The position numbers and the translations under genes are program-made. This document shows positions 1 through 64,000 of a DNA stretch of 64,000 nucleotides, piece after piece; position 1 is the stretch's first letter; every line of letters starts with the position of its first letter. The notes beneath the pieces were generated by a model, which searched no databases, had not been told where the DNA came from, and saw only the letters and a program-made list of their open reading frames with translations. Source of the DNA: an uncultured cyanobacterium (GTDB lineage: Bacteria > Cyanobacteriota > Cyanobacteriia > Pseudanabaenales > Pseudanabaenaceae); the NCBI GenBank assembly GCA_963703315.1, contig OY969811.1, forward strand, positions 832,001-896,000, written 5' to 3'.

Positions 1-386
1 AGATTTTACGGATTCCCTATTATCTGGTGTTTAGCCGCTATACCAATCAGTTACGTGTATTTACTCTGCGATCGGGACATTATGTAGAAATACAGTTAAC
101 TGAATCGAAAATCTGGCTCCCTGAAATTGAGCTAGGTTTAGGAATTTGGGAAGGTGAGTATCGCGGTATTCATCGCCTATGGTTACGTTGGTATGACTCA
201 GAAGGAAATTGGATACCTACGGATACCGAACGATTGGAACTGGCTAATCAAGAAATATCCTCAGTGGAGCAGCGTGCTGAGTCTGCTGAACAACGCGCGG
301 AATCTGCCGAACAACGCGCTGAATCTGCTGAGCAACGCGCTGAATATTTACTACAACGTTTGAGAGAGTTAGGAATTGAGCCATAA
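1..386 (+). CDS. Uma2 (DUF820) family endonuclease, 3' part (truncated by window edge)
   Basis: WLPEIELGLGIWEG..WLRWYD..GNWIPT followed by a coiled-coil tail AEQRAES x3-4 ending RLRELGIEP, typical of cyanobacterial Uma2 C-termini. Confidence 0.85.
   Translation, partial: ILRIPYYLVFSRYTNQLRVFTLRSGHYVEIQLTESKIWLPEIELGLGIWEGEYRGIHRLWLRWYDSEGNWIPTDTERLELANQEISSVEQRAESAEQRAESAEQRAESAEQRAEYLLQRLRELGIEP
267..344 (+). repeat. 21-bp coding tandem repeat (EQRAESA)
   Basis: gaacaacgcgctgaatctgct-like unit, about 3.7 copies. Confidence 0.9.
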
Positions 387-460
387 ATACCAAAGCACAA
401 AATGGCTTAGCCATTTTGTGCTTTGGTATAGGAATGGGCAGCGCTTTGCGCTGCCCATTC
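387..460. repeat. Two adjacent triloop hairpins between convergent genes (possible bidirectional terminator)
   Basis: ataccaaagcacaaaatggc-tta-gccattttgtgctttggtat (387-429) and gaatgggcagcgc-ttt-gcgctgcccattc (432-460). Confidence 0.9.
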
Positions 461-469
461 TTCCCTATT

Positions 470-1582
470 CTAATAAACGGGTAGAGTAAATCGGAAACAA
501 CTGCCTTTTTTACCGATCGCGTCATCAACCCAGATATGACCATAGTGGGCAGTAATAATCCGACGACATAGAGATAAACCAATGCCATAGCCATCAGCCT
601 TATCATCACGCTCCAGTCGATAACGCTCTTCAAATATGCGATCGCGCAGTTCCGCAGGAATTCCGGGCCCATTATCAGTAATGCTAACTTCGATTTTTTG
701 AGAAGTACGATGCATGACGGTTAGCTCGATTTTGCCGCCTTCAGGAGTGTATTTGGTAGCATTCCCCAAAAGATTAATGAGAACTTGACGAATTTTTTCT
801 TGATCAACATATACAGGAGGAAGATCGGTGGGAATATCTTTGATCAGCTTTTGGAGCTTCTTTTCTAAACATTTGCTGAAATAAAAATCACTAACGACGC
901 TGTGGCAAAGTTGATCAAACTGAATCTTTTGTCTTTGAGTCCGAAATTGAGCATTTGCCCCCCGCCCCGCTTCCAGAATATCGGTAATTAAGTTATCAGC
1001 TTCTCGCGCTTTGGTACGGGCGTGTTTCAGAAGACGCGATACCATTTGAGAATCAATTTTGTCACCACTTTTTTCAATGGTGTCGATCGCTAATAAAATT
1101 GCCGTGAAGGGATTGCGTAAATCATGGGCAAGCATTCCCAAGACACGATCTTTAAAGCGAATTTGCTCCTCGATTTCAGCTTTTTCCTGTGAAAGTCGAA
1201 ATACATCATCCGCGAGGCGAGCCACCTCATTCATATATTCAATATTTTGAGAAAGTTCGGGAGGATGGTTTGTGGATTGATCTAATACTTGCTGTTTCCA
1301 TGTATCCCAAGAACTTTCTAGCTGCTTAATGATATTTTTTCCCGCAATTGTCTGTCTTGGTAAAGGCGATAATTTGAGGAGTGCGGGTGACATGACCACC
1401 TTAAATAGCTCTGCAAGTTGGGGCTGACTGGCAACATTGATGATTTGCAATTCCGAGCGACAATTATTTTCTTGTTGCAAAAACTCCTCTACTTCCTTGA
1501 CGAGTTCTTTTGCCTTGGGGCGATCGTCAATAAATAGTAAAAGTTGGAGGGTTGATTCAGGTAATGTTGGAATAGTCCTCAT
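470..1582 (-). CDS. sasA: Circadian output histidine kinase SasA
   Basis: KaiB-like N-terminus (LQLLLFIDDRP..QPQLAELFKVVMSPALLKLSPLPRQTIAG), H-box LAHDLRNP, HATPase N/G boxes. Confidence 0.93.
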   Translation of the reverse strand: MRTIPTLPESTLQLLLFIDDRPKAKELVKEVEEFLQQENNCRSELQIINVASQPQLAELFKVVMSPALLKLSPLPRQTIAGKNIIKQLESSWDTWKQQVLDQSTNHPPELSQNIEYMNEVARLADDVFRLSQEKAEIEEQIRFKDRVLGMLAHDLRNPFTAILLAIDTIEKSGDKIDSQMVSRLLKHARTKAREADNLITDILEAGRGANAQFRTQRQKIQFDQLCHSVVSDFYFSKCLEKKLQKLIKDIPTDLPPVYVDQEKIRQVLINLLGNATKYTPEGGKIELTVMHRTSQKIEVSITDNGPGIPAELRDRIFEERYRLERDDKADGYGIGLSLCRRIITAHYGHIWVDDAIGKKGSCFRFTLPVY

Positions 1583-1640
1583 TGACTTTCGGACTCACAA
1601 CGGATTTTAAGACATTCTTAATAATTATATTATTGTTCTC

Positions 1641-2807
1641 ATGGTTTTACCTCAACAGCGATGGCAGATTTCCGCACCACAGCCAAATTTATCGGCAAAG
1701 ATCGCTAATGTTACGGGACTTTCGCCCATAATCGCGCAGGTTTTACTAAATCGCGGTATTAATACCCCTGAAGCCGCTAAGGTTTTTCTTGATCCCGAAC
1801 TGGAAGATCTGCCTGATCCCAAACAGGAATTTCCTGATTTAATTGCGAGTATCGATCGCATTGAGCAAGCTATAAAAAACGGCGATCGCATTACAATCTG
1901 TGGTGACTATGATGTTGACGGCATGACTAGTACCGCTTTGTTAATTCGGACTTTGCGACTATTGGGTGGCAATGTGGAATATGAAATTCCGAGTCGGATG
2001 ACGGAGGGCTATGGAATTAATGCGCGGATCGTACAGGATTGTCACGATCGCGATGTCAGACTAATTATTACTGTGGACAATGGCATTGCGGCTTATGAGG
2101 CGATCGCCTTAGCCAAATCCTTAAATATTTCTGTAATTGTTACCGATCACCACGAAGTTCCCGAAGACCCCAGCAAAATTCCACCCGCCACCGCAATCCT
2201 CAATCCTAAATATCAAGTTGATCCTGATTCACCCTACGCGGCGATCGCTGGGGTTGGTGTTGCCTATGTGTTGGCGTTGGAATTAAGCGATCGCTTTGGC
2301 AAACGCACCGAGTTAGAAAATCCGTTATTAGAATTATTTACCCTCGGTACAATTGCCGATCTTGCCTCCTTAACAGGCATCAATCGCCGCCTTGTCAAAA
2401 AAGGTTTACGCTTACTTTCGCAATCTAAAGTTATTGGCATCATTGCCCTGATTAATGAAACAGGAATTGCCAAAGATAAACAAACTGGTTTGAAACCTGA
2501 AGCGATCGGTTTTGGTTTGGGACCAAGAATTAATGCGATCGGGCGGATTGGTAATCCGCAAGTAATTATTGATCTGTTGACCTGTGAGGATATGGGGCAG
2601 GCGATCGCCTTAGCCCAAGAATGTGAAGCTACTAATCGCAAGCGTCAAGATCTGTGCAAAGAGATCGAACAAGAGGCGATCGCCTATATGTCAAAGCTCA
2701 AATCAGAGGGTTTTGATATTACTCAAGAACGAGTTTTAGTAATAGTTGATCGGGAGGTGCAGGATACTCTCTATCCTGCTCCCAAGGGAAACAAAGAAAT
2801 GGCGTAG
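1641..2807 (+). CDS. recJ: RecJ ssDNA exonuclease, N-terminal DHH half of a split gene
   Basis: GDYDVDG, TVDNG, TDHH, LGTIAD and GPRINAIGR motifs; ORF stops after ERVLVIVD, before the WHxGVIGIVA motif. Confidence 0.9.
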   Translation: MVLPQQRWQISAPQPNLSAKIANVTGLSPIIAQVLLNRGINTPEAAKVFLDPELEDLPDPKQEFPDLIASIDRIEQAIKNGDRITICGDYDVDGMTSTALLIRTLRLLGGNVEYEIPSRMTEGYGINARIVQDCHDRDVRLIITVDNGIAAYEAIALAKSLNISVIVTDHHEVPEDPSKIPPATAILNPKYQVDPDSPYAAIAGVGVAYVLALELSDRFGKRTELENPLLELFTLGTIADLASLTGINRRLVKKGLRLLSQSKVIGIIALINETGIAKDKQTGLKPEAIGFGLGPRINAIGRIGNPQVIIDLLTCEDMGQAIALAQECEATNRKRQDLCKEIEQEAIAYMSKLKSEGFDITQERVLVIVDREVQDTLYPAPKGNKEMA

Positions 2808-2821
2808 CTATTTCTTTGTTT
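2789..2821. repeat. Triloop hairpin containing the recJ-N stop codon
   Basis: aaacaaagaaatggc-gta-gctatttctttgttt; the TAG at 2805-2807 lies at the loop. Confidence 0.85.
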
Positions 2822-2915
2822 GAAAACCCTTACTGGGTTTGGTTTTCAATTCACAAACATTGTGGTCACACTTTTGTGAATTGGTATTATAAAGTTTAAG
2901 TTAGGTAAAGTCATT

Positions 2916-3560
2916 ATGAACACATTACTCAAACCAGCCTCAAACCAAATAGACACATGGATTAATGCTCCTTGGTCAGAATTTGTAGCGATCTCCGATT
3001 CAACCGATAGCGACAAACGCAAAAGCTACTATTACAAACAACAGATGAGATTTGAGGATATGTCCACAGGTTCCGATCACGCTAACGATCACGCATTAAT
3101 TCTATTTGCCATCTCCTTTTATGCCGCCACAAAGCAAATACCCATGACTGCCAAAGATGGCTGCTCCTATCGCCAAAGCGGAAAAACTGAATTTCAGCCC
3201 GATGTCTCCTATTACATTGGTGACAATGCCGATGCGATCGCTTGGGGAACGCGCATCATTGACCTCGATCAATATCCCTTACCCGATCTCGTCATTGAAA
3301 TATCTGACACCACCTTCAACGATGACCTCGGCACAAAACGCCTGCAATACGAAGAATTAGGCATCAAAGAATATTGGATCGTCAATGTCCAAACTATGAA
3401 AATCTATGCCTTTGCGATCGCCCCCGATGGCAGCAGCCATCATATTCGCCAATCCTTAGTGCTATCAGGATTAAAACTCGAAATCTTAGAACAAGTTCTC
3501 GAACGTAGTCGCCAAGAAAATCAATCAACCGTCACCGCATGGCTAATGAAGCAATTCTAA
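2916..3560 (+). CDS. Uma2 (DUF820) family endonuclease
   Basis: FQPDVSYYIG, PDLVIEIS, DDLGTKRLQYEELGIKEYWIVNV. Confidence 0.9.
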   Translation: MNTLLKPASNQIDTWINAPWSEFVAISDSTDSDKRKSYYYKQQMRFEDMSTGSDHANDHALILFAISFYAATKQIPMTAKDGCSYRQSGKTEFQPDVSYYIGDNADAIAWGTRIIDLDQYPLPDLVIEISDTTFNDDLGTKRLQYEELGIKEYWIVNVQTMKIYAFAIAPDGSSHHIRQSLVLSGLKLEILEQVLERSRQENQSTVTAWLMKQF

Positions 3561-3620
3561 CGAGCGCTAAAGATTGAGAAGTTTGCCAGTTTAGAAATAT
3601 GCAACTTAAGTTAGAAGCAA

Positions 3621-5747
3621 ATGGAAATACAGTCAGCGAATTTTAGTTTTTTGCGCGAGCATGATCCACAATTGGTAAACCTTGCTGCCAGAGCTGAACA
3701 GTATTTACATAGCGACAGTAATACCTGCATCATCAAACTGCGGCAATTTGCCGAGCGTCTTGCCCAGCACATCGCCAACAATACAGGGCATTATCAAGCA
3801 GAAGATGAAGCACAGCTAGATTTGCTAAGACGACTTAAAGCAGAAGGTGTCATTTCTCGTGAAGTCGCTGAACTTTTCCATAGCATTCGCATCGGAGGCA
3901 ATCATGCCGCCCATAAAGGCAAAGATGACAGCCGCCAAGCCCTTACTCTCCTCGAAAATGCACATGAGTTAGGCAACTGGTTTCATCACGAATTTGGTAA
4001 TGACAGAAATTTTAGGGCAGGGGTATTCGTGCCACCTGCTCCGCCCATCGATGCTGAAATGGAGAGACTGAAAAGGGATGCCGAACAATCTCGCCGAGAT
4101 GCCGAAGAAAAAGAGATTGCTCTGAAAATAGCCGAAGCAGAAAAGCAACGATTGGAAAAAATATTGCGCGATTTGGATGCCGAACAATCTCGCCGAGATG
4201 CCGAAGAAAAAGAGATCGCCCTGAAAATAGCTGAAGCACAAGCCCGTCAAGCCGAAGTAGAAAAGCAACGATTAGAAGACATAGCGAGAGAAAAGGAAAA
4301 GCAAAGAATAGAAGAGAATATTACCAATCAAATTGATACACATCCACAAACTGCGGATATCCCCAATCAACTACAAATTGACACTAAAAATATCGATCCC
4401 GATGAAGATCTAACTGGTCAAGTTAGCGATCCAAGTCGAGAAATTGCTCCTGTTGCCAAAGAGGAAACAGCCCTCACCCCCATAGAGAGCAGTAAGAAAG
4501 AAAAGAGTAAGAAATCGGGTTGGCATCATGGGGTGATTGGGATTGTTGCTTCGCGTCTAGTGGAACGTTACGGCGCACCCGTATTTATTGGCAGTTATGA
4601 AGATGCCCATGATGATGATTCTGACCAAGTTGCCACTGTGCGCTTCTCAGTGCGGGGAATTCCAGAATTTCATGTTTTCAACGCCCTTGAATATGAACCG
4701 ATTAAAACTATTCGCAACAAAGGTGGCGGACATAAAGCGGCGGGTGGTTTTACTCTGCCTGCGGAGAATCTGGAAAAGCTGCGAGATGGATTAAGGGAAT
4801 TTGCCGATCGCGAAAATATTCTCCCTAGTCACATCATGCCTCTAGTCAATGTCGATGTTCGTGTCGATCTCAGTGATATCTCCATGACACTTCTGCAACA
4901 ATGCGATCGCCTGCAACCCTGCGGACTTGGTAATTCTGATCCTGTGTTCTATAGCGAAAATGTGCGCGTCATTTCCCAACAAACTCGCGGTAAGGATAAA
5001 GTCAAACATCTTTCTCTAGAACTGGATACAGGCAATGGCAAAATCAAAGCGATCGCATGGCGATGGGGAGAATATTGTCCTGTCCCTGATCATATAGATA
5101 TTGCTTACAAGTTGCGTGCGAATCAATGGCAAGATACAACTTCTGTAGAATTGGAAATAGTTGGTATTCGTGAAGCAGGTAATCTCATGGAAGATGCTAC
5201 AAGTTCGCCGAAACAGATTCAACTGCAATATAAACCTGCGCCCCTAATTAGCAAGGTTCCCCAATGGCAAAAACTCAGTGAAGCCACAAGACCTTTACCT
5301 CGTCCATTATTACTATATGGCTGCGATCGCCCTGCCGATAAGTTCCAAGGTGATGTCGATTGCGATCGCCCGAAACGAGATCGTAATTATGAAGCAGTCG
5401 TCCTATGGACTTTGCCACCATCATTCACACATCTGCAATGGCTAATCGCTACTGCCCAACCTGACTATATCTATCTTGGTTCTCATATTCCATCAGTTCC
5501 TTCCATTGAGCAATTTCGCGCCCAAGTTCAATCTCTTGATTTAGAGAATATCGAAAAATTAAATCTATTAGATATCTCGCAGCAATGGTGGATTTCACCT
5601 AGTGCGATCATTGCTGCCCTAAGAGAAAGAGGTTATCTCTGCGATTTCCCCAATACTTTACCTCTTGAAGGAGAATTACTGAGAATGCAAAAGTGGTACA
5701 GCATCGCTATCAATAAACTTGCTAAGATTCTTGCTGATCAACAATAG
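3621..5747 (+). CDS. Fusion of HsdR N-terminal-like/DUF4145 domain, coiled coil and RecJ C-terminal half (DHHA1, OB fold, cyanobacterial C-tail)
   Basis: N-terminus SANFSFL..AEQY..D.NTCIIKLRQFAE..RIGGNHAAH..FVPP resembles type I RM HsdR N-termini; from 4518 GWHHGVIGIVASRLVERYG, GGGHKAAGG, LQPCGLGNSDPVF and DIAYKLRANQWQ match the RecJ C-half. Confidence 0.85.
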   Translation: MEIQSANFSFLREHDPQLVNLAARAEQYLHSDSNTCIIKLRQFAERLAQHIANNTGHYQAEDEAQLDLLRRLKAEGVISREVAELFHSIRIGGNHAAHKGKDDSRQALTLLENAHELGNWFHHEFGNDRNFRAGVFVPPAPPIDAEMERLKRDAEQSRRDAEEKEIALKIAEAEKQRLEKILRDLDAEQSRRDAEEKEIALKIAEAQARQAEVEKQRLEDIAREKEKQRIEENITNQIDTHPQTADIPNQLQIDTKNIDPDEDLTGQVSDPSREIAPVAKEETALTPIESSKKEKSKKSGWHHGVIGIVASRLVERYGAPVFIGSYEDAHDDDSDQVATVRFSVRGIPEFHVFNALEYEPIKTIRNKGGGHKAAGGFTLPAENLEKLRDGLREFADRENILPSHIMPLVNVDVRVDLSDISMTLLQQCDRLQPCGLGNSDPVFYSENVRVISQQTRGKDKVKHLSLELDTGNGKIKAIAWRWGEYCPVPDHIDIAYKLRANQWQDTTSVELEIVGIREAGNLMEDATSSPKQIQLQYKPAPLISKVPQWQKLSEATRPLPRPLLLYGCDRPADKFQGDVDCDRPKRDRNYEAVVLWTLPPSFTHLQWLIATAQPDYIYLGSHIPSVPSIEQFRAQVQSLDLENIEKLNLLDISQQWWISPSAIIAALRERGYLCDFPNTLPLEGELLRMQKWYSIAINKLAKILADQQ
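4076..4278 (+). repeat. 99-bp-period coding duplication (DAEQSRRDAEEKEIALKIAEA x2)
   Basis: ggatgccgaacaatctcgccgagatgccgaagaaaaagagat at 4076 and 4175. Confidence 0.9.
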
Positions 5748-5874
5748 CGGCGCTAAGTGGTAATTCCGCAAGCATCAATGAGGTTTATTGAAGCGATCAG
5801 TTTTTATAATGACTTGTGTTTCCCAACAGTCAGTAAACTAGAAGCAGTAATCTAAAATTTGGGAGACAGCGATC

Positions 5875-7587
5875 GTGACAAATAGTAAGCCCCGCGATGT
5901 ACAGGTAATTTATATTGCTGACGAAACCTTTGCCCTGCGATCGCGTAGTTGGAATCGGTTACGCTTTGAAATTGAGTATGCTCTGGAAAAAGGAACTACG
6001 GCGAACTCATTCTTAATCCAAGGCAATTTGCAAGCAATAATCGATCCACCTGGAGGAACTTTCACCGAAATTTATTTAGATGAATTACGCAAACGCATCA
6101 ATATTCTTGATATTAGTTATGTGATTCTCGGTCATGTCAACCAAAACCGTATTGAAACACTGAAGGCTTTACTAGAGATTAATAATCGCCTTACCTTTGT
6201 CTGTACGAATCCAGGGGCGATCGCCTTGCGCCAAAATCTAGAGGAAGAATTTGGTGATAATCTCAAAATTCAAGTCGTGCGTGGTGAAGAAGTCCTTGAT
6301 CTTGGGAAAGGACATATTCTCAAATTTATTCCCACTTCTACGCCGCGTCATCCTGATGAGCTTTGTACCTATGACACCAAGACTCAAGTTTTATATACTG
6401 ATAAATTCTTTGGCGCTCATGTCTGCGGTGATCAAGTATTTGATGAAGGCTGGAGCCAATTATTGGGCGATCGCCGCTATTACTTTGACAGCACTATGGC
6501 AAACCAAGTCCGTCAAGTAGAAGCTGCCCTCGATAAGATTACCGATATGCCTGTTAGCTTTTATGCCCCAGGACATGGACCAATGTTGCGTCATGGCTTG
6601 CATGAATTGGTAAATCTTTATCGTCAATGGAGCGAAGCCCAAAAACAACAAAATATTTCAGTGGCGTTGCTATTTGCTTCTGCATACGGCAATACGACCA
6701 CGATCGCCAATGCCTTGGCAAGGGGAATTACAAAGGCAGGGGTTGCGGTTGAGTTGATTAACTGCGAGAGTGCGGAACCTGAAGAAATCAAAGCCGCGAT
6801 CGAAAAATCATCAGGATTTTTAATTGGTTCACCGACCCTAGGCGGACATTTACCCACCCAAGTACAAACGGCTTTGGGGATCGTTCTATCGACAGCAACT
6901 AAAAGCTATCAAGCGGGTGTCTTTGGCTCATACGGCTGGAGTGGTGAAGCCGTTGATATTATTGCTGGCAAACTCAAGGATTCAGGCTATACCCTTGCCT
7001 TTGAACCCATTCGCATCAAATTTACGCCCACTGAAGCAACTTTACAAATTTGTGAAGAAACAGGAACCGATTTTGCCCAAGCGCTGAAACGTGCCAAAAA
7101 AGTCCGCACTACCTTAAATCCTGGTAGCACCGTTGAGCAAGCAGTGGGGCGCATTGTTGGCTCTCTGTGTGTCTTAACGGTGAAGAGGGGCGAAATATCC
7201 ACAGCGATGCTTGCCTCATGGGTATCCCAAGCGACATTTAATCCACCAGGATTGACAGTGGCAGTTGCTAAAGATCGGGCGATCGAGTCCTACTTGTATG
7301 AAGGCGATCGCTTTGTCCTAAATATCCTTGAACAGGGTAAACAAGTTCGTAAGCACTTTATGAAAAAATTTGCCCCTGGGGAAGATCGGTTTATTGATGT
7401 GCCATCAGAAGAAACAAATGGTGGTTTGGTTTTAACTGAGGGGCTTGCCTATTTAGAATGTCGGGTTGCTCAGAGAATGGAATGCGGTGATCACTGGATT
7501 GTCTATGCGATCGTTGAAAATGGCAAACTACTACAATCTAACGGTTTAACCGCTATTCATCATCGTAAAACTGCCAGTAATTATTAA
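5875..7587 (+). CDS. flv1: Flavodiiron (diflavin flavoprotein), Flv1-type
   Basis: RDVQV..FEIEY..GTTANSFLI, MBL-like domain lacking canonical diiron ligands (GHVNQNR), flavodoxin domain (SAYGNT) and flavin-reductase domain (ASWVSQA, GDHW). Confidence 0.85.
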   Translation: MTNSKPRDVQVIYIADETFALRSRSWNRLRFEIEYALEKGTTANSFLIQGNLQAIIDPPGGTFTEIYLDELRKRINILDISYVILGHVNQNRIETLKALLEINNRLTFVCTNPGAIALRQNLEEEFGDNLKIQVVRGEEVLDLGKGHILKFIPTSTPRHPDELCTYDTKTQVLYTDKFFGAHVCGDQVFDEGWSQLLGDRRYYFDSTMANQVRQVEAALDKITDMPVSFYAPGHGPMLRHGLHELVNLYRQWSEAQKQQNISVALLFASAYGNTTTIANALARGITKAGVAVELINCESAEPEEIKAAIEKSSGFLIGSPTLGGHLPTQVQTALGIVLSTATKSYQAGVFGSYGWSGEAVDIIAGKLKDSGYTLAFEPIRIKFTPTEATLQICEETGTDFAQALKRAKKVRTTLNPGSTVEQAVGRIVGSLCVLTVKRGEISTAMLASWVSQATFNPPGLTVAVAKDRAIESYLYEGDRFVLNILEQGKQVRKHFMKKFAPGEDRFIDVPSEETNGGLVLTEGLAYLECRVAQRMECGDHWIVYAIVENGKLLQSNGLTAIHHRKTASNY

Positions 7588-7601
7588 AAAGTGATCGCCC
7601 T

Positions 7602-7784
7602 GTAGGGGCATAGCATTCCCGCCACAATCTATAAATTTTTAGAGAATCTTCTTTTGGGAATGCTATGCCCCAAACCTCGCAACGCAGGGACAAATTATCT
7701 GTAAAATCACAGAGGGCTGAGCATTTGCGGATCGAAATTTCTGTAATGGATTTTAAAATTGTGGCGCAAATGCTTAGCCCCTAC
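7602..7784. repeat. GTAG-type REP doublet (REPIN-like element)
   Basis: Starts gtaggggcatagcattccc and ends gcaaatgcttagcccctac; internal stems at 7605-7671 and 7714-7780. Confidence 0.75.
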
Positions 7785-7912
7785 GGTCTTGCTGCGATAA
7801 ATTACTGGTAACGCGAATAAATCATGGCATTAACTAATTTTTGGGTTAGATCTGCAATAGGCTAGTATGACAAATATTGCAAAAAACGATCTTCACAAGC
7901 TTGATGGGGAAC

Positions 7913-8851
7913 ATGGAAAAGCAACTCAAAATACAACAGTTAGTCAATAATCTGGCGAAGGCGATCGTTGGCAAAGATGAAGCGATTCAACTAGTTTTAG
8001 TGGCACTGTTTTCAGGCGGTCATGCCCTGTTAGAAGATGTCCCAGGAGTAGGCAAAACTTTGCTTGCCAAATCTCTCGCCGCCTCTATTTCTGGTAAGTT
8101 TCAGCGTGTGCAATGTACACCCGATCTCTTACCTACCGATATTACGGGTACAAATATTTGGAATCCTCAAAAAGGTGAGTTTCAGTTTTTACCAGGTCCC
8201 ATCTTTGCGAATGTGTTGCTTGCGGATGAAATCAATCGTGCTACACCCCGCACTCAATCGGCATTGCTAGAGGTAATGGAAGAGAGTCAAGTCACGGTCG
8301 ATGGCATATCACGGAAAGTACCTTCACCATTTTTTGCGATCGCCACTCAAAACCCGATCGAATACCAAGGGACATTCCCTTTACCAGAAGCACAACTCGA
8401 TCGCTTTGCCCTGTCTTTTAGCATTGGCTATCCCAATGAAGCCGAAGAACTAGAGATGCTCAAAAGAATGCAGTCAGGTCAAATTGGTTCCGCTCAATTA
8501 GAACCATGCATTACTCCTGAAGAAGTCCTAGAGATTCGCAGTCTGGCTGCCCAAATTCCTGTGAGTGATGCCACTAGCGAATATATTGTTAATATCGTAC
8601 GAGCTACGCGCAATGACGAAGAAATTACACTAGGAGTTAGTCCTAGAGGGACTTCGGCACTATTGCGTTCAGCCCAAAGCTATGCCTTGATCCAGCAAGC
8701 CTTAAATGCCGATCGCCAATCTAGTTATGTCTTACCTGATGATGTCAAGTTTCTCGCACCTTATGTGTTAGGACATCGCATTATTGCCGCAGGTAGGCGA
8801 TCGCCCAAAAAGATTATTCAGCGCTTACTAGATATTGTGAATGTCCCCTAA
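7913..8851 (+). CDS. MoxR-family AAA+ ATPase
   Basis: LLEDVPGVGKT, TPDLLPTD, LADEINRATPRTQSALLE, ATQNPIEYQGTFPLPEAQLDRF; ATG at 7913 preferred over TTG at 7877. Confidence 0.92.
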   Translation: MEKQLKIQQLVNNLAKAIVGKDEAIQLVLVALFSGGHALLEDVPGVGKTLLAKSLAASISGKFQRVQCTPDLLPTDITGTNIWNPQKGEFQFLPGPIFANVLLADEINRATPRTQSALLEVMEESQVTVDGISRKVPSPFFAIATQNPIEYQGTFPLPEAQLDRFALSFSIGYPNEAEELEMLKRMQSGQIGSAQLEPCITPEEVLEIRSLAAQIPVSDATSEYIVNIVRATRNDEEITLGVSPRGTSALLRSAQSYALIQQALNADRQSSYVLPDDVKFLAPYVLGHRIIAAGRRSPKKIIQRLLDIVNVP

Positions 8852-8867
8852 ATTATTAAACCCAAAT

Positions 8868-8900
8868 AAACAAAGGCGGCGCTTCGCGCCGCCTTTGTTT
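8868..8900. repeat. Triloop hairpin between convergent genes
   Basis: aaacaaaggcggcgc-ttc-gcgccgcctttgttt. Confidence 0.9.
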
Positions 8901-9925
8901 TAGGGAATCAGAGGAATCGTTTTACTACGAGTAAACTGCTCATAGGCGGACTCTAAATTAGTGGAATATAGACCTTTAAATTTGTAGTCTTTGTAAGCAT
9001 CAGGTACTTTTGCAAACTTCTCTAGCACTTGTTCTTTAGTTAAAATCTGAGCTTTCCATTCTAAAGCTGTGCGTTCTAACCAACTGAAATAAGCTTGCTG
9101 AGCTTGTAAACCTGTCACATCAGTGACATCACCATGTCCAGGGACAACCTTCGCCTCAGGATAAGTCGCAATCAAGCGATATAAACTACCTTGCCATTGA
9201 CGAATATCACTGTCACCAGTGTAAGGAATGCGTTTATTAAATACCATATCGCCTGTAAATAGAACTTTGGCATCAGGCACATAGGCAACCAGATCAGTAC
9301 CCGCCGAATGTCCATCTACGCGCTCAATGCGAATTTGGCGATCGCCTAACCAAATGTCAGTTTGGCTATTAATAACCACCGTTGGAGGTGTTACCCCAGC
9401 AGTATTATTTTTGCCATTTTGAATATATTCGCGGATCACGCCACGCCCCATCACAGGAACTTCACGCTTTACAAAGGCAGCATTCCCACCAGTATGATCA
9501 AAGTGGTAATGCGTATTTAGCACATATTTGATCGGCTTATCGGTTAACGATTTCACTGTGGAAATTAATAGTTCAGCTAGTTCAGTTGTTTGGAATGGAT
9601 CGATTACCAATACACCCTCACTACCAATGACAAAACCACCATTGCAAATTGCCACCGCAGGACTCAAGGGAGGAAAGTCAGTGCTAGCAACTAGGGCATA
9701 AATTCCTTGAGCAACTTCTTGCAGTTGTAAGCCAGCAGCTTGCAAACTAGTCGTTTTAACAGATGTCTCTACAGGTTGGGTTTGTGCCTGAATCTGTGGC
9801 TGAGTTTTGGGTTGATTTTGCGACTCCACAGGCATCCAACCAGATCCGAGCATTATTGACAAAATTGTGGCGATCGCCGCCAACATTGATGCCAATAGGT
9901 ATTTAATTTTTAGCTTTTTCTGCAT
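8900..9925 (-). CDS. Exported MBL-fold metallo-hydrolase
   Basis: NTHYHFDHTGGN, GHSAGTD, FTGD, VPGHG; N-terminal hydrophobic segment. Confidence 0.9.
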   Translation of the reverse strand: MQKKLKIKYLLASMLAAIATILSIMLGSGWMPVESQNQPKTQPQIQAQTQPVETSVKTTSLQAAGLQLQEVAQGIYALVASTDFPPLSPAVAICNGGFVIGSEGVLVIDPFQTTELAELLISTVKSLTDKPIKYVLNTHYHFDHTGGNAAFVKREVPVMGRGVIREYIQNGKNNTAGVTPPTVVINSQTDIWLGDRQIRIERVDGHSAGTDLVAYVPDAKVLFTGDMVFNKRIPYTGDSDIRQWQGSLYRLIATYPEAKVVPGHGDVTDVTGLQAQQAYFSWLERTALEWKAQILTKEQVLEKFAKVPDAYKDYKFKGLYSTNLESAYEQFTRSKTIPLIP

Positions 9926-10023
9926 CTTAATTCCATTAGAGCTAGATTTTGAAGTTGTTAAGCTTCCAACTTAGTTTAAACCAAATAAAAACTAAAGAGC
10001 ATAGGCTACACTTTGCATCAACC

Positions 10024-10185
10024 CAAAACCCAAAAGGGAAGTGCGGCGCAAAGCGCCGCACTTCCCTTTTGGGTTTTGAATCCAAGTGGCAACAACTATA
10101 GAACTATGGGCGCAAACAAATAAGATCAAAACCCAAAAAACTAGAGGCTGTGCAAAGCACAGCCTCTAGTTTTTTGGGTTTTGAT
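10024..10185. repeat. Two long triloop hairpins with CAAAACCCAAAA outer arms
   Basis: caaaacccaaaagggaagtgcggcgc-aaa-gcgccgcac... (10024-10078) and atcaaaacccaaaaaactagaggctgtgc-aaa-gcacagcc... (10124-10185). Confidence 0.9.
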
Positions 10186-10251
10186 GTTTGGTATAGTATC
10201 AGACAAGCTTTGTGCTTATCCCCCAACTGAAGGTCATTTCTTAAATTAGAC

Positions 10252-10917
10252 ATGAAAAAGTATTTTTCCCTTGCCGCAGGTTTAGTTTTATTTGCAGTCA
10301 GTGCTTGCTCCCCAGAGGCTCCTGTAGCTAATAAGGCAACACCCTCCACAGCCGCCTCACCTACAGCCAAAGCTTCAGACAAGCCTGCTGATCCGAAAAG
10401 CACCACCGATAATAAATCAGATACCAAATCAGATCCAAAATCTACAGCTAATGCTGCGGGTTGGCAAGATTACAAGTCATCGGCTGGGAAATTTAGCATT
10501 CAAGTACCGAGCAAGCCCCAAGAGCAGTCTCAAGATCAAACAACAGATGTGGGAACCATTAAGCTCAATATGGTGATTGCGGAAGCCAATGATTCAGGAT
10601 ACTTCGTTGGTTATGCTGACTTCCCTAATAAAATCGCTAATCCTGCGGATATTCAAAAGGGTTTAGGGGATTCTGTTAAAGGTTCGGTCGCCAATCTCAA
10701 GGGAGAAATTAAGTCTGAGAAAGAATATTTGTTGGGTGATATTCCTTGTCGTGATTTTGAAGCGGGAGGCAAGGTACAGGCAACCGATGTATCGATGAAG
10801 GGGCGTTTCTGTCTAGCTGATAACCGTCTGTATCAAGTGTTTGCACTAGGTGCTAAAGATAAGATTTCCAATACGGATGTCGATCGCTTTATTAACTCTT
10901 TCAAAATTGAAAAATAG
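10252..10917 (+). CDS. Putative lipoprotein with S/T/P/A-rich linker
   Basis: Lipobox VSA-C, low-complexity linker, globular C-domain beginning WQDYKSSAGKFSIQVP. Confidence 0.75.
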   Translation: MKKYFSLAAGLVLFAVSACSPEAPVANKATPSTAASPTAKASDKPADPKSTTDNKSDTKSDPKSTANAAGWQDYKSSAGKFSIQVPSKPQEQSQDQTTDVGTIKLNMVIAEANDSGYFVGYADFPNKIANPADIQKGLGDSVKGSVANLKGEIKSEKEYLLGDIPCRDFEAGGKVQATDVSMKGRFCLADNRLYQVFALGAKDKISNTDVDRFINSFKIEK

Positions 10918-10932
10918 TTAACAACCCATTCA

Positions 10933-10963
10933 TAGAGTAGCGGTGCGAAGCGCCGCTACTCTA
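10933..10963. repeat. Triloop hairpin overlapping the crtA 3' end
   Basis: tagagtagcggtgc-gaa-gcgccgctactcta; the right arm covers the last codons and stop of the minus-strand gene. Confidence 0.85.
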
Positions 10964-11831
10964 GTTCTTCTTCGTGAGTAAGCCAATTACACAAAGCTAA
11001 CAATATCGATACGGCTACAACTGAAAATATTTGAGAGCCATCGCCATCGTGCCAATACTTAAATACATCGAGTTGCTTAGAAATGATCACCAACAAAGCT
11101 ACTCGCAAAGAATTGACGATAAAGGCGATCGCGATCGCGGAAGGGAAGAGAATCCACTGATGAAATCTCGATACGGGAAAGACTAAGACAAACATCAAAG
11201 TAATTCGTAGCAGCATAAAGATCGGCGGTAAACCTGCACAACCACGCGCCACTTCTACGGCTCCAAATTGACTGATGATCGTCACTCCCTGCTGCGTAAC
11301 ATTGACACCGCCGTACCATAATGCCGAATTAGCAAACTGAGCCGTAAAGGTATTGACAGGAATTACTTTTTCGATCGCCGCAAATAAGAAAGGAATGGGA
11401 ATTCCTAAAGTACCTGATAAGAGAATCGCTTGCCAATACTGTTTTAATCCTTTCCAGCCTGAAGCAATAAGCGCGATACCCACCGTTGCCATCACAGGCG
11501 TGAGGATAAACAAAATATCGTTAATGCGTCGAGTCAAAAGACTTTTAATCAGTACCCAAATGATTAGCAATGCGCCAACCGCGATCGCCGAAGGTGTACT
11601 CTCAAATTTGAGGTAGTGACGATTGCGAATAACTAATAAAACGGCAACTGCCCAAGTTAAAAGCTGAATCGCAAAATCATCAATACTATCTCCCAGTCGC
11701 CCGATCAGAGTTAAGTTAATCGCAATGAGACTGACCCATGTTACTAATAACCAAAATTCTAATTTACTAGTCGCTTTGTGCAGATCACTTTGTAAATGAT
11801 GGAAGTCACCGCGCAAAATATGATTGAGCAT
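10956..11831 (-). CDS. crtA: Cyanoexosortase A (exosortase family transpeptidase)
   Basis: Multi-TM protein; VEVARGCAG (catalytic Cys), NSLRVA (Arg), YWHDGDGSQIF (His). Confidence 0.85.
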   Translation of the reverse strand: MLNHILRGDFHHLQSDLHKATSKLEFWLLVTWVSLIAINLTLIGRLGDSIDDFAIQLLTWAVAVLLVIRNRHYLKFESTPSAIAVGALLIIWVLIKSLLTRRINDILFILTPVMATVGIALIASGWKGLKQYWQAILLSGTLGIPIPFLFAAIEKVIPVNTFTAQFANSALWYGGVNVTQQGVTIISQFGAVEVARGCAGLPPIFMLLRITLMFVLVFPVSRFHQWILFPSAIAIAFIVNSLRVALLVIISKQLDVFKYWHDGDGSQIFSVVAVSILLALCNWLTHEEELE

Positions 11832-11845
11832 AGCTTACTAAACAA

Positions 11846-11879
11846 AAATAAAGGCGACACAAAGTGTCGCCTTTATTTT
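11846..11879. repeat. Triloop hairpin downstream of ctaE
   Basis: aaaataaaggcgacac-aaa-gtgtcgcctttatttt. Confidence 0.85.
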
Positions 11880-11883
11880 ATAG

Positions 11884-12507
11884 CTAAAGAATATAGAGTA
11901 GTAAAAATAAGACAATCCAGACAATATCGACAAAGTGCCAATATACAGAGGCGGCTTCGATGCCAAAATGACTAGTGCTGCTGTAATGCCCAGTTTTGAG
12001 CGATCGCACTAATACTGTGGCAATCAGCGACAAGCCAATAATTACGTGCAGACCATGAAAGCCTGTTAACACATAAAAAGTGCTAGCAAAAAGATTTGTA
12101 GTTAGTCCAAATTCTAAATGCTGATACTCATATATTTGTCCAGCAATGAAGATCGCGCCCATGATAAATGTGGCGAGAAACCATAGCTGAGCCGCTTTGA
12201 CTTTATTTTCTTTGATGGCACTATCAGCTTGATGAATCACAAAACTGCTGGATACCAGAATAATTGTATTAATCCCTGGTAAAAGCAGTTCGAGTTCGGG
12301 CGTGCCTTCGGGGGGCCAAGATGTGGCAACGGAGCGAAAAGTCAAATAAGCAGCAAACAAACCAAAAAATAGCATTCCTTCAGAAATCAGGAAGACAATC
12401 AAGCCAAAAACTCGTAAATCTGGATGTTCGGCATGACCTGCTTCGACAGCATGATCAAGGGCAATATCTGGGTTTGTAGCAGTAACTGGAGCGATCGATC
12501 CTTGCAT
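11884..12507 (-). CDS. ctaE: Cytochrome c oxidase subunit III
   Basis: FLISEGMLF, TGFHGLHV, YWHFVDIVW. Confidence 0.95.
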   Translation of the reverse strand: MQGSIAPVTATNPDIALDHAVEAGHAEHPDLRVFGLIVFLISEGMLFFGLFAAYLTFRSVATSWPPEGTPELELLLPGINTIILVSSSFVIHQADSAIKENKVKAAQLWFLATFIMGAIFIAGQIYEYQHLEFGLTTNLFASTFYVLTGFHGLHVIIGLSLIATVLVRSLKTGHYSSTSHFGIEAASVYWHFVDIVWIVLFLLLYIL

Positions 12508-12552
12508 AGGTAAATGTTTGGATAAATGAACTGGAGAAAAATTTGAAGTTTT

Positions 12553-12582
12553 GATGCGTTACGCTGCGCTAACGCATCCTAC
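12553..12582 (-). repeat. GTAG-type REP
   Basis: Minus strand reads gtaggatgcgttagc-gca-gcgtaacgcatc. Confidence 0.75.
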
Positions 12583-12595
12583 ATAGAATTTAAGA

Positions 12596-14260
12596 TTAAG
12601 CTGCGGATTGTGAAGCCGCGATCGCCTCTTTACGAGCCTCTTTATATTCTTCACCGTAGTCATAGGGACCGTTTAATAAAACAGGCTCACCAACCCAGTT
12701 ATGGGGAATTGGTGGTGAAGAGGTTGTCCATTCTAGAGTCAAGGCATTCCAAGGGTTATCAGGTGCTTGTTCGCCCTTAAACCAACTATAGACAGCATTG
12801 ATTACAAAAGGAACTGTAGAAATCGCCAGAATAAATGCGCCGATGGTGCAAATCACATTGATCGGTGCAAATTGCGGATCGTACTGAGCCACGCGGCGCG
12901 GCATACCTTGCAAACCCAGAATATGCATCGGACCAAAGGTTAAATGCATTCCGATAAAGGTCAGCACAAAATGCACCTTGCCCCAAAATTCGTTCAACAT
13001 CCGACCTGTCATTTTCGGGAACCAGTGATATAGCCCCGCGTAAATACCGAATACGCTGCCACCAAAGAGGACGTAATGGAAGTGAGCAACTACGAAATAG
13101 GTATCGTGAACGTGGATATCAATCGGAGCCGAGCCAAGCATAACCCCGCTCAATCCACCGATGAGGAAGGTGGAGATAAAGCCCATCGCAAATAACAAAG
13201 GACTCTCTAAGCGTAACTTACCACCCCACAGCGTCGCTACCCAACTAAATACCTTGATTCCCGTTGGCACTGCAACTAGCAAAGTCGCCACCATGAAGAA
13301 CACGCGCAACCAGTCAGGTGTGCCGCTAGTAAACATATGGTGCGCCCACACAAACAAGCCCAAAGCACAAATCATCATGCTGGAATAGGCGATCGCTTTG
13401 TACCCAAAAATTGGCTTGCGGCTATGGGGAGGCAAAACTTCAGAGATGATGCCAAATACGGGTAGCACCATCACATAGACGGCAGGGTGCGAGTAAAACC
13501 AGAATAAGTGCTGATAGACAACGGGATCACCGCCGCCTGTGGGGTTAAAGAAGTTTGTACCGATCAATAAATCAAACCCTAGTAGCACCATTGCGCCAGC
13601 TAAGACTGGCGTTGCCAAAAGAGCAAGTACTGAGGTTGCCATCATCGCCCAACAAAATAGGGGCATACTGAACAGATCCATTTCAGGCATCCGCATCGCC
13701 CAGATTGTGACAATGAAATTCACTGCCGCCAAAATCGATGAGGTTCCTACTAAAAGGATGCTGCCAATCCAAATTGCTTGACCAACGTGTTCATTGGTCA
13801 AAATGCTCAAAGGTGGATAGGCTGTCCAACCTGTTGAGGCAGGACCAAAAAAGAAGCTGCTCATGAGTAACAATCCCGCAGGAATCGTCAACCAAAAGGC
13901 GATCGCATTCAATTTAGGAAAAGCCATGTCACGCGCCCCAATCATCAAGGGGATTAGGTAGTTCCCAAAACCACCCGTCACCGCAGGCACGATCCACAAA
14001 AAGATCATCACCGTGCCATGCATGGTAAACAGGCTGTTATAAAAAGCGGGATCGACTAGATCGGAATCTGGCGTGGCAAGTTCTGCCCGCACAACCGAGG
14101 CAAGCGCCCCACCGACTAAATAAAATACAAAAGATGTAACGAGATATTGAATCCCAATAATCTTGTGATCGACGCTAAAGGTGAAAAATTCCCACCAAAG
14201 AGTTTTTTGGGGTTCTAGTCCCGCGCCCGAATTTTCGGTTGGGATAAGGGTTTGAGTCAT
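12596..14260 (-). CDS. ctaD: Cytochrome c oxidase subunit I
   Basis: DHKIIGIQY, HGTVMIF, WFYSHPAVY, WAHHMF, VAHFHYV. Confidence 0.97.
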   Translation of the reverse strand: MTQTLIPTENSGAGLEPQKTLWWEFFTFSVDHKIIGIQYLVTSFVFYLVGGALASVVRAELATPDSDLVDPAFYNSLFTMHGTVMIFLWIVPAVTGGFGNYLIPLMIGARDMAFPKLNAIAFWLTIPAGLLLMSSFFFGPASTGWTAYPPLSILTNEHVGQAIWIGSILLVGTSSILAAVNFIVTIWAMRMPEMDLFSMPLFCWAMMATSVLALLATPVLAGAMVLLGFDLLIGTNFFNPTGGGDPVVYQHLFWFYSHPAVYVMVLPVFGIISEVLPPHSRKPIFGYKAIAYSSMMICALGLFVWAHHMFTSGTPDWLRVFFMVATLLVAVPTGIKVFSWVATLWGGKLRLESPLLFAMGFISTFLIGGLSGVMLGSAPIDIHVHDTYFVVAHFHYVLFGGSVFGIYAGLYHWFPKMTGRMLNEFWGKVHFVLTFIGMHLTFGPMHILGLQGMPRRVAQYDPQFAPINVICTIGAFILAISTVPFVINAVYSWFKGEQAPDNPWNALTLEWTTSSPPIPHNWVGEPVLLNGPYDYGEEYKEARKEAIAASQSAA

Positions 14261-14324
14261 AGGAGAATGTTTGTAAGATAAGTGCTGTTTTGGTATTTAT
14301 CAATCTGGACTTAGCCACATTGAT

Positions 14325-15308
14325 TTAATGGTTCATCATCATGTGTTGATGCTCGCCGCCGAGTTGAGCAACTTTGCCTGCTAAATATTCTTGTTCAGAC
14401 ATTTGCGATACTGACGAGCTTGAGTTTGTAGCCACGATCGCTTCAGGATCGTTACTAGCAATTTCTTGCTGCTCCTTTAACCATGCTTGATAGTCTTCAG
14501 GGGTATCGATTACCATCGTGGTACGCATACCACCATGATAAGAGCCACATAACTCAGCACAGACTACAGGATATTCGCCAACCACACGCGGCGTAAATTC
14601 GAGATAGGTTTCACGTCCAGGAATCACATCTTGTTTGATCCGTAATTGAGGAACCCAAAAAGCATGAAGTACATCAACAGCATTCATGTTGAGGCGAATC
14701 TTTTTACCAACAGGGACATGGAGTTCAGCAGTTGCGATTTCGTCGGTATAGTTAAAAATCCATGCAAACTGCATTGCGCTAACATTAATCGCGACAACAT
14801 CATCACTACCAGCAGGCAATGTACCTGCCATTAGCACGCCGTCACTATTTGATGAGGCAAGAGTTGCTTTTGACATTGGCATTCCCCCTCTTTCATGATT
14901 AGCATTGGCAACAGTTTGATGCATTCCGCCATGAGCCATGCCACCAAGATCCTGTGTGCCTTGCATCGCGGTGTATACGTCAAAGCTATAAATGGCTACC
15001 CACATCACAATCACCGTGGGGATAGCTGTCCAAACGATTTCAAGGCTCAAGTTTTCATGAATGGCGGGACCATCGGTGTCATCACCCTTACGCCGCCGAA
15101 ACTTGATGATCGAATAGATCAATACGCCTTCAACAATCAGGAAAAATCCAAAGGCGATCGCTAAGATCGTATTAAAAAGTCCATCATATAAAACGGCTTC
15201 GTCACCTGCGGCAACTGGTAGTAAGCCATTATTGCGACCGTACCAAATGCTAGCCGCAAAAATCAGCCCAATGATTACGACCACTGAAATTAAGTTGTTT
15301 TTTTTCAT
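14325..15308 (-). CDS. ctaC: Cytochrome c oxidase subunit II
   Basis: LEIVWTAIP, DVLHAFWVP, CuA motif CAELCGSYHGGM. Confidence 0.95.
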   Translation of the reverse strand: MKKNNLISVVVIIGLIFAASIWYGRNNGLLPVAAGDEAVLYDGLFNTILAIAFGFFLIVEGVLIYSIIKFRRRKGDDTDGPAIHENLSLEIVWTAIPTVIVMWVAIYSFDVYTAMQGTQDLGGMAHGGMHQTVANANHERGGMPMSKATLASSNSDGVLMAGTLPAGSDDVVAINVSAMQFAWIFNYTDEIATAELHVPVGKKIRLNMNAVDVLHAFWVPQLRIKQDVIPGRETYLEFTPRVVGEYPVVCAELCGSYHGGMRTTMVIDTPEDYQAWLKEQQEIASNDPEAIVATNSSSSVSQMSEQEYLAGKVAQLGGEHQHMMMNH

Positions 15309-15493
15309 GACTTAGGTTGCCCTATCTTGCTGCTCCTATAAAGTGGATCTGGGTCAATTGGAGCTTACTAGCAGCTCATTTTCTAAATCAGGACAGATTG
15401 ACATAATCTCTATCTTGCATCTATTTCTAGAATGAGGGGCAATTGTTTGTAATCTTTTAGCAATTTCTTTGGGATCGCTGTAAAAATTAAGTA

Positions 15494-15546
15494 TAAAACC
15501 CTAAAACTTGTAGCGCACAGCGTGCGCTACAAGTTTTAGGGTTTTA
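15494..15546. repeat. Long hairpin in the ctaC / hypothetical gene divergent region
   Basis: taaaaccctaaaacttgtagcgcac-agc-gtgcgctacaagttttagggtttta. Confidence 0.88.
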
Positions 15547-15563
15547 ATTACGTCGAGGGACTT

Positions 15564-16058
15564 ATGGAAGATCATCAGAATTTTCTTTATGAATATACTA
15601 AGTTTTGCTTAGAGCAAGCACAGCATGGAGTGGACAATCTGGGTACAAAACTGGCTGGGGTAATGGAAATTAGTGCCTTGTTGTTACTGGGTTTGCGAGT
15701 TACCTCCACCTTTCAAATCTATGTTAAGCCCGAACAAGCCCATTTCTACTTTCTCTATCTGAGTCTCAAACTTTCAGCTTGTGTGGCTCTGGCGATCGCG
15801 ATCGCCTTTGCCGTATGGGGATTATATCCTCGCAAAGTTATGGCAACTGGGCTTTCGCCTGAAGTATTGATGCAAAATAGCGGTAGTTTGCAAACAGCGA
15901 TCGCGCAGACATGGATGCAACAAATTGATGACCTGCAAGCCTATAAAGAAGCACGTACGGTATTTTTGCGTAAGGCAATGATTTCATTAGGTATTGGCAT
16001 TGCGATCGCAACTTTTGCGACTACTGATGCTTTTTTCATGGCAATATCAGGACATTAA
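15564..16058 (+). CDS. Hypothetical membrane protein (2-3 TM)
   Basis: 164-aa ORF with hydrophobic segments and HIP1 sites; no motif recognised. Confidence 0.6.
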   Translation: MEDHQNFLYEYTKFCLEQAQHGVDNLGTKLAGVMEISALLLLGLRVTSTFQIYVKPEQAHFYFLYLSLKLSACVALAIAIAFAVWGLYPRKVMATGLSPEVLMQNSGSLQTAIAQTWMQQIDDLQAYKEARTVFLRKAMISLGIGIAIATFATTDAFFMAISGH

Positions 16059-16149
16059 GATCAGAAAGAGCCGCGCCAAAGGGGCAGGTCTTTCGGAAAC
16101 TGCAAATTTTAGATATTTTTAGATATTTATTGAAGATCAATCTAAGCCT

Positions 16150-17556
16150 ATGTTGACTACTTTTTTAATGTCTGTACTGACAACCACCTCAGTTTCGCCG
16201 CATCCAAATGTTGTTACCACTCCCAATTTAGGGAATAAAGTTGCTCAAGCTGCTAATCAAAGACAAATTATTTTAGATCGCCAAGAAATGCGTCCACTCA
16301 TGGGTAAGTTGGACGAAGTACCGATGTTTAACAGCAATAGCCCTGAAATTGTGCAAACAGAAGGAATTTTGCTATCGGCTTTTCCTCCTCAAGGTATGGC
16401 ATATCCAAAGGCGCATTTAAACTTTCCCTTTCAAGGACGTTTTGATCTGTTCACGCACCATATTTCTAAAGCACCACCACCAACAGATTTACGGACTTTA
16501 TATATTGGGGCGATCGCCTATAACCCCACCGATAAACCTGTAACTATTGATATTCTTCAAGGGGCAAGCTATCTTAGTCAGCCCGATGCGCCATTTTATG
16601 AAGCACCTAATTACTCCTTAAATAACAATGGGGAAACCTATCGTGGACCGGGCGATCGCGCCATGCTCGACATTTTGCGTGGTCGTCGTCAAGATATCTT
16701 CCCTGCTCAGATTATCATTTCGCCTAAACAAAGCCGAATGCTGATGAATGTGCCAATTCCCGTTAAGGAATTAGATCCACCCTTAAATGGGCGATCGGGC
16801 TTATCGCGTTTACGCAGTGATGGCAAAGTTTACGTGGCGACTCTGGCTCTTTATGCTCGTCTTAATGCTGATGGAACCGAACGCGCTCCTAATCTTGAAG
16901 AATGGGAAAACATTCTCAAAAATGGTGAGCTAGCTAAACCTCGCGATGTTGTGCCTACGCCTCCAGATTTAACGGAAGGAGCCTTTGAATATAGCCGTGT
17001 GGCTGGTATTCAGCTTGGTTCGCAGTGGTTTGGGAACTTAACCGATAAGGATAGTAATGACTTAGCAATTCCCCAACGAGGCGAATCCTATTCCTACGGC
17101 TTGAGTCTGCTGCAATACGGCACGATGGGAACGGGACAGGTACAAACAGCACCGCTAAAAGTGCGCTATCCAGACACTGCCTATTCTGCTCATGGTAATT
17201 ATGGTGTGCAGTACAACCTAACGCTGCCTTTACATAACTCCACTAACGAAACGCAAACCGTCGTTCTCTCTTTCCAAAATCCAATCAAATACGATAAACC
17301 CGTTGGCGGCTTGCAATTCTTTGAACCTTTACCCGATGATGTATTTTTCCGAGGTTCGGTGCGGGTAAGATTTCGGGATGACAGAGGGTTAGCGCAAACC
17401 CGTTATGTACATCTGATGATGAAGCGCGGCGAACGGGGTAAGTCTTTGGTTACGCTCACGATGCCACCAAGCGATCGCCGTGTTGTCCAGTTTGATTTTC
17501 TCTATCCTGCGGATGCCACACCACCACAGGTTTTGACAGTAACGACTACACCATAA
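16150..17556 (+). CDS. DUF3370 family protein
   Basis: PMFNSNSPE..GILLS.FP, SYLSQPDAPF, AHGNYGVQY, LYPADATPPQVLT. Confidence 0.88.
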   Translation: MLTTFLMSVLTTTSVSPHPNVVTTPNLGNKVAQAANQRQIILDRQEMRPLMGKLDEVPMFNSNSPEIVQTEGILLSAFPPQGMAYPKAHLNFPFQGRFDLFTHHISKAPPPTDLRTLYIGAIAYNPTDKPVTIDILQGASYLSQPDAPFYEAPNYSLNNNGETYRGPGDRAMLDILRGRRQDIFPAQIIISPKQSRMLMNVPIPVKELDPPLNGRSGLSRLRSDGKVYVATLALYARLNADGTERAPNLEEWENILKNGELAKPRDVVPTPPDLTEGAFEYSRVAGIQLGSQWFGNLTDKDSNDLAIPQRGESYSYGLSLLQYGTMGTGQVQTAPLKVRYPDTAYSAHGNYGVQYNLTLPLHNSTNETQTVVLSFQNPIKYDKPVGGLQFFEPLPDDVFFRGSVRVRFRDDRGLAQTRYVHLMMKRGERGKSLVTLTMPPSDRRVVQFDFLYPADATPPQVLTVTTTP

Positions 17557-17646
17557 ATTAGCGATCGTTTAGAATATTCTCAAACCTTTATAATTACTAA
17601 GTGGTGTTTATCATAAATATCACTTGGTAAACCTATATAAAAAACA

Positions 17647-18987
17647 ATGAAAATAAATTGGCTATCAATAAAAGATTTTCGTGGATTTAGAGATTGCGGA
17701 ATCACTTTTCCTAATAACTCTAATATTGTTGTGTTTATCGGTATAAATGGAGCGGGGAAATCCGCAATTTTAGAAGCGATTAGTATTTTATTAAATGTAT
17801 TAGTTAAAGATATTTGTTCTCAAAAAAGAACTTCTCCTTTATCATATAAAGAACTTAGTTCAGACGACATAAATTTAAATGCAAAAAGCTATCGACTTGA
17901 TATGATCTTTTCTAGCCAAGTTAAGAATTATCAGGTTTTTAGAGATAAGGATTTAGGAGATAAGTATAATATTACATTAGTCTATAAACAGAATCGTATC
18001 GATGGAACTTATAGAGACTTTGTGAAAAATATTAAATCTTCAATTTTAGAGTCTGAACTTGAATTATTAGATTTACCGATATTTATTTATTACTCGATTA
18101 ATCGTAATGTTGTAGACAACACGAAAAATGGTAAACCTAAACAGATAAACAAATATCAAGAACCTCAATATTTAGCATATGAGAATGCTTTTGCTAGTCA
18201 TGTAAACTCATTTAATGAATTTGTGCAATGGTTTAAGACGGAAGAAGATTTTGAGAATCAACTTCAAAAAGACCATAAAGATTTTGATTATCGTAATAGA
18301 AGACTAGAAGTTATTAGATATGCTATTAACAAGTTTCTAAATTTATTTGATTTTGCAAAATTTTCTGATTTAAAAATAGAAAGAGAACGAACTATTAACT
18401 ATCCTATTAGTCTTAGTCAAGAATCTATTGTAAGTTCTCTGACTATTGATAAGGATGGGCAAAGATTTAAGTTTTCACAGCTTTCATCGGGTGAAAAAAT
18501 GATGCTGTCTTTGGTTGTGGATATTGCGAGGAGATTAGCGATCGCTAATCCAAGCTTAGAAAATAAATTAGAAGGTGAAGGCATTGTATTAGTTGATGAA
18601 ATCGATCTACATTTGCATCCACAATGGCAACGTAAACTTCTACCCGCACTTACGCATACTTTCCCAAATATTCAATTTATTGTCACGACACATTCACCAC
18701 AAGTTTTAAGTCATTTGCCTAAAGAAAGTGTCTTTTTACTAGAAGACAATAAAATTAGCGATCGGGAAATTTATACAGAAGGACGCGATAGTAATTCTAT
18801 TCTACTCGATGCTTTTCATGTCCCCGAAGTTGACAAGGAATATGAAGTGGAAATCAAAGAAATATATGACTTGATCAGTAACTATGATTCAGAAAATGCA
18901 CAGCATAAACTGGAAAAACTTAAAGAAAAGCGTGGAGAATATGATCGCGAAATAATGCGAATGCAATCATATATTGATATTTTATGA
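17647..18987 (+). CDS. ABC-like AAA ATPase, Septu PtuA-like
   Basis: GINGAGKS, QLSSGEKMMLSLVVDIARRLAIANP, LVDEIDLHLHPQWQ, FIVTTHSPQV; AT-rich. Confidence 0.8.
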   Translation: MKINWLSIKDFRGFRDCGITFPNNSNIVVFIGINGAGKSAILEAISILLNVLVKDICSQKRTSPLSYKELSSDDINLNAKSYRLDMIFSSQVKNYQVFRDKDLGDKYNITLVYKQNRIDGTYRDFVKNIKSSILESELELLDLPIFIYYSINRNVVDNTKNGKPKQINKYQEPQYLAYENAFASHVNSFNEFVQWFKTEEDFENQLQKDHKDFDYRNRRLEVIRYAINKFLNLFDFAKFSDLKIERERTINYPISLSQESIVSSLTIDKDGQRFKFSQLSSGEKMMLSLVVDIARRLAIANPSLENKLEGEGIVLVDEIDLHLHPQWQRKLLPALTHTFPNIQFIVTTHSPQVLSHLPKESVFLLEDNKISDREIYTEGRDSNSILLDAFHVPEVDKEYEVEIKEIYDLISNYDSENAQHKLEKLKEKRGEYDREIMRMQSYIDIL

Positions 18988-19688
18988 AATATATTAAGAA
19001 GAAAAAGGAGCCTAAATCATTAACTGATCAACGTAATACTGAAGGCTCTATCTACGAGTGCGCTCAGCTTGATTGGCAAAAACAATTACTTAATGAACAG
19101 GGTTATCTTTGCGCTTACTGCATGAGACCCATTAGTTTAGATCGTAAAAATGAAAAGCCATGCATGGAAATTGAGCATTACCTATCCAGATATTTATGTA
19201 AACAAAGAAAGCTTGATTTAGGATTGCGGTGGCAAAATATGCTAGGTGTTTGCAATGGAATATCTGGCTCAGAATTCCATTGTGATAAGACCAAAGGAAA
19301 TAAAGGTAAAGCTAATGGAAAAGCTGAACTTAATATACTAAATCCTCTAAATGTTCAAACATCAGAAGAAATAATTACCTATACGCCACTAGGACAAATA
19401 ATACCAAACACACACAATACAGCTTTGAAAGAAAAAATAATTGAGGATTTAAATAGCATACTTAATCTAAATAATGAAAATCTAAGACTAGCTCGAAAAG
19501 ATGCAATGGATAGAGCTAAAGAATTTTTAATAAAAAATAATCCGATTGGCACTTGGGGAGTTAAAGAAATTGATAAGGAAATTGTTAATTGGAAAAGTAA
19601 AACAAAAGATGGTAGATATAGGGCATATTGTCAAGCTGCTATTTGGTTCTTAGAGTATCTCAAATCTAAGCCTATTCATAAATCATAA
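18984..19688 (+). CDS. HNH endonuclease, PtuB/TIGR02646-like
   Basis: EQGYLCAYC..IEHY..WQNMLGVC..HCD..KG; ATGA overlap with the ATPase. Confidence 0.8.
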   Translation: MKYIKKKKEPKSLTDQRNTEGSIYECAQLDWQKQLLNEQGYLCAYCMRPISLDRKNEKPCMEIEHYLSRYLCKQRKLDLGLRWQNMLGVCNGISGSEFHCDKTKGNKGKANGKAELNILNPLNVQTSEEIITYTPLGQIIPNTHNTALKEKIIEDLNSILNLNNENLRLARKDAMDRAKEFLIKNNPIGTWGVKEIDKEIVNWKSKTKDGRYRAYCQAAIWFLEYLKSKPIHKS

Positions 19689-19808
19689 ATTTATCATTTT
19701 CTGTAAGTCTCAAAATTAGGTAATATAGCCAAATAGATTTGAGGATATAAGGATAAAACCTTAATCATATCCATTCAAAATAGTAGATACGTCTGGAGAG
19801 GAGATCCC

Positions 19809-20540
19809 TTGCGTCAGTTTAGTGTGCTTAGTCTGCCCGTACATATTCATGAAAGTTACCGTGATTGGTTAGCTCAGCGATTGCAAAACCATCAAGGTAC
19901 TCATGTGGTCACCATTAATGCGGAAATGACAATGCAGGCTCGCCAAAATCCTGAGTTGGCAAATGTGATTCAGCAAGCTGAGCTAGTTGTGCCAGATGGT
20001 TCGGGGATAGTACTGTATCTGCGATCGCAAGGTCAAAAAATTAATCGATGTCCGGGAATTGAGCTATCTGAGCAGATTGTGCAGATTGCGGCTGAAAAAC
20101 AATGGCGGATCTTTTTGATTGGTGGTGCGCCTAATGTGGTCGATACTGTAGCAGCAAAGTGGCGGCAACAATGGTCAGATATTGCGATCGCAGGAATGCA
20201 TCACGGTTATTTTGATGATGTTATTGAGCAGCAAATCTGCGAACAGTTGCATAGTTCCCAACCCGATCTGATCCTTGTGGGATTGGGAGTGCCACGTCAA
20301 GAGCTATGGATTCAGAAATATCGTCATCTTTGTCCAAATGCCGTGTGGATTGGTGTTGGCGGGAGTTTCGATATTTGGTCTGGACTCAAAACTCGCGCCC
20401 CTGAATGGTTTAGCAATAACAATCTCGAATGGCTATATCGCCTCTATCAAGAGCCTTGGCGTTGGAAGAGAATGCTGTCTTTACCGCATTTTGTCTGGTG
20501 TGTCGCCACAGAGTCTTTATTCAAATCTAGAAAAGCTTAG
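19809..20540 (+). CDS. WecB/TagA/CpsF family glycosyltransferase
   Basis: VVTINAE, VPDGSG, VGLGVPRQE, GVGGSFD, EWLYRLYQEPWRW. Confidence 0.92.
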   Translation: MRQFSVLSLPVHIHESYRDWLAQRLQNHQGTHVVTINAEMTMQARQNPELANVIQQAELVVPDGSGIVLYLRSQGQKINRCPGIELSEQIVQIAAEKQWRIFLIGGAPNVVDTVAAKWRQQWSDIAIAGMHHGYFDDVIEQQICEQLHSSQPDLILVGLGVPRQELWIQKYRHLCPNAVWIGVGGSFDIWSGLKTRAPEWFSNNNLEWLYRLYQEPWRWKRMLSLPHFVWCVATESLFKSRKA

Positions 20541-20554
20541 AACCGTGATTTGCC

Positions 20555-20989
20555 ATGAAATATCATCACACTTCCATTAAGACTGCGGATATTTTTCAGG
20601 CGATCGCCTTTTATGAAGCATTAGGTTTTGAGATAACAGAACGCTTCACGGCGGGAATCACTCTTGCTTGCTGGATGCATGGTGCGGGGACTAATCTAGA
20701 ACTGATGCAAGTCCCTGAACCTAAAAATATTCCTAATCCCTTTAGTGATGAGCATTATGTCGGCTATTATCACCTGTCATTTCATGTAGAAAATCTAGAA
20801 TCCTTTTTGCAAAACTTGGTGAATAAATTAGGTAAGGTCAAGCTGATATTACCGCCGCGAGAACAGACTATTGGCGATCGCACTTACCAAGTTGCTTTTA
20901 TTGCCGATCCTGATGGACTACCAATTGAGCTAATGGCAAAGCTTGCTGACAGTAATCTCCAATCAAACGAACCACAAGAATATTTGTAA
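20555..20989 (+). CDS. VOC/glyoxalase family protein
   Basis: HHTSIKT..AFYEALGF, YYHLSFHV, FIADPDGLPIEL. Confidence 0.9.
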   Translation: MKYHHTSIKTADIFQAIAFYEALGFEITERFTAGITLACWMHGAGTNLELMQVPEPKNIPNPFSDEHYVGYYHLSFHVENLESFLQNLVNKLGKVKLILPPREQTIGDRTYQVAFIADPDGLPIELMAKLADSNLQSNEPQEYL

Positions 20990-21018
20990 GAGTGTGGCTC
21001 CGCCGCACTCTTACAAAT
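20982..21018. repeat. Triloop hairpin whose arms contain the stop codons of both convergent genes
   Basis: atttgTAAgagtgtggc-tcc-gccgcactcTTAcaaat. Confidence 0.88.
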
Positions 21019-21610
21019 TTACTCGCAAAGCATCGTTAATCAATTGACGAATACTGTCAAAACCACGTTTGAGGCGATCGGGCTGATTGTTATAGAGTCT
21101 AGTAATTAACAGAACTCCCTCTAGCATTGTTAAAATCTGCTCAGCTAGTAAATCTGGATCAATGCGATCGCGTAATTGTCCTTTTCCTTCACGCAACATT
21201 TTGGTAAACAAGTCATGCCATTCGTCAAATATTTGCTGAAGATGCTTGCGAAAAGTCTCGTTATATTCTGCTAAATCAACAATTAAATTGCCAAGTAAAC
21301 ATCCTGCACAATTAATTTCAGCAAGATGTTTTGACTCTATTTTATCAATAGTTAATAAGAGTCTCTGAATTGGATCATCAGTCATCTGAGCAGCAGACAA
21401 GAAAGCACTTTCTTTGATTTTGTGCCATTGGAAGTCGATTAATGCATGGGCAAATTCATCTTTTGATTGAAAATAGTTGTAAAAACTACCCGATGAGGCT
21501 TGAGTAGCTGCGAATAATTCTTTCAAGCCTGTTGACTGCAAACCCTGACGATGTACAAGGTCGAGCGCTGAGGTGAGGATATCTTCACGGGTACGTTTGA
21601 GATTTGCCAT
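21011..21610 (-). CDS. TetR/AcrR family regulator (NemR/YxaF-like)
   Basis: HTH GSFYNYFQSKDE; GCLLGNL motif. Confidence 0.9.
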   Translation of the reverse strand: MANLKRTREDILTSALDLVHRQGLQSTGLKELFAATQASSGSFYNYFQSKDEFAHALIDFQWHKIKESAFLSAAQMTDDPIQRLLLTIDKIESKHLAEINCAGCLLGNLIVDLAEYNETFRKHLQQIFDEWHDLFTKMLREGKGQLRDRIDPDLLAEQILTMLEGVLLITRLYNNQPDRLKRGFDSIRQLINDALRVNL

Positions 21611-21672
21611 ACACTAACTAATTTGAATACTAAGCTCAGAGATTAACACCAATTCTACAAAATATAGCTTTC

Positions 21673-21718
21673 CCAGAAGGCGAGTGGCGGCGTAAAGCGC
21701 CGCCACTCGCCTTCTGGG
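21673..21718. repeat. Hairpin of the GGCGC-AAA-GCGCC type (one core mismatch)
   Basis: cccagaaggcgagtggcggcgt-aaa-gcgccgccactcgccttctggg. Confidence 0.88.
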
Positions 21719-21731
21719 TTTTGACTGGTGA

Positions 21732-21835
21732 TAAGTAGCTAGGCATAAGTAAACTTAAAATTTAGAAGCTTGTACCGCCCGCTACGGGGGCGGTACAAGC
21801 TCTGGTTTTGGGTTTTAACTATGCTGAGCTACTTA
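21732..21835. mobile_element. Small MITE-like element with TAAGTAGCT termini and an internal hairpin
   Basis: taagtagctaggcat ... atgctgagctactta imperfect TIRs; same termini at 26188-26240 and one end at 35977-35993. Confidence 0.7.
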
Positions 21836-21844
21836 GCTATAAAT

Positions 21845-23503
21845 CTAACTCTTTGGCTTGCGTGACGATTTTGGATTTGGGCTATCAACTTTAGGTTTAT
21901 TAAAACCACTACCTGCTTTAGGTGAAGTCTTAGTCTTCTTTGCTTTGGAATTTAAGGATGCTGCTACTTTTGGTTCAGAGTTAGGCTGTGTTTCGACGAT
22001 AGGCTCAGAAATATTCTCGACTACTGGTTCTACTGAGTCTACAGAATTGATTTCGACAATAGGTTCAGGAAGAACTGTGACTAGTGGTTCTACAGGAGTT
22101 TCTAAGACAGGTTCAGGAACTGCTGCTGTCAAATTGCTCACTTCTATTACAGGCTCGGTTTGAAGGCTTGTAACTGTTTCAGTCGAAGTCTCAATAACCT
22201 GTTCAGGGATAACTTCTGGAACTGGCTCAGAAATGTTAGGAGTAACAGTTTCTGAAATGGTTTCTGAATTGTGGACAGTTTCAATCTTAGTTTTGCTTGA
22301 TGTGCGACTTTTACCTGATGCTTTAGGAGTAGAGGCTTTTGGGGATTCACTTTGAGATTTTTTTGCTTTGGCAACTGACACTTCAGGTTCAACTGCTGGA
22401 ACAGGTACAACTTCAGCGATCGCTTCTACAACCTTACTTTGAGATTTTTTTGCTTTGGCAATTGGTGCTTCAGGTTCAACTACTGGAACAGAGACAACTT
22501 CAGCGATCGCTTCTACAACCTTACTTTGAGATTTTTTTGCTTTGGCAATTGGTGCTTCAGGTTCAACTACTGGAACAGAGACAACTTCGGTGATTGCTTC
22601 TACAACCTTTTCTACAGGTTGTTCATTTTTCGGCTTATTAAAACCACTACTGGATTTAGCCGAGGTTTTAGTCTTTTTAGCTTTGGCTGTTGGAACTACG
22701 GTTGTTTTTTGCTCAGTATCAGGTTTTGCGTTGATAATAGGCTCAGCCATAATTTCAACTACTGACTCAACAGTTGAGTCAACAATAGGTTCCACAAGCT
22801 CTGGCTCAGGATGTTTAATACTTTGTTCGGGAGATGTTTCTAAAACAATTGGGGAAATTTCTGTAATTTCTTCAACTTGATCAAGTTGATCAAAATCAGC
22901 GATCGCCCCCTCAACAGTTGAGTCAACAATAGGTTCCACAAGCTCTGGCTCAAGATGTTTAATACCTGGTTCGAGATTTGGTTCGGGATTTGGTTCGGGA
23001 GATGCTTCTGAAACAATTGGGGGAATTTCTGTAACTTCTTCAACTGGATCAACTTGATCAAAATCAGCGATCGCCCCCTCAACAGTTGAGTCAACAATAG
23101 GTTCCACAAGCTCTGGCTCAAGATGTTTAATACTTGTTTCGAGATTGGGTTCGGGATTTGGTTTGGGAGATGCTTCTGAAGCAATGGGGGGAATTTCTGT
23201 AACTTCTTCAAGTTGATCAAAATCAGCGATCGCCCCTATTGATGTGCTTAAGATATTGGTGGGAACTTCTTGATGATGGATTTGAGGAGCTTGCATATCA
23301 AAATCAGCTACCGTTGTGACCTTAACGATCTTGCCCCCAAAACGGTGAATTCTTTGAATAGTCTGCGATAAGCGATCGCGGGGAACTGTCAGCGTATATG
23401 ACCCTTTTCGCCTCACTCCTGTCTGTATTCCCCCTACCACCTCAATAATTATGTGGTTATGGTTGCTGGTATTGACTACAGCATTAATGTTTAAGTTTGT
23501 CAT
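21845..23503 (-). CDS. CpcD/phycobilisome-linker domain protein with long acidic E/P/V/K-rich repetitive tail
   Basis: IIIEVVG..RRKGSYTLTVPRDRLSQTIQRIHRFGGKIVKVT is a CpcD-like motif; the remainder is low complexity; start uncertain (23503, 23527 or 23548). Confidence 0.75.
   Translation of the reverse strand: MTNLNINAVVNTSNHNHIIIEVVGGIQTGVRRKGSYTLTVPRDRLSQTIQRIHRFGGKIVKVTTVADFDMQAPQIHHQEVPTNILSTSIGAIADFDQLEEVTEIPPIASEASPKPNPEPNLETSIKHLEPELVEPIVDSTVEGAIADFDQVDPVEEVTEIPPIVSEASPEPNPEPNLEPGIKHLEPELVEPIVDSTVEGAIADFDQLDQVEEITEISPIVLETSPEQSIKHPEPELVEPIVDSTVESVVEIMAEPIINAKPDTEQKTTVVPTAKAKKTKTSAKSSSGFNKPKNEQPVEKVVEAITEVVSVPVVEPEAPIAKAKKSQSKVVEAIAEVVSVPVVEPEAPIAKAKKSQSKVVEAIAEVVPVPAVEPEVSVAKAKKSQSESPKASTPKASGKSRTSSKTKIETVHNSETISETVTPNISEPVPEVIPEQVIETSTETVTSLQTEPVIEVSNLTAAVPEPVLETPVEPLVTVLPEPIVEINSVDSVEPVVENISEPIVETQPNSEPKVAASLNSKAKKTKTSPKAGSGFNKPKVDSPNPKSSRKPKS
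22351..23236 (-). repeat. Coding tandem repeats: about 3 x 87 bp and about 2.5 x 159-168 bp
   Basis: tttgagatttttttgctttggcaa at 22351, 22438 and 22525; gatcaaaatcagcgatcgcccc at about 22888, 23056 and 23215. Confidence 0.9.
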
Positions 23504-23688
23504 ATTAAAGTTCGTCCTAGTGATCATATTTCTACGACCACACATCAAGATATTTTTATAAGTAATTTAGTATTATTACAATTAATGCTGGGGCTTCTTA
23601 TTGTTGCAGACAACTCGAAGTCTCCAATATTAGTATTAATTTATATGTAATTGCTAAGTAAAAGTATCTTTTAAAACAAATTTTTATA

Positions 23689-23771
23689 TATAGCGTTTCA
23701 TAGCCTAGATTATTTCCCCGCCTTCGGCGGGGAAATAATCCTCTGTACCTCGCTTGCTTGAAAAGCGCTTT
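23689..23771. repeat. Hairpin-containing short element with TATAGCG-type ends
   Basis: gattatttccccgcc-ttc-ggcggggaaataatc (23708-23740) flanked by tatagcgtttc.. and ..gaaaagcgcttt; related copy at 28784-28848. Confidence 0.6.
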
Positions 23772-23783
23772 ATAGCGCTAGAT

Positions 23784-25001
23784 TTAATTCTTGATCACTT
23801 GCCATTGGATGACGGGGCGCATTGGCTTCCAGCTTAGAAATGAACCGATCGCTTCAGCACGGCTAATCGAGATTTGCGTAAGCGTGCCGCCATATTTTTG
23901 TTGCCATTGGAATAATTTCTGCTCGCCCTCAAGGGTAACGACATTTGCTATTAAGCGCCCCTGCGATCGCAAATTTTCCCAGCAAGTCTCAAATAAATCA
24001 GGGACAGTCGCACCGCCACCAATAAAAATCGCGTCAGGCGTGGGTAAACCTTGCAGAATTTCAGGAGCTTTGCCTTCGATAATTTTGAGATTAGGAGTAC
24101 CCAGAGCGATCGCATTTTCAGCAATAAAATGGGTACGGGACTTTTCGATAGCGATCGCTTGGCAACGGGGATGACTTCGCATCCATTCGATGCTAATAGA
24201 ACCACAACCCGCCCCAACATCCCAGAGTAATTCACCCGCATTAGGTGCAAGCGTAGATAAGGTAACTGCTCTAACTTCGCGCTTAGTTAATTGTCCATCA
24301 TGGTGAAAAGCATCATCGGGAAGTCCTACCATCCGCGATAGAATTCTAGTTTCAGGATTAGGAATACATTCCACCGCGATCGCATTGAGATCGGCAAATT
24401 CGGGAAGATTCTGATATTGGTTAGCTAAAATGGAAATAATGCGTTCTTTAGTTCCGTTGAGATGTTCTAAGACCGTAATTTTGCTATTACTGAAATGGCG
24501 ATCGCATAACATCTTTGCCACAGTTTGAGGAGTTTCCTTTCCTGAGCTAAGGATTAAAAGTTTCGCGTTGGGATAAATATAAGTTTGCAAAAGCGAAGCT
24601 GGACGACCACATAAGCTCAAAGTTTCTACTTCATTTAGCGACCAACCTAATCGCGCACTAATCAAGCTAAAAGTAGAAAGTGAAGGAATAATTGCAATTT
24701 CTTCAATGGGAATTCTTTTTAACAAAGTTGTGCCAATTCCAAACCAAAGAGGATCACCACTAGCTAAGACACATACAGATTTACCGCGTAAATTAATAAT
24801 TTGCTGAATAGTTGACTCTATAGGCGATGCCCAAACAATGCGCGATCGCTGATCATCCTGCATCTCAGGCAACATCGCTAAATGGCGATCGCCACCTACT
24901 AATATTTCGGCAGTATCAATTAGCGATCGGGCGGCTGAGCCTAGTCCTGATACACCATCTTCACCAATACCAATTACTGTAAGCCATTTTTTATAAGTCA
25001 T
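23784..25001 (-). CDS. cbiE: Bifunctional precorrin-6Y C5,15-methyltransferase CbiET/CobL
   Basis: VIGIGEDG, LASGDPLWFGIG, GLPDDAFHHDGQLTKREVR, WDVGAGCGS. Confidence 0.92.
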   Translation of the reverse strand: MTYKKWLTVIGIGEDGVSGLGSAARSLIDTAEILVGGDRHLAMLPEMQDDQRSRIVWASPIESTIQQIINLRGKSVCVLASGDPLWFGIGTTLLKRIPIEEIAIIPSLSTFSLISARLGWSLNEVETLSLCGRPASLLQTYIYPNAKLLILSSGKETPQTVAKMLCDRHFSNSKITVLEHLNGTKERIISILANQYQNLPEFADLNAIAVECIPNPETRILSRMVGLPDDAFHHDGQLTKREVRAVTLSTLAPNAGELLWDVGAGCGSISIEWMRSHPRCQAIAIEKSRTHFIAENAIALGTPNLKIIEGKAPEILQGLPTPDAIFIGGGATVPDLFETCWENLRSQGRLIANVVTLEGEQKLFQWQQKYGGTLTQISISRAEAIGSFLSWKPMRPVIQWQVIKN

Positions 25002-25006
25002 GGGAA

Positions 25007-25819
25007 TTACATTTCATCAGGATTAATTCCCATCGATCTAAGCTTCTCAACAAGACGTTGAGCCTTTTGTTCAGCTTGAAATCGAGCTTCCTCAGCCTGT
25101 TGTTTGGCAAGTCTTTCTTGATTAGCAATTAGCCTTTCTTGATTGGCGATTAGCCTTTCTTGATTAGCGATCACCTCAGCATTAGCCACTTTTTCGTTAG
25201 CGGTCAGATAGCGATTTCCTGAAGCATTATACCAATAGAGCCATTCTCGATACCAAGCGATATGCTCTCCCTTTTCATAGCCAAGCGCTAATCCAATTTC
25301 TGGCAACCAAACTTGATGATTCTCCATTGGCAAAAGCTCGTATTTACCTGCAATTAGTCGATAAACTTCCAATCGCTGTCTATGCTTAAACCGACCTCGG
25401 CGACCGCTAAAAGGGTTGTAAATTGCATAATATAAAATGCCTAATGCTTGATAATCGGCTAACTTGTCTTCATATTCGCTGTTATACCTTTCAGAGACAA
25501 CTTCTAGAGACAGAATCGGCATAATATTATCTTCAGCCCACAGCACGTAACTCAAGCGTCCTCGTTCGCCTGTATCATGCTTGACTCCGATCGCTAAAAA
25601 GCCATCAGGGACGATCGCTGGTTCGTCTGGATTGTAATAAACCGCCATATCCACACCGAAGTACCAATCATCACGATTTGCCCAAATATCAGCTAACAAA
25701 CTCAGCAGGAGATTGGGAATGTCGTTCTGTAATTGGTTATCCACTGGTGTTTCGTCTGAGGATGGCAATTCTTCGGCGGTGGGAAGAATGCGGTTTTTGC
25801 TGTAGGTGAGGTTGACCAT
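25007..25819 (-). CDS. Uma2 (DUF820) family endonuclease
   Basis: LPTAEELPSSDETPVDNQLQ, VPDGFLA, LEVVS; 21-bp repeats encoding LIANQER. Confidence 0.9.
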   Translation of the reverse strand: MVNLTYSKNRILPTAEELPSSDETPVDNQLQNDIPNLLLSLLADIWANRDDWYFGVDMAVYYNPDEPAIVPDGFLAIGVKHDTGERGRLSYVLWAEDNIMPILSLEVVSERYNSEYEDKLADYQALGILYYAIYNPFSGRRGRFKHRQRLEVYRLIAGKYELLPMENHQVWLPEIGLALGYEKGEHIAWYREWLYWYNASGNRYLTANEKVANAEVIANQERLIANQERLIANQERLAKQQAEEARFQAEQKAQRLVEKLRSMGINPDEM

Positions 25820-25947
25820 AGCTTATTCAAGCGAGGTGTTGAATGTTCATGATTATAGCAAACCTGATTATCGTGGCATTAGATAGGATTGATGGTGGGA
25901 AGAACTAGGCGATCGCTTTTTGGATTTTTAGTTGGGGGCATAACTCT

Positions 25948-26104
25948 TTTTTGTGGTGCGGCTTTGCTGCACCACAAAAAATCGCTTCTTTATTAGATCG
26001 CAGTCAGATAACAGAACTCTATATCAAAGCAAGAGTTGGTTAGTACAAACTGCAAACCCAGAAGAGAGTTGCGGCGCTCCGCGCCGCAACTCTCTTCTGG
26101 GTTT
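25948..26104. repeat. Two triloop hairpins
   Basis: ttttgtggtgcggc-ttt-gctgcaccacaaaa (about 25948-25980) and aaacccagaagagagttgcggcgc-tcc-gcgccgcaactctcttctgggttt (26054-26104). Confidence 0.88.
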
Positions 26105-26187
26105 GAGTCCTAAGCAAAACTTTTTTTGCTATAAGTTGAAGCCAAAAGTACTATATGAATTCAAGTGATTAGAGTAGTATTGTTTGA

Positions 26188-26240
26188 TAAGTAGCTAGGT
26201 ATAAATAAACTTCTAGGTTTAGGCTATGCTGAGCTACTTA
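26188..26240. mobile_element. 'Empty' copy of the TAAGTAGCT-ended element (no central hairpin)
   Basis: taagtagctaggtataaataaactt-ctaggtttagg-ctatgctgagctactta. Confidence 0.65.
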
Positions 26241-26274
26241 ATAACGAATCCTACACCTAAAAATAATATTAAAT

Positions 26275-26814
26275 ATGCTTAAACACTTTGCTGGTCGTTT
26301 GTTACTCGCTGTATCTATTACATTGGCAGTAGCTTCATGTCAGCAGCCTAGTGCTACAACATCTCCCTCGCCGTCAGTTGCAGCTTCAGCCTCTCCTACC
26401 AAAGCAGCCAGTCCTTCTGAATCCCCCAAAGCTTCAGCTTCTCCTACAGCCTCTGAATCTCCTAAAGCAGACGCATCCCCTAAAGCAGATACTTCAACCA
26501 AATCAGATACTGCTCCTTCTTCAGATAAAACTAAAGACATTGATGCCATGATCAAGTCCAATGGTGAGTACAAAGAAATGTATGAAGCCACTAATGGTAT
26601 CAAGTATATTGGTTTAGTTGAGACTGAAACTTGTAAAGCTCTAGATTCGGGAGTTCCTTTCCAGACCCTCATTGATGCCCTCGAAAAGGAATTTGACAAG
26701 CAAGGTGGTTCTATGCCTGCGGACAAACTTACTAAGTTGAAAGAATATACAGGTTTTGTCGTTGGTGCTAGTGTCGTAATCTCTTGTCCTCAACACAAAG
26801 ATAAGATTAAATAA
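26275..26814 (+). CDS. Putative lipoprotein with S/P/A/T-rich linker and small Cys-pair C-domain
   Basis: Lipobox VAS-C, ASP repeats, C-terminal CKALDSG...SCPQH. Confidence 0.7.
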   Translation: MLKHFAGRLLLAVSITLAVASCQQPSATTSPSPSVAASASPTKAASPSESPKASASPTASESPKADASPKADTSTKSDTAPSSDKTKDIDAMIKSNGEYKEMYEATNGIKYIGLVETETCKALDSGVPFQTLIDALEKEFDKQGGSMPADKLTKLKEYTGFVVGASVVISCPQHKDKIK

Positions 26815-26828
26815 TCATCTCAGCAAAG

Positions 26829-26903
26829 CACCAAAAGAAAGACAGCACAAAGTGCTGTCTTTCTTTTGGTGTGAGAATGCGCTCCTTCTGAGCGCACTCT
26901 CAC
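26829..26903. repeat. Two adjacent hairpins
   Basis: caccaaaagaaagacagcac-aaa-gtgctgtctttcttttggtg, then tgagaatgcgctc..gagcgcactctca. Confidence 0.85.
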
Positions 26904-26923
26904 AAACTATCTAGGATTAGTAT

Positions 26924-27958
26924 ATGAAATCTGGTTATACTCTGCCTGTATTTGCGATCGCTGCTGCTAAAGCCGCAATACTTGCGATACTCAAAAAAGA
27001 ATCATCTTCTATAGAACTAAATTTATTAGAATCTGGTTTGGGGATCATAGAAATTTCCCAAAGCGCGATTATTGATGAGAATACTGCCCTTGCGATCGCC
27101 ATTAGTGATCCAGGAGATAATCTTGACCTAACTTCTGGAACCCCTGTCTGGGCATGGGTAAAATTGGAACCTTTAGGCACAGAATCTATAATTTTAGAGG
27201 CAGGGGAAGGACTAGGGAGAAATGCTAATGGTGAACCAGCTATCTATCAATTAGCGCGAGATTTAGCAGAGGTAAATCTTATCCTATTACTACCAAAAGA
27301 TATGACAGCGAGAATTAGATTTATTCTGCCCGAAGGTAGAGCATTGGCTAAACGCACTTCTAATGCTGCTTTCGGGATTTTAGAAGGTCTGTCATTACTA
27401 GGTACTTCGGCAATATCAAAACCTCTCTCCGTAGAAGATAAACTCGAAGAATTTCGTGCAGACTTACAGGCTAAAGCCGCAAATTCTCATGAGCTTGCTT
27501 TTTATATCGGTGCAAATGGTTATCAGGTCGCTCAAAATCTGGGATTCCAACCTGCTCAATTAGTCCAGACTGCTAATTGGGTTGGCGCAATGTTAGTAGA
27601 AGCAGCACTCTTAGGAGTAACTGACCTTACTCTAGTCGGCTATCATGGCAAGTTGTTAAAGCTAGCAGGTGGAATTTTTAATACTTCTAGTCACTTAGCT
27701 GATGCCCGAATTGATATTTTAGTTAGAGCGGCAGTGCATGAGAAGTTACCATCTGCCCTAATTCAAGAAATAGAAAGTCTACCCACTGCCGAAGCTGTCC
27801 ATAAATTATTGGTGCAGCATAACTGCGATCGCCAGATTTTCCAATATCTCACCGATCAAATTACGCAACGCGCTACAGCCTATATTCAGAAATATACTGA
27901 TCGCCAGATTGAGATTAAAACAATTTTGTGCGATCGCTTAGGGCAGTTAGTTGTTTAA
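26924..27958 (+). CDS. cbiD: Cobalt-precorrin-5B C1-methyltransferase
   Basis: KSGYTLPVFA, SDPGDNLDLT, RTSNAAFGILEGLSLLGT, GYHGKLLKLAGGIF. Confidence 0.95.
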   Translation: MKSGYTLPVFAIAAAKAAILAILKKESSSIELNLLESGLGIIEISQSAIIDENTALAIAISDPGDNLDLTSGTPVWAWVKLEPLGTESIILEAGEGLGRNANGEPAIYQLARDLAEVNLILLLPKDMTARIRFILPEGRALAKRTSNAAFGILEGLSLLGTSAISKPLSVEDKLEEFRADLQAKAANSHELAFYIGANGYQVAQNLGFQPAQLVQTANWVGAMLVEAALLGVTDLTLVGYHGKLLKLAGGIFNTSSHLADARIDILVRAAVHEKLPSALIQEIESLPTAEAVHKLLVQHNCDRQIFQYLTDQITQRATAYIQKYTDRQIEIKTILCDRLGQLVV

Positions 27959-28004
27959 GATTAAAGACAGAGCAAAGTGCTGTTTTTAATCTTAGAGTTT
28001 TGTA

Positions 28005-28763
28005 ATGCAACCAGTTTATATCGTCGGTGCGGGACCTGGAGATCCAGATCTAATCACAGTTAAGGGACGAAATCTGCTTACCAAAGCCGATGTGATCGTT
28101 TATGCTAATTCCCTGATCCCTGACGCAATGCTGCAATGCTGTCGCACCGATGCGGAGATTATTCCGACAGCAAGCAAATCCCTAGAAGAGATTTTGGAAA
28201 TAATGATCGACAGAGTGCGATCGCAAAAATTGGTAGTCCGTTTACACGATGGCGATCCTAGTCTATATGGTGCAATTCAAGAACAAATGGTTGCTCTCAG
28301 TGAAGCTGAAATTCCCTTTGAGATAATCCCAGGGGTGAGTGCTTTCCAATTAGCTGCTGCTCGTTTACAGGTAGAACTAACGGTTCCTGAGCTAGTCCAA
28401 ACGATTATTCTTACGCGCATTAGTGGGCGCACTCAAGTTCCAGAACGCGAAGAACTATCCAGTCTTGCATCTCACCAAGCCTCTCTGTGTCTCTATCTTA
28501 GCGCTCATCATGTCGAGAATGCTCAAGCTAAACTAATGGAACATTATCCATCTGATACGACAGTAGCAATTTGTTATCGCTTAGGTTGGGAAGATGAGAA
28601 GATTTTGACAGTTCCTCTTACAGACATGGCATCTACCACAATCAAAGAGAACTTAACCAGAACTACACTATTTGTGATTAGCCCTGCTTTAAACCATGTG
28701 AATAAGGATGAAAAAGGGCGATCGCAGTTATATAGTTCTCACTACAAGCGACTTTTTCGGTAG
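28005..28763 (+). CDS. cobM: Precorrin-4 C11-methyltransferase
   Basis: VGAGPGDPDLITVKG, RLHDGDPSLYGA, ELTVPELVQTIILTR. Confidence 0.95.
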   Translation: MQPVYIVGAGPGDPDLITVKGRNLLTKADVIVYANSLIPDAMLQCCRTDAEIIPTASKSLEEILEIMIDRVRSQKLVVRLHDGDPSLYGAIQEQMVALSEAEIPFEIIPGVSAFQLAAARLQVELTVPELVQTIILTRISGRTQVPEREELSSLASHQASLCLYLSAHHVENAQAKLMEHYPSDTTVAICYRLGWEDEKILTVPLTDMASTTIKENLTRTTLFVISPALNHVNKDEKGRSQLYSSHYKRLFR

Positions 28764-28893
28764 CCTTAAGCAAGGAATTCTATGGTTTGTTTCCCCATCC
28801 GAAGGCGCGGAAACAAACCGCTACTTCACTAGACTGGGAAACGCTATATAATCCTATAGAATTCATAAATTGCTAGTTTTTTGTAACTCTTAT

Positions 28894-30861
28894 ATGTCCA
28901 TTGCTGCTTACGGTTCTTGGAAATCGCCCATTAGTTCAGATCTGATTGTTTCTAACAGCATTCGTCTCGGCGCGATCGCCATTGATGATGGTCATGTCTA
29001 TTGGAATGAAGGTAGACCAACGGAAGGTGGACGGAATGTGATTATGCGCTATAGCAGCGATGGCAACTATCGCGAACTCACTCCTGAGTCATTAAATGTG
29101 CGATCGCTGGTACATGAATATGGCGGCGGCGAGTATTTAGTGGAAGATGGACGAATTTATTTTTCTAACTTTAGCGATCGCCGCATTTATCGCAAAGTTG
29201 GCGGCGGCTCTTGCAAACCCTTAACTCCTGAAAGTGCCTATCGCTATGCTGATTTTGTCTGGAGTCGCATTTATGGCAAGTTAATTGCGATCCGCGAAGA
29301 CCATACAGGGGAAGGCGAACCGATTAATACCATCGTTGCCGTGAGTACTAGCAATGGCGAAGATATTCAAGTCCTCGTCACTGGTGCAGATTTCTATGCT
29401 TCACCAAGACTTAATTCCACTGGTGACAAACTCGCTTGGATTAGTTGGAATCATCCAAATATGCCTTGGGATGGAACAGAGCTATGGGTTGCTGATTTAG
29501 TGGAATCAGAAGTGGGAGTTCTCTCTGTGCAGAATCCTCAACTAGTAGCTGGTGGTGTGAATGAGTCGATCTTTCAGCCTGAATGGTCACCCGATGGTAA
29601 GCTCTATTTTGTCAGTGATCGCACAGGTTGGTGGAATTTATATCGCGCTTCTGTAGATAATCTCCAAGAAATTCAGCAAAAGATTCAGCCTATTTATCCC
29701 CTTGAAGCGGAGTTTGGCTTACCTCAATGGGTCTTTGGCATGACTACCTACGGCTTTACAGGGAATGGCAAAATCCTGAGTAGCTATACTCAGCATGGTA
29801 AATCCCATTTAGCGATTATCGATCCCGATCATCTCGATCAAGGTTTACAAGAATTCGATTTACCATTTACTTCCATTTCAGGGATAAAAGTTGAAGGCGA
29901 TCGCGCAGTTTTTCATGGTGGTTCCGCAACTGAAGCTACAGCGATTATCTTGCTTGATCTGACTACAGGATCTTGGCAAAAAGTCCGTGCTGCCAATGAT
30001 TTACAGATTGACCCAGACTATATTTCGGCGGCACAATCTGTGGAGTTTCCGACCGAAAATGGAAAGACGGCTCATGGTCTATTTTATCCTCCCAAAAACA
30101 AAGACTTTCAAGCAGAAGCTAACGAAAAACCACCGTTACTAGTTAAAAGTCATGGAGGTCCTACCGCCGCAACTTCAGGCAGTCTCAGTCTTGGCATTCA
30201 ATATTGGACAAGTCGCGGCTTTGCAGTGCTAGATGTCAACTATGGCGGCAGTACGGGCTATGGACGGGAATATCGCGATCGCCTCAAGGGTAATTGGGGC
30301 ATCGTCGATGTCGATGACTGTGCTAATGGTGCGAAGTTTCTCGCTGACAAAGGTTTAGTTGATAGCGATCGCCTCGCGATTTCAGGAGGCAGTGCTGGTG
30401 GCTACACGACTCTGTGCGCCCTCACCTTTCGCAATGATTTCAAAGCAGGCGCAAGCCATTACGGAATTTGTGATTTAGAAGCTTTAGCCACAGATACCCA
30501 TAAATTTGAGTCCCGCTATCTCGATAGTCTGATTGGCAAATATCCTGAACAAAAAGAAATTTATATTCAGAGATCGCCAATTCACTTTACCGAAAAACTT
30601 TCCTGTGCGATCGCCTTCTTCCAAGGTTTAGAAGATAAAGTCGTCCCACCCAATCAAGCGGAAATGATGGTCAAGGCTTTACGGGAAAAAGGTTTGCCCG
30701 TTGCCTACATTCCCTTTGAAGGCGAGCAGCATGGTTTCCGTAAAGCTGAGAATATCAAACGCGCCCTTGATGGTGAGTTCTATTTTTATGCTCAAATTTT
30801 TGGATTTAAACCTGCGGATGAATTGGAAGCGATCGCGATCGAGAACAGTCCACGTGATTAG
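28894..30861 (+). CDS. S9 family peptidase (prolyl oligopeptidase-like)
   Basis: AYGSWKSPI, HGGPT, GGSAGG nucleophile, DKVVPP, GEQHGF; ATG at 28894. Confidence 0.92.
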   Translation: MSIAAYGSWKSPISSDLIVSNSIRLGAIAIDDGHVYWNEGRPTEGGRNVIMRYSSDGNYRELTPESLNVRSLVHEYGGGEYLVEDGRIYFSNFSDRRIYRKVGGGSCKPLTPESAYRYADFVWSRIYGKLIAIREDHTGEGEPINTIVAVSTSNGEDIQVLVTGADFYASPRLNSTGDKLAWISWNHPNMPWDGTELWVADLVESEVGVLSVQNPQLVAGGVNESIFQPEWSPDGKLYFVSDRTGWWNLYRASVDNLQEIQQKIQPIYPLEAEFGLPQWVFGMTTYGFTGNGKILSSYTQHGKSHLAIIDPDHLDQGLQEFDLPFTSISGIKVEGDRAVFHGGSATEATAIILLDLTTGSWQKVRAANDLQIDPDYISAAQSVEFPTENGKTAHGLFYPPKNKDFQAEANEKPPLLVKSHGGPTAATSGSLSLGIQYWTSRGFAVLDVNYGGSTGYGREYRDRLKGNWGIVDVDDCANGAKFLADKGLVDSDRLAISGGSAGGYTTLCALTFRNDFKAGASHYGICDLEALATDTHKFESRYLDSLIGKYPEQKEIYIQRSPIHFTEKLSCAIAFFQGLEDKVVPPNQAEMMVKALREKGLPVAYIPFEGEQHGFRKAENIKRALDGEFYFYAQIFGFKPADELEAIAIENSPRD

Positions 30862-30894
30862 GTTTTCACTTCTAGCCCTTTTCCTGTTAAAACC

Positions 30895-30996
30895 TGCCCT
30901 CATCCCCCTAGCCCTTCTCCCTCTTTGGGAGAAGGGGAGTAAGAAATTTTTCTTGTTCCCCTCTCCCTTTTGGGGAGAAGGGCTAGGGGTGAGGGT
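30895..30996. repeat. Cyanobacterial CCCTCTCCC/GGGAGAAGGG double-hairpin repeat
   Basis: ccctcatccccctagcccttctccc..gggagaagggg..cccctctccc..gggagaagggctaggggtgaggg. Confidence 0.8.
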
Positions 30997-31003
30997 CTTA
31001 GCC

Positions 31004-31654
31004 TTATTGTTTATCCCGCTTTGTGAGGAAGAAAATAGCGATCGCCCCAATGACAAAACCACTAACATGGGCTAAGTAAGCCACCCCTGGTAAATTGGGA
31101 TTTGCCATCGCTGCATATACAGTTTGTCCAGCAATCCATAAACCTAAAAATACTGCCGATGGTATAGGAATGGCAGTTATAAAAAATCCGAGAAAAACTA
31201 AACTTAAAATCCGCGCACGGGGAAATCTCACCAGATACGCACCCATCACTCCCGATATTGCGCCACTTGCACCCACCATTGGTACTAGTGACATCGGTGT
31301 AGTTAGTACTTGGACTAGTCCTGCAACGGCTCCACATAGCAAGTAGAAGAACAGAAATTTCCAATGTCCAAGCTGATCTTCAATATTATTTCCAAATAGA
31401 TAGAGAAACCACATATTCCCAGCTAAATGGAAGATATTCGCATGGATAAATTGTGATGATAGTAAGGCGATCGCTTCTCTGGGCGGATTAGCAACTAACT
31501 CCTTAGGGACTAAAGCCCAAGTACCAATCCATTGTCCAAGTTGAAAATTGGGTAGGCTGGCTTGATATCCAAAAATCAGAACATTGATCACAATTATCGT
31601 ATAGACAACGATAGAAGTATCTTGGGTCGGATTGTCATCATGTAAAGGAAACAT
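31004..31654 (-). CDS. Rhomboid intramembrane serine protease
   Basis: HLAGNMWFLYLFGNNIED, VGASGAISG, AYLAHVSGF. Confidence 0.93.
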   Translation of the reverse strand: MFPLHDDNPTQDTSIVVYTIIVINVLIFGYQASLPNFQLGQWIGTWALVPKELVANPPREAIALLSSQFIHANIFHLAGNMWFLYLFGNNIEDQLGHWKFLFFYLLCGAVAGLVQVLTTPMSLVPMVGASGAISGVMGAYLVRFPRARILSLVFLGFFITAIPIPSAVFLGLWIAGQTVYAAMANPNLPGVAYLAHVSGFVIGAIAIFFLTKRDKQ

Positions 31655-31706
31655 TGCTAACCATAGGCGACAGCTTTATTGATTTTAGCAATTATCGCTG
31701 TTGCTA

Positions 31707-31761
31707 TTTTTTAGTGTTGAGATGGTCGGTGCTTTGCGCCAACCATCTCAACACTAAAAAA
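31707..31761. repeat. Triloop hairpin
   Basis: ttttttagtgttgagatggtcggtgc-ttt-gcgccaaccatctcaacactaaaaaa. Confidence 0.85.
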
Positions 31762-31841
31762 GGAACTAATTACAAATTTGTGAGTCTACCTAATCAGGGG
31801 AAGACCTAAATATTTTTAATCACTATGGAGATTAATCAGTC

Positions 31842-32336
31842 ATGCAATGGCAACAAAAATCCGTTTTATTACTATGTACTCTAGTCTTGGGGGGCAGTAC
31901 TTTAATCGCCAATGCGATCGAAGCAAAACAACCGATTAAAGTTAAGCCAGAGAAAGGTAGCGTAACCACCACAACTTCTACCACTACCACTACTACTACT
32001 TCGACATCAATACAGTCCCTCAGCCTGACGGAAACTCAACGCATTCAAATTGTAGAAATCATTAGTGGTAAAAGTACTTCTAGCTCTCTGATCAGTACTA
32101 GTTTGCGTCAGCAAATCTTTGCTCAAGTCAAGTCTCTACCACCAGGGATTCAGAAAAAACTAGCTCGTGGCAAGGGCTTGCCCCCAGGAATTGCGAAGAA
32201 AGTCTTACTGCCTGTTACGGTGGTGAACTACGTCAATTTACCTCCTAACACCAATCTAATTGTCGTTGGGTCTAATGTAATTGTGATTGATCCCATCAGA
32301 AATATCGTTCTCGATATGATCTCGAATATTCTCTAA
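31842..32336 (+). CDS. Secreted protein with LPPGI(Q/A)KK repeats (RcnB-like)
   Basis: Signal peptide, poly-Thr linker, LPPGIQKKLARGKGLPPGIAKK. Confidence 0.65.
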   Translation: MQWQQKSVLLLCTLVLGGSTLIANAIEAKQPIKVKPEKGSVTTTTSTTTTTTTSTSIQSLSLTETQRIQIVEIISGKSTSSSLISTSLRQQIFAQVKSLPPGIQKKLARGKGLPPGIAKKVLLPVTVVNYVNLPPNTNLIVVGSNVIVIDPIRNIVLDMISNIL

Positions 32337-32346
32337 TACCAATTCA

Positions 32347-32384
32347 CAAAAGAAGAGGCGGCGCTTTGCGCCGCCTCTTCTTTT
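32347..32384. repeat. Triloop hairpin between convergent genes
   Basis: aaaagaagaggcggcgc-ttt-gcgccgcctcttctttt. Confidence 0.9.
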
Positions 32385-33411
32385 AGTCCATATCATCAAG
32401 CTTGATGCGTGGATCAACAGCTTTGAGGAGTAAGTCACCAATGAGATTCCCGACGACTAGCATCAAAGTTCCCAACATCAATCCAGCCATCACTAAATTA
32501 GTATCTTTTTCTTTAGTTGCATCCAACAGTAATTTACCTAAACCAGGCCAACTAAAGAAGAACTCTGTAATAAATGCACCACCGAGCAATCCTGCAAACT
32601 CAAATCCTAGCAAAGTAATGAGGGGATTAATGGCATTACGGAGCGCATGAACATAAATTACTTTGCCTTCAGGCAATCCTTTAGCACGGGCAGTTTTGAT
32701 ATAGTCTTGACGCAAGACATCTAGCAAGCTGCCCCGCATGATTCTTTGCAATCCTGCAAAACTGACGATGGTGAGAGTCAAGATTGGTAAAATCATGTGA
32801 TGACTGATATCTAAGAATTTTCCGAAGGGGGAGAGATCAGAAAAATTGATGCTAGTCATGCCACCAACGGGAAACCATCCTGTATTTTGAGCCACCATCA
32901 ATAACAGAATTGCTAATACAAAACTGGGAAATCCTTGGGTGGCATAGCTCAATATTTGGATCAGGCGATCGCTCCAAGTGTTTTGCTTAACGGCGCTATA
33001 AATGCCGAGGGGAATCGCTAATAGCCATGTGGTTATTAAAGAAGCGATCGACATTATTAAGGTATTGCCAGCCCGTTCGACAATTAATGGCGTAACAGGT
33101 GATAGCCCTTGACAACGAACTCCCAAATTCCCGTTTAAAGCATTTTGCAACCATAGCAAGTACTGCTGCTCTACAGGTTTGTCGTAGTTAAGTTGTTTTT
33201 CTAACTGCTCAATGATCTTTTTGGGTGTGCTGGGATTATTTCTTAGTTCAGCAAAGCAATTTGAGGGAGATTTAGTGATTGCAACAAAGCTTAAGATTGA
33301 TACAAAAAAAACGACTATAACCGCTTGTCCCAGTCGCTTTACCACAAATTCTGTTGTGTCATTAAAAATAAAGCGCCAGAAAGATCGATTTCCTGTGTTT
33401 ACAGTCGCCAT
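32383..33411 (-). CDS. Peptide/nickel ABC transporter permease (OppB/DppB-like)
   Basis: QDYIKTARAKGL..HALRNA EAA loop, FSWPGLG, DPRI. Confidence 0.92.
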   Translation of the reverse strand: MATVNTGNRSFWRFIFNDTTEFVVKRLGQAVIVVFFVSILSFVAITKSPSNCFAELRNNPSTPKKIIEQLEKQLNYDKPVEQQYLLWLQNALNGNLGVRCQGLSPVTPLIVERAGNTLIMSIASLITTWLLAIPLGIYSAVKQNTWSDRLIQILSYATQGFPSFVLAILLLMVAQNTGWFPVGGMTSINFSDLSPFGKFLDISHHMILPILTLTIVSFAGLQRIMRGSLLDVLRQDYIKTARAKGLPEGKVIYVHALRNAINPLITLLGFEFAGLLGGAFITEFFFSWPGLGKLLLDATKEKDTNLVMAGLMLGTLMLVVGNLIGDLLLKAVDPRIKLDDMD

Positions 33412-33454
33412 AAGTTAAGGTTGCCGCTTGATCAATTTTTGTTCTCTTACCATT

Positions 33455-33509
33455 TTATAGCTAAGCGAAAAGAGAGTTGCGCCGCAACTCTCTTTTCGCT
33501 TAGCTATAA
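33455..33509. repeat. Long near-perfect hairpin
   Basis: ttatagctaagcgaaaagagagttgc-gcc-gcaactctcttttcgcttagctataa. Confidence 0.9.
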
Positions 33510-33518
33510 GGGAATATT

Positions 33519-34412
33519 CTAACGGAAGCGCGATCGCCAAATTCGTTGATATTCACTGTCATTCAAACCACCCGAAGTATTCATATTATTGGCTTGAATG
33601 GTTTGATTAAGTGCGGAAATTCGCTCATCAGTGCCAGGGTGACTGCTTAAAAATGCAGGAGCGCCACCAGAACTAGATAGCTTTTGCATAAATGCAGGCA
33701 TAGCTCTTGCTGCAAAACCTGCTTTGGTGATGTTGAGCAAGCCTCGGCGATCGGCATCAAACTCAGCTTCTCGACTGTTTGGTAAACGTAGAGCCAGATC
33801 CACACCAATACCAATTAGGCGATCGTCAGCCACCCCTGCGATTGTGGCGATCCCTTGCGCGATCGCCATCTGTTTCATTTGCTCTAGGGAATGACGACCT
33901 GTAATATGCCCTATTTCGTGACCGATGACGCTAGCCAATTGCGCTACATTATCAGCCGCCGCGATTGTCCCAGTATTAATGTAAACGAAGCCGCCCATTG
34001 TCGCAAAGGCATTGAGATTTTTGTCATCAACTACGCGAAAAGTATAAGGAATATTGGGGCGATCGCTACTTGGTACAAGGATTTGTCCTAATCGACTTAC
34101 TAAAGCATTGGCGGCGGGATCGCGACTAAGCCTTACTTCTTGCTGAATCTGCTGATCAATTTGGCGACCTAGCCCTACTTCGTCATTATCCCCAATGCTA
34201 GAAAGCTGAATAATTTGAATAGCGGAGGGCAAAATCCGAAATAGGTCAGATAAGTCGAAAGCACTGGCAATTAGAGGATTAAGAGTAACTGCTAAGGTTA
34301 AAGACATCAGTGCCGCGATCGCAAATCTCCAATAGCGTTGCATTTTTTGTTTAATAGCTATGGCGAATTTCTGACTACTTGCATTTGATAATTTAGGGAT
34401 CAGTATTTTCAT
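33519..34412 (-). CDS. M48 family metallopeptidase
   Basis: NAFATMGG, HEIGH, SREAEFDAD, FLSSHP. Confidence 0.92.
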   Translation of the reverse strand: MKILIPKLSNASSQKFAIAIKQKMQRYWRFAIAALMSLTLAVTLNPLIASAFDLSDLFRILPSAIQIIQLSSIGDNDEVGLGRQIDQQIQQEVRLSRDPAANALVSRLGQILVPSSDRPNIPYTFRVVDDKNLNAFATMGGFVYINTGTIAAADNVAQLASVIGHEIGHITGRHSLEQMKQMAIAQGIATIAGVADDRLIGIGVDLALRLPNSREAEFDADRRGLLNITKAGFAARAMPAFMQKLSSSGGAPAFLSSHPGTDERISALNQTIQANNMNTSGGLNDSEYQRIWRSRFR

Positions 34413-34636
34413 ATTTCGAGTACCTTACGCTTTACCTATCTTAATTATTTAGCGGCTTTGTAAAATCTTCAGGCTACATCCCCACCACTAGAGCCAACAT
34501 TGCCCAATAACAATATTGACTTGATTGACGTTTAATTTACTGAAAAAGTTGCAAAAGTTGATCTCTTAGATTCGATAGACAGATTTTTGGTGATTTCTAC
34601 TATAATTAGCTATAGCTAGAAGTAAGTTGGTAAATT

Positions 34637-35608
34637 ATGTTTCTTACCGCCCCCAAACCTGATCAAACTATCCACAACGCTATTCCGCAAGACCTATTTG
34701 CCGCGATCGCTGATCTCAAGAAAGAACTGAATGCCGTAATTTTGGCGCATTATTACCAAGATCCCGATCTTCAAGATATTGCAGACTATATTGGCGATTC
34801 TCTAGGACTGTCACAAGCTGCCGTTAATTGCCAAGCGGACGTGATCGTATTTCTGGGTGTACATTTCATGGCAGAAACCGCCAAGATATTAAACCCTAAC
34901 AAATTAGTATTGCTACCCGATCTAGACGCAGGTTGCTCCCTTGCTGATAGTTGTCCCCCCGATCGCTTTGCCGCATTCAAAGCAGCCCATCCCGATCATT
35001 TGGTGATTTCCTACATAAATTGCTCAGCCGAGATTAAAGCTCTCAGCGATATTATTTGTACTAGCTCTAATGCAGTGGCGATCGTCAATCAAATCCCTAA
35101 TGATCAGCCTATTATTTTCGCACCCGATCGCAATCTGGGTAGATACGTCAGCGAACAAACAGGACGCGAGCTTTTGTTATGGGATGGTGCTTGCATGGTT
35201 CATGAAATTTTTTCGGAACGCAAGCTCATAGACCTGAAAGTAAGTCATCCCCAAGCCGATATCATTGCTCACCCTGAATGTGAGTCCAATGTATTACGTC
35301 ATGCAGATTTTATTGGTTCTACCACTGGCTTACTTAAATATGCACAGAAAAGCGATCGCCTAGAATTTATTGTCGTCACGGAGTCTGGCGTAATTCACCA
35401 AATGCAAAAAGCGGCTCCATTGAAAAAATTTATCCCCGCGCCCCCGACTAGCAATTGTGCCTGTAACGAATGTCCCTATATGCGTCTCAATACCTTAGAA
35501 AAGGTATATCTATCGATGAAAAATCGTTCTCCTGAGATCATTATCGAAGAGTCAATTCGTAAAGCAGCACTCAAACCTATGCAAAGGATGCTCGAAATGT
35601 CTGTGTGA
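34637..35608 (+). CDS. nadA: Quinolinate synthase
   Basis: [38 protein letters not shown]. Confidence 0.97.
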
Positions 35609-35905
35609 AATTGATCACAAATCCAAGGTTTTAGCCATAAAGACTGATATTTTCTTTAGCCGCAAGGTGCTTATATTGCTGATGATTAATCATTAATTCA
35701 TCTAAAAGTTTTTGAACTAGAGTCCAATCAGCGAAACCATGATTAGTTTCAGCGATAATTTGTTGACGTAAGGTTCTAATTTTGTGGAGGTTATCTTGTG
35801 TCATAAGATTTTATTTTGTCTTTTAATCCTATCTGCCTAAATATCTACCACTTTTACTATCTAGTTTTTAGTATCGTAGAACTCAAAGTCAAAAATAAAT
35901 TTCAG

Positions 35906-35993
35906 AATATAAAACCCAAAAAACCTGTGGCACACGCCTAGCGTGTGCCACAGGTTTTTTGGGTTTTATATTTTAATTGCGCCTAGCTACTTA
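35906..35993. repeat. Long hairpin plus one TAAGTAGCT-type terminus
   Basis: aatataaaacccaaaaaacctgtggcacacgc-cta-gcgtgtgccacaggttttttgggttttatatt followed by gcctagctactta. Confidence 0.8.
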
Positions 35994-36097
35994 AACCTCA
36001 CCTTGATCGTCGCAGCAATGGCATACTGAGAGGTGAAAAGCACTTATGCCGATTATCTACCTTTTATTTCTAGATCAGAAAATCTAAATTAATGCTC

Positions 36098-36355
36098 ATG
36101 TACACAATTGAAATCATTCTCAAAAATAACCCGATCGCTTTGTCTGTACAGCGCAAGGAACAAGAAAATGCTGAGGCGCTTTATCGTGAAATTGCTAGTG
36201 CGATCGCCGAAAGTAATACTAAAGTCTTGGAATTAACCTGCGAAAAGCAAGAGGGCAAAAAAGTTTCTGTCATTACTAGCGAAATTACTGCTGTCCAAAT
36301 ATCTGACAAGTCGGGAACCTCAGCTAATCTTGGCGCTGGTTTTGTGCGCGGCTAG
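36098..36355 (+). CDS. Conserved cyanobacterial small protein (UPF0367-like)
   Basis: MYTIEIILK..P..LSVQRKE..A..LY..I..A....LELTCEKQ. Confidence 0.75.
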   Translation: MYTIEIILKNNPIALSVQRKEQENAEALYREIASAIAESNTKVLELTCEKQEGKKVSVITSEITAVQISDKSGTSANLGAGFVRG

Positions 36356-36362
36356 TAGCTAA

Positions 36363-36407
36363 CCATAAAATTAGAGATAACACAAAGCGCTATCTCTAAT
36401 TTTATGG
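36363..36407. repeat. Degenerate triloop hairpin
   Basis: ccataaaattagagataacac-aaa-gcgctatctctaattttatgg. Confidence 0.8.
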
Positions 36408-36447
36408 ATTTTTCCTAAATATATTTAGCCATTATTCGCAATTAACA

Positions 36448-37128
36448 ATGCTCACTGATCAATCTGTAACTACTGCCATTAGTGTTCGCAACCTTAACTT
36501 TGCTTGGGCATCAGGTGAAACAATTCTCGATCGCTGCACCTTGTCAGTTCCTAAAGGTGAATTTTGGATGCTATTAGGCACTAATGGCAGTGGTAAATCA
36601 ACTTTGCTGAGACTATTAGCAGGCTTACTCAAACCTAAATCTGGTGATATTGAGATCAGCGATCGCGTGGGTTTTGTTTTTCAAAATCCTGATCATCAAT
36701 TAGTTATGCCAACAGTGGGTGCAGATATTGCCTTTGGGTTAGTATCCGAAAATCTTTCCTATCGCGAAACCTACCAACGAGTTGAAGAATCTCTCAGTGC
36801 GGTGAATCTCTCCCAAATGATCCGCCGCCCTATTTATGCTCTTAGCGGTGGGCAAAAACAACGGGTCGCGATCGCAGGGGCGATCGCGCGTCATGCTGAA
36901 GTTTTATTACTGGATGAACCAACGGCTTTGTTAGATGGCGATAACCAGATCGATCTAGTTGCCTCAGTTCGTGATTTGGTTAAACAAAAAAATCTGACGG
37001 CTCTATGGGTAACGCATCGATTAAATGAGCTTGATTATGCTGATGGAGCATTTTTATTAGAGCATGGTCAAGTAGTTGATCAAGGTGAGCCGATGCGACT
37101 AAAACAAGTATTGCTAGAGCGTAGTTAG
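36448..37128 (+). CDS. ECF/CbiO-like ABC ATPase
   Basis: GTNGSGKS, FQNPDHQ, LSGGQKQR, LLDEPT. Confidence 0.9.
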   Translation: MLTDQSVTTAISVRNLNFAWASGETILDRCTLSVPKGEFWMLLGTNGSGKSTLLRLLAGLLKPKSGDIEISDRVGFVFQNPDHQLVMPTVGADIAFGLVSENLSYRETYQRVEESLSAVNLSQMIRRPIYALSGGQKQRVAIAGAIARHAEVLLLDEPTALLDGDNQIDLVASVRDLVKQKNLTALWVTHRLNELDYADGAFLLEHGQVVDQGEPMRLKQVLLERS

Positions 37129-37245
37129 ACTGTAACCTCAACTTTGAATTAAAAAAGACTTAAAATCAAGGTATGGCAAGAAATTCTGATAATGTGGACA
37201 AATCTTTTTACATATTAAAACCAAAATTCAAATTCATAACACCTC

Positions 37246-38316
37246 ATGCAAGGCACGCTCAGAGAAATTGACGTACATACCATCATTCACCTCATCGAGT
37301 TTGGACAAAGAACTGGGGAGCTATTGATTGAGTCTAGTCTAGGAAAATTCTGGTTTTTGTTTTTTGATAATGGCGAACTGATCTACGCGACTGACACTGA
37401 CAGTAAGCTAACAAGACTGCGAGATTACTTATATGGACTAGGTTTAGCACATACACTTGATAGCCTAGAAACTTCCAAGTTAGGTATTAATGTCTTGGAG
37501 TATGGGCAGATTTGGGCATTGCTCAAGTCTAAGCTCTTAAATCCTGATCAAGCTAAGTTAATTCTGAAAAATACGATTCGAGAAGTGCTTTTTGATATTT
37601 TTGGTCTCTATCAAGGCACTTTTGTCTTTGAAATTAGCCCCGTACTTACTCCAAAGTTAACCAAGCTCAAATTTTCGGAAATTAGCTCCGAATATTCACG
37701 ACAACTACAGGCATGGAAGCAGTTTTATCCAGTTATCCAGTCGATTAATCAATGTCCGATCCTAATATATGAGGGTGCGCTACCACATTTACAGACTTGG
37801 ATCAATGGTGAAACAACAATCCGTCAATTATCTCGATACTCAGGTCTAGATATTACTGAAGTCGGAGAATCGATCTATGAGGCGATCGGGCTTGGGCAGA
37901 TTGCAATTACACCACTAGCGATGAGTGCGCCCCAACAAGTTAAAGTGCAATCTCCAAGAATCTTGTGTATTGATGATAGTGTCACCATTTGCCGTGCCGT
38001 TGAATATATCCTGCACAATCACGGTTTTCAAGTTATGGCAGTTTCTAGCCCCACCAAAGCATTAAGCCTAATTTTTCAGCATAAACCTGATCTGATTTTG
38101 TGTGATATCACCATGCCAGAGATCGATGGCTATGAACTATGTGGAATGCTCCGTAAATCTAGCGCTTTTGCCAAAGTCCCGATCATCATGCTAACGGGCA
38201 AAGATGGCTTCATCGATCGCGTCAAAGCAAGGATGGTTGGTGCTACTGAATATTTAACTAAACCCTTTGGCGAAAAAGAATTACTTACAACGGTAGAAAA
38301 ATACTGTAAAAGATAG
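37246..38316 (+). CDS. PatA-family response regulator (PATAN/DUF4388 + REC)
   Basis: MQGTLREID..GQRTGELLIE N-domain; C-terminal REC CIDDS..DITMPEIDG..TKPF. Confidence 0.88.
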   Translation: MQGTLREIDVHTIIHLIEFGQRTGELLIESSLGKFWFLFFDNGELIYATDTDSKLTRLRDYLYGLGLAHTLDSLETSKLGINVLEYGQIWALLKSKLLNPDQAKLILKNTIREVLFDIFGLYQGTFVFEISPVLTPKLTKLKFSEISSEYSRQLQAWKQFYPVIQSINQCPILIYEGALPHLQTWINGETTIRQLSRYSGLDITEVGESIYEAIGLGQIAITPLAMSAPQQVKVQSPRILCIDDSVTICRAVEYILHNHGFQVMAVSSPTKALSLIFQHKPDLILCDITMPEIDGYELCGMLRKSSAFAKVPIIMLTGKDGFIDRVKARMVGATEYLTKPFGEKELLTTVEKYCKR

Positions 38317-38363
38317 ATAGGCGATTCGCCGATAGATGACAAATAACATACTGTAGCAGAAAA

Positions 38364-39521
38364 TTAGCTTAAATCTAATGCAGTAATTTCTTTTAGTTGA
38401 TGACAAAAATTTGTCCATTCTTTTTCAAAAGAAACATAATTCTTGCAAAATGTCAAACAGTTTTGGGAATATAGGCTTCTATTATGTAATATCTTTTTTA
38501 CGGCACGGGGGATTTCTACTGGATGATTTACTAAAAATCCTAATTTCTCTTCTTCTATAAATTTCAAAGATGACAAATTAGACGCAATAACTGGTGAACC
38601 ATATACTAAACTTCGCATTAACTTACCTGAAGAAAATCCAATATATTCAATATTAGGACCACTATTGCGATAGAGAGCAAAATTTGCGGAACAGTAGGAA
38701 ACAAGGGAGTTTAGAGTGGTATCAGGCATTGGCTCTAAGCTCCATACGACTCTATTGGGAATATTTAAATGTGCAAGTTCTTGCCTATATTTCAATAACC
38801 CTTCAGTGGCTCGACTATGAATAATTAAGATAGTTTTTTCTTCCCAGTAAGGAACACTAGATAAAAGTTCAGGAATTTGCGCCCAATCAGCAACAGAACC
38901 AGCGTGTAAAAATGGAATATAACCTATAGGAATATTTAAGCGCTGATGCCAATTTATATCTTCTATAGGTATTTTAATTGGAATATTTGGCAAAGAGGCA
39001 TAAGGCTTAGAGCCAATATTCAATTCTAATGATAATGGTAAAAATCTTTTTTCATCAGGCACAACAATTATTGTTGCTTTTTCAACTACTTTAGCTTCTA
39101 TTTGTGACCAAGTTTTATTTCCCCAACAACTTGGAAATTCATCATTGTAATAAATGAAAGGACAGTGACTCTGCTTAGCTATAATAGCTGCTATATAAGC
39201 TCCTATTTGCCCTAGTCCAAATACACATGAATAGTTTCTATATATCTGAAATTGAAAATAGAATAAGGAAGATTGTATTTTCGCTTTATTAAGTATTTTA
39301 TTAATTACAGAAGAATTATTAGTCTGCTTATAGTATTTTATTTTTATGTTTTTGGGTAATATTTGACTGTAATTTTTATTTGGATTTTCCCACAAAAACA
39401 AATCGACTTCCCAACCCGCATTAGCTAAAGCAATAACAGAATTTAATGCAAAAGGCATAGTTTCAATCCTTGCTGAGTTGCTTGAATGAGGATAATGAAT
39501 AAATGCAACTTTTTTTGACAT
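38364..39521 (-). CDS. Putative glycosyltransferase (GT-B fold)
   Basis: SSGKLMRSLVYGSPVIAS-type motif; polysaccharide-cluster context; AT-rich. Confidence 0.65.
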   Translation of the reverse strand: MSKKVAFIHYPHSSNSARIETMPFALNSVIALANAGWEVDLFLWENPNKNYSQILPKNIKIKYYKQTNNSSVINKILNKAKIQSSLFYFQFQIYRNYSCVFGLGQIGAYIAAIIAKQSHCPFIYYNDEFPSCWGNKTWSQIEAKVVEKATIIVVPDEKRFLPLSLELNIGSKPYASLPNIPIKIPIEDINWHQRLNIPIGYIPFLHAGSVADWAQIPELLSSVPYWEEKTILIIHSRATEGLLKYRQELAHLNIPNRVVWSLEPMPDTTLNSLVSYCSANFALYRNSGPNIEYIGFSSGKLMRSLVYGSPVIASNLSSLKFIEEEKLGFLVNHPVEIPRAVKKILHNRSLYSQNCLTFCKNYVSFEKEWTNFCHQLKEITALDLS

Positions 39522-39527
39522 ATAGAA

Positions 39528-40295
39528 TCACCCCGTAGCAATAAAGTAAACACCCCAAGTATTAAAACCAGTAGTTTTACTTGTTAACCATTCGCCTCGT
39601 TCGATTAAACTTAATTTAACTTGATTTAAGTAAAAATTTAATTCGGGTTGAAAAAGATAGCGCATTGTGTGAGTTTCTCTAAGTTCATCAACAGTACCAC
39701 TATCATTATCCTTAATAAAAATTTGATAATTCACATCTACACAATTTTTATTTGGGTAAATAACTGGTTCTGCAATACGAGTTATCTGAATTAGTTCATT
39801 TTCAAGACGTTTAACTCTAACTGCTGGTGGATCAGTTAATACGGCAGGACCATACCATACATCAAAAACAAAAATACCACCTTCCTTGAGATGGTCTTTA
39901 GCTGTAGCAAAGGCAGCTAATAAATCTTCATTAGTGGTTTGATAGCTAATTACATGAAATAGAGATATCACAACATCAAACTTTTGATTTAGTCTAACTT
40001 GACGAATATCACCATGAGTAAAAGTTAATTTTGAAGCTAACGATTGAGGTGATTGAGTGATGCGTTGATTAGCAATTTGTAACATTTCATAGCTAACATC
40101 TACGCCATGCACAACATAGCCTTCTTGTACTAATAGTGATGCATGATTACCAGTACCACAGCCAAGTTCCAAAATATTTTGACTTTCTGGTGCATGGGAT
40201 TGAATAAGATTATGAATAAACTTGGCTTCTCCAACATAATCTTTATCACGGTAGAGTAGGTCATAGTAACGAGCATAATTACCAAAAACACTCAT
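39528..40295 (-). CDS. Class I SAM-dependent methyltransferase
   Basis: YYDLLYRDKDY, ILELGCGTG. Confidence 0.9.
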   Translation of the reverse strand: MSVFGNYARYYDLLYRDKDYVGEAKFIHNLIQSHAPESQNILELGCGTGNHASLLVQEGYVVHGVDVSYEMLQIANQRITQSPQSLASKLTFTHGDIRQVRLNQKFDVVISLFHVISYQTTNEDLLAAFATAKDHLKEGGIFVFDVWYGPAVLTDPPAVRVKRLENELIQITRIAEPVIYPNKNCVDVNYQIFIKDNDSGTVDELRETHTMRYLFQPELNFYLNQVKLSLIERGEWLTSKTTGFNTWGVYFIATG

Positions 40296-41407
40296 CGTAA
40301 AACCTCCCGCAAAGTACTAGCAACCTGACCTATTTGTGCTTCTGTTAATGCTAATCCACTAGGAACATAAAAACCACGACGGGCTAACTTTTCAGCAACA
40401 GGACAAGATGTTTCTTCAAATAGTCCCATTTTCTGAAATACAGGTTGTTCATGCATACACCAAAAGAATGGACGAGTTCCAACTTTATGATCAGCTAGCT
40501 TTTTCATTGCTGTTTCTGCATCAAAGGGAACTTCATCTTTTAAAACGATGCCATATACCCAGTAAATATTATCCGCATAGTCAGTTTTAGCTAATGGTAG
40601 TTGAATAATTGGGATATCTGCTAATAACTTAGTATAAATTTCCCCCATCTGACGTTTTTGTTGTACAAATTCATCTAAACGCTCTAATTGGGCTACTCCC
40701 AGAGCAGCTTGGAGGTTGCTCATCCGCATATTCCACCCTAACTCCTCATGGACAAAGCGCTTGTGAGGCTGAAAGCAAAGATTGCGTAGAGATTGACAAC
40801 GTTCGGCTAGTTTTGGATCGTTGGTGACGATCATGCCACCTTCACCAGTGGTGATATGTTTATTGGGGTAAAAGCTAAAGGTGCTGACATCGCCAAAACT
40901 ACCACAGGGACGACCTTTATAGGTTTGACCATGCATTTCGGCTGCGTCTTCAATGATCAATAACCCATATTTATCGGCAAGCTCAAGGATTGGGTCAACA
41001 TCTACGGGCAAGCCGTAGATATGGACGATCATGATTGCTTTGGTACGTGGGGTAATTTTTGACTCAATTTGGCTAACATCGATGTTCCAAGTGACAGGAT
41101 CGGCCTCGATGACAACTGGTACTGCACCAGCACGGACGATCGCTGCCGCACAAGAGATAATCGTGAATGTTGGTAAGATGACTTCATCGCCTTTAGTGAT
41201 ACCTAAAGCCGCGATCGCTGCATCCAGCGCGACTGAGCCATTACTAACAGCAATACCATATCGGCGATCGCATTTAGCCGCCATCATTTGTTCAAACTGT
41301 TTGACAAAGTTGCCTTCTGAGGAGATCCAACCTGTATCAATACATTGATTTAAGTATTTTTTTTCATTGCCATCTAGTAATGGTTCGTTAACAGGTATAA
41401 ATTCCAT
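40292..41407 (-). CDS. DegT/DnrJ/EryC1/StrS aminotransferase (perosamine synthase-like)
   Basis: TGWISS, IEDAAE, FSFYPNKHITTGEGG. Confidence 0.92.
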   Translation of the reverse strand: MEFIPVNEPLLDGNEKKYLNQCIDTGWISSEGNFVKQFEQMMAAKCDRRYGIAVSNGSVALDAAIAALGITKGDEVILPTFTIISCAAAIVRAGAVPVVIEADPVTWNIDVSQIESKITPRTKAIMIVHIYGLPVDVDPILELADKYGLLIIEDAAEMHGQTYKGRPCGSFGDVSTFSFYPNKHITTGEGGMIVTNDPKLAERCQSLRNLCFQPHKRFVHEELGWNMRMSNLQAALGVAQLERLDEFVQQKRQMGEIYTKLLADIPIIQLPLAKTDYADNIYWVYGIVLKDEVPFDAETAMKKLADHKVGTRPFFWCMHEQPVFQKMGLFEETSCPVAEKLARRGFYVPSGLALTEAQIGQVASTLREVLR

Positions 41408-41416
41408 TTACCATTC

Positions 41417-41731
41417 CTAAGCAATAGCTGGTTCTAAATAATGGGACAAGTTAGCCAAAACATCCAAATACCACCACCATTGCTTTGATGAAATATGATG
41501 TTGTTGACGATAATCAGCTAGGTTGATAAAGCGAGAAACTTCCTGATAAATCACTGTTGCATTAGCAATTAGCTTTTTATCAGCTTCCGATAAAATCTTC
41601 TGCTCTACAAGATTAATCTCCGATTCTACAATAGCAATTTTATCTCGAATCATTAATAGTTCGATTTGTTCAGCCCCACTGATATCTGGACAATCTAAAC
41701 TAAGATTATAAATTTCTAGAAGTCTATTCAT
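41417..41731 (-). CDS. Hypothetical protein, partner of the upstream ORF
   Basis: 104 aa, ATGA-coupled to 41728-42114, C-terminal WWWYLD motif. Confidence 0.65.
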   Translation of the reverse strand: MNRLLEIYNLSLDCPDISGAEQIELLMIRDKIAIVESEINLVEQKILSEADKKLIANATVIYQEVSRFINLADYRQQHHISSKQWWWYLDVLANLSHYLEPAIA

Positions 41732-42114
41732 TTTAATAAATTCTCTAGGATTCCAAGATAAGTAAAAGCTGAATTGCTTAAATAAGTATCGGGGTTTTCA
41801 GGGGGAAAGGCTGTTTCTAAGATCCCGTCTATGCCAAGCATGACCAACCATAATTTATCGTCTATTGTGGATGTGAGGGTTGGATAAATTAAAGGCTGAT
41901 AACAATAGATATAGACATTTGCATGAGTATTGGTGAGAACCCGATGAATAACTTCTTCGTATGTTTCTATCGTAGCATTTTCGGGAAGATGTCCTAAGCT
42001 AATCCGTTTGCGTAAATGTGGGTATGCTTTACCTAATTTCCAAGTGACTTGCTTTTGAGCCTGAAGAATAGCATTGATTACTATGTCTAGGTCAAAAAAT
42101 TTTACATCTTCCAT
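41728..42114 (-). CDS. Hypothetical protein, possible RNase-type toxin
   Basis: HLRKR..GH, WLVMLG.DGILETAFPP; resemblance only. Confidence 0.6.
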   Translation of the reverse strand: MEDVKFFDLDIVINAILQAQKQVTWKLGKAYPHLRKRISLGHLPENATIETYEEVIHRVLTNTHANVYIYCYQPLIYPTLTSTIDDKLWLVMLGIDGILETAFPPENPDTYLSNSAFTYLGILENLLK

Positions 42115-42169
42115 ACTTTAGAAGCGATCGCCACCACCTATATCAGATTGATTAATATATAATATTTTT

Positions 42170-42273
42170 ATGAAATCCGTCTAGCAAACCAAGATCCTCT
42201 AGGCTTCACTGGGTAAGTCGTACATGGTTGGTAAACTTTCGCGAGGCGATCGCGGTGGAAAAGTTTGATACAT
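42170..42273 (-). pseudogene. 5' remnant of a Uma2-family gene
   Basis: Minus strand translates MYQTFPPRSPRESLPTMYDLPSE, then a frameshifted LEDLGLLDGFH, like the cyanobacterial Uma2 N-terminus LPTMYDLPSEDPEEPGLPDEFH; GAGG upstream. Confidence 0.75.
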
Positions 42274-42335
42274 ATTGTTAACCTCAATCATGATCCTGTT
42301 TTTTAATTTAGTATTGCTTTGGGACAAAAAAGCGA

Positions 42336-42767
42336 TCAGAGTTTGATCTTTACTTCACTTGATGATATGCCTACAAATCTAGTTTTATCTTGTTCACCAA
42401 CATAAGGACCTTGTTTGACTTCGATCATTTCAATTTCTTCTAATACTTCAAAGCCATGTCCGCCAGTAACTAGCAAAATCACATCACCTGATTCAAGGAT
42501 ACGGCTCTCTAGATATTGTTGGCGATCGTCATAAAAATCAACTCGTAATTTACCTTTTTTGATAAATAACACTTCTTGGGTATAAGTTACCTCTCTGAGA
42601 ACAGGGTTATGCACATGAGGTTCGATGATTTTGCCTGTGGGGTGATGCATATAGGCAAGTTGTTGAGACAATTCATTTGGTGTGAAAAAATGTATGCCTT
42701 GCTTATTGAATTTATCTGAAACGATTACTGCTAGTAATTGTCCTTCATGAGTAATATTTTCAATCAT
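42336..42767 (-). CDS. Cupin-fold protein of polysaccharide clusters
   Basis: PHVH..TQEVL, GDVILL..GGHGF, EVKQGPY. Confidence 0.8.
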   Translation of the reverse strand: MIENITHEGQLLAVIVSDKFNKQGIHFFTPNELSQQLAYMHHPTGKIIEPHVHNPVLREVTYTQEVLFIKKGKLRVDFYDDRQQYLESRILESGDVILLVTGGHGFEVLEEIEMIEVKQGPYVGEQDKTRFVGISSSEVKIKL

Positions 42768-42768
42768 T

Positions 42769-43677
42769 TTAAACCTCCTGCCAATCTAGATGTTTGACTT
42801 GTTCCCATCGAAGCCTTTGAGCTAGTTTGGTGTATGGATTATCATGGCAAGATTCGATAGATACTTCAGGAAAGTAATTTTGTCCAACATCATTTCTCAT
42901 GAAGAAACAATTAAATCCATAGCGGTGAGAGCCAATGAGACGATATCCTTTGGTTTGACATAGTTTAACAGTCGCCAATAAAGAAGCACTTCGATAGTCT
43001 TGTTGGTCAACTGGTTGATTTAGGTAGTAAAAATTAGGATCATATTTAGCTGTAATGGATAAATGGGAAGGAATTGCATTATGAGTTTCAAAAACACATA
43101 CTCTAGGTTGAATACATTCAATAGCTTTCCATACCCAATAGTCCATACCATCAATATCTAAGCTGAGTAAGTCAACTTCACCAATAGCTCCAGAATCTGT
43201 TAACACTTGATTAACATTTTCGGCTGTAAACCAAGCCTTCTTAAATGTAGGCGGCATTAAAAAAGTTTGTTTATGCTTAGCAAAAAAGTTTTGCCCAGAT
43301 TTTACGTTGTCTTCTGACCCGTCAAAGAGATAACCTTGCCAACCATGATTAATAATCAGGTTGGCTGCCATGCATTCTTGACCATCACCCGCACAAATTT
43401 CAACTACTTTTCTGTGAGTAGAACCAATCAAAGAGAAGATATAAAGTAAAATACCATCTTCTTCAAATTGAGAATAAGCTTTAAAGCCTACTTCATCAAA
43501 TTTTGGTAGTTGTTTAGGACTGTCTTTAAGATATTCCTTATATTTAAGTTTCAATAATGTCTGAATTTCTTGAGATGAAGATTTACTTTCTAGTTCATGA
43601 ATTTTACTTTCTATAAACCCAATCTTAGAAGGTAATTTCATAACTGTCTTGATTTTTTGTTTGATCTTGTTCAACAT
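42769..43677 (-). CDS. Putative methyltransferase-like (FkbM-related) protein
   Basis: YSQFEEDG, VEICAGDG, LLSLDIDGMDYWVW. Confidence 0.7.
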   Translation of the reverse strand: MLNKIKQKIKTVMKLPSKIGFIESKIHELESKSSSQEIQTLLKLKYKEYLKDSPKQLPKFDEVGFKAYSQFEEDGILLYIFSLIGSTHRKVVEICAGDGQECMAANLIINHGWQGYLFDGSEDNVKSGQNFFAKHKQTFLMPPTFKKAWFTAENVNQVLTDSGAIGEVDLLSLDIDGMDYWVWKAIECIQPRVCVFETHNAIPSHLSITAKYDPNFYYLNQPVDQQDYRSASLLATVKLCQTKGYRLIGSHRYGFNCFFMRNDVGQNYFPEVSIESCHDNPYTKLAQRLRWEQVKHLDWQEV

Positions 43678-43679
43678 AA

Positions 43680-44714
43680 CTAGTTTAAATTATTAAAATA
43701 AATATTTGGTAATTTATAATCCCAGTAATCTGCTTTGAGAATCCAATTTAGAAGTAGAGGATTTTCATGAATAGCATTTTGATGAAATTGAGATCCAGCA
43801 TTCATTGATTTGAGGAGATGAGATTTGAGAAATAGTTCTTCGGACTTTAAGATAGGGTTATTGAATATTTGTTCTTTTGATTTTTTTAATAGAGACTTTA
43901 TTTGAGTTTTAATTTCGTTAAATATATTTACTTTAGGTAAATGTCCTAACTCCCTAATTTTAGTATAGGAATTGCAAACACCCTGATAAAAGTATCGTTG
44001 TTCAAAATATTCATGGGTCATCCTACTTTTAGGGACTTGATGCATCACTAACGCTTTGGGTTGGTAAATTGCTTTATAACCTAGCTGATTAGCTTTTATG
44101 GTCAAGCCTGTTTCCCCGTTACCTTGAAAATGTTGTAAATGTTTGGGAATACAATCAGGGTGAAAGCCACCTAAGTCAAATAGTGCTTGTCGGCGAATAG
44201 AAAAATTTAAACCCCAAACATAGTTAGCATCTATTTCTCGAACTTGCTCACCAAAGTCAAGAAGACTAAGTTCTCCTAGCCATTTGCCAAATGGATGGTC
44301 AACCCAAAACCAATTTAACCATTCAGGAGGTTCAGTTTCATATTTAGGTAAGTTTCGACCTCCTACTAACTGAACTGATGGATCTTGAAAAGATTCATAG
44401 ATTGCTGATAGCCAATTTAGATCTGCTTCAATGTCATCATCAACAAAAATTAAAATATCACTTTTTGCTTCTAATACTCCACGATGACGACCTGAAAGCA
44501 ATCCTGGTTCTGGTTCATAGATATAGCGAATGTGATGATTATTAAATAATGAGCTAATTGTTTGAGTACTTACTTTAGTATTATCAACTGAACCATTGTC
44601 AATCACTAAAATCTCATATTGATCAATATTAAAGTATTGACGAACTAATGAAATAAGACATTCTCTTAAATATTTATCACGATTAAGAGTAGGAATAATT
44701 ATTGATATCAGCAT
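43680..44714 (-). CDS. Glycosyltransferase family 2
   Basis: SIIIPTLNR, IDNGS.D, FVDDD. Confidence 0.9.
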   Translation of the reverse strand: MLISIIIPTLNRDKYLRECLISLVRQYFNIDQYEILVIDNGSVDNTKVSTQTISSLFNNHHIRYIYEPEPGLLSGRHRGVLEAKSDILIFVDDDIEADLNWLSAIYESFQDPSVQLVGGRNLPKYETEPPEWLNWFWVDHPFGKWLGELSLLDFGEQVREIDANYVWGLNFSIRRQALFDLGGFHPDCIPKHLQHFQGNGETGLTIKANQLGYKAIYQPKALVMHQVPKSRMTHEYFEQRYFYQGVCNSYTKIRELGHLPKVNIFNEIKTQIKSLLKKSKEQIFNNPILKSEELFLKSHLLKSMNAGSQFHQNAIHENPLLLNWILKADYWDYKLPNIYFNNLN

Positions 44715-44735
44715 ATATTTTTAGATATTTTTAAT

Positions 44736-45926
44736 CTACTTTACAAATGCAAATAGCATTCTGTTGAAGTTTCCTGTGAATACACCTTGAGAATCACTGT
44801 CTCTTCCTAGTTTATAGGATTTCTTAAAACTTGTATTTGAGATTATCCATTCTTCAATAGTATCAACATTCCATCCTTTTAAAGAGTTTGAAAACCATTT
44901 TTCATCCTCTTCACCCATTTCAAAAAAAAGAACTTTACCAGTATATTTATCTAAAAATCTTAATAATTCTTGAGAGTTTCTTTTTTCCCTTTGACTTATG
45001 AAATGATGCATTATACTTAAACAGCTAACTACATCATATTCCTTATTAGATGATTTAAAAAATCTAATAATTTCATTTTTGAATATCTTGTTTTTAGTGT
45101 TAGTAAAAACAATCTCTCCTATTTGGATAGGTATATTGTCTTTTTCTACTCCGTATGCTTCAAAACCAATACTTAGAAACCTACTTACAAACCATCCATA
45201 GTAGCAACCTAAATCTAAGTAGGTAGTGTAACGTGGCTCTATTCCAATCGTATCTAAAAGGAAAGATTTCATCCTAGAAAATCTATCTTCACAATTTCGA
45301 GCTAATACCCATTGTGATTCTAATTCAGGACATGGCAAAGGTTGATATAATATTTTTTCTCCCTGCTCCCACTGAAGATTTTCAAGAAGAAATTGAATGG
45401 GAGTAGTCTCTTTCTTCCTGATATTAACTTTGGCTTTAATATGAGAAATATTATTTGCTATAGCAAAAGCAACACGATGATTCCCCTGTATAAGCTGGAA
45501 GCAGTCAGAATCCTTAATAGGGATAACTTCAATTAATTCTCCATCTTTTGAATGTCCTTCTGAAGGTAAATGAGAAATATCTTCTTTATTAAAAAGTTTG
45601 ATAAAGCGCTCTGCCGCTAAATATATTGTTTCATCTGTATCTATTTGAGGGAAATATCCACCAAATAAGTCTATGCAAGTTTGAGCATTTTTAAAATAAG
45701 CTGTTTTTTCAAAAAAATCTTTGTCTAACACCTTATCTTTATACTTAATATAGTCAAGGAGTAGTTGTGAATGCGGGCTAGTTTCTGCTCTGGTTGAAGG
45801 ACGTAAGTAGTCGCCCGTCATCAAAGCATATTTATAACCTGATAAATCATTCTCTCCTCCTAACAGGATTTTAGAAAGTGGTATCGATTGAATTTTAAAT
45901 TTCGTGATTTCAAATAATGATCTCAT
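44736..45926 (-). CDS. SAM-dependent methyltransferase with ParB/Srx-like N-terminal domain
   Basis: FQLIQGNHRVA motif near residue 150; YLDLGCYYGWF and YDVVSCLSIMHH in the C-half. Confidence 0.6.
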   Translation of the reverse strand: MRSLFEITKFKIQSIPLSKILLGGENDLSGYKYALMTGDYLRPSTRAETSPHSQLLLDYIKYKDKVLDKDFFEKTAYFKNAQTCIDLFGGYFPQIDTDETIYLAAERFIKLFNKEDISHLPSEGHSKDGELIEVIPIKDSDCFQLIQGNHRVAFAIANNISHIKAKVNIRKKETTPIQFLLENLQWEQGEKILYQPLPCPELESQWVLARNCEDRFSRMKSFLLDTIGIEPRYTTYLDLGCYYGWFVSRFLSIGFEAYGVEKDNIPIQIGEIVFTNTKNKIFKNEIIRFFKSSNKEYDVVSCLSIMHHFISQREKRNSQELLRFLDKYTGKVLFFEMGEEDEKWFSNSLKGWNVDTIEEWIISNTSFKKSYKLGRDSDSQGVFTGNFNRMLFAFVK

Positions 45927-45929
45927 AGT

Positions 45930-46904
45930 CTAACCAATATTTTGATTTAGTAGAAATTCATAAACAGTGTTTTTCTTTTGAGGAGAAAAATTATTTCCAT
46001 AGAAAGTTAATTTGTGTATTGTACTCATCTGTTTTATTTGTTCAAATCGATCAGAGTTAAAAGTATTGAAAAGTTCTAATTGAAGAATATGGGGTGGAAT
46101 ATTACTGACGAAAGGAGTTTGATGCCATTCAGAAGCTGCTAGTTTATTTCTTTCAATTACCAGCCTAAGCAGAAGATGAAAATAATAGTGGTGATAGCAG
46201 GTTTCATTATATCTCCAAAATTCTGCCATGATATCTCGTAATGCTTTCATTAAAAAGCTGTTTTTATGACTATATAAAAACCAACTGGAGCATAAAAGAG
46301 TTCCTCGTCCACACAATTCAAGTGGAGTAACTGAGAAAGCAAAAAATGGACTTTGATAAATAAAGTCTGGAATAGCATCACTTAAATAAATAGTTGCATC
46401 AACCCATATACCTCCATATTCTGCTAATAGAAAACAACGTAGTATATCTGAGAAATTGACATTTGATATTTTTCCATTTTTCTTTTTATCATATATATAG
46501 TTTGGTATTTCAACATAGTCTTCTATATTATTCTTGTCTAAAAAAATCGTTTTTTTAGCATAGCCATTTACTTCAAAAGATTTTGCACAGGCTTTAACTA
46601 TACTAGGTTGATCGAATTTTCCTTGATACCAAAATCTCCATATCGTATGTGAAAGTTGATTTTCAATATTTACATTATCACTATAGTTATTGTAAGTTAT
46701 GTTCAAATTTAAATGACTTAACGATGCAAAGTTTTGATAGGAAATTTTTTCCAAAATAATATCAGAAACAATTTCTTGATCTTCACAAGATAAAGAGAAG
46801 AAAAGCTTTATTTGATTGAATATAAATTTTATTCTTGTATATTGGCTAACATATTTATTTGCTTTTTTTTTAATCAACTTAGATATACGAGTAAGATTAA
46901 ACAT
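45930..46904 (-). CDS. Capsular polysaccharide synthesis protein (DXD glycosyltransferase)
   Basis: IW.FWYQG, FSDILR..LL..YGGIWVDAT, IHKLT. Confidence 0.85.
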   Translation of the reverse strand: MFNLTRISKLIKKKANKYVSQYTRIKFIFNQIKLFFSLSCEDQEIVSDIILEKISYQNFASLSHLNLNITYNNYSDNVNIENQLSHTIWRFWYQGKFDQPSIVKACAKSFEVNGYAKKTIFLDKNNIEDYVEIPNYIYDKKKNGKISNVNFSDILRCFLLAEYGGIWVDATIYLSDAIPDFIYQSPFFAFSVTPLELCGRGTLLCSSWFLYSHKNSFLMKALRDIMAEFWRYNETCYHHYYFHLLLRLVIERNKLAASEWHQTPFVSNIPPHILQLELFNTFNSDRFEQIKQMSTIHKLTFYGNNFSPQKKNTVYEFLLNQNIG

Positions 46905-46920
46905 TTGTATATTTTCCTAA

Positions 46921-48180
46921 TCAAACTAATGTTAGAGGCAAGCTTAACCAACTACAGTCACTTAATATACTTCCCATTCCTGAATCTGGTAGTCTTCCAG
47001 TTTTATAGTAATCAAACGGATATACTTCAATACTAAATACTGATTCCCAATACTCTAAAAATAAATTGTTCTCGTAAATACTGAATGATATATCATAAAT
47101 TCCAACAGATAATGGAAGCTTTTCTACAGTTGCATATATTTGAGAAGGTTTATCAATCTTAAAGCTAGATTGGGACTGAAAACGACTACTAATAGTCATT
47201 ATTCTATTGCCAGATGTACTAAATATAGCTATTTGAAAATCAATATTTGGTATGTTTACACTTTGGTGAAATTCAAAGCAAAATTTTATCCCTGAACCAC
47301 ATGGGAAAGAGTTAGTTTTCTCATTACTTATATTCATGCAATAAAAATCAAAATTAGAATTTCTAAATACATATTTATCAACACAATGAGTTTTTTTGTT
47401 TGAGTTCCAGTACTGATTTATACAATCATTAGTAGGTGAATTTCCCACTAAACTACCTTTTTCAATTAGAAAAGATAAAGGACATAATTTTTCTATCGCT
47501 GCCATGTTATGACTTACAAATAAAACTGTTCTTCCCTCCTTTTCTGCGACATCTTCCATCTTGCCTAAACATTTTTTCTGAAAAGCGGCATCCCCTACTG
47601 CTAAGACTTCATCGACGATCAAAATTTCTGGTTCTAGGTGTGCGGCTACGGCAAAGGCTAGACGGACATACATCCCTGAAGAATAACGCTTAACTGGGGT
47701 GTCTAAAAACTTTTCAACTTCGGCGAAAGCGACAATCTCATCGAATTTTTTTTTGATTTCAGAACGATCCATTCCTAAAATTGCACCATTGAGATAAATA
47801 TTTTCTCTACCAGTTAATTCTGGATGGAAGCCTGTGCCAACTTCTAAGAGACTTGCCACTCTGCCCTTGATCGAGATTTTGCCTGAAGTTGGCTCCGTAA
47901 TGCGGCTCAGGATTTTTAATAATGTGGATTTGCCTGCACCGTTGCGTCCGATGATGCCAACCCGATCGCCTTGTTTAATTTCAAAATTTACATCCTTGAG
48001 CGCCCAAAATTCTTCACTGACATCATCTAGAGATGGCTGGCGATCGCCTGTTAAGTTTTGCCAAAAATTCTTTGCCCCGTTAGAAATCACATCACGCAAA
48101 GCCGTATAACGTTCTTGCTTTTGATGACCAATAATATATTTCTTACTTAAATTTTCGACTTTAATTACAACATCAGACAT
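46921..48180 (-). CDS. wzt: Polysaccharide ABC exporter ATPase with C-terminal carbohydrate-binding domain
   Basis: GRNGAGKST, GFHPELTGRENI, YSSGMYVRLAF, DEVLAVGD. Confidence 0.92.
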   Translation of the reverse strand: MSDVVIKVENLSKKYIIGHQKQERYTALRDVISNGAKNFWQNLTGDRQPSLDDVSEEFWALKDVNFEIKQGDRVGIIGRNGAGKSTLLKILSRITEPTSGKISIKGRVASLLEVGTGFHPELTGRENIYLNGAILGMDRSEIKKKFDEIVAFAEVEKFLDTPVKRYSSGMYVRLAFAVAAHLEPEILIVDEVLAVGDAAFQKKCLGKMEDVAEKEGRTVLFVSHNMAAIEKLCPLSFLIEKGSLVGNSPTNDCINQYWNSNKKTHCVDKYVFRNSNFDFYCMNISNEKTNSFPCGSGIKFCFEFHQSVNIPNIDFQIAIFSTSGNRIMTISSRFQSQSSFKIDKPSQIYATVEKLPLSVGIYDISFSIYENNLFLEYWESVFSIEVYPFDYYKTGRLPDSGMGSILSDCSWLSLPLTLV

Positions 48181-48303
48181 TTTTTGGCACGTTTCCAGTC
48201 CTTAGGTTATTTGGCAAAGAATAGTCGTTCACAATATTTCAGAAGAATTTTGTTCACTTGTTCTAGAAATAGTAACAGCACAAAGCGCCGTTACTAGATT
48301 CTC

Positions 48304-48765
48304 CTAAAACTGCTGTTGCAAAAGCGTTGGTGCAACTACACGAAAAGGCTCTGCACCTAGAGATTTAGGGTCAATCCGCCAACGATCTTCTTGTGTGCTG
48401 TACTCGGCAATTTTTTGATCGCGACGATTGTGAAGTACCAGATCAAAATTTTGCTTTTGAGCTTCAGTACCGAGTTTAAATAGAAAACTAAAGCGTTGCA
48501 GATAGTCCGATGCTGTCCATCTCGTTGTATTGATGGTAACGATCGCTTTTTTTAAAGAAGGATCAATGGCAATATTTTCGACCCAGCCTTCTTGTAAGCG
48601 CTGCGATTTCCACCACAGGCTTGGTTCGACAGGAGTTTGAGGTATGGTGACTTTTTCCTCAGCGATCGCCGCGTGATTAGCGATAGTTATCGGGGCGATC
48701 GCCGCAATACCTATTGCTAGTAACACATGATTAACAACTTTCTTGTTAGTCATCTTCAACCTCAT
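48304..48765 (-). CDS. Secreted hypothetical protein
   Basis: Signal peptide (AIA-EE); PSLWW and W...DYLQRFSF motifs. Confidence 0.7.
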   Translation of the reverse strand: MRLKMTNKKVVNHVLLAIGIAAIAPITIANHAAIAEEKVTIPQTPVEPSLWWKSQRLQEGWVENIAIDPSLKKAIVTINTTRWTASDYLQRFSFLFKLGTEAQKQNFDLVLHNRRDQKIAEYSTQEDRWRIDPKSLGAEPFRVVAPTLLQQQF

Positions 48766-48855
48766 AGTATATTTTCAGGGCTTAAAAAACATTATAATCG
48801 CTTAAGAAAGCACAAGCGGACACAAAGTTCCCCTATTCAATCAGGAGTAATACTC

Positions 48856-49479
48856 ATGCCAGTTGTGGCAGTGATCGACTATGACATGGGTAACTTGCAC
48901 TCAGCCTGCAAAGGTTTAGAGATTGCAGGGGCAACCCCAATTGTAACCAATGATCCCCAAAAGTTAGCTGCTGCCGATGGCATCGTTTTACCTGGTGTGG
49001 GTTCCTTTGATCCTGCAATGCAAAAGTTACGGGCGAACCACCTAGAGAAACCTATTCATCAGGCGATCGCCTCAGGCAAGCCATTTTTAGGAATTTGCTT
49101 AGGAATGCAAATCCTGTTTGAGAGTAGTGAAGAAGGGCAAGAAACGGGGTTAGGGATCATTCAAGGCAAAGTGAAAAGGTTTATTCATGAGCCAAATCTA
49201 ACCATTCCCCACATGGGCTGGAACCAACTAGAATTAACTCAGGCTGATTGTCCACTTTGGCAAAACTTAGGAACTAGTCCTTGGATGTATTTCGTGCATT
49301 CCTACTACACGGCTCCTATTGATCAGGCAGTGACGGCAGCGACTACCACTCATGGCAGTCAAACAGTGACTGTGGCGATCGCGAAAGATAATGTGATGGC
49401 TGTGCAGTTTCATCCAGAAAAATCATCCACTGACGGGATACATTTACTAGCAAATTTCGTCAGAATGATGAGCGCGTAG
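48856..49479 (+). CDS. hisH: Imidazole glycerol phosphate synthase glutaminase subunit
   Basis: IDYDMGNL, LPGVG, GICLGMQ, PHMGWN, QFHPEKS; ATG at 48856 after GGAG. Confidence 0.96.
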   Translation: MPVVAVIDYDMGNLHSACKGLEIAGATPIVTNDPQKLAAADGIVLPGVGSFDPAMQKLRANHLEKPIHQAIASGKPFLGICLGMQILFESSEEGQETGLGIIQGKVKRFIHEPNLTIPHMGWNQLELTQADCPLWQNLGTSPWMYFVHSYYTAPIDQAVTAATTTHGSQTVTVAIAKDNVMAVQFHPEKSSTDGIHLLANFVRMMSA

Positions 49480-49505
49480 CATAATAATAGAGTCTTGAGA
49501 GATTT

Positions 49506-50036
49506 ATGAAGATCCAAATGATCAAAAAACTAGGTATTGTTTCTTGTTTGGCTGTGGCTTGTGTAGCCGTTGCCCCTTCAATAGTTCGCGCCCAAGGTAA
49601 TGCAGGATTTACGCTGCAATGGGGTAACGAAAAGGACAATATACTCGACTATTGCCTTGATAATAGCGGCAGTGGTCGTAGCTCTCGCTATTATTTAGAA
49701 ATTCAGCCCCAAAAATTTAAATTCTCTGAGATTATCATTACCTATCCTGAGCATTTCAATGGCAAGTTTGATACTGAAGACATCAAACTACGGGTAACTA
49801 CTGACTGTCGTGGGGGCAAAGAAGTAGCCATTGAAACACCTGTTTGGGATAAAGAAACTCGCCGCCTCACTATCGTTCCTAAGGAAGCAATTCCTTCCAA
49901 GACCCCACTAAGAGTAGTGCTGTCAAATGTGCGAAATCCAGACTATAGTGGCTTCTATAAGCTTGATGCTAGGGTATTACGCGCTGATGTGCCTGTACCA
50001 GTTGTTGTTGGCTCATGGATGATTACCCTTGACTAA
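49506..50036 (+). CDS. DUF2808 family secreted protein
   Basis: Signal peptide; VVLSNVRNP..G.Y and C-terminal GSW motifs. Confidence 0.75.
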   Translation: MKIQMIKKLGIVSCLAVACVAVAPSIVRAQGNAGFTLQWGNEKDNILDYCLDNSGSGRSSRYYLEIQPQKFKFSEIIITYPEHFNGKFDTEDIKLRVTTDCRGGKEVAIETPVWDKETRRLTIVPKEAIPSKTPLRVVLSNVRNPDYSGFYKLDARVLRADVPVPVVVGSWMITLD

Positions 50037-50059
50037 AGTAATCAAGACTCTTTAAATGA

Positions 50060-50104
50060 GCAGAATAGTAGAGGGGGATGCAACGCATCCCCCTCTACTG
50101 TCTG
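50060..50104. repeat. Triloop hairpin upstream of surE
   Basis: agtagagggggatgc-aac-gcatccccctctact. Confidence 0.85.
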
Positions 50105-50136
50105 GATTTTCAGAAACTCAGCAAATTGCACGAAAT

Positions 50137-50913
50137 ATGAACATTCTGATTAGTAATGATGACGGGATTTATGCACCTGGGGTGAGGGCGCTGGCTGAAG
50201 TCCTAAGTGAAACTGAGCATCGCATTACGGTTGTATGTCCCGATCGCGAGCGATCGGCTACAGGTCATGCCCTCACTTTGCAAGAGCCGCTACGGGTCGA
50301 TCAAATCACGGGGATTTATCCTGAGAGCATAGAAGCTTGGGCTTGTTCAGGGACACCTTCGGATACGGTGAAATTAGCGCTTGATGCCCTATTAGGCGAT
50401 CGCCCTGATCTGGTGCTATCAGGTATTAATCGCGGTGCAAATTTAGGAACTGATGTCTTATATTCAGGAACAGTATCAGCAGCAATGGAAGGTGTCCTAG
50501 AAGGTGTGCCAAGTATTGCCTTTAGTCTTGCAAGCTTTGCTCATCTGGACTTTAGCGCTGCTGCTAACTTTGCAAAAAAAATGGTACAGGCGATCGCCAA
50601 TCATCCACTCGAAGATCCAATTTTGCTCAATGTAAATATTCCCGCCATCCCAGAGTCAGATATTTGCGGTGCAGTCATCACCCGCCTAGGAATTCGTCGT
50701 TATCGTGATCAATTTGAGAAACGCATCGATCCGCGTGGCAAAACTTACTATTGGTTATCAGGAGTAATTATCGAAGAGGAAGCCGATGCCGATACCGATA
50801 TTCAAGCGATTAGAGATAATTACGTTACGATTACGCCGCTTAAGTATGACTTGACTTTCACGGCTGCTGTCCCTTTTATCAAAACATGGACAGAAAAATT
50901 ATTCTCCACCTAA
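50137..50913 (+). CDS. surE: 5'/3'-nucleotidase SurE
   Basis: [34 protein letters not shown]. Confidence 0.96.
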
Positions 50914-51061
50914 GTAACAGCTACAAGGTGCCAAATTCTAGCGGCAATAGGCATTCTCAAAAGCGCTTAAGTTCCTGTCAAAGCTGATATGGATGTATAG
51001 GCTAATGTGCAAACGATATACTTAAGACATCGCGCCCAAAGAATCTGGCTGACTACTTGTT

Positions 51062-52246
51062 ATGAGTAAATTGGAAAAAATATCTATCAAAGGCTATCGC
51101 CGCCTGCAACAAGTCGATCTGGAAATGAGAGATCTTGTAGTCATGATTGGTGCAAATGGCTCAGGTAAGACATCTTTTTTAGATGCTATGTCAATGTTAG
51201 CTGCTTCAGCGAGTGGGAAGTTACATGAGTCATTACAAAGCAAAGGCGGGTTGAATGAAATTTTAACTAGAGGGCGATCGGACAAACTGCAAATAGGAAT
51301 ATTGGCTAAGGCATTAGATCAAGAAGATTTAACATACAGTCTAGCAATATCTCCTAAAGGTTTAGCTTATGAAATCACGCAAGAACATTTAACTAAGCAA
51401 CCAATTTCTGCAACTGAGAAAGTTAGTCATATTTTCCCAATGATTGGAGACAATCTTATTTCCAAAAGATACATTGAGTCTTATGGTTTAGGCATTAAAT
51501 ATTTTCGAGAAGATGATGCTATTTTAAGTCCTAATTGGGAACATAATTATCTGGAGACTTCTCTTTCTCAAGTTCCTAAAATGTATCAAGAACCTGAGAA
51601 TCTGCGAAAAAGTCTTGCTTCTTGTACTTATTATGGAGCGCTTGATGTTTCAGGGACAAGCCCAATCCGTCTACCTCAAGCCATGCGACCAGCGAAATTA
51701 CCGGGGGTAAGAGGTGAGGATTTAGTTTCTTGTCTTTATGATTTGAGAGAAAGTGATCGCGATCGCTTTGAAATGGTTGAGAGCATTATTTCTGCTGCAT
51801 TTCCAGATTTTGAGCGTTTAAATTTTCCTCCAGTTGCTGCGGGAACTATTTCTATGACTTGGAAGGATAGAAATTTTTCACAGCCTATATATATCCATGA
51901 GCTATCAGAAGGAACGCTCCGATTTCTTTGGTTAGTGGCACTGTTGCAAAGCCAAAACTTGTCAACAATTACTCTTTTAGATGAACCTGAAGTTAGTTTA
52001 CATCCAGACCTTTTAAGGCATTTAGTTTACTTGATGCGCGAGGCTTCCAAGCATACACAGTTAATCGTAGCAACACACTCAGATCGACTTATTCGATTTC
52101 TTGCACCCCATGAAGTTCTAATTTGCGATCTTGAAGATGGCGAGGCAAAAATGACATGGGCTGATACGCTCGATCTTGAGAAATGGCTGGAGGATTATAG
52201 TCTCGATCAACTTTGGTCAATGAATGTAATGGGTGGTCGTCCATGA
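51062..52246 (+). CDS. AAA_21/ABC-like ATPase
   Basis: GANGSGKT, LSEGTLRF, LLDEPEVSLHP, ATHS. Confidence 0.88.
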   Translation: MSKLEKISIKGYRRLQQVDLEMRDLVVMIGANGSGKTSFLDAMSMLAASASGKLHESLQSKGGLNEILTRGRSDKLQIGILAKALDQEDLTYSLAISPKGLAYEITQEHLTKQPISATEKVSHIFPMIGDNLISKRYIESYGLGIKYFREDDAILSPNWEHNYLETSLSQVPKMYQEPENLRKSLASCTYYGALDVSGTSPIRLPQAMRPAKLPGVRGEDLVSCLYDLRESDRDRFEMVESIISAAFPDFERLNFPPVAAGTISMTWKDRNFSQPIYIHELSEGTLRFLWLVALLQSQNLSTITLLDEPEVSLHPDLLRHLVYLMREASKHTQLIVATHSDRLIRFLAPHEVLICDLEDGEAKMTWADTLDLEKWLEDYSLDQLWSMNVMGGRP

Positions 52247-52851
52247 AGATTGCAATTTTGGTGGAAGGGGCTACGGAATCAGCCTTTAGAGATAAGCTGC
52301 GTGAGTTTTTGCAAAAATATTTAGCACAAAATATGCCGAGGTTAAAGTTTATTCCACAGGATGGGAGAATTCCTAAAGAAGATAAGTTAAAGCGGCTTGT
52401 GGAAAATTTATTGAGTGGGAAAGATGCTTATGATGCTGTGATTGCCTTGACAGATGTATATACGGGGTCAAGAGATTTTGTAGATGCGGCTGAAGCCAAA
52501 GCAAAAATGACTGCATGGGTTGGTAATAATCCCAAGTTCTATCCACATACTGCTTGTCACGATTTTGAGGCATGGTTACTTCCCTATTGGAGCGCAATCC
52601 AAAAGATTGCTAAACATAACCGTTCTGCACCCAGTGGCGCACCAGAGCAGGTAAATCACAATAAACCGCCTTCTTATTGGATTAAGGAGATTTTTAAATT
52701 AGGTGACTGCAAAAGAGACTATAGCAAGATCATTGATGGCAAAGCTATTCTCAAAAATCAAGATCTGATGATTGCGATTAAAGCCTGTCCAGAGCTAAAG
52801 GATTTTGTAAACCGAATTATTATTTTGTGTGATGGTGAGGTGATTACCTAA
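52243..52851 (+). CDS. DUF4276 (TOPRIM-like) protein
   Basis: ILVEGATE, LTDVY, HDFEAWLL; ATGA-coupled to the ATPase. Confidence 0.8.
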   Translation: MKIAILVEGATESAFRDKLREFLQKYLAQNMPRLKFIPQDGRIPKEDKLKRLVENLLSGKDAYDAVIALTDVYTGSRDFVDAAEAKAKMTAWVGNNPKFYPHTACHDFEAWLLPYWSAIQKIAKHNRSAPSGAPEQVNHNKPPSYWIKEIFKLGDCKRDYSKIIDGKAILKNQDLMIAIKACPELKDFVNRIIILCDGEVIT

Positions 52852-52936
52852 ATGTAAATTTTTTGGCGATCGCATTAACAAAATATCACTCTTGCTATAA
52901 TTCTCAACAAGAATCATGTAATTCACAACCTTACAA

Positions 52937-53154
52937 CCCACATTCCGCTCTTATTTTACTGAAAAAAATATTTAGAAAACAAATCCTTATACAGTAAGTA
53001 TTTTGGGCTTTCGTCAGAAAAATAACACTATCTTAATATTGTCAATAATGACGTACTAATAGGAGTCATTATCATTAATTTTCCAGAAAATCGCTGAAAC
53101 CCTCATTGTCTCGTTGTAAATATTTTTAGGCCTCCATTACGAGCGGAATGTGGG
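52937..53154. mobile_element. 218-bp MITE, perfect 14-bp TIRs, 6-bp target duplication (IS1634-like ends)
   Basis: ttacaa|cccacattccgctc ... gagcggaatgtggg|ttacaa. Confidence 0.88.
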
Positions 53155-53165
53155 TTACAAAACAC

Positions 53166-53450
53166 ATGGCTACAGTTCAGTTTAAGATAGAGGACAATGC
53201 AGAACTAGAACTACTACAAAAAATCAATCAAACTTTACCAGAGGAGTTGCAGCAACAATACAACGATTTAAGCGCAAAGATGAGATCGCAAACTATCACG
53301 CCCGAAGAACATCAAAACTTACTCAAGCTGATTGATATTGTTGAACAAGCTGATGGCGATCGCCTCCAGCATCTTATCCAGTTATCACAACTACGGAATA
53401 TTTCACTAGCTGAATTAATGAAGCAGTTACAAGTCAGTTCTGAAGATTAA
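53166..53450 (+). CDS. Small helical protein, putative antitoxin-like
   Basis: ELELLQKIN..LP...QQQY..L..K.....ITPEEH..L...RL..L..L..LR..SL..LM..L; the ATG at 53148 lies in the MITE TIR. Confidence 0.6.
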   Translation: MATVQFKIEDNAELELLQKINQTLPEELQQQYNDLSAKMRSQTITPEEHQNLLKLIDIVEQADGDRLQHLIQLSQLRNISLAELMKQLQVSSED

Positions 53451-53464
53451 CGTAACGATTTTTT

Positions 53465-53911
53465 CTACTGTTGCGGATCATCATCAGGTGGATGCATTCT
53501 GGCTAGAACCCATTGCCGTCGAGCATTTTGGATGAAAGGCTCCTCACGACGTGCATCATTCAAATCGAGACGATTACAAGTGGCACGTCCAATGGAAGTT
53601 TTGCCAATAATCTCTAATCCATCAGATGACCACATGAAATGTGTAGACCATTTTTGCTGACGAGGATTAAACAGATCGGATTCTATTCCTGTAGTGGGAT
53701 CAATGCCACTAGTAAAGTTGTAGCGTATTTCATTACAGCGCCAACAAGCGAGAGCAAGGTTTTCTATGTCATCGCTACCGCCAAGAGACTGAGGTTGAAT
53801 GTGATCGATTGAAAGAGGGGCAGAACTGAGCAATTCTGGATAGTGACAATATTCACAGCGAAATTGAGCGCGTTGTCTTACGGCTGTGTAGACCGATTTA
53901 GATATGGGCAT
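53465..53911 (-). CDS. HNH endonuclease
   Basis: RCEYC, IDHIQP..GGSD..NLALAC.RCN, LFNPRQQKW..HF. Confidence 0.88.
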   Translation of the reverse strand: MPISKSVYTAVRQRAQFRCEYCHYPELLSSAPLSIDHIQPQSLGGSDDIENLALACWRCNEIRYNFTSGIDPTTGIESDLFNPRQQKWSTHFMWSSDGLEIIGKTSIGRATCNRLDLNDARREEPFIQNARRQWVLARMHPPDDDPQQ

Positions 53912-54143
53912 TGCTATTGGCAGCGATCGCTGCATTAATATAGCTAAAAATCTCGTCTAGTTCTCCAATCGCTTCTAGCTCAAGATTTTCTGTGGTGGTA
54001 AGTGTATCTGTCTTTTTCTTATCGAGTAGGGTTTGGAGACGATCGCCTAGCTCATCGGTAAATTTAAAGAGCGTAAGATGGTTGATTTGCTGTATGCGCA
54101 TTCCTCTGGGGAGAAGGGATGATGGTTTTAGCAATGTACTCAT
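53898..54143 (-). CDS. Small protein coupled to the HNH gene (putative antitoxin)
   Basis: 81 aa, overlaps the HNH start; RLQTLLDKKK..LTT.E..EL..I.ELD. Confidence 0.65.
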   Translation of the reverse strand: MSTLLKPSSLLPRGMRIQQINHLTLFKFTDELGDRLQTLLDKKKTDTLTTTENLELEAIGELDEIFSYINAAIAANSNAHI

Positions 54144-54157
54144 AGTATTTCACTTTT

Positions 54158-56668
54158 TTATTTAGATGAGTAATGAGTCGTATAAATCTCACAAAATTTA
54201 TCAGCCGTTAAATTGTGATAGATTAATCTTTCCCTAATAGCTTTTTCATCATTTATTTTATTTTCTAAACATATAGAACTGATAAAGTCAGATATATTTT
54301 TACACAAGAGATCAAGTTTTTCTACATTAACAATTCGGGTACTTGGCTTAAGGAAAGCGTCAGAATCTAGTTTTACTGATGGATGAATTAAAACAGGTGT
54401 AAAGATACAAGTATGATCATAAGTGTTTGTAAACCATACCTCTGCTCCGTTTATCTGATCGCAATAACGTTTGTTAATACTATCTGTAGTAGCTCCATTT
54501 TTACACTCAATAACTAAATATTTTAAACTGCCAAGAGACCACAATACATCTGATCCTTTGCCTATTTCTTCTTCAGGTCTTTGACTATCAAATCCTATAT
54601 AGAGCGCAATTTTCTTTAACGCTTCTTCAAATATTGGGGCAGTATCTGGCTTAAATACTAAAGATTCTAACAACCCATTTACTGCAACAACAATTTTATT
54701 AGGATTATTATCAAATTTTTGTCTTAAGTAATCTCTGCACAGCCTAGCTTGATCCATAACTTTGGATTCAAGTTTATGGTATGCAATTCCACAAATAGGT
54801 TTAGTTAATTTAGGGTTATCTCTAACTGCCGACATTAATGTCTTTTGAGCTTCCACGGAATCGCTAAAGTTAATATATTCGGCTAAACATTGTTTCAAAT
54901 AGGACTTCAGATTTTTATCTTCTGCGATGTTTACAATATTCCTAAGCTCATTAATAGCAGAATCAAAGTTTTTTCCATGTGCGAAATCGTATGCTTTTCT
55001 TAGACCAACCGTTATTAAATCAGGCTCGCTTTGGGATTGATATGAAAGTGATGCTAATACGCCCTTGCTTTTAAATACCCATTGAGGATTTCTATCCAAG
55101 CAATACATCATTACTTCTTTGATTTCATCTAACCCTTTTCCTCTAATCTGATCTGAAATTTCGTCTGAAAGATTTTTTTGAGCTTTAGTAGCTGGAGAAA
55201 AACGGTTTATTTCACCACCTGCATATAGTTGACTAGTAAGATTTCGCCCCATCAAGAAAACAACACAGTAATCCTCGCTTGATCTAACTCCCCGTCCCAT
55301 TCCTTGTTCAATCTTTTGGATTAATTGATTGTTTTTTCTTGGACTTTCCATCAAAATACTAGCCTCAACCTTGTCTATTTCTCGACTAATATTTGGCAGT
55401 TCATCAATTACAAGAAGTCTACACGCATCTTTAGGTAAGTCTATTCCATCATAGCGATTTACTAGGACTACCAAACCAACTCTTTTAGGCTGTTTTAATA
55501 GTTCTACTCCTTCATACAAATTATATTTGTCCAAAATAAGCACAGCTTGATCTTTCCAAAACTTAGCTCTTTCATGCGATGGCACAATAACAACTACATT
55601 AATATGCTGTGAAATCGACTTACAGAAGCTCTTAATTTGAAGATCTGTAATCTCTGGATTGATTACTTGAGGAAGAAAAATCATTCTATCGCCAATATCC
55701 CCTGCTGTATCAGGTACAACTGCTTTGTTGATAGAATTTTCTGTAATGCCAAAATGGCTAGACAAGATACTATCATCCACTAAAGTTGCTGTCATAAATA
55801 TTCTTCTTTGAGCATTGGTAATGCTTGGAATCATATGGATTGGGATGAAGTGTGGAGTAATCTCTATCTTTTTCGAGCTAACAACGCATCTTGATAAATG
55901 CAATGATTCTTTTACCAATGACCATACAAAGGTAAACCAGTTATCCTTTTCGTTCTTTTTATAGTCTTTATGCTTTATTAATATCCTTAATATCTCTGAT
56001 GTGTTATCCTGCCACTTCCAGAAAGGAACTTGCATATAAGCATGAAGATTTTCTTCAATCTCAATAGCTTTGGAGTCGCATTGAGCATGAAGAGATTCTT
56101 TAAAGCAGTTGTAGATTTCTTTATATGCAGGATTTGCTATATCAATTGTTAATGTGAATTGTTCTTCAACTGTATCTAGACAAGCATGGGCATCATCAAT
56201 AAGGAGGCTTCCAATTTTAATTTTCCTTCCTTCGTCTCCAACTCCAAAAACAGATTTTCCATTAACTAGCTTCTGGATATTAACAACTAAAATAGCTTTG
56301 CCAGATAAGAATCTATGAGAAAGATGATCTTCAGTTACTTCAATACCAATATCTTTAGCTTCTTTAGAAACTTGCTGTACTAAGTAATTATCAGGCACTA
56401 CATATACCGCGGGACTTTTATTTTCGTTTAAGCAGCTTTTTAAAATGAGTAGCCCAACTACGGTTTTTCCACTCCCAGTATTCATCTTAATTACAAGATC
56501 TTTTTCATCTCTCCTTGAATGCCATTTTTCCCACACCTGTGTTTGAACATCTCTCGGATATTCAAATCTACCTTCTTTTTTATTTGGAAGAGCGGCAAAT
56601 ATTTCTCTAGGATGAATAGCTGTATCACTATTGTTACCACCGCTAAGTTTGTCAAAGTCAATAAGCAT
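54158..56668 (-). CDS. SF2 helicase with C-terminal PD-(D/E)xK nuclease-like domain
   Basis: MNTGSGKT, IDDAH, MTAT, YDGIDLP, QGMGRGVRS; C-terminal GSDVLW..YLVIECKNG; AT-rich, no HIP1 seen. Confidence 0.82.
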   Translation of the reverse strand: MLIDFDKLSGGNNSDTAIHPREIFAALPNKKEGRFEYPRDVQTQVWEKWHSRRDEKDLVIKMNTGSGKTVVGLLILKSCLNENKSPAVYVVPDNYLVQQVSKEAKDIGIEVTEDHLSHRFLSGKAILVVNIQKLVNGKSVFGVGDEGRKIKIGSLLIDDAHACLDTVEEQFTLTIDIANPAYKEIYNCFKESLHAQCDSKAIEIEENLHAYMQVPFWKWQDNTSEILRILIKHKDYKKNEKDNWFTFVWSLVKESLHLSRCVVSSKKIEITPHFIPIHMIPSITNAQRRIFMTATLVDDSILSSHFGITENSINKAVVPDTAGDIGDRMIFLPQVINPEITDLQIKSFCKSISQHINVVVIVPSHERAKFWKDQAVLILDKYNLYEGVELLKQPKRVGLVVLVNRYDGIDLPKDACRLLVIDELPNISREIDKVEASILMESPRKNNQLIQKIEQGMGRGVRSSEDYCVVFLMGRNLTSQLYAGGEINRFSPATKAQKNLSDEISDQIRGKGLDEIKEVMMYCLDRNPQWVFKSKGVLASLSYQSQSEPDLITVGLRKAYDFAHGKNFDSAINELRNIVNIAEDKNLKSYLKQCLAEYINFSDSVEAQKTLMSAVRDNPKLTKPICGIAYHKLESKVMDQARLCRDYLRQKFDNNPNKIVVAVNGLLESLVFKPDTAPIFEEALKKIALYIGFDSQRPEEEIGKGSDVLWSLGSLKYLVIECKNGATTDSINKRYCDQINGAEVWFTNTYDHTCIFTPVLIHPSVKLDSDAFLKPSTRIVNVEKLDLLCKNISDFISSICLENKINDEKAIRERLIYHNLTADKFCEIYTTHYSSK

Positions 56669-56743
56669 ATATTTACTCTACTTTTTAAAATAACTAAACT
56701 TAATTAATCGAAAAAACTATAAGGATAATTAATCTTGGCTCAA

Positions 56744-56888
56744 TATGCGTTTCGGGGAGATGCTTTAGCTTAAATGGCTAAAATGCTTGATGTGCAATAG
56801 TTTTAGCCTCGGAGGTCTTTGATAGCTGAAACACTCGCCATTAAAAGCATTGAGCCGTTTATCATGTTTGACCTCCCCGAAACACCTA
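56744..56888. mobile_element. About 145-bp MITE-like element
   Basis: Inverted ends tatgcgtttcggggag ... ctccccgaaacaccta. Confidence 0.65.
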
Positions 56889-56907
56889 TAGAGCCTTAAT
56901 CTTAAAT

Positions 56908-57390
56908 TTACAAAAGATTAAAGAATGCTGAATCGATCTCGTAGCCTAAGCTTTGAGTCATTTGTTGTAACTTTGCTGTGCTTTCAATGCCACGAGACTT
57001 TAGCCAAAGAGAAATCGTGAATACCTTCTGCATTACAAAAAGCTCCAGTGCTTCAGGATTGTATTGCAATACATAGCCATCACCTTCGCGCTTAAACTCG
57101 TGGGGAACTAGCATCGCTGCATAGCGACTGAGTTCTGCACGCCAATCGAGGAGATAGCTAAACCAAGGATAGGTGGCATCGAGACGCACAAACCAGAGAC
57201 GCACTTCCGAGATTTCTGATAGTTCGCGAGGGTCGCCATCTTCCTTATCCCATACAAGTTCGATTTGAAACTGGCGATCGCCTTCGGGAATTTCATCCCA
57301 ATTTGCTAACAACTTCTCGATCGCAATTTTGGCAGGAGTAATATCCAGCGACTCAATACAGGCTTGGTTGACGTAGATTACAGTAGACAT
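56908..57390 (-). CDS. CRR6-family NdhI maturation factor (DUF1817)
   Basis: DPRELSEISEVRLWFVRLDATYPW, AAMLVPHEF, YNPEALELFVM. Confidence 0.9.
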   Translation of the reverse strand: MSTVIYVNQACIESLDITPAKIAIEKLLANWDEIPEGDRQFQIELVWDKEDGDPRELSEISEVRLWFVRLDATYPWFSYLLDWRAELSRYAAMLVPHEFKREGDGYVLQYNPEALELFVMQKVFTISLWLKSRGIESTAKLQQMTQSLGYEIDSAFFNLL

Positions 57391-57408
57391 AAGTTTTTAG
57401 ATAGAATT

Positions 57409-57430
57409 GGGCGGCGCAACGCGCCGCCCT
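57409..57430. repeat. Short triloop hairpin
   Basis: ggcggcgc-aac-gcgccgcc. Confidence 0.75.
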
Positions 57431-57435
57431 AATGT

Positions 57436-58410
57436 TTATTTTTTCGGTAAGTTTTCGCGAGGATCGAAGGATTGGATTGCTAGCAACTTTTCGTAGAGTT
57501 CGCGTTCTTGCTTGCTAGGGTTTTTGGGAACTACAATCTGAACTTCTACATATTGATCACCAAAGGTTCTTGCATCTTTAGGGAAACCTTTGCCTGAGAG
57601 ACGCAATTGCTGCCCCGACTTAACGGCTGGTGGGATAGTTAATTTTACGAGTCCGCCCAGAGTCGGAACTTCCACTTGAACACCTAGAACAGACTCACTA
57701 GGTGAGATTGGTAACTGACAGCGAATATCGTGACCCTCAAGGGTAAAGAAGTTGTGGGGTTTGAGGGTAATTTTGAGATAGAGATCGCCGCCCGATGCAC
57801 CTTGACCTTTGAGGCGGATTCTTTGACCTGACAGTACACCTGCGGGCATATTCACCTCTAGCGATCGCCCATCTTCGAGGCGAATGCGTTCACGACCACC
57901 CACGTAGGCTCGTTCTAGAGGTAACTCCAATACTGCCTCAGAGTCACGGCGTGGGGTAGGGCGTGGTGGGGCTTGAGTACTGGTGCGATAGGAAGATGAT
58001 GAGCCACCTGTATCTTGAGCGCGTTCGTTAGTGCGGAATTTGCCTAATAATTGATCGACAAATTCTTGGAAGTCGTTATATTGGCTAAAGTCCACATCGC
58101 CTGTATAGCCGCCACGCTCAAAGTCTGGCGTATACTGCTCGCGAGAGGATGGTGCGCGTCCACCTTGACCTTGGAAGCCACCTTGTTTCCAATATTGTCC
58201 AAAGCGATCGTATTGTTGGCGTTTGGTTGTGTCTGACAGCACCTCGTAGGCTTCACCAATATCTTTGAAGCGTTCCTCGGCTGCCTTATCTCCAGGATTG
58301 AGGTCGGGATGATATTTCCGCGCTAACCTGCGATAGGAGCGCTTGATTTCGTCAGCCGTAGCTGTCTTCGGCACACCGAGGATTTCATAATAATTGCGAA
58401 AGTTTTGCAT
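57436..58410 (-). CDS. DnaJ-class chaperone (CbpA-like, no Zn finger)
   Basis: J domain with HPD; C-terminal DnaJ_C. Confidence 0.92.
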
Positions 58411-58457
58411 ATTTCCCGAACTGCAAACATGGAGATAACTTAGCTTAGCCTAACCAG

Positions 58458-58492
58458 TGATTAGTTGCGGCGCTTTGCGCCGCAACTAATCA
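58458..58492. repeat. Triloop hairpin including the stop codon of the PMT gene
   Basis: tgattagttgcggcgc-ttt-gcgccgcaactaaTCA. Confidence 0.88.
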
Positions 58493-59851
58493 GATCCAAC
58501 TACGCAACCACATTAGCACGGGCAAATAACCTGAGGAGATCGGTAAACCGATATAAATTGGTAGCCAGAAGATAAAAGCGATCGCGACTAGCCCAAAAAT
58601 TGTTGAGCCGATCGCCCTGATATTTGGTAAAGGCGATCGCCACATTATGGATACCAATAGGGCAAGGGCGGCAAAGGCAAACACGGAGGCAGGCATATAG
58701 TGATATAGAAATATGCAACGCTTACTTAAGCTCCAAGGCAACCAATGGGCAAGAAAACTAACTATTACATAGAGCGCAAACCAGAATAAAGGCGATCGCT
58801 CGCGTGGATGAATATTTGTTAATGACTTGGGCGGGAATCTAAATTTAGAGACAATCACAAAAGTGAGGCAGACTAACAGGGCGATCGCACTCAGCCAATA
58901 TAAAAATGGATTGCCCATCGCATGGACAAATTCCACCATGCTATTGGGGCGCATTTCAAAAAAATAAGCAACTGGGCGAATTAATAGCACCCAACTCCAC
59001 CAAGGCGAACAATAGGGATGAATCGGTTCCGTTTTGCCAACGCCTAAATTTTGATGAAAGCCAAGAATCTGTCGATGCAGTTCCCAAATATCGCGTTCGG
59101 GATTAATCATTAAATGAGGAATCCACTGCACAAAGTAGAAGGCGATCGGCAGAATAATTAATCCAATTACAATTTGGGCGACATTCAAGCTTTGCCGATA
59201 ACGCGACCATGCATAGACAGCGAGTGCCACAATACCAACAATATAAGGCAATCCCGTCCATTTCACGCTCACCGATGCACCAAACATTAAACCTGTGGCG
59301 ATCGTCCAAATCCATCGTTGTCGCGATCGCTTCAGGGCAAGCACCATACATAACTGGCTCAGCATCCCGAACAACAAAATATAGATATTGATTAAGCCAA
59401 AGCGTGACTCTACCAATAGCAATCCATCCATCGCCACAAACCAACCCGTTAGCCATGCCCAACTGCGGCGATCGCTCAGTTGCCAAATAAATTCATAGGT
59501 AATTAAGGGTAATAGCGAACCTGCGAGGGCAGTCATCAACCGATAGCCTAGGGGTGCATAACCAAAAATCTGAATTCCTAAAGCAATGATGTACTTTGCT
59601 AATGGCGGATGAGCATCAAATAAAGTTTCGCCACGTAAATAGTTTTGAGCAAATTTGGGATAATAAACCTCATCAAAAACTATATCGGCTGTGCCATCCA
59701 AATTCCAAAAGCGCGTGGCAAATGCAACCAAAGCGATCGCCATTACCCCAAATACTGGATGTTCTGACAACCAAATTAGTCGATCGGATAGTCGATCAAA
59801 CACTCGAACGAAGGGATTAATAATTAGGCGATCGCTACCTTCATTTGCCAT
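58490..59851 (-). CDS. Protein O-mannosyltransferase (PMT/GT39) family
   Basis: VFDEVYY, DAHPPLAK, ESRFGL, HPYCSPWWSW, FLYHYMP. Confidence 0.9.
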   Translation of the reverse strand: MANEGSDRLIINPFVRVFDRLSDRLIWLSEHPVFGVMAIALVAFATRFWNLDGTADIVFDEVYYPKFAQNYLRGETLFDAHPPLAKYIIALGIQIFGYAPLGYRLMTALAGSLLPLITYEFIWQLSDRRSWAWLTGWFVAMDGLLLVESRFGLINIYILLFGMLSQLCMVLALKRSRQRWIWTIATGLMFGASVSVKWTGLPYIVGIVALAVYAWSRYRQSLNVAQIVIGLIILPIAFYFVQWIPHLMINPERDIWELHRQILGFHQNLGVGKTEPIHPYCSPWWSWVLLIRPVAYFFEMRPNSMVEFVHAMGNPFLYWLSAIALLVCLTFVIVSKFRFPPKSLTNIHPRERSPLFWFALYVIVSFLAHWLPWSLSKRCIFLYHYMPASVFAFAALALLVSIMWRSPLPNIRAIGSTIFGLVAIAFIFWLPIYIGLPISSGYLPVLMWLRSWI

Positions 59852-59923
59852 AACAGATCGCTTTTAAAATAAGACGGTTGAGGATGTAGAGAAATTTTGT
59901 AAGCTGTAAAAAAAATCGATAAC

Positions 59924-60169
59924 CTAGCGCTCAAATAAGCTACGTATAAGTTCATCTTTTGTCAAGCCAAAATGATTAGCGATATCAGCTAGGATTGCAG
60001 ATAGAGTGCCAACTCGCAAAGGATTGTGATAGGGGATTGTAACGTTATGTTCGCCATTTTGTTGAGTAGTCAAGCGTATATGGCTACCAGTTTGACGAGT
60101 GTTTTCATAGCCAAATTTACTCAGAAGTTTTACTAAATCTGCACCTGAAATATCGCGGGGTATTCTCAT
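59924..60169 (-). CDS. hicA: HicA-family toxin
   Basis: GY..TRQTGSHIRL..HNVTIP.H..LRVGTL..IL. Confidence 0.88.
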   Translation of the reverse strand: MRIPRDISGADLVKLLSKFGYENTRQTGSHIRLTTQQNGEHNVTIPYHNPLRVGTLSAILADIANHFGLTKDELIRSLFER

Positions 60170-60372
60170 ACAGCAATAACTTCTTCGCGAATAAAGTGCA
60201 AGCGAATTATTCTTGGTAAAACTGTTTCATCAAAATGACAACGAACTGCATCACGGATTAGCGCGTATAGTTCATCTAAAGAATCGGCTTCTGTGAAAAT
60301 AGATGCGCTTAAAGCACGGGCAATATAGCCGCCTTCATCGGCATCTTCGATAATAAACATGATCTCGTTCAT
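60166..60372 (-). CDS. HicB-like antitoxin
   Basis: IIEDADEGGYIARA..SIFTEADSL.EL..IRDAVRCHF; ATGA-coupled to hicA. Confidence 0.82.
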   Translation of the reverse strand: MNEIMFIIEDADEGGYIARALSASIFTEADSLDELYALIRDAVRCHFDETVLPRIIRLHFIREEVIAV

Positions 60373-60454
60373 TGATTTACCATTTTGTGAGCATAAATTT
60401 ATCATCGCTACTTTCATATTTTGCCATAGGCGATCGCTGTCAGGAGAAGATGGT

Positions 60455-60640
60455 TTATCGTTCAAATAAACGAATTGTTTTTGGTAAAATGGCTTCATCA
60501 AAATGACAGCGAACTGCATCACGGATTAGATCGTATAGTTCTTCTAAAGAATCGGCTTCTGTAAAAATGGATGCACCTAAAGCACGGGCAATGTATCCGC
60601 CTTCATCGGCATCTTCGATAATAAACATGATCTCGTTCAT
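60455..60640 (-). CDS. Second HicB-like copy ending in the last 4 codons of hicA
   Basis: Near-identical to 60166-60372 but ends LFER like HicA. Confidence 0.75.
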   Translation of the reverse strand: MNEIMFIIEDADEGGYIARALGASIFTEADSLEELYDLIRDAVRCHFDEAILPKTIRLFER

Positions 60641-60853
60641 TAATTACCTTTACTTTGCTGGCATAAATGTATTATCGCTACTTTCATATTTTGCCATAGC
60701 CGATCGCTGCCTAGAGACGACGATTGATCGCTGCGGTTTTAGATGTTGCGAATAATCAAGCATCAAGTTTTGCATAGGCTAGTCTAATTTTGTGATAAAA
60801 AAATGGTGTTTCGGGCTATAACAGGTTTAACAGAAAAATTGGTTGAGTGAAAT

Positions 60854-63800
60854 ATGGCACGAGATGAATGGTATTTGGAAGCTGAAAGGCGGATTGAGGA
60901 GGCACGGCAATCTGGAGCTACAGAATTAGATCTCAGTGGTTTAGAGTTAACGGAAGTGCCAGAGGCGATTTCATCTCTTACCCAGCTACAAACGCTTAAA
61001 CTCTCCTACAACCTATTAACAGAAATATCAGAGGCGATCGCATCTCTTAACCAGTTAAAAACACTTAACCTATCTGACAACCAATTAACAGAACTGCCAG
61101 AGGCAATCGCATCTCTCACCCAGTTAAAAATACTTGATCTTTCCAGCAACAAATTAAGAGAACTGCCAGAGGTGATCTCATCTCTTAAACAGTTACGAAC
61201 GCTTCATCTTTTTTTCAACCAATTAACATCATTACCTGAATCGCTTAACAATCTTTCTAAACTAGAAGCAATAACGATTTCCGAAAATAAATTTATTTCA
61301 TTCCCCAATGTGATCGCAAAATTGAGGAATTTGAAAGAATTCTATGCAATTGGCAACGAAATTGATGAAATACCTAGTGAAATCAGTAATTTAGAAAATT
61401 TATCACAACTTTACTTAGGAGGTAGTAGTATTTCTAGCTATTGTGTTTGGGGAGGAGACAAAAAGAGTGGAAATAAACTATCTTCGATACCTTCCAGTTT
61501 CACTAAACTTAAGAATCTAGTTGTACTCGAACTAGATGGAAATCCCCTCAATCCCGATCTTGCTGCTGCCAATGAACAAGGTATTGAAGCAGTTATGCAA
61601 TATCTCAGAGCCAAGGCGGAGGGAGAGGTAGCCCTGAATGAAGCCAAACTCATTTTAGTAGGTGAGGGAGAAGTAGGTAAAAGTTGTTTGTTAGGCGCAT
61701 TGCGTTGCGAACCTTGGGTGGACGGTCGCCCGACAACTCACGGGATTGAGATTAAATCTGTTATTGTCACTGCTCCTGACGGTACTACAGAAATTACTCT
61801 AAATGGTTGGGATTTTGGTGGACAAAGGGTTTATCGTCCTACACACCCATTGTTTTTCAGTGCGCCTGCGGTGTATCTAGTTGTATGGAAACCCCGCGAA
61901 GGTCCCCAACAGGGCTTTGTCAAAGAATGGATTACGCTGATCAAACATCGCGAACCAGATGCAAAAGTGTTAGTAGTCGCAACTCATGGAGGTCCTGGAC
62001 AGCGCCAGCCCGATATCGATCGCCAAGAACTGATTGACCTATTTGGTAGCGATACCGTCGTTGACTTCTTCCATGTCGATAGCAAACCCAATGCCGAAAA
62101 CCAATATTGTCATGGGATCGGTGAATTGCGGGAGGCGATCTCTAATATTGCTGCCGCTTTACCTGGAATGGGTCGAACCGTTCCTACTAAATGGCAACAT
62201 ATTCGAGAAACCTTAGACGCATCAGGAAAGACTCATTTACCCTATAGCGAAGTGATCGCCATCTGTGAAGAACAAGGGCTAGAAGGATTTGCCGCCGAAT
62301 TATTTATTCGGGTTTCGCACACGCTCGGTTATTTGATTCATTACCATTACGACAGTACCCTAAAAGATTTTGTCATCCTCAAACCCGACTGGTTAGCCAA
62401 AGCAATCAGCTTTATCCTAGACGATGACACTACCCGCCGCCGCAATGGGTTAGTAGAGTTTACACACCTCATCCAATTATGGAGCCACCCTCCCTTTGCG
62501 GGCGAAACAGGCTATCCCAAAGAACTCCATCCTGTCTTTTTGCGATTAATGGAACGCTTCGATTTATCCTACAAAGTCGTACTCGATCCATCGCAACCAA
62601 GCACCACTAGCCTAATTGCCCAACTAGTACTCGACAACCGCCCCGATCGACTACCAAATTGGGAAGATCAACCCGAAACAGGCGATCGGCAACAGGTACA
62701 GATTTGTCGGATTGTCGATGAGCGTGGACAACTTGCTAATGCGGAAGGATTGTTTTATCAACTGATTGTGCGCTTACACAAGTATTCGCTAGGACGTAAC
62801 AACTACGAAAAAAGCGTTCACTGGCAAAGGGGCTTAATGCTCGAAAATGGCTATAACGGTCGTGCCTTGCTAGAACATATCGGTACAGATGTCAAAATTA
62901 CAGTCCGCGCCGCCTATCCAGAGAGATTTCTATCCTATCTCACCGAAGAAATTAAATGGCTGATCGAAAATCCTAACAATCCCTTTGGTTGGAAAGGCTT
63001 ACGCTGTAACGTTATGGTTTCTTGCATTGAGCCTTGCGGGATGAATGAAATTGGTTATGGACTATTTGAAGTACAGAAACTCATCGAAAGCAAAAAGAAG
63101 AATCGAAATGAGTATCCTTGTTCCGTTTCAGGTTGCGATGAATGGCAGAATATCGACAAGCTCCTTTACAACGCTCCAATTGGGCAACCACCAGTACAAG
63201 AAGTCTTGAGCGAAAAACTGACAGATGTACAAGCGACATTACAAATCATTCGCAAAGAACTGCTCGTAAAAGATCAACGAGACCAAATAAGGTATCAGGA
63301 CTTAAGCGAAAAACAACGTGCCACAATGAGCCAAGTCGATCAGCAGTTTGGGGATCTAATCCAAATGCTCACCGATGAAGCCAAAGATGGACCAAGATTG
63401 TTTAGCTTTATGCCTGTTGACCCGAAATTCTTTGATATGCCCGATTGGATCAAAGCCAAGTTTCAAATCACCCTCTGGTGTGAACATTCCCGCCAACCCT
63501 TACCAGTTCTAAATCCTGCGGGAAGCAAACAAGGAATTTATGAGTTAGATCTGCCCCGCGAGTGGTTTGTCAAAGCTGCCCCTCTCCTCAAAACGATGTC
63601 CGTTACCTTGAGCTTAATTTTGCCAGTCGCAAGTTCTGCCACCAAATTTATGTTGGACGACACAACCTACAAGGGGATCGAAGAACAACTAGATTTAGGT
63701 CAAAAAAGTTTGGAATCAGTCGTTAAGACCAGCGATATCGCAACTACTTGGCAATCCAAAGCCGATAAAACTAAACTAGAACATGGCGAAGCAATTCGTG

Positions 63801-63934
63801 CTGAAGGCGCAATGTTGCGATCGCTCCATGCCCTCTTGAAACAAAAAGATCCTAGCTTTGGTGGACTGATCCAAGTGCAAAACAAACGCCGCGAGTTTCT
63901 ATGGGTACATCCCCAATTTGTAAATGAGTACTAG
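60854..63934 (+). CDS. Roco protein (LRR-Roc GTPase-COR + unknown C-domain)
   Basis: 23-aa LRRs, GEGEVGKS, THGIEI, WDFGGQ, VATH, COR LKPDWL. Confidence 0.9.
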   Translation: MARDEWYLEAERRIEEARQSGATELDLSGLELTEVPEAISSLTQLQTLKLSYNLLTEISEAIASLNQLKTLNLSDNQLTELPEAIASLTQLKILDLSSNKLRELPEVISSLKQLRTLHLFFNQLTSLPESLNNLSKLEAITISENKFISFPNVIAKLRNLKEFYAIGNEIDEIPSEISNLENLSQLYLGGSSISSYCVWGGDKKSGNKLSSIPSSFTKLKNLVVLELDGNPLNPDLAAANEQGIEAVMQYLRAKAEGEVALNEAKLILVGEGEVGKSCLLGALRCEPWVDGRPTTHGIEIKSVIVTAPDGTTEITLNGWDFGGQRVYRPTHPLFFSAPAVYLVVWKPREGPQQGFVKEWITLIKHREPDAKVLVVATHGGPGQRQPDIDRQELIDLFGSDTVVDFFHVDSKPNAENQYCHGIGELREAISNIAAALPGMGRTVPTKWQHIRETLDASGKTHLPYSEVIAICEEQGLEGFAAELFIRVSHTLGYLIHYHYDSTLKDFVILKPDWLAKAISFILDDDTTRRRNGLVEFTHLIQLWSHPPFAGETGYPKELHPVFLRLMERFDLSYKVVLDPSQPSTTSLIAQLVLDNRPDRLPNWEDQPETGDRQQVQICRIVDERGQLANAEGLFYQLIVRLHKYSLGRNNYEKSVHWQRGLMLENGYNGRALLEHIGTDVKITVRAAYPERFLSYLTEEIKWLIENPNNPFGWKGLRCNVMVSCIEPCGMNEIGYGLFEVQKLIESKKKNRNEYPCSVSGCDEWQNIDKLLYNAPIGQPPVQEVLSEKLTDVQATLQIIRKELLVKDQRDQIRYQDLSEKQRATMSQVDQQFGDLIQMLTDEAKDGPRLFSFMPVDPKFFDMPDWIKAKFQITLWCEHSRQPLPVLNPAGSKQGIYELDLPREWFVKAAPLLKTMSVTLSLILPVASSATKFMLDDTTYKGIEEQLDLGQKSLESVVKTSDIATTWQSKADKTKLEHGEAIRAEGAMLRSLHALLKQKDPSFGGLIQVQNKRREFLWVHPQFVNEY

Positions 63935-64000
63935 TTGTACGGGGATAGTCTAAGTGCGATCGCTATCATTTGACATAATTTACTGCTCTCGATTACTAAA

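Follow-up and report, generated by a model that had tools for sequence, protein, structure and literature searches.

The window analyzed here, a 64,000-nucleotide stretch of contig OY969811.1 from an uncultured cyanobacterium of the Pseudanabaenaceae, carries a recJ gene in two pieces. Three open reading frames follow one another on the forward strand, as had been described in an earlier sequence-only reading of the locus: ORF1 (1641..2807; 388 aa), which is the N-terminal chain of RecJ (recJ-N), a uma2 gene (2916..3560; 214 aa; PF05685, a predicted PD-(D/E)XK nuclease) and ORF3 (3621-5747; 708 aa), which contains the remainder of RecJ behind a foreign leader. recJ-N comprises part of the OB domain at its N terminus, the DHH domain (Pfam DHH at residues 83-237, with the DHH residues themselves at 2145-2153), a linker helix, strand 1 of the DHHA1 domain (2730-2747) and a short tail, QDTLYP (2760..2777), that is present in 16 of the 17 split alleles described below and reads QDTLYT in the other. 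The codons of this tail vary synonymously among split alleles, and two alleles terminate directly after it. Downstream lies a dispersed repeat of ~100 bp (2789..2890; no strand), represented in the same genome by 101 blastn pieces, 59 of them 80 bp or longer; in some split alleles different repeats take its place.

ORF3 (Pfam DUF4145 at residues 24-108, DHHA1 at 298-394, RecJ_OB at 411-513) begins with a 5′ fragment of hsdR (3621..4425) that gives the C chain its start codon and contains an internal duplication with 99-bp spacing (4076-4241). A linker (4426..4517) contains a degenerate copy of a palindromic repeat encoding a ALTPSPSPKGGEGS-type peptide; the same repeat, presumably a “small dispersed repeat (SDR)”, also occupies the loop of intact alleles. 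RecJ sequence resumes at 4518 with GWHHG, just where it had been read to do so, and the recJ-C part (4518..5747; 409 aa) supplies the rest of DHHA1, the OB fold and the C-terminal domain. All of these elements other than the dispersed repeat are on the forward strand. A scan for promoters and terminators returned counts at chance level (7 vs 8.9 and 4 vs 4.4).

The TIGR00644 profile is divided between the two chains, ORF1 matching model positions 2-339 and ORF3 335-543, and the scores of 325 and 128 bits are each below the family cut-off of 396.9, so that neither qualifies as a single-polypeptide RecJ. Eight RecJ motif patterns are exact in 16/17 or 17/17 split alleles, both exceptions being conservative. 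The metal-binding motifs of the DHH domain (GDYDVDG, TVDNG, VTDHH and PRINA-type in 17/17, GTIADL in 16/17) are indeed in ORF1, but this ORF does not hold all catalytic motifs as had been claimed, since those of DHHA1 (SVRG-type in 17/17, GGHKAA in 16/17) lie in ORF3 together with the OB fold (PF17768). The cut had been placed between DHH and DHHA1; it falls within DHHA1, behind the first beta strand. The statement that the two segments are only a few residues apart in ordinary RecJ holds for more distant cyanobacteria (3 residues at 70/70 loci) but not for the intact alleles of this genus, in which 14-66 residues intervene. In databases the halves go by different names: RecJ, DHH-family, and DHHA1- or DUF4145-domain proteins.

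Split alleles across the genus and selection on the halves

The break is not private to this strain: among 48 genomes of the genus, 17 have recJ interrupted at this loop and retain two open halves, one C half being truncated by a contig end. The intervening cargo varies, uma2 being intact beside recJ-N in 14 of the 17, displaced in one and fragmentary in two, and the HsdR piece being deleted in five. An in-frame start of the C chain is kept in all 17, with 14 leader lengths (36-312 aa) and two different start codons. In three genomes the halves have become unlinked (both halves in G022 and G005, the N half in G012) and are surrounded by 6-10 kb of unrelated genes, yet are still open. A metagenome pattern scan yielded five loci, all of split type and arranged like the known ones. 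Misassembly was rejected because the same break is shared by 16 other genomes and because contigs of run X1, which may be the source sample, bridge both junctions; these contigs tile 1500-5900 with one differing letter.

Both halves are under purifying selection. Beside the break, split alleles give dN/dS of 0.07 (N344-373) and 0.10 (C1-140) at dS of about 0.7-0.8, and the same regions of intact alleles give 0.10 and 0.07. These pairwise figures are not independent of one another and in part reflect inheritance from intact alleles by recombination, intact-like patches being found in the split alleles of G000, G020, and G043. Genome G003 was left out of N-half analyses owing to a frameshift elsewhere and G062 (33 codons) out of C-half analyses. 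The earlier suggestion of a recent disruption that has not yet decayed does not survive a mean dS of ~0.7 among split alleles with zero stop codons. The search for a second intact recJ did succeed: the same genome has a 767-aa paralogue (34% identity), and a stop-free match to this distant paralogue occurs in 48/48 genomes, split or not, which could buffer a loss. A decaying pseudogene covered by the paralogue is nevertheless most improbable, as 17 alleles lack stops and frameshifts at dS ~0.7 and their dN/dS is similar to that of intact alleles.

Alternatively, DNA excision, RNA splicing, an intein or ribosomal bypass might join the halves covalently. A small hairpin 3′ of the window’s 5′ junction and repeat remnants on both sides of the insert would suit such a process, which we regard as highly unlikely given the synonymous variation at the hairpin bases, the unlinked halves, and the absence of intein or recombinase domains in Pfam and of any Rfam match; an intron, intein or RNA element at the junctions was rejected because neither Pfam nor Rfam supports it. 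The junction palindrome was also rejected as a recombination site or repeat family, there being one exact copy in the genome. Joints that skip the insert numbered zero in X1 and in two RNA runs, in contigs, which cannot show absence; a single skip, in X2, comes with 91 differing letters, which suggests an intact relative. RNA runs X15 and X20 contain contigs of related split alleles, and such contigs prove neither transcription nor lack of splicing.

Origin of the insert and probable reassembly of the chains

The insert consists of uma2 and the 5′ end of hsdR, both from the genus’s own type I restriction locus, and the genomes G046, G051, and G060 have donor-type hsdS-uma2-hsdR-hsdM loci. The hsdR copy of the window’s own genome carries a frameshift, and comparisons beyond it were left out. 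Of the fusion to an HsdR-N/DUF4145 domain that had been reported for the C half, DUF4145 and the coiled coil of HsdR are borne out, but the piece ends before the HSDR_N nuclease domain; ORF3 is not an HsdR subunit, as full HsdR has both HSDR_N nuclease and helicase domains. Comparison shows that in-frame palindromic repeats first lengthened the loop behind DHHA1 strand 1 in this genus. A uma2-hsdR′ segment would then have recombined into the loop once, probably through the palindromic repeats, cutting the gene, and the hsdR start codon would have restarted translation of the C part.

The HsdR piece had been proposed as a sensor, decoy or recruiter fused to the C chain. Its reading frame is kept in 12 of 17 alleles, dN/dS in these keepers (~0.55) is below 1, and PADLOC returns type I REase and candidate defence models. 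Such a role is improbable, however, as the piece has been lost in 5/17 alleles by at least two ways, its constraint is far below that on the RecJ halves or Uma2, and the nuclease domain is missing. Being relaxed, nuclease-less, and repeatedly deleted, it is mainly a start-codon donor rather than a sensor and probably a passenger.

The two recJ halves probably reassemble into one enzyme, as sequence conservation and a two-chain structural model suggest. The model, folded without alignments and with ORF3 restricted to residues 285-525, scored 0.82 vs 0.00 for the best of three controls, a result that may reflect likeness to solved single-chain RecJ structures and is no proof of binding by this copy; the pass mark is reached by 51/78 solved pairs and 2/108 mismatched pairs. 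Runs agree in at least 90% of contacts, with a partner pLDDT of at least 84. Residues 365-369 contact 320-324 and residues 8-11 contact 409-412, and the interface takes in residues 374 and 378 of the QDTLYP tail region and ORF3 residue 415. These contacts agree with the domain layout of drRecJ in the available part of PMC4846377. Reassembly would be non-covalent and involve two interfaces, the last strand of the N chain finishing the DHHA1 sheet and the ~40 residues at the start of this chain packing against the OB fold.

That each half is conserved for working alone or with other partners, for which the unlinked halves in three genomes might speak, is very unlikely. In 17/17 alleles the orphaned strand of DHHA1 and the strand at the N terminus fit their patterns; in the model each pairs with the opposite chain, and RecJ substrate binding, according to the available text of PMC4846377, requires DHH and DHHA1 together. 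The two-subunit RecJ that the sequence-only reading had put forward is thus favored by the common break in 17/48 genomes, purifying selection, the kept motifs, and a passing complex model.

Movement of the split allele between species

Cross-species spread of split recJ is a new finding that the sequence-only reading had not foreseen. On a species tree built from two loci, split alleles are scattered, with 13 changes, at least 11 of them forced by starred branches, yet in ~0.5 kb around the break they form one clade (support 99/94). This combination points to a single origin, after which the allele repeatedly replaced its counterparts in other species. In distal recJ, monophyly of the split alleles is rejected (AU p 1.65e-65 and 8.8e-43). 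In a test confined to genomes with an intact relative of at least 88% identity, a foreign patch at the tract was detected in 7/7 split genomes vs 1/24 intact genomes and 3/470 control windows.

Co-conversion is asymmetric, with a short 5′ tract of about 0-90 bp (2670..2759 in the window), common to other split alleles, and a long 3′ tract (4518..4908; codons 1 to ~117-130 of recJ-C), the boundaries having been picked after inspection of the identity profile. The 5′ tract of the window allele is 96-98% identical to those of the five nearest split alleles. The 3′ tract includes an EPIK-type insertion (4695-4706) and R[V/I] (4860-4865), and the second base of recJ-C codon 116 is T in 17/17 split alleles and 0/29 intact alleles. 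These comparisons show that homologous replacement has moved the allele between species, together with 0-90 bp of upstream and at least ~350 bp of downstream sequence.

What drove this spread can be explained in three ways. We give about even odds to selection on the split allele favoring its spread, together with retention of the long 3′ tract because the split enzyme would need its own DHHA1/OB residues, for example V/I at ORF3 position 415. A candidate benefit is changed RecJ activity, which might alter DNA uptake and recombination.

In the second, homing, Uma2 would cut intact recJ at a site ~350 bp 3′ of the loop, and a split allele serving as repair template would pass on the cassette and the tract up to the cut site; this differs from the two-chain RecJ explanation solely in the driver of spread, and a working enzyme is compatible with both. 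The cassette would then be a selfish element of the homing type in a cellular chromosome, assembled from restriction-locus parts and invading successive species while the hsdR start codon rescues the C chain, a proposition we hold to be rather unlikely. Split recJ does show the patchy distribution with co-converted flanks of homing-type elements. The tract is one-sided and ends at a fully diagnostic site; uma2 is intact in 15/17 split genomes, has a dN/dS of 0.16, and is 99-100% identical between some species; and species groups are largely followed by intact alleles, not by split ones. A precedent exists in free-standing T4 endonucleases with distant cleavage sites, which are treated in the available part of PMC2988022. 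The nuclease gene, however, is not confined to genomes immune at the target, as genes for near-identical Uma2 proteins (84-90% identity in DNA) lie in the type I restriction loci of the intact-recJ genomes G046, G051, and G060. Cassette copies of uma2, which carry two central blocks, are intermixed on the tree with restriction-locus copies, the diagnostic residue is also within the modelled chain interface, and Uma2 is described only as a “predicted endonuclease” (PMC3424549, in the part available). Homing itself is doubtful on this balance; were it true, the Uma2 family, abundant in these genomes, would gain a function.

Thirdly, a near-neutral allele may have spread through ordinary transformation, the locus being prone to recombination, with selection merely keeping the halves functional. 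The recJ N half is somewhat mosaic (foreign patches in 7/93 genome-windows vs 3/470 in controls), and the cassette exchanges with the restriction locus too. The concentration of foreign tracts in split genomes (7/7 vs 1/24) and the perfect sorting of codon 116, intact-type in zero split alleles and split-type in zero intact alleles, make this account unlikely as well. Selection is a more likely driver than Uma2 homing. Taken together, the sequence comparisons and the model make it likely that a working RecJ is produced from two genes, split once via a restriction-locus cassette and then spread between species by allele replacement.

Relation to known systems

Split recJ is a naturally occurring example of a core chromosomal repair nuclease that is cut within a domain yet under selection. 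The stages are all present, from the short loop through the repeat-expanded loop, cassette insertion, and leader loss to unlinked halves, which opens to direct test both the establishment of split enzymes and the reason an allele passes between species much more frequently than control loci do. In Synechocystis, loss of recJ leads to a higher transformation frequency (PMC10667661, from the part available), and the split allele might itself change gene flow, with the proviso that the Synechocystis gene may not be an ortholog of this paralogue. A literature search on split or mobile recJ met with no description in titles or abstracts, most subscription papers being outside its coverage, and the available part of PMC3655853 contains no split RecJ.

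Like bacterial RecJ (TIGR00644; structures 5f54, 2zxo, and 8y30), the two chains together carry all domains and motifs in the usual order; they differ in being encoded by two genes, with the cut inside DHHA1, and in that neither chain alone passes the TIGR00644 cut-off. The type I restriction-modification locus with a DUF4145-bearing HsdR (PRK11448) supplied uma2 and the first ~265 residues of ORF3, whereas the recJ cassette is without HSDR_N, helicase, hsdM, and hsdS and is not a restriction enzyme. Genes-in-pieces of T4-like phages include Aeh1 nrdA-a/nrdA-b, split by mobE, the T4 topoisomerase gene, split by mobA, and split gene 43 (PMC3045599; PMC2988022, both as far as available). Split recJ resembles them in having a nuclease gene within a DNA-metabolism gene, two open, selected halves with new tails at the break and neither intron nor intein, no splicing elements, and co-converted flanks. 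It differs in being a chromosomal gene of a cellular organism, known from sequence, whose insert, a start-codon donor included, originates in a type I restriction locus; its nuclease is Uma2, not HNH or GIY-YIG, and the C-chain leader is dispensable. Fractured genes in which split inteins flank an endonuclease have also reportedly been found. They share with split recJ a nuclease gene flanked by gene halves; recJ, in contrast, is without an intein, its N tail extending 6-18 residues past DREV and its leader being HsdR-derived.

Layout and distribution of the split gene

The three open reading frames (ORFs) that the sequence-only reading had described at the recJ locus are present: ORF1 (1641-2807) carries the DHH domain, uma2 (2916-3560) follows, and ORF3 (3621-5747) encodes DUF4145 and then, from 4518, the remaining part of DHHA1, the OB fold, and the C-terminal domain. 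The break falls just past the first DHHA1 strand, as placed by alignment to solved RecJ, by the model of an intact relative, and by the excerpted domain description of drRecJ (PMC4846377). A second acidic loop of variable length (4588-4650; C codons ~29-40, counted from 4518) differs among alleles. Upstream of uma2 lies a ~100-bp dispersed repeat (2789-2890), of which the source genome has some 60 near-full copies; it also occurs across the genus, and an Rfam search gave no match for it. Similar 24-nt motifs (71%) precede the uma2 and ORF3 starts (2881-2904 and 3591-3614), the first being kept in most split alleles and adjoining a weak promoter-like site (2863-2890). At the window edge (27-386) is an ORF with AESAEQR repeats, which we take to resemble the C-terminus of a further Uma2-like protein.

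The earlier reading had also proposed comparing the split point among relatives, seeking another intact recJ, computing dN/dS for both halves, and modelling the two chains as a complex. The same loop is broken in 17 of 48 genomes of the genus and intact in 30; each of the 17 split genomes has both halves open, one C half being cut by a contig end. The remaining genome (G003; L045 near 1964) has an unrelated one-base recJ frameshift near codon 236, which may be a sequencing error. In intact alleles of the genus the loop spans 14-66 residues and is mostly built of a palindromic repeat (55 near-copies in the source genome); it is three residues long and unbroken in 70/70 more distant cyanobacterial loci. 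Split forms recur in metagenomes, at five loci, and in roughly two dozen database proteins, with partial overlap with the genus genomes. Five distant loci (L196, L209, L227, L235, L240) have recJ frames exceeding 1000 aa, suggesting C-terminal fusions. The one other recJ of the source genome is an intact 767-aa paralogue of 34% identity, matched without stops in all 48 genomes; nearby (contig C1, ~122,234-124,003) is presumably a ribonucleotide-reductase-like ORF with an apparent intein start.

Source of the insert

A near-identical uma2 sits between hsdS and full hsdR-hsdM in three genomes (G046, G051, G060), and after hsdS, at a contig end, in G058. The first ~265 residues of ORF3 align to the HsdR proteins of the loci in G046, G051, and G060 and end just before HSDR_N, so that the HsdR-N/DUF4145 fusion read earlier stands for DUF4145 but not for HSDR_N, and ORF3 was rejected as an HsdR. 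Repeat-derived sequence lies directly beyond this stretch; because repeat remnants flank the insert on both sides, the cassette (uma2 plus the hsdR fragment) probably entered through shared repeats. In G005, recJ-N, another gene, uma2, and full hsdR follow in that order with recJ-C on a different contig, which would fit recombination between cassette and restriction locus. The type I locus of the source genome (L072:3204-4037, C1 ~3,495,000) has hsdS and then a truncated hsdR with a frameshift; uma2 gave no match at this locus, and the 5.2 kb read contains no hsdM. An extra small ORF after uma2 in the G045 cassette (L051) and the G058 restriction locus (L255) may hint at continued exchange between cassette and restriction locus.

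Selection on the halves and their modelled assembly

A counting method over non-independent pairs gives split alleles a mean pairwise dN/dS of 0.07 (N codons 344-373) and 0.10 (C codons 1-140) at dS 0.7-0.8; intact alleles have comparable values beside the break, and the split alleles retain the RecJ motifs. An in-frame C-chain start is kept in 17/17 split alleles across 14 leader lengths, DUF4145 is lost in five (two through an in-frame deletion downstream of the original start codon, three by use of an internal ATG), and the fused HsdR piece is weakly constrained (dN/dS 0.55, 12 alleles); selection thus appears to maintain translation of the C chain, not its leader. Uma2 gives 0.16 (15 alleles).

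Modelled together, the N chain and ORF3 residues 285-525 gave a score of 0.82, and the best of three controls gave 0.00, with at least 90% of contacts agreeing between runs of the pair and partner pLDDT of at least 84; the mark applied is reached by 51/78 solved complexes and 2/108 mismatched pairs. The modelled interfaces (a DHHA1 strand pair, and an N-terminal segment on the OB fold) are those of single-chain RecJ, and the pass may therefore stem from likeness to solved structures, whether or not this copy binds. Covalent rejoining is unlikely, since no intein or Rfam match was found and three genomes carry the two halves unlinked.

Spread between species and its driver

The split state requires 13 changes on the paralogue plus rpoC1-region tree, no fewer than with shuffled labels (143/500 as low), and starred branches force at least 11 of them. 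The recJ N-half tree likewise needs 13, and monophyly of split alleles is rejected for both distal recJ parts. With N344-373 plus C1-130, a region picked after viewing the identity profile, all 17 split alleles form one clade (99/94), sister to the intact allele of G055, and C65-130 alone needs one change. In 7/7 testable split genomes, the tract of co-converted flanks resembles that of a distant species more closely than that of the nearest intact relative; the same holds in 1/24 intact genomes and 3/470 control windows (recJ N half, 7/93). Moreover, uma2 reaches 99-100% identity between some species. Our verdict from these comparisons is that the split is real, selected, of single origin, and mobile between species.

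The 5' crossover can sit almost at the junction; the 3' tract invariably extends to codon 116-117, where one base is found in 17/17 split versus 0/29 intact alleles, a linkage repeated in database proteins where the pattern is readable. Such a one-sided tract is an outcome of homing from a distant cut site in the portion of the literature consulted (PMC2988022), yet homing seems an improbable driver: near-identical Uma2 proteins co-occur with intact recJ in three genomes, cassette copies intermix with those from intact-recJ genomes, and, because the diagnostic residue (ORF3 415) lies inside the modelled interface, epistasis could explain the tract without homing. Near-neutral transfer is held to be equally doubtful. 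Selection on the split allele stands at about an even chance; changed transformation frequency is a possible benefit, by analogy with Synechocystis recJ knockouts as partially described (PMC10667661).

The titles and abstracts searched describe no split or mobile recJ, and candidacy as an intein or intron failed (no intein or Rfam match). In how it would work, the split recJ resembles the genes-in-pieces enzymes of T4-like phages, as portrayed in extracts of three accounts (PMC3045599, PMC2988022, PMC10448857).
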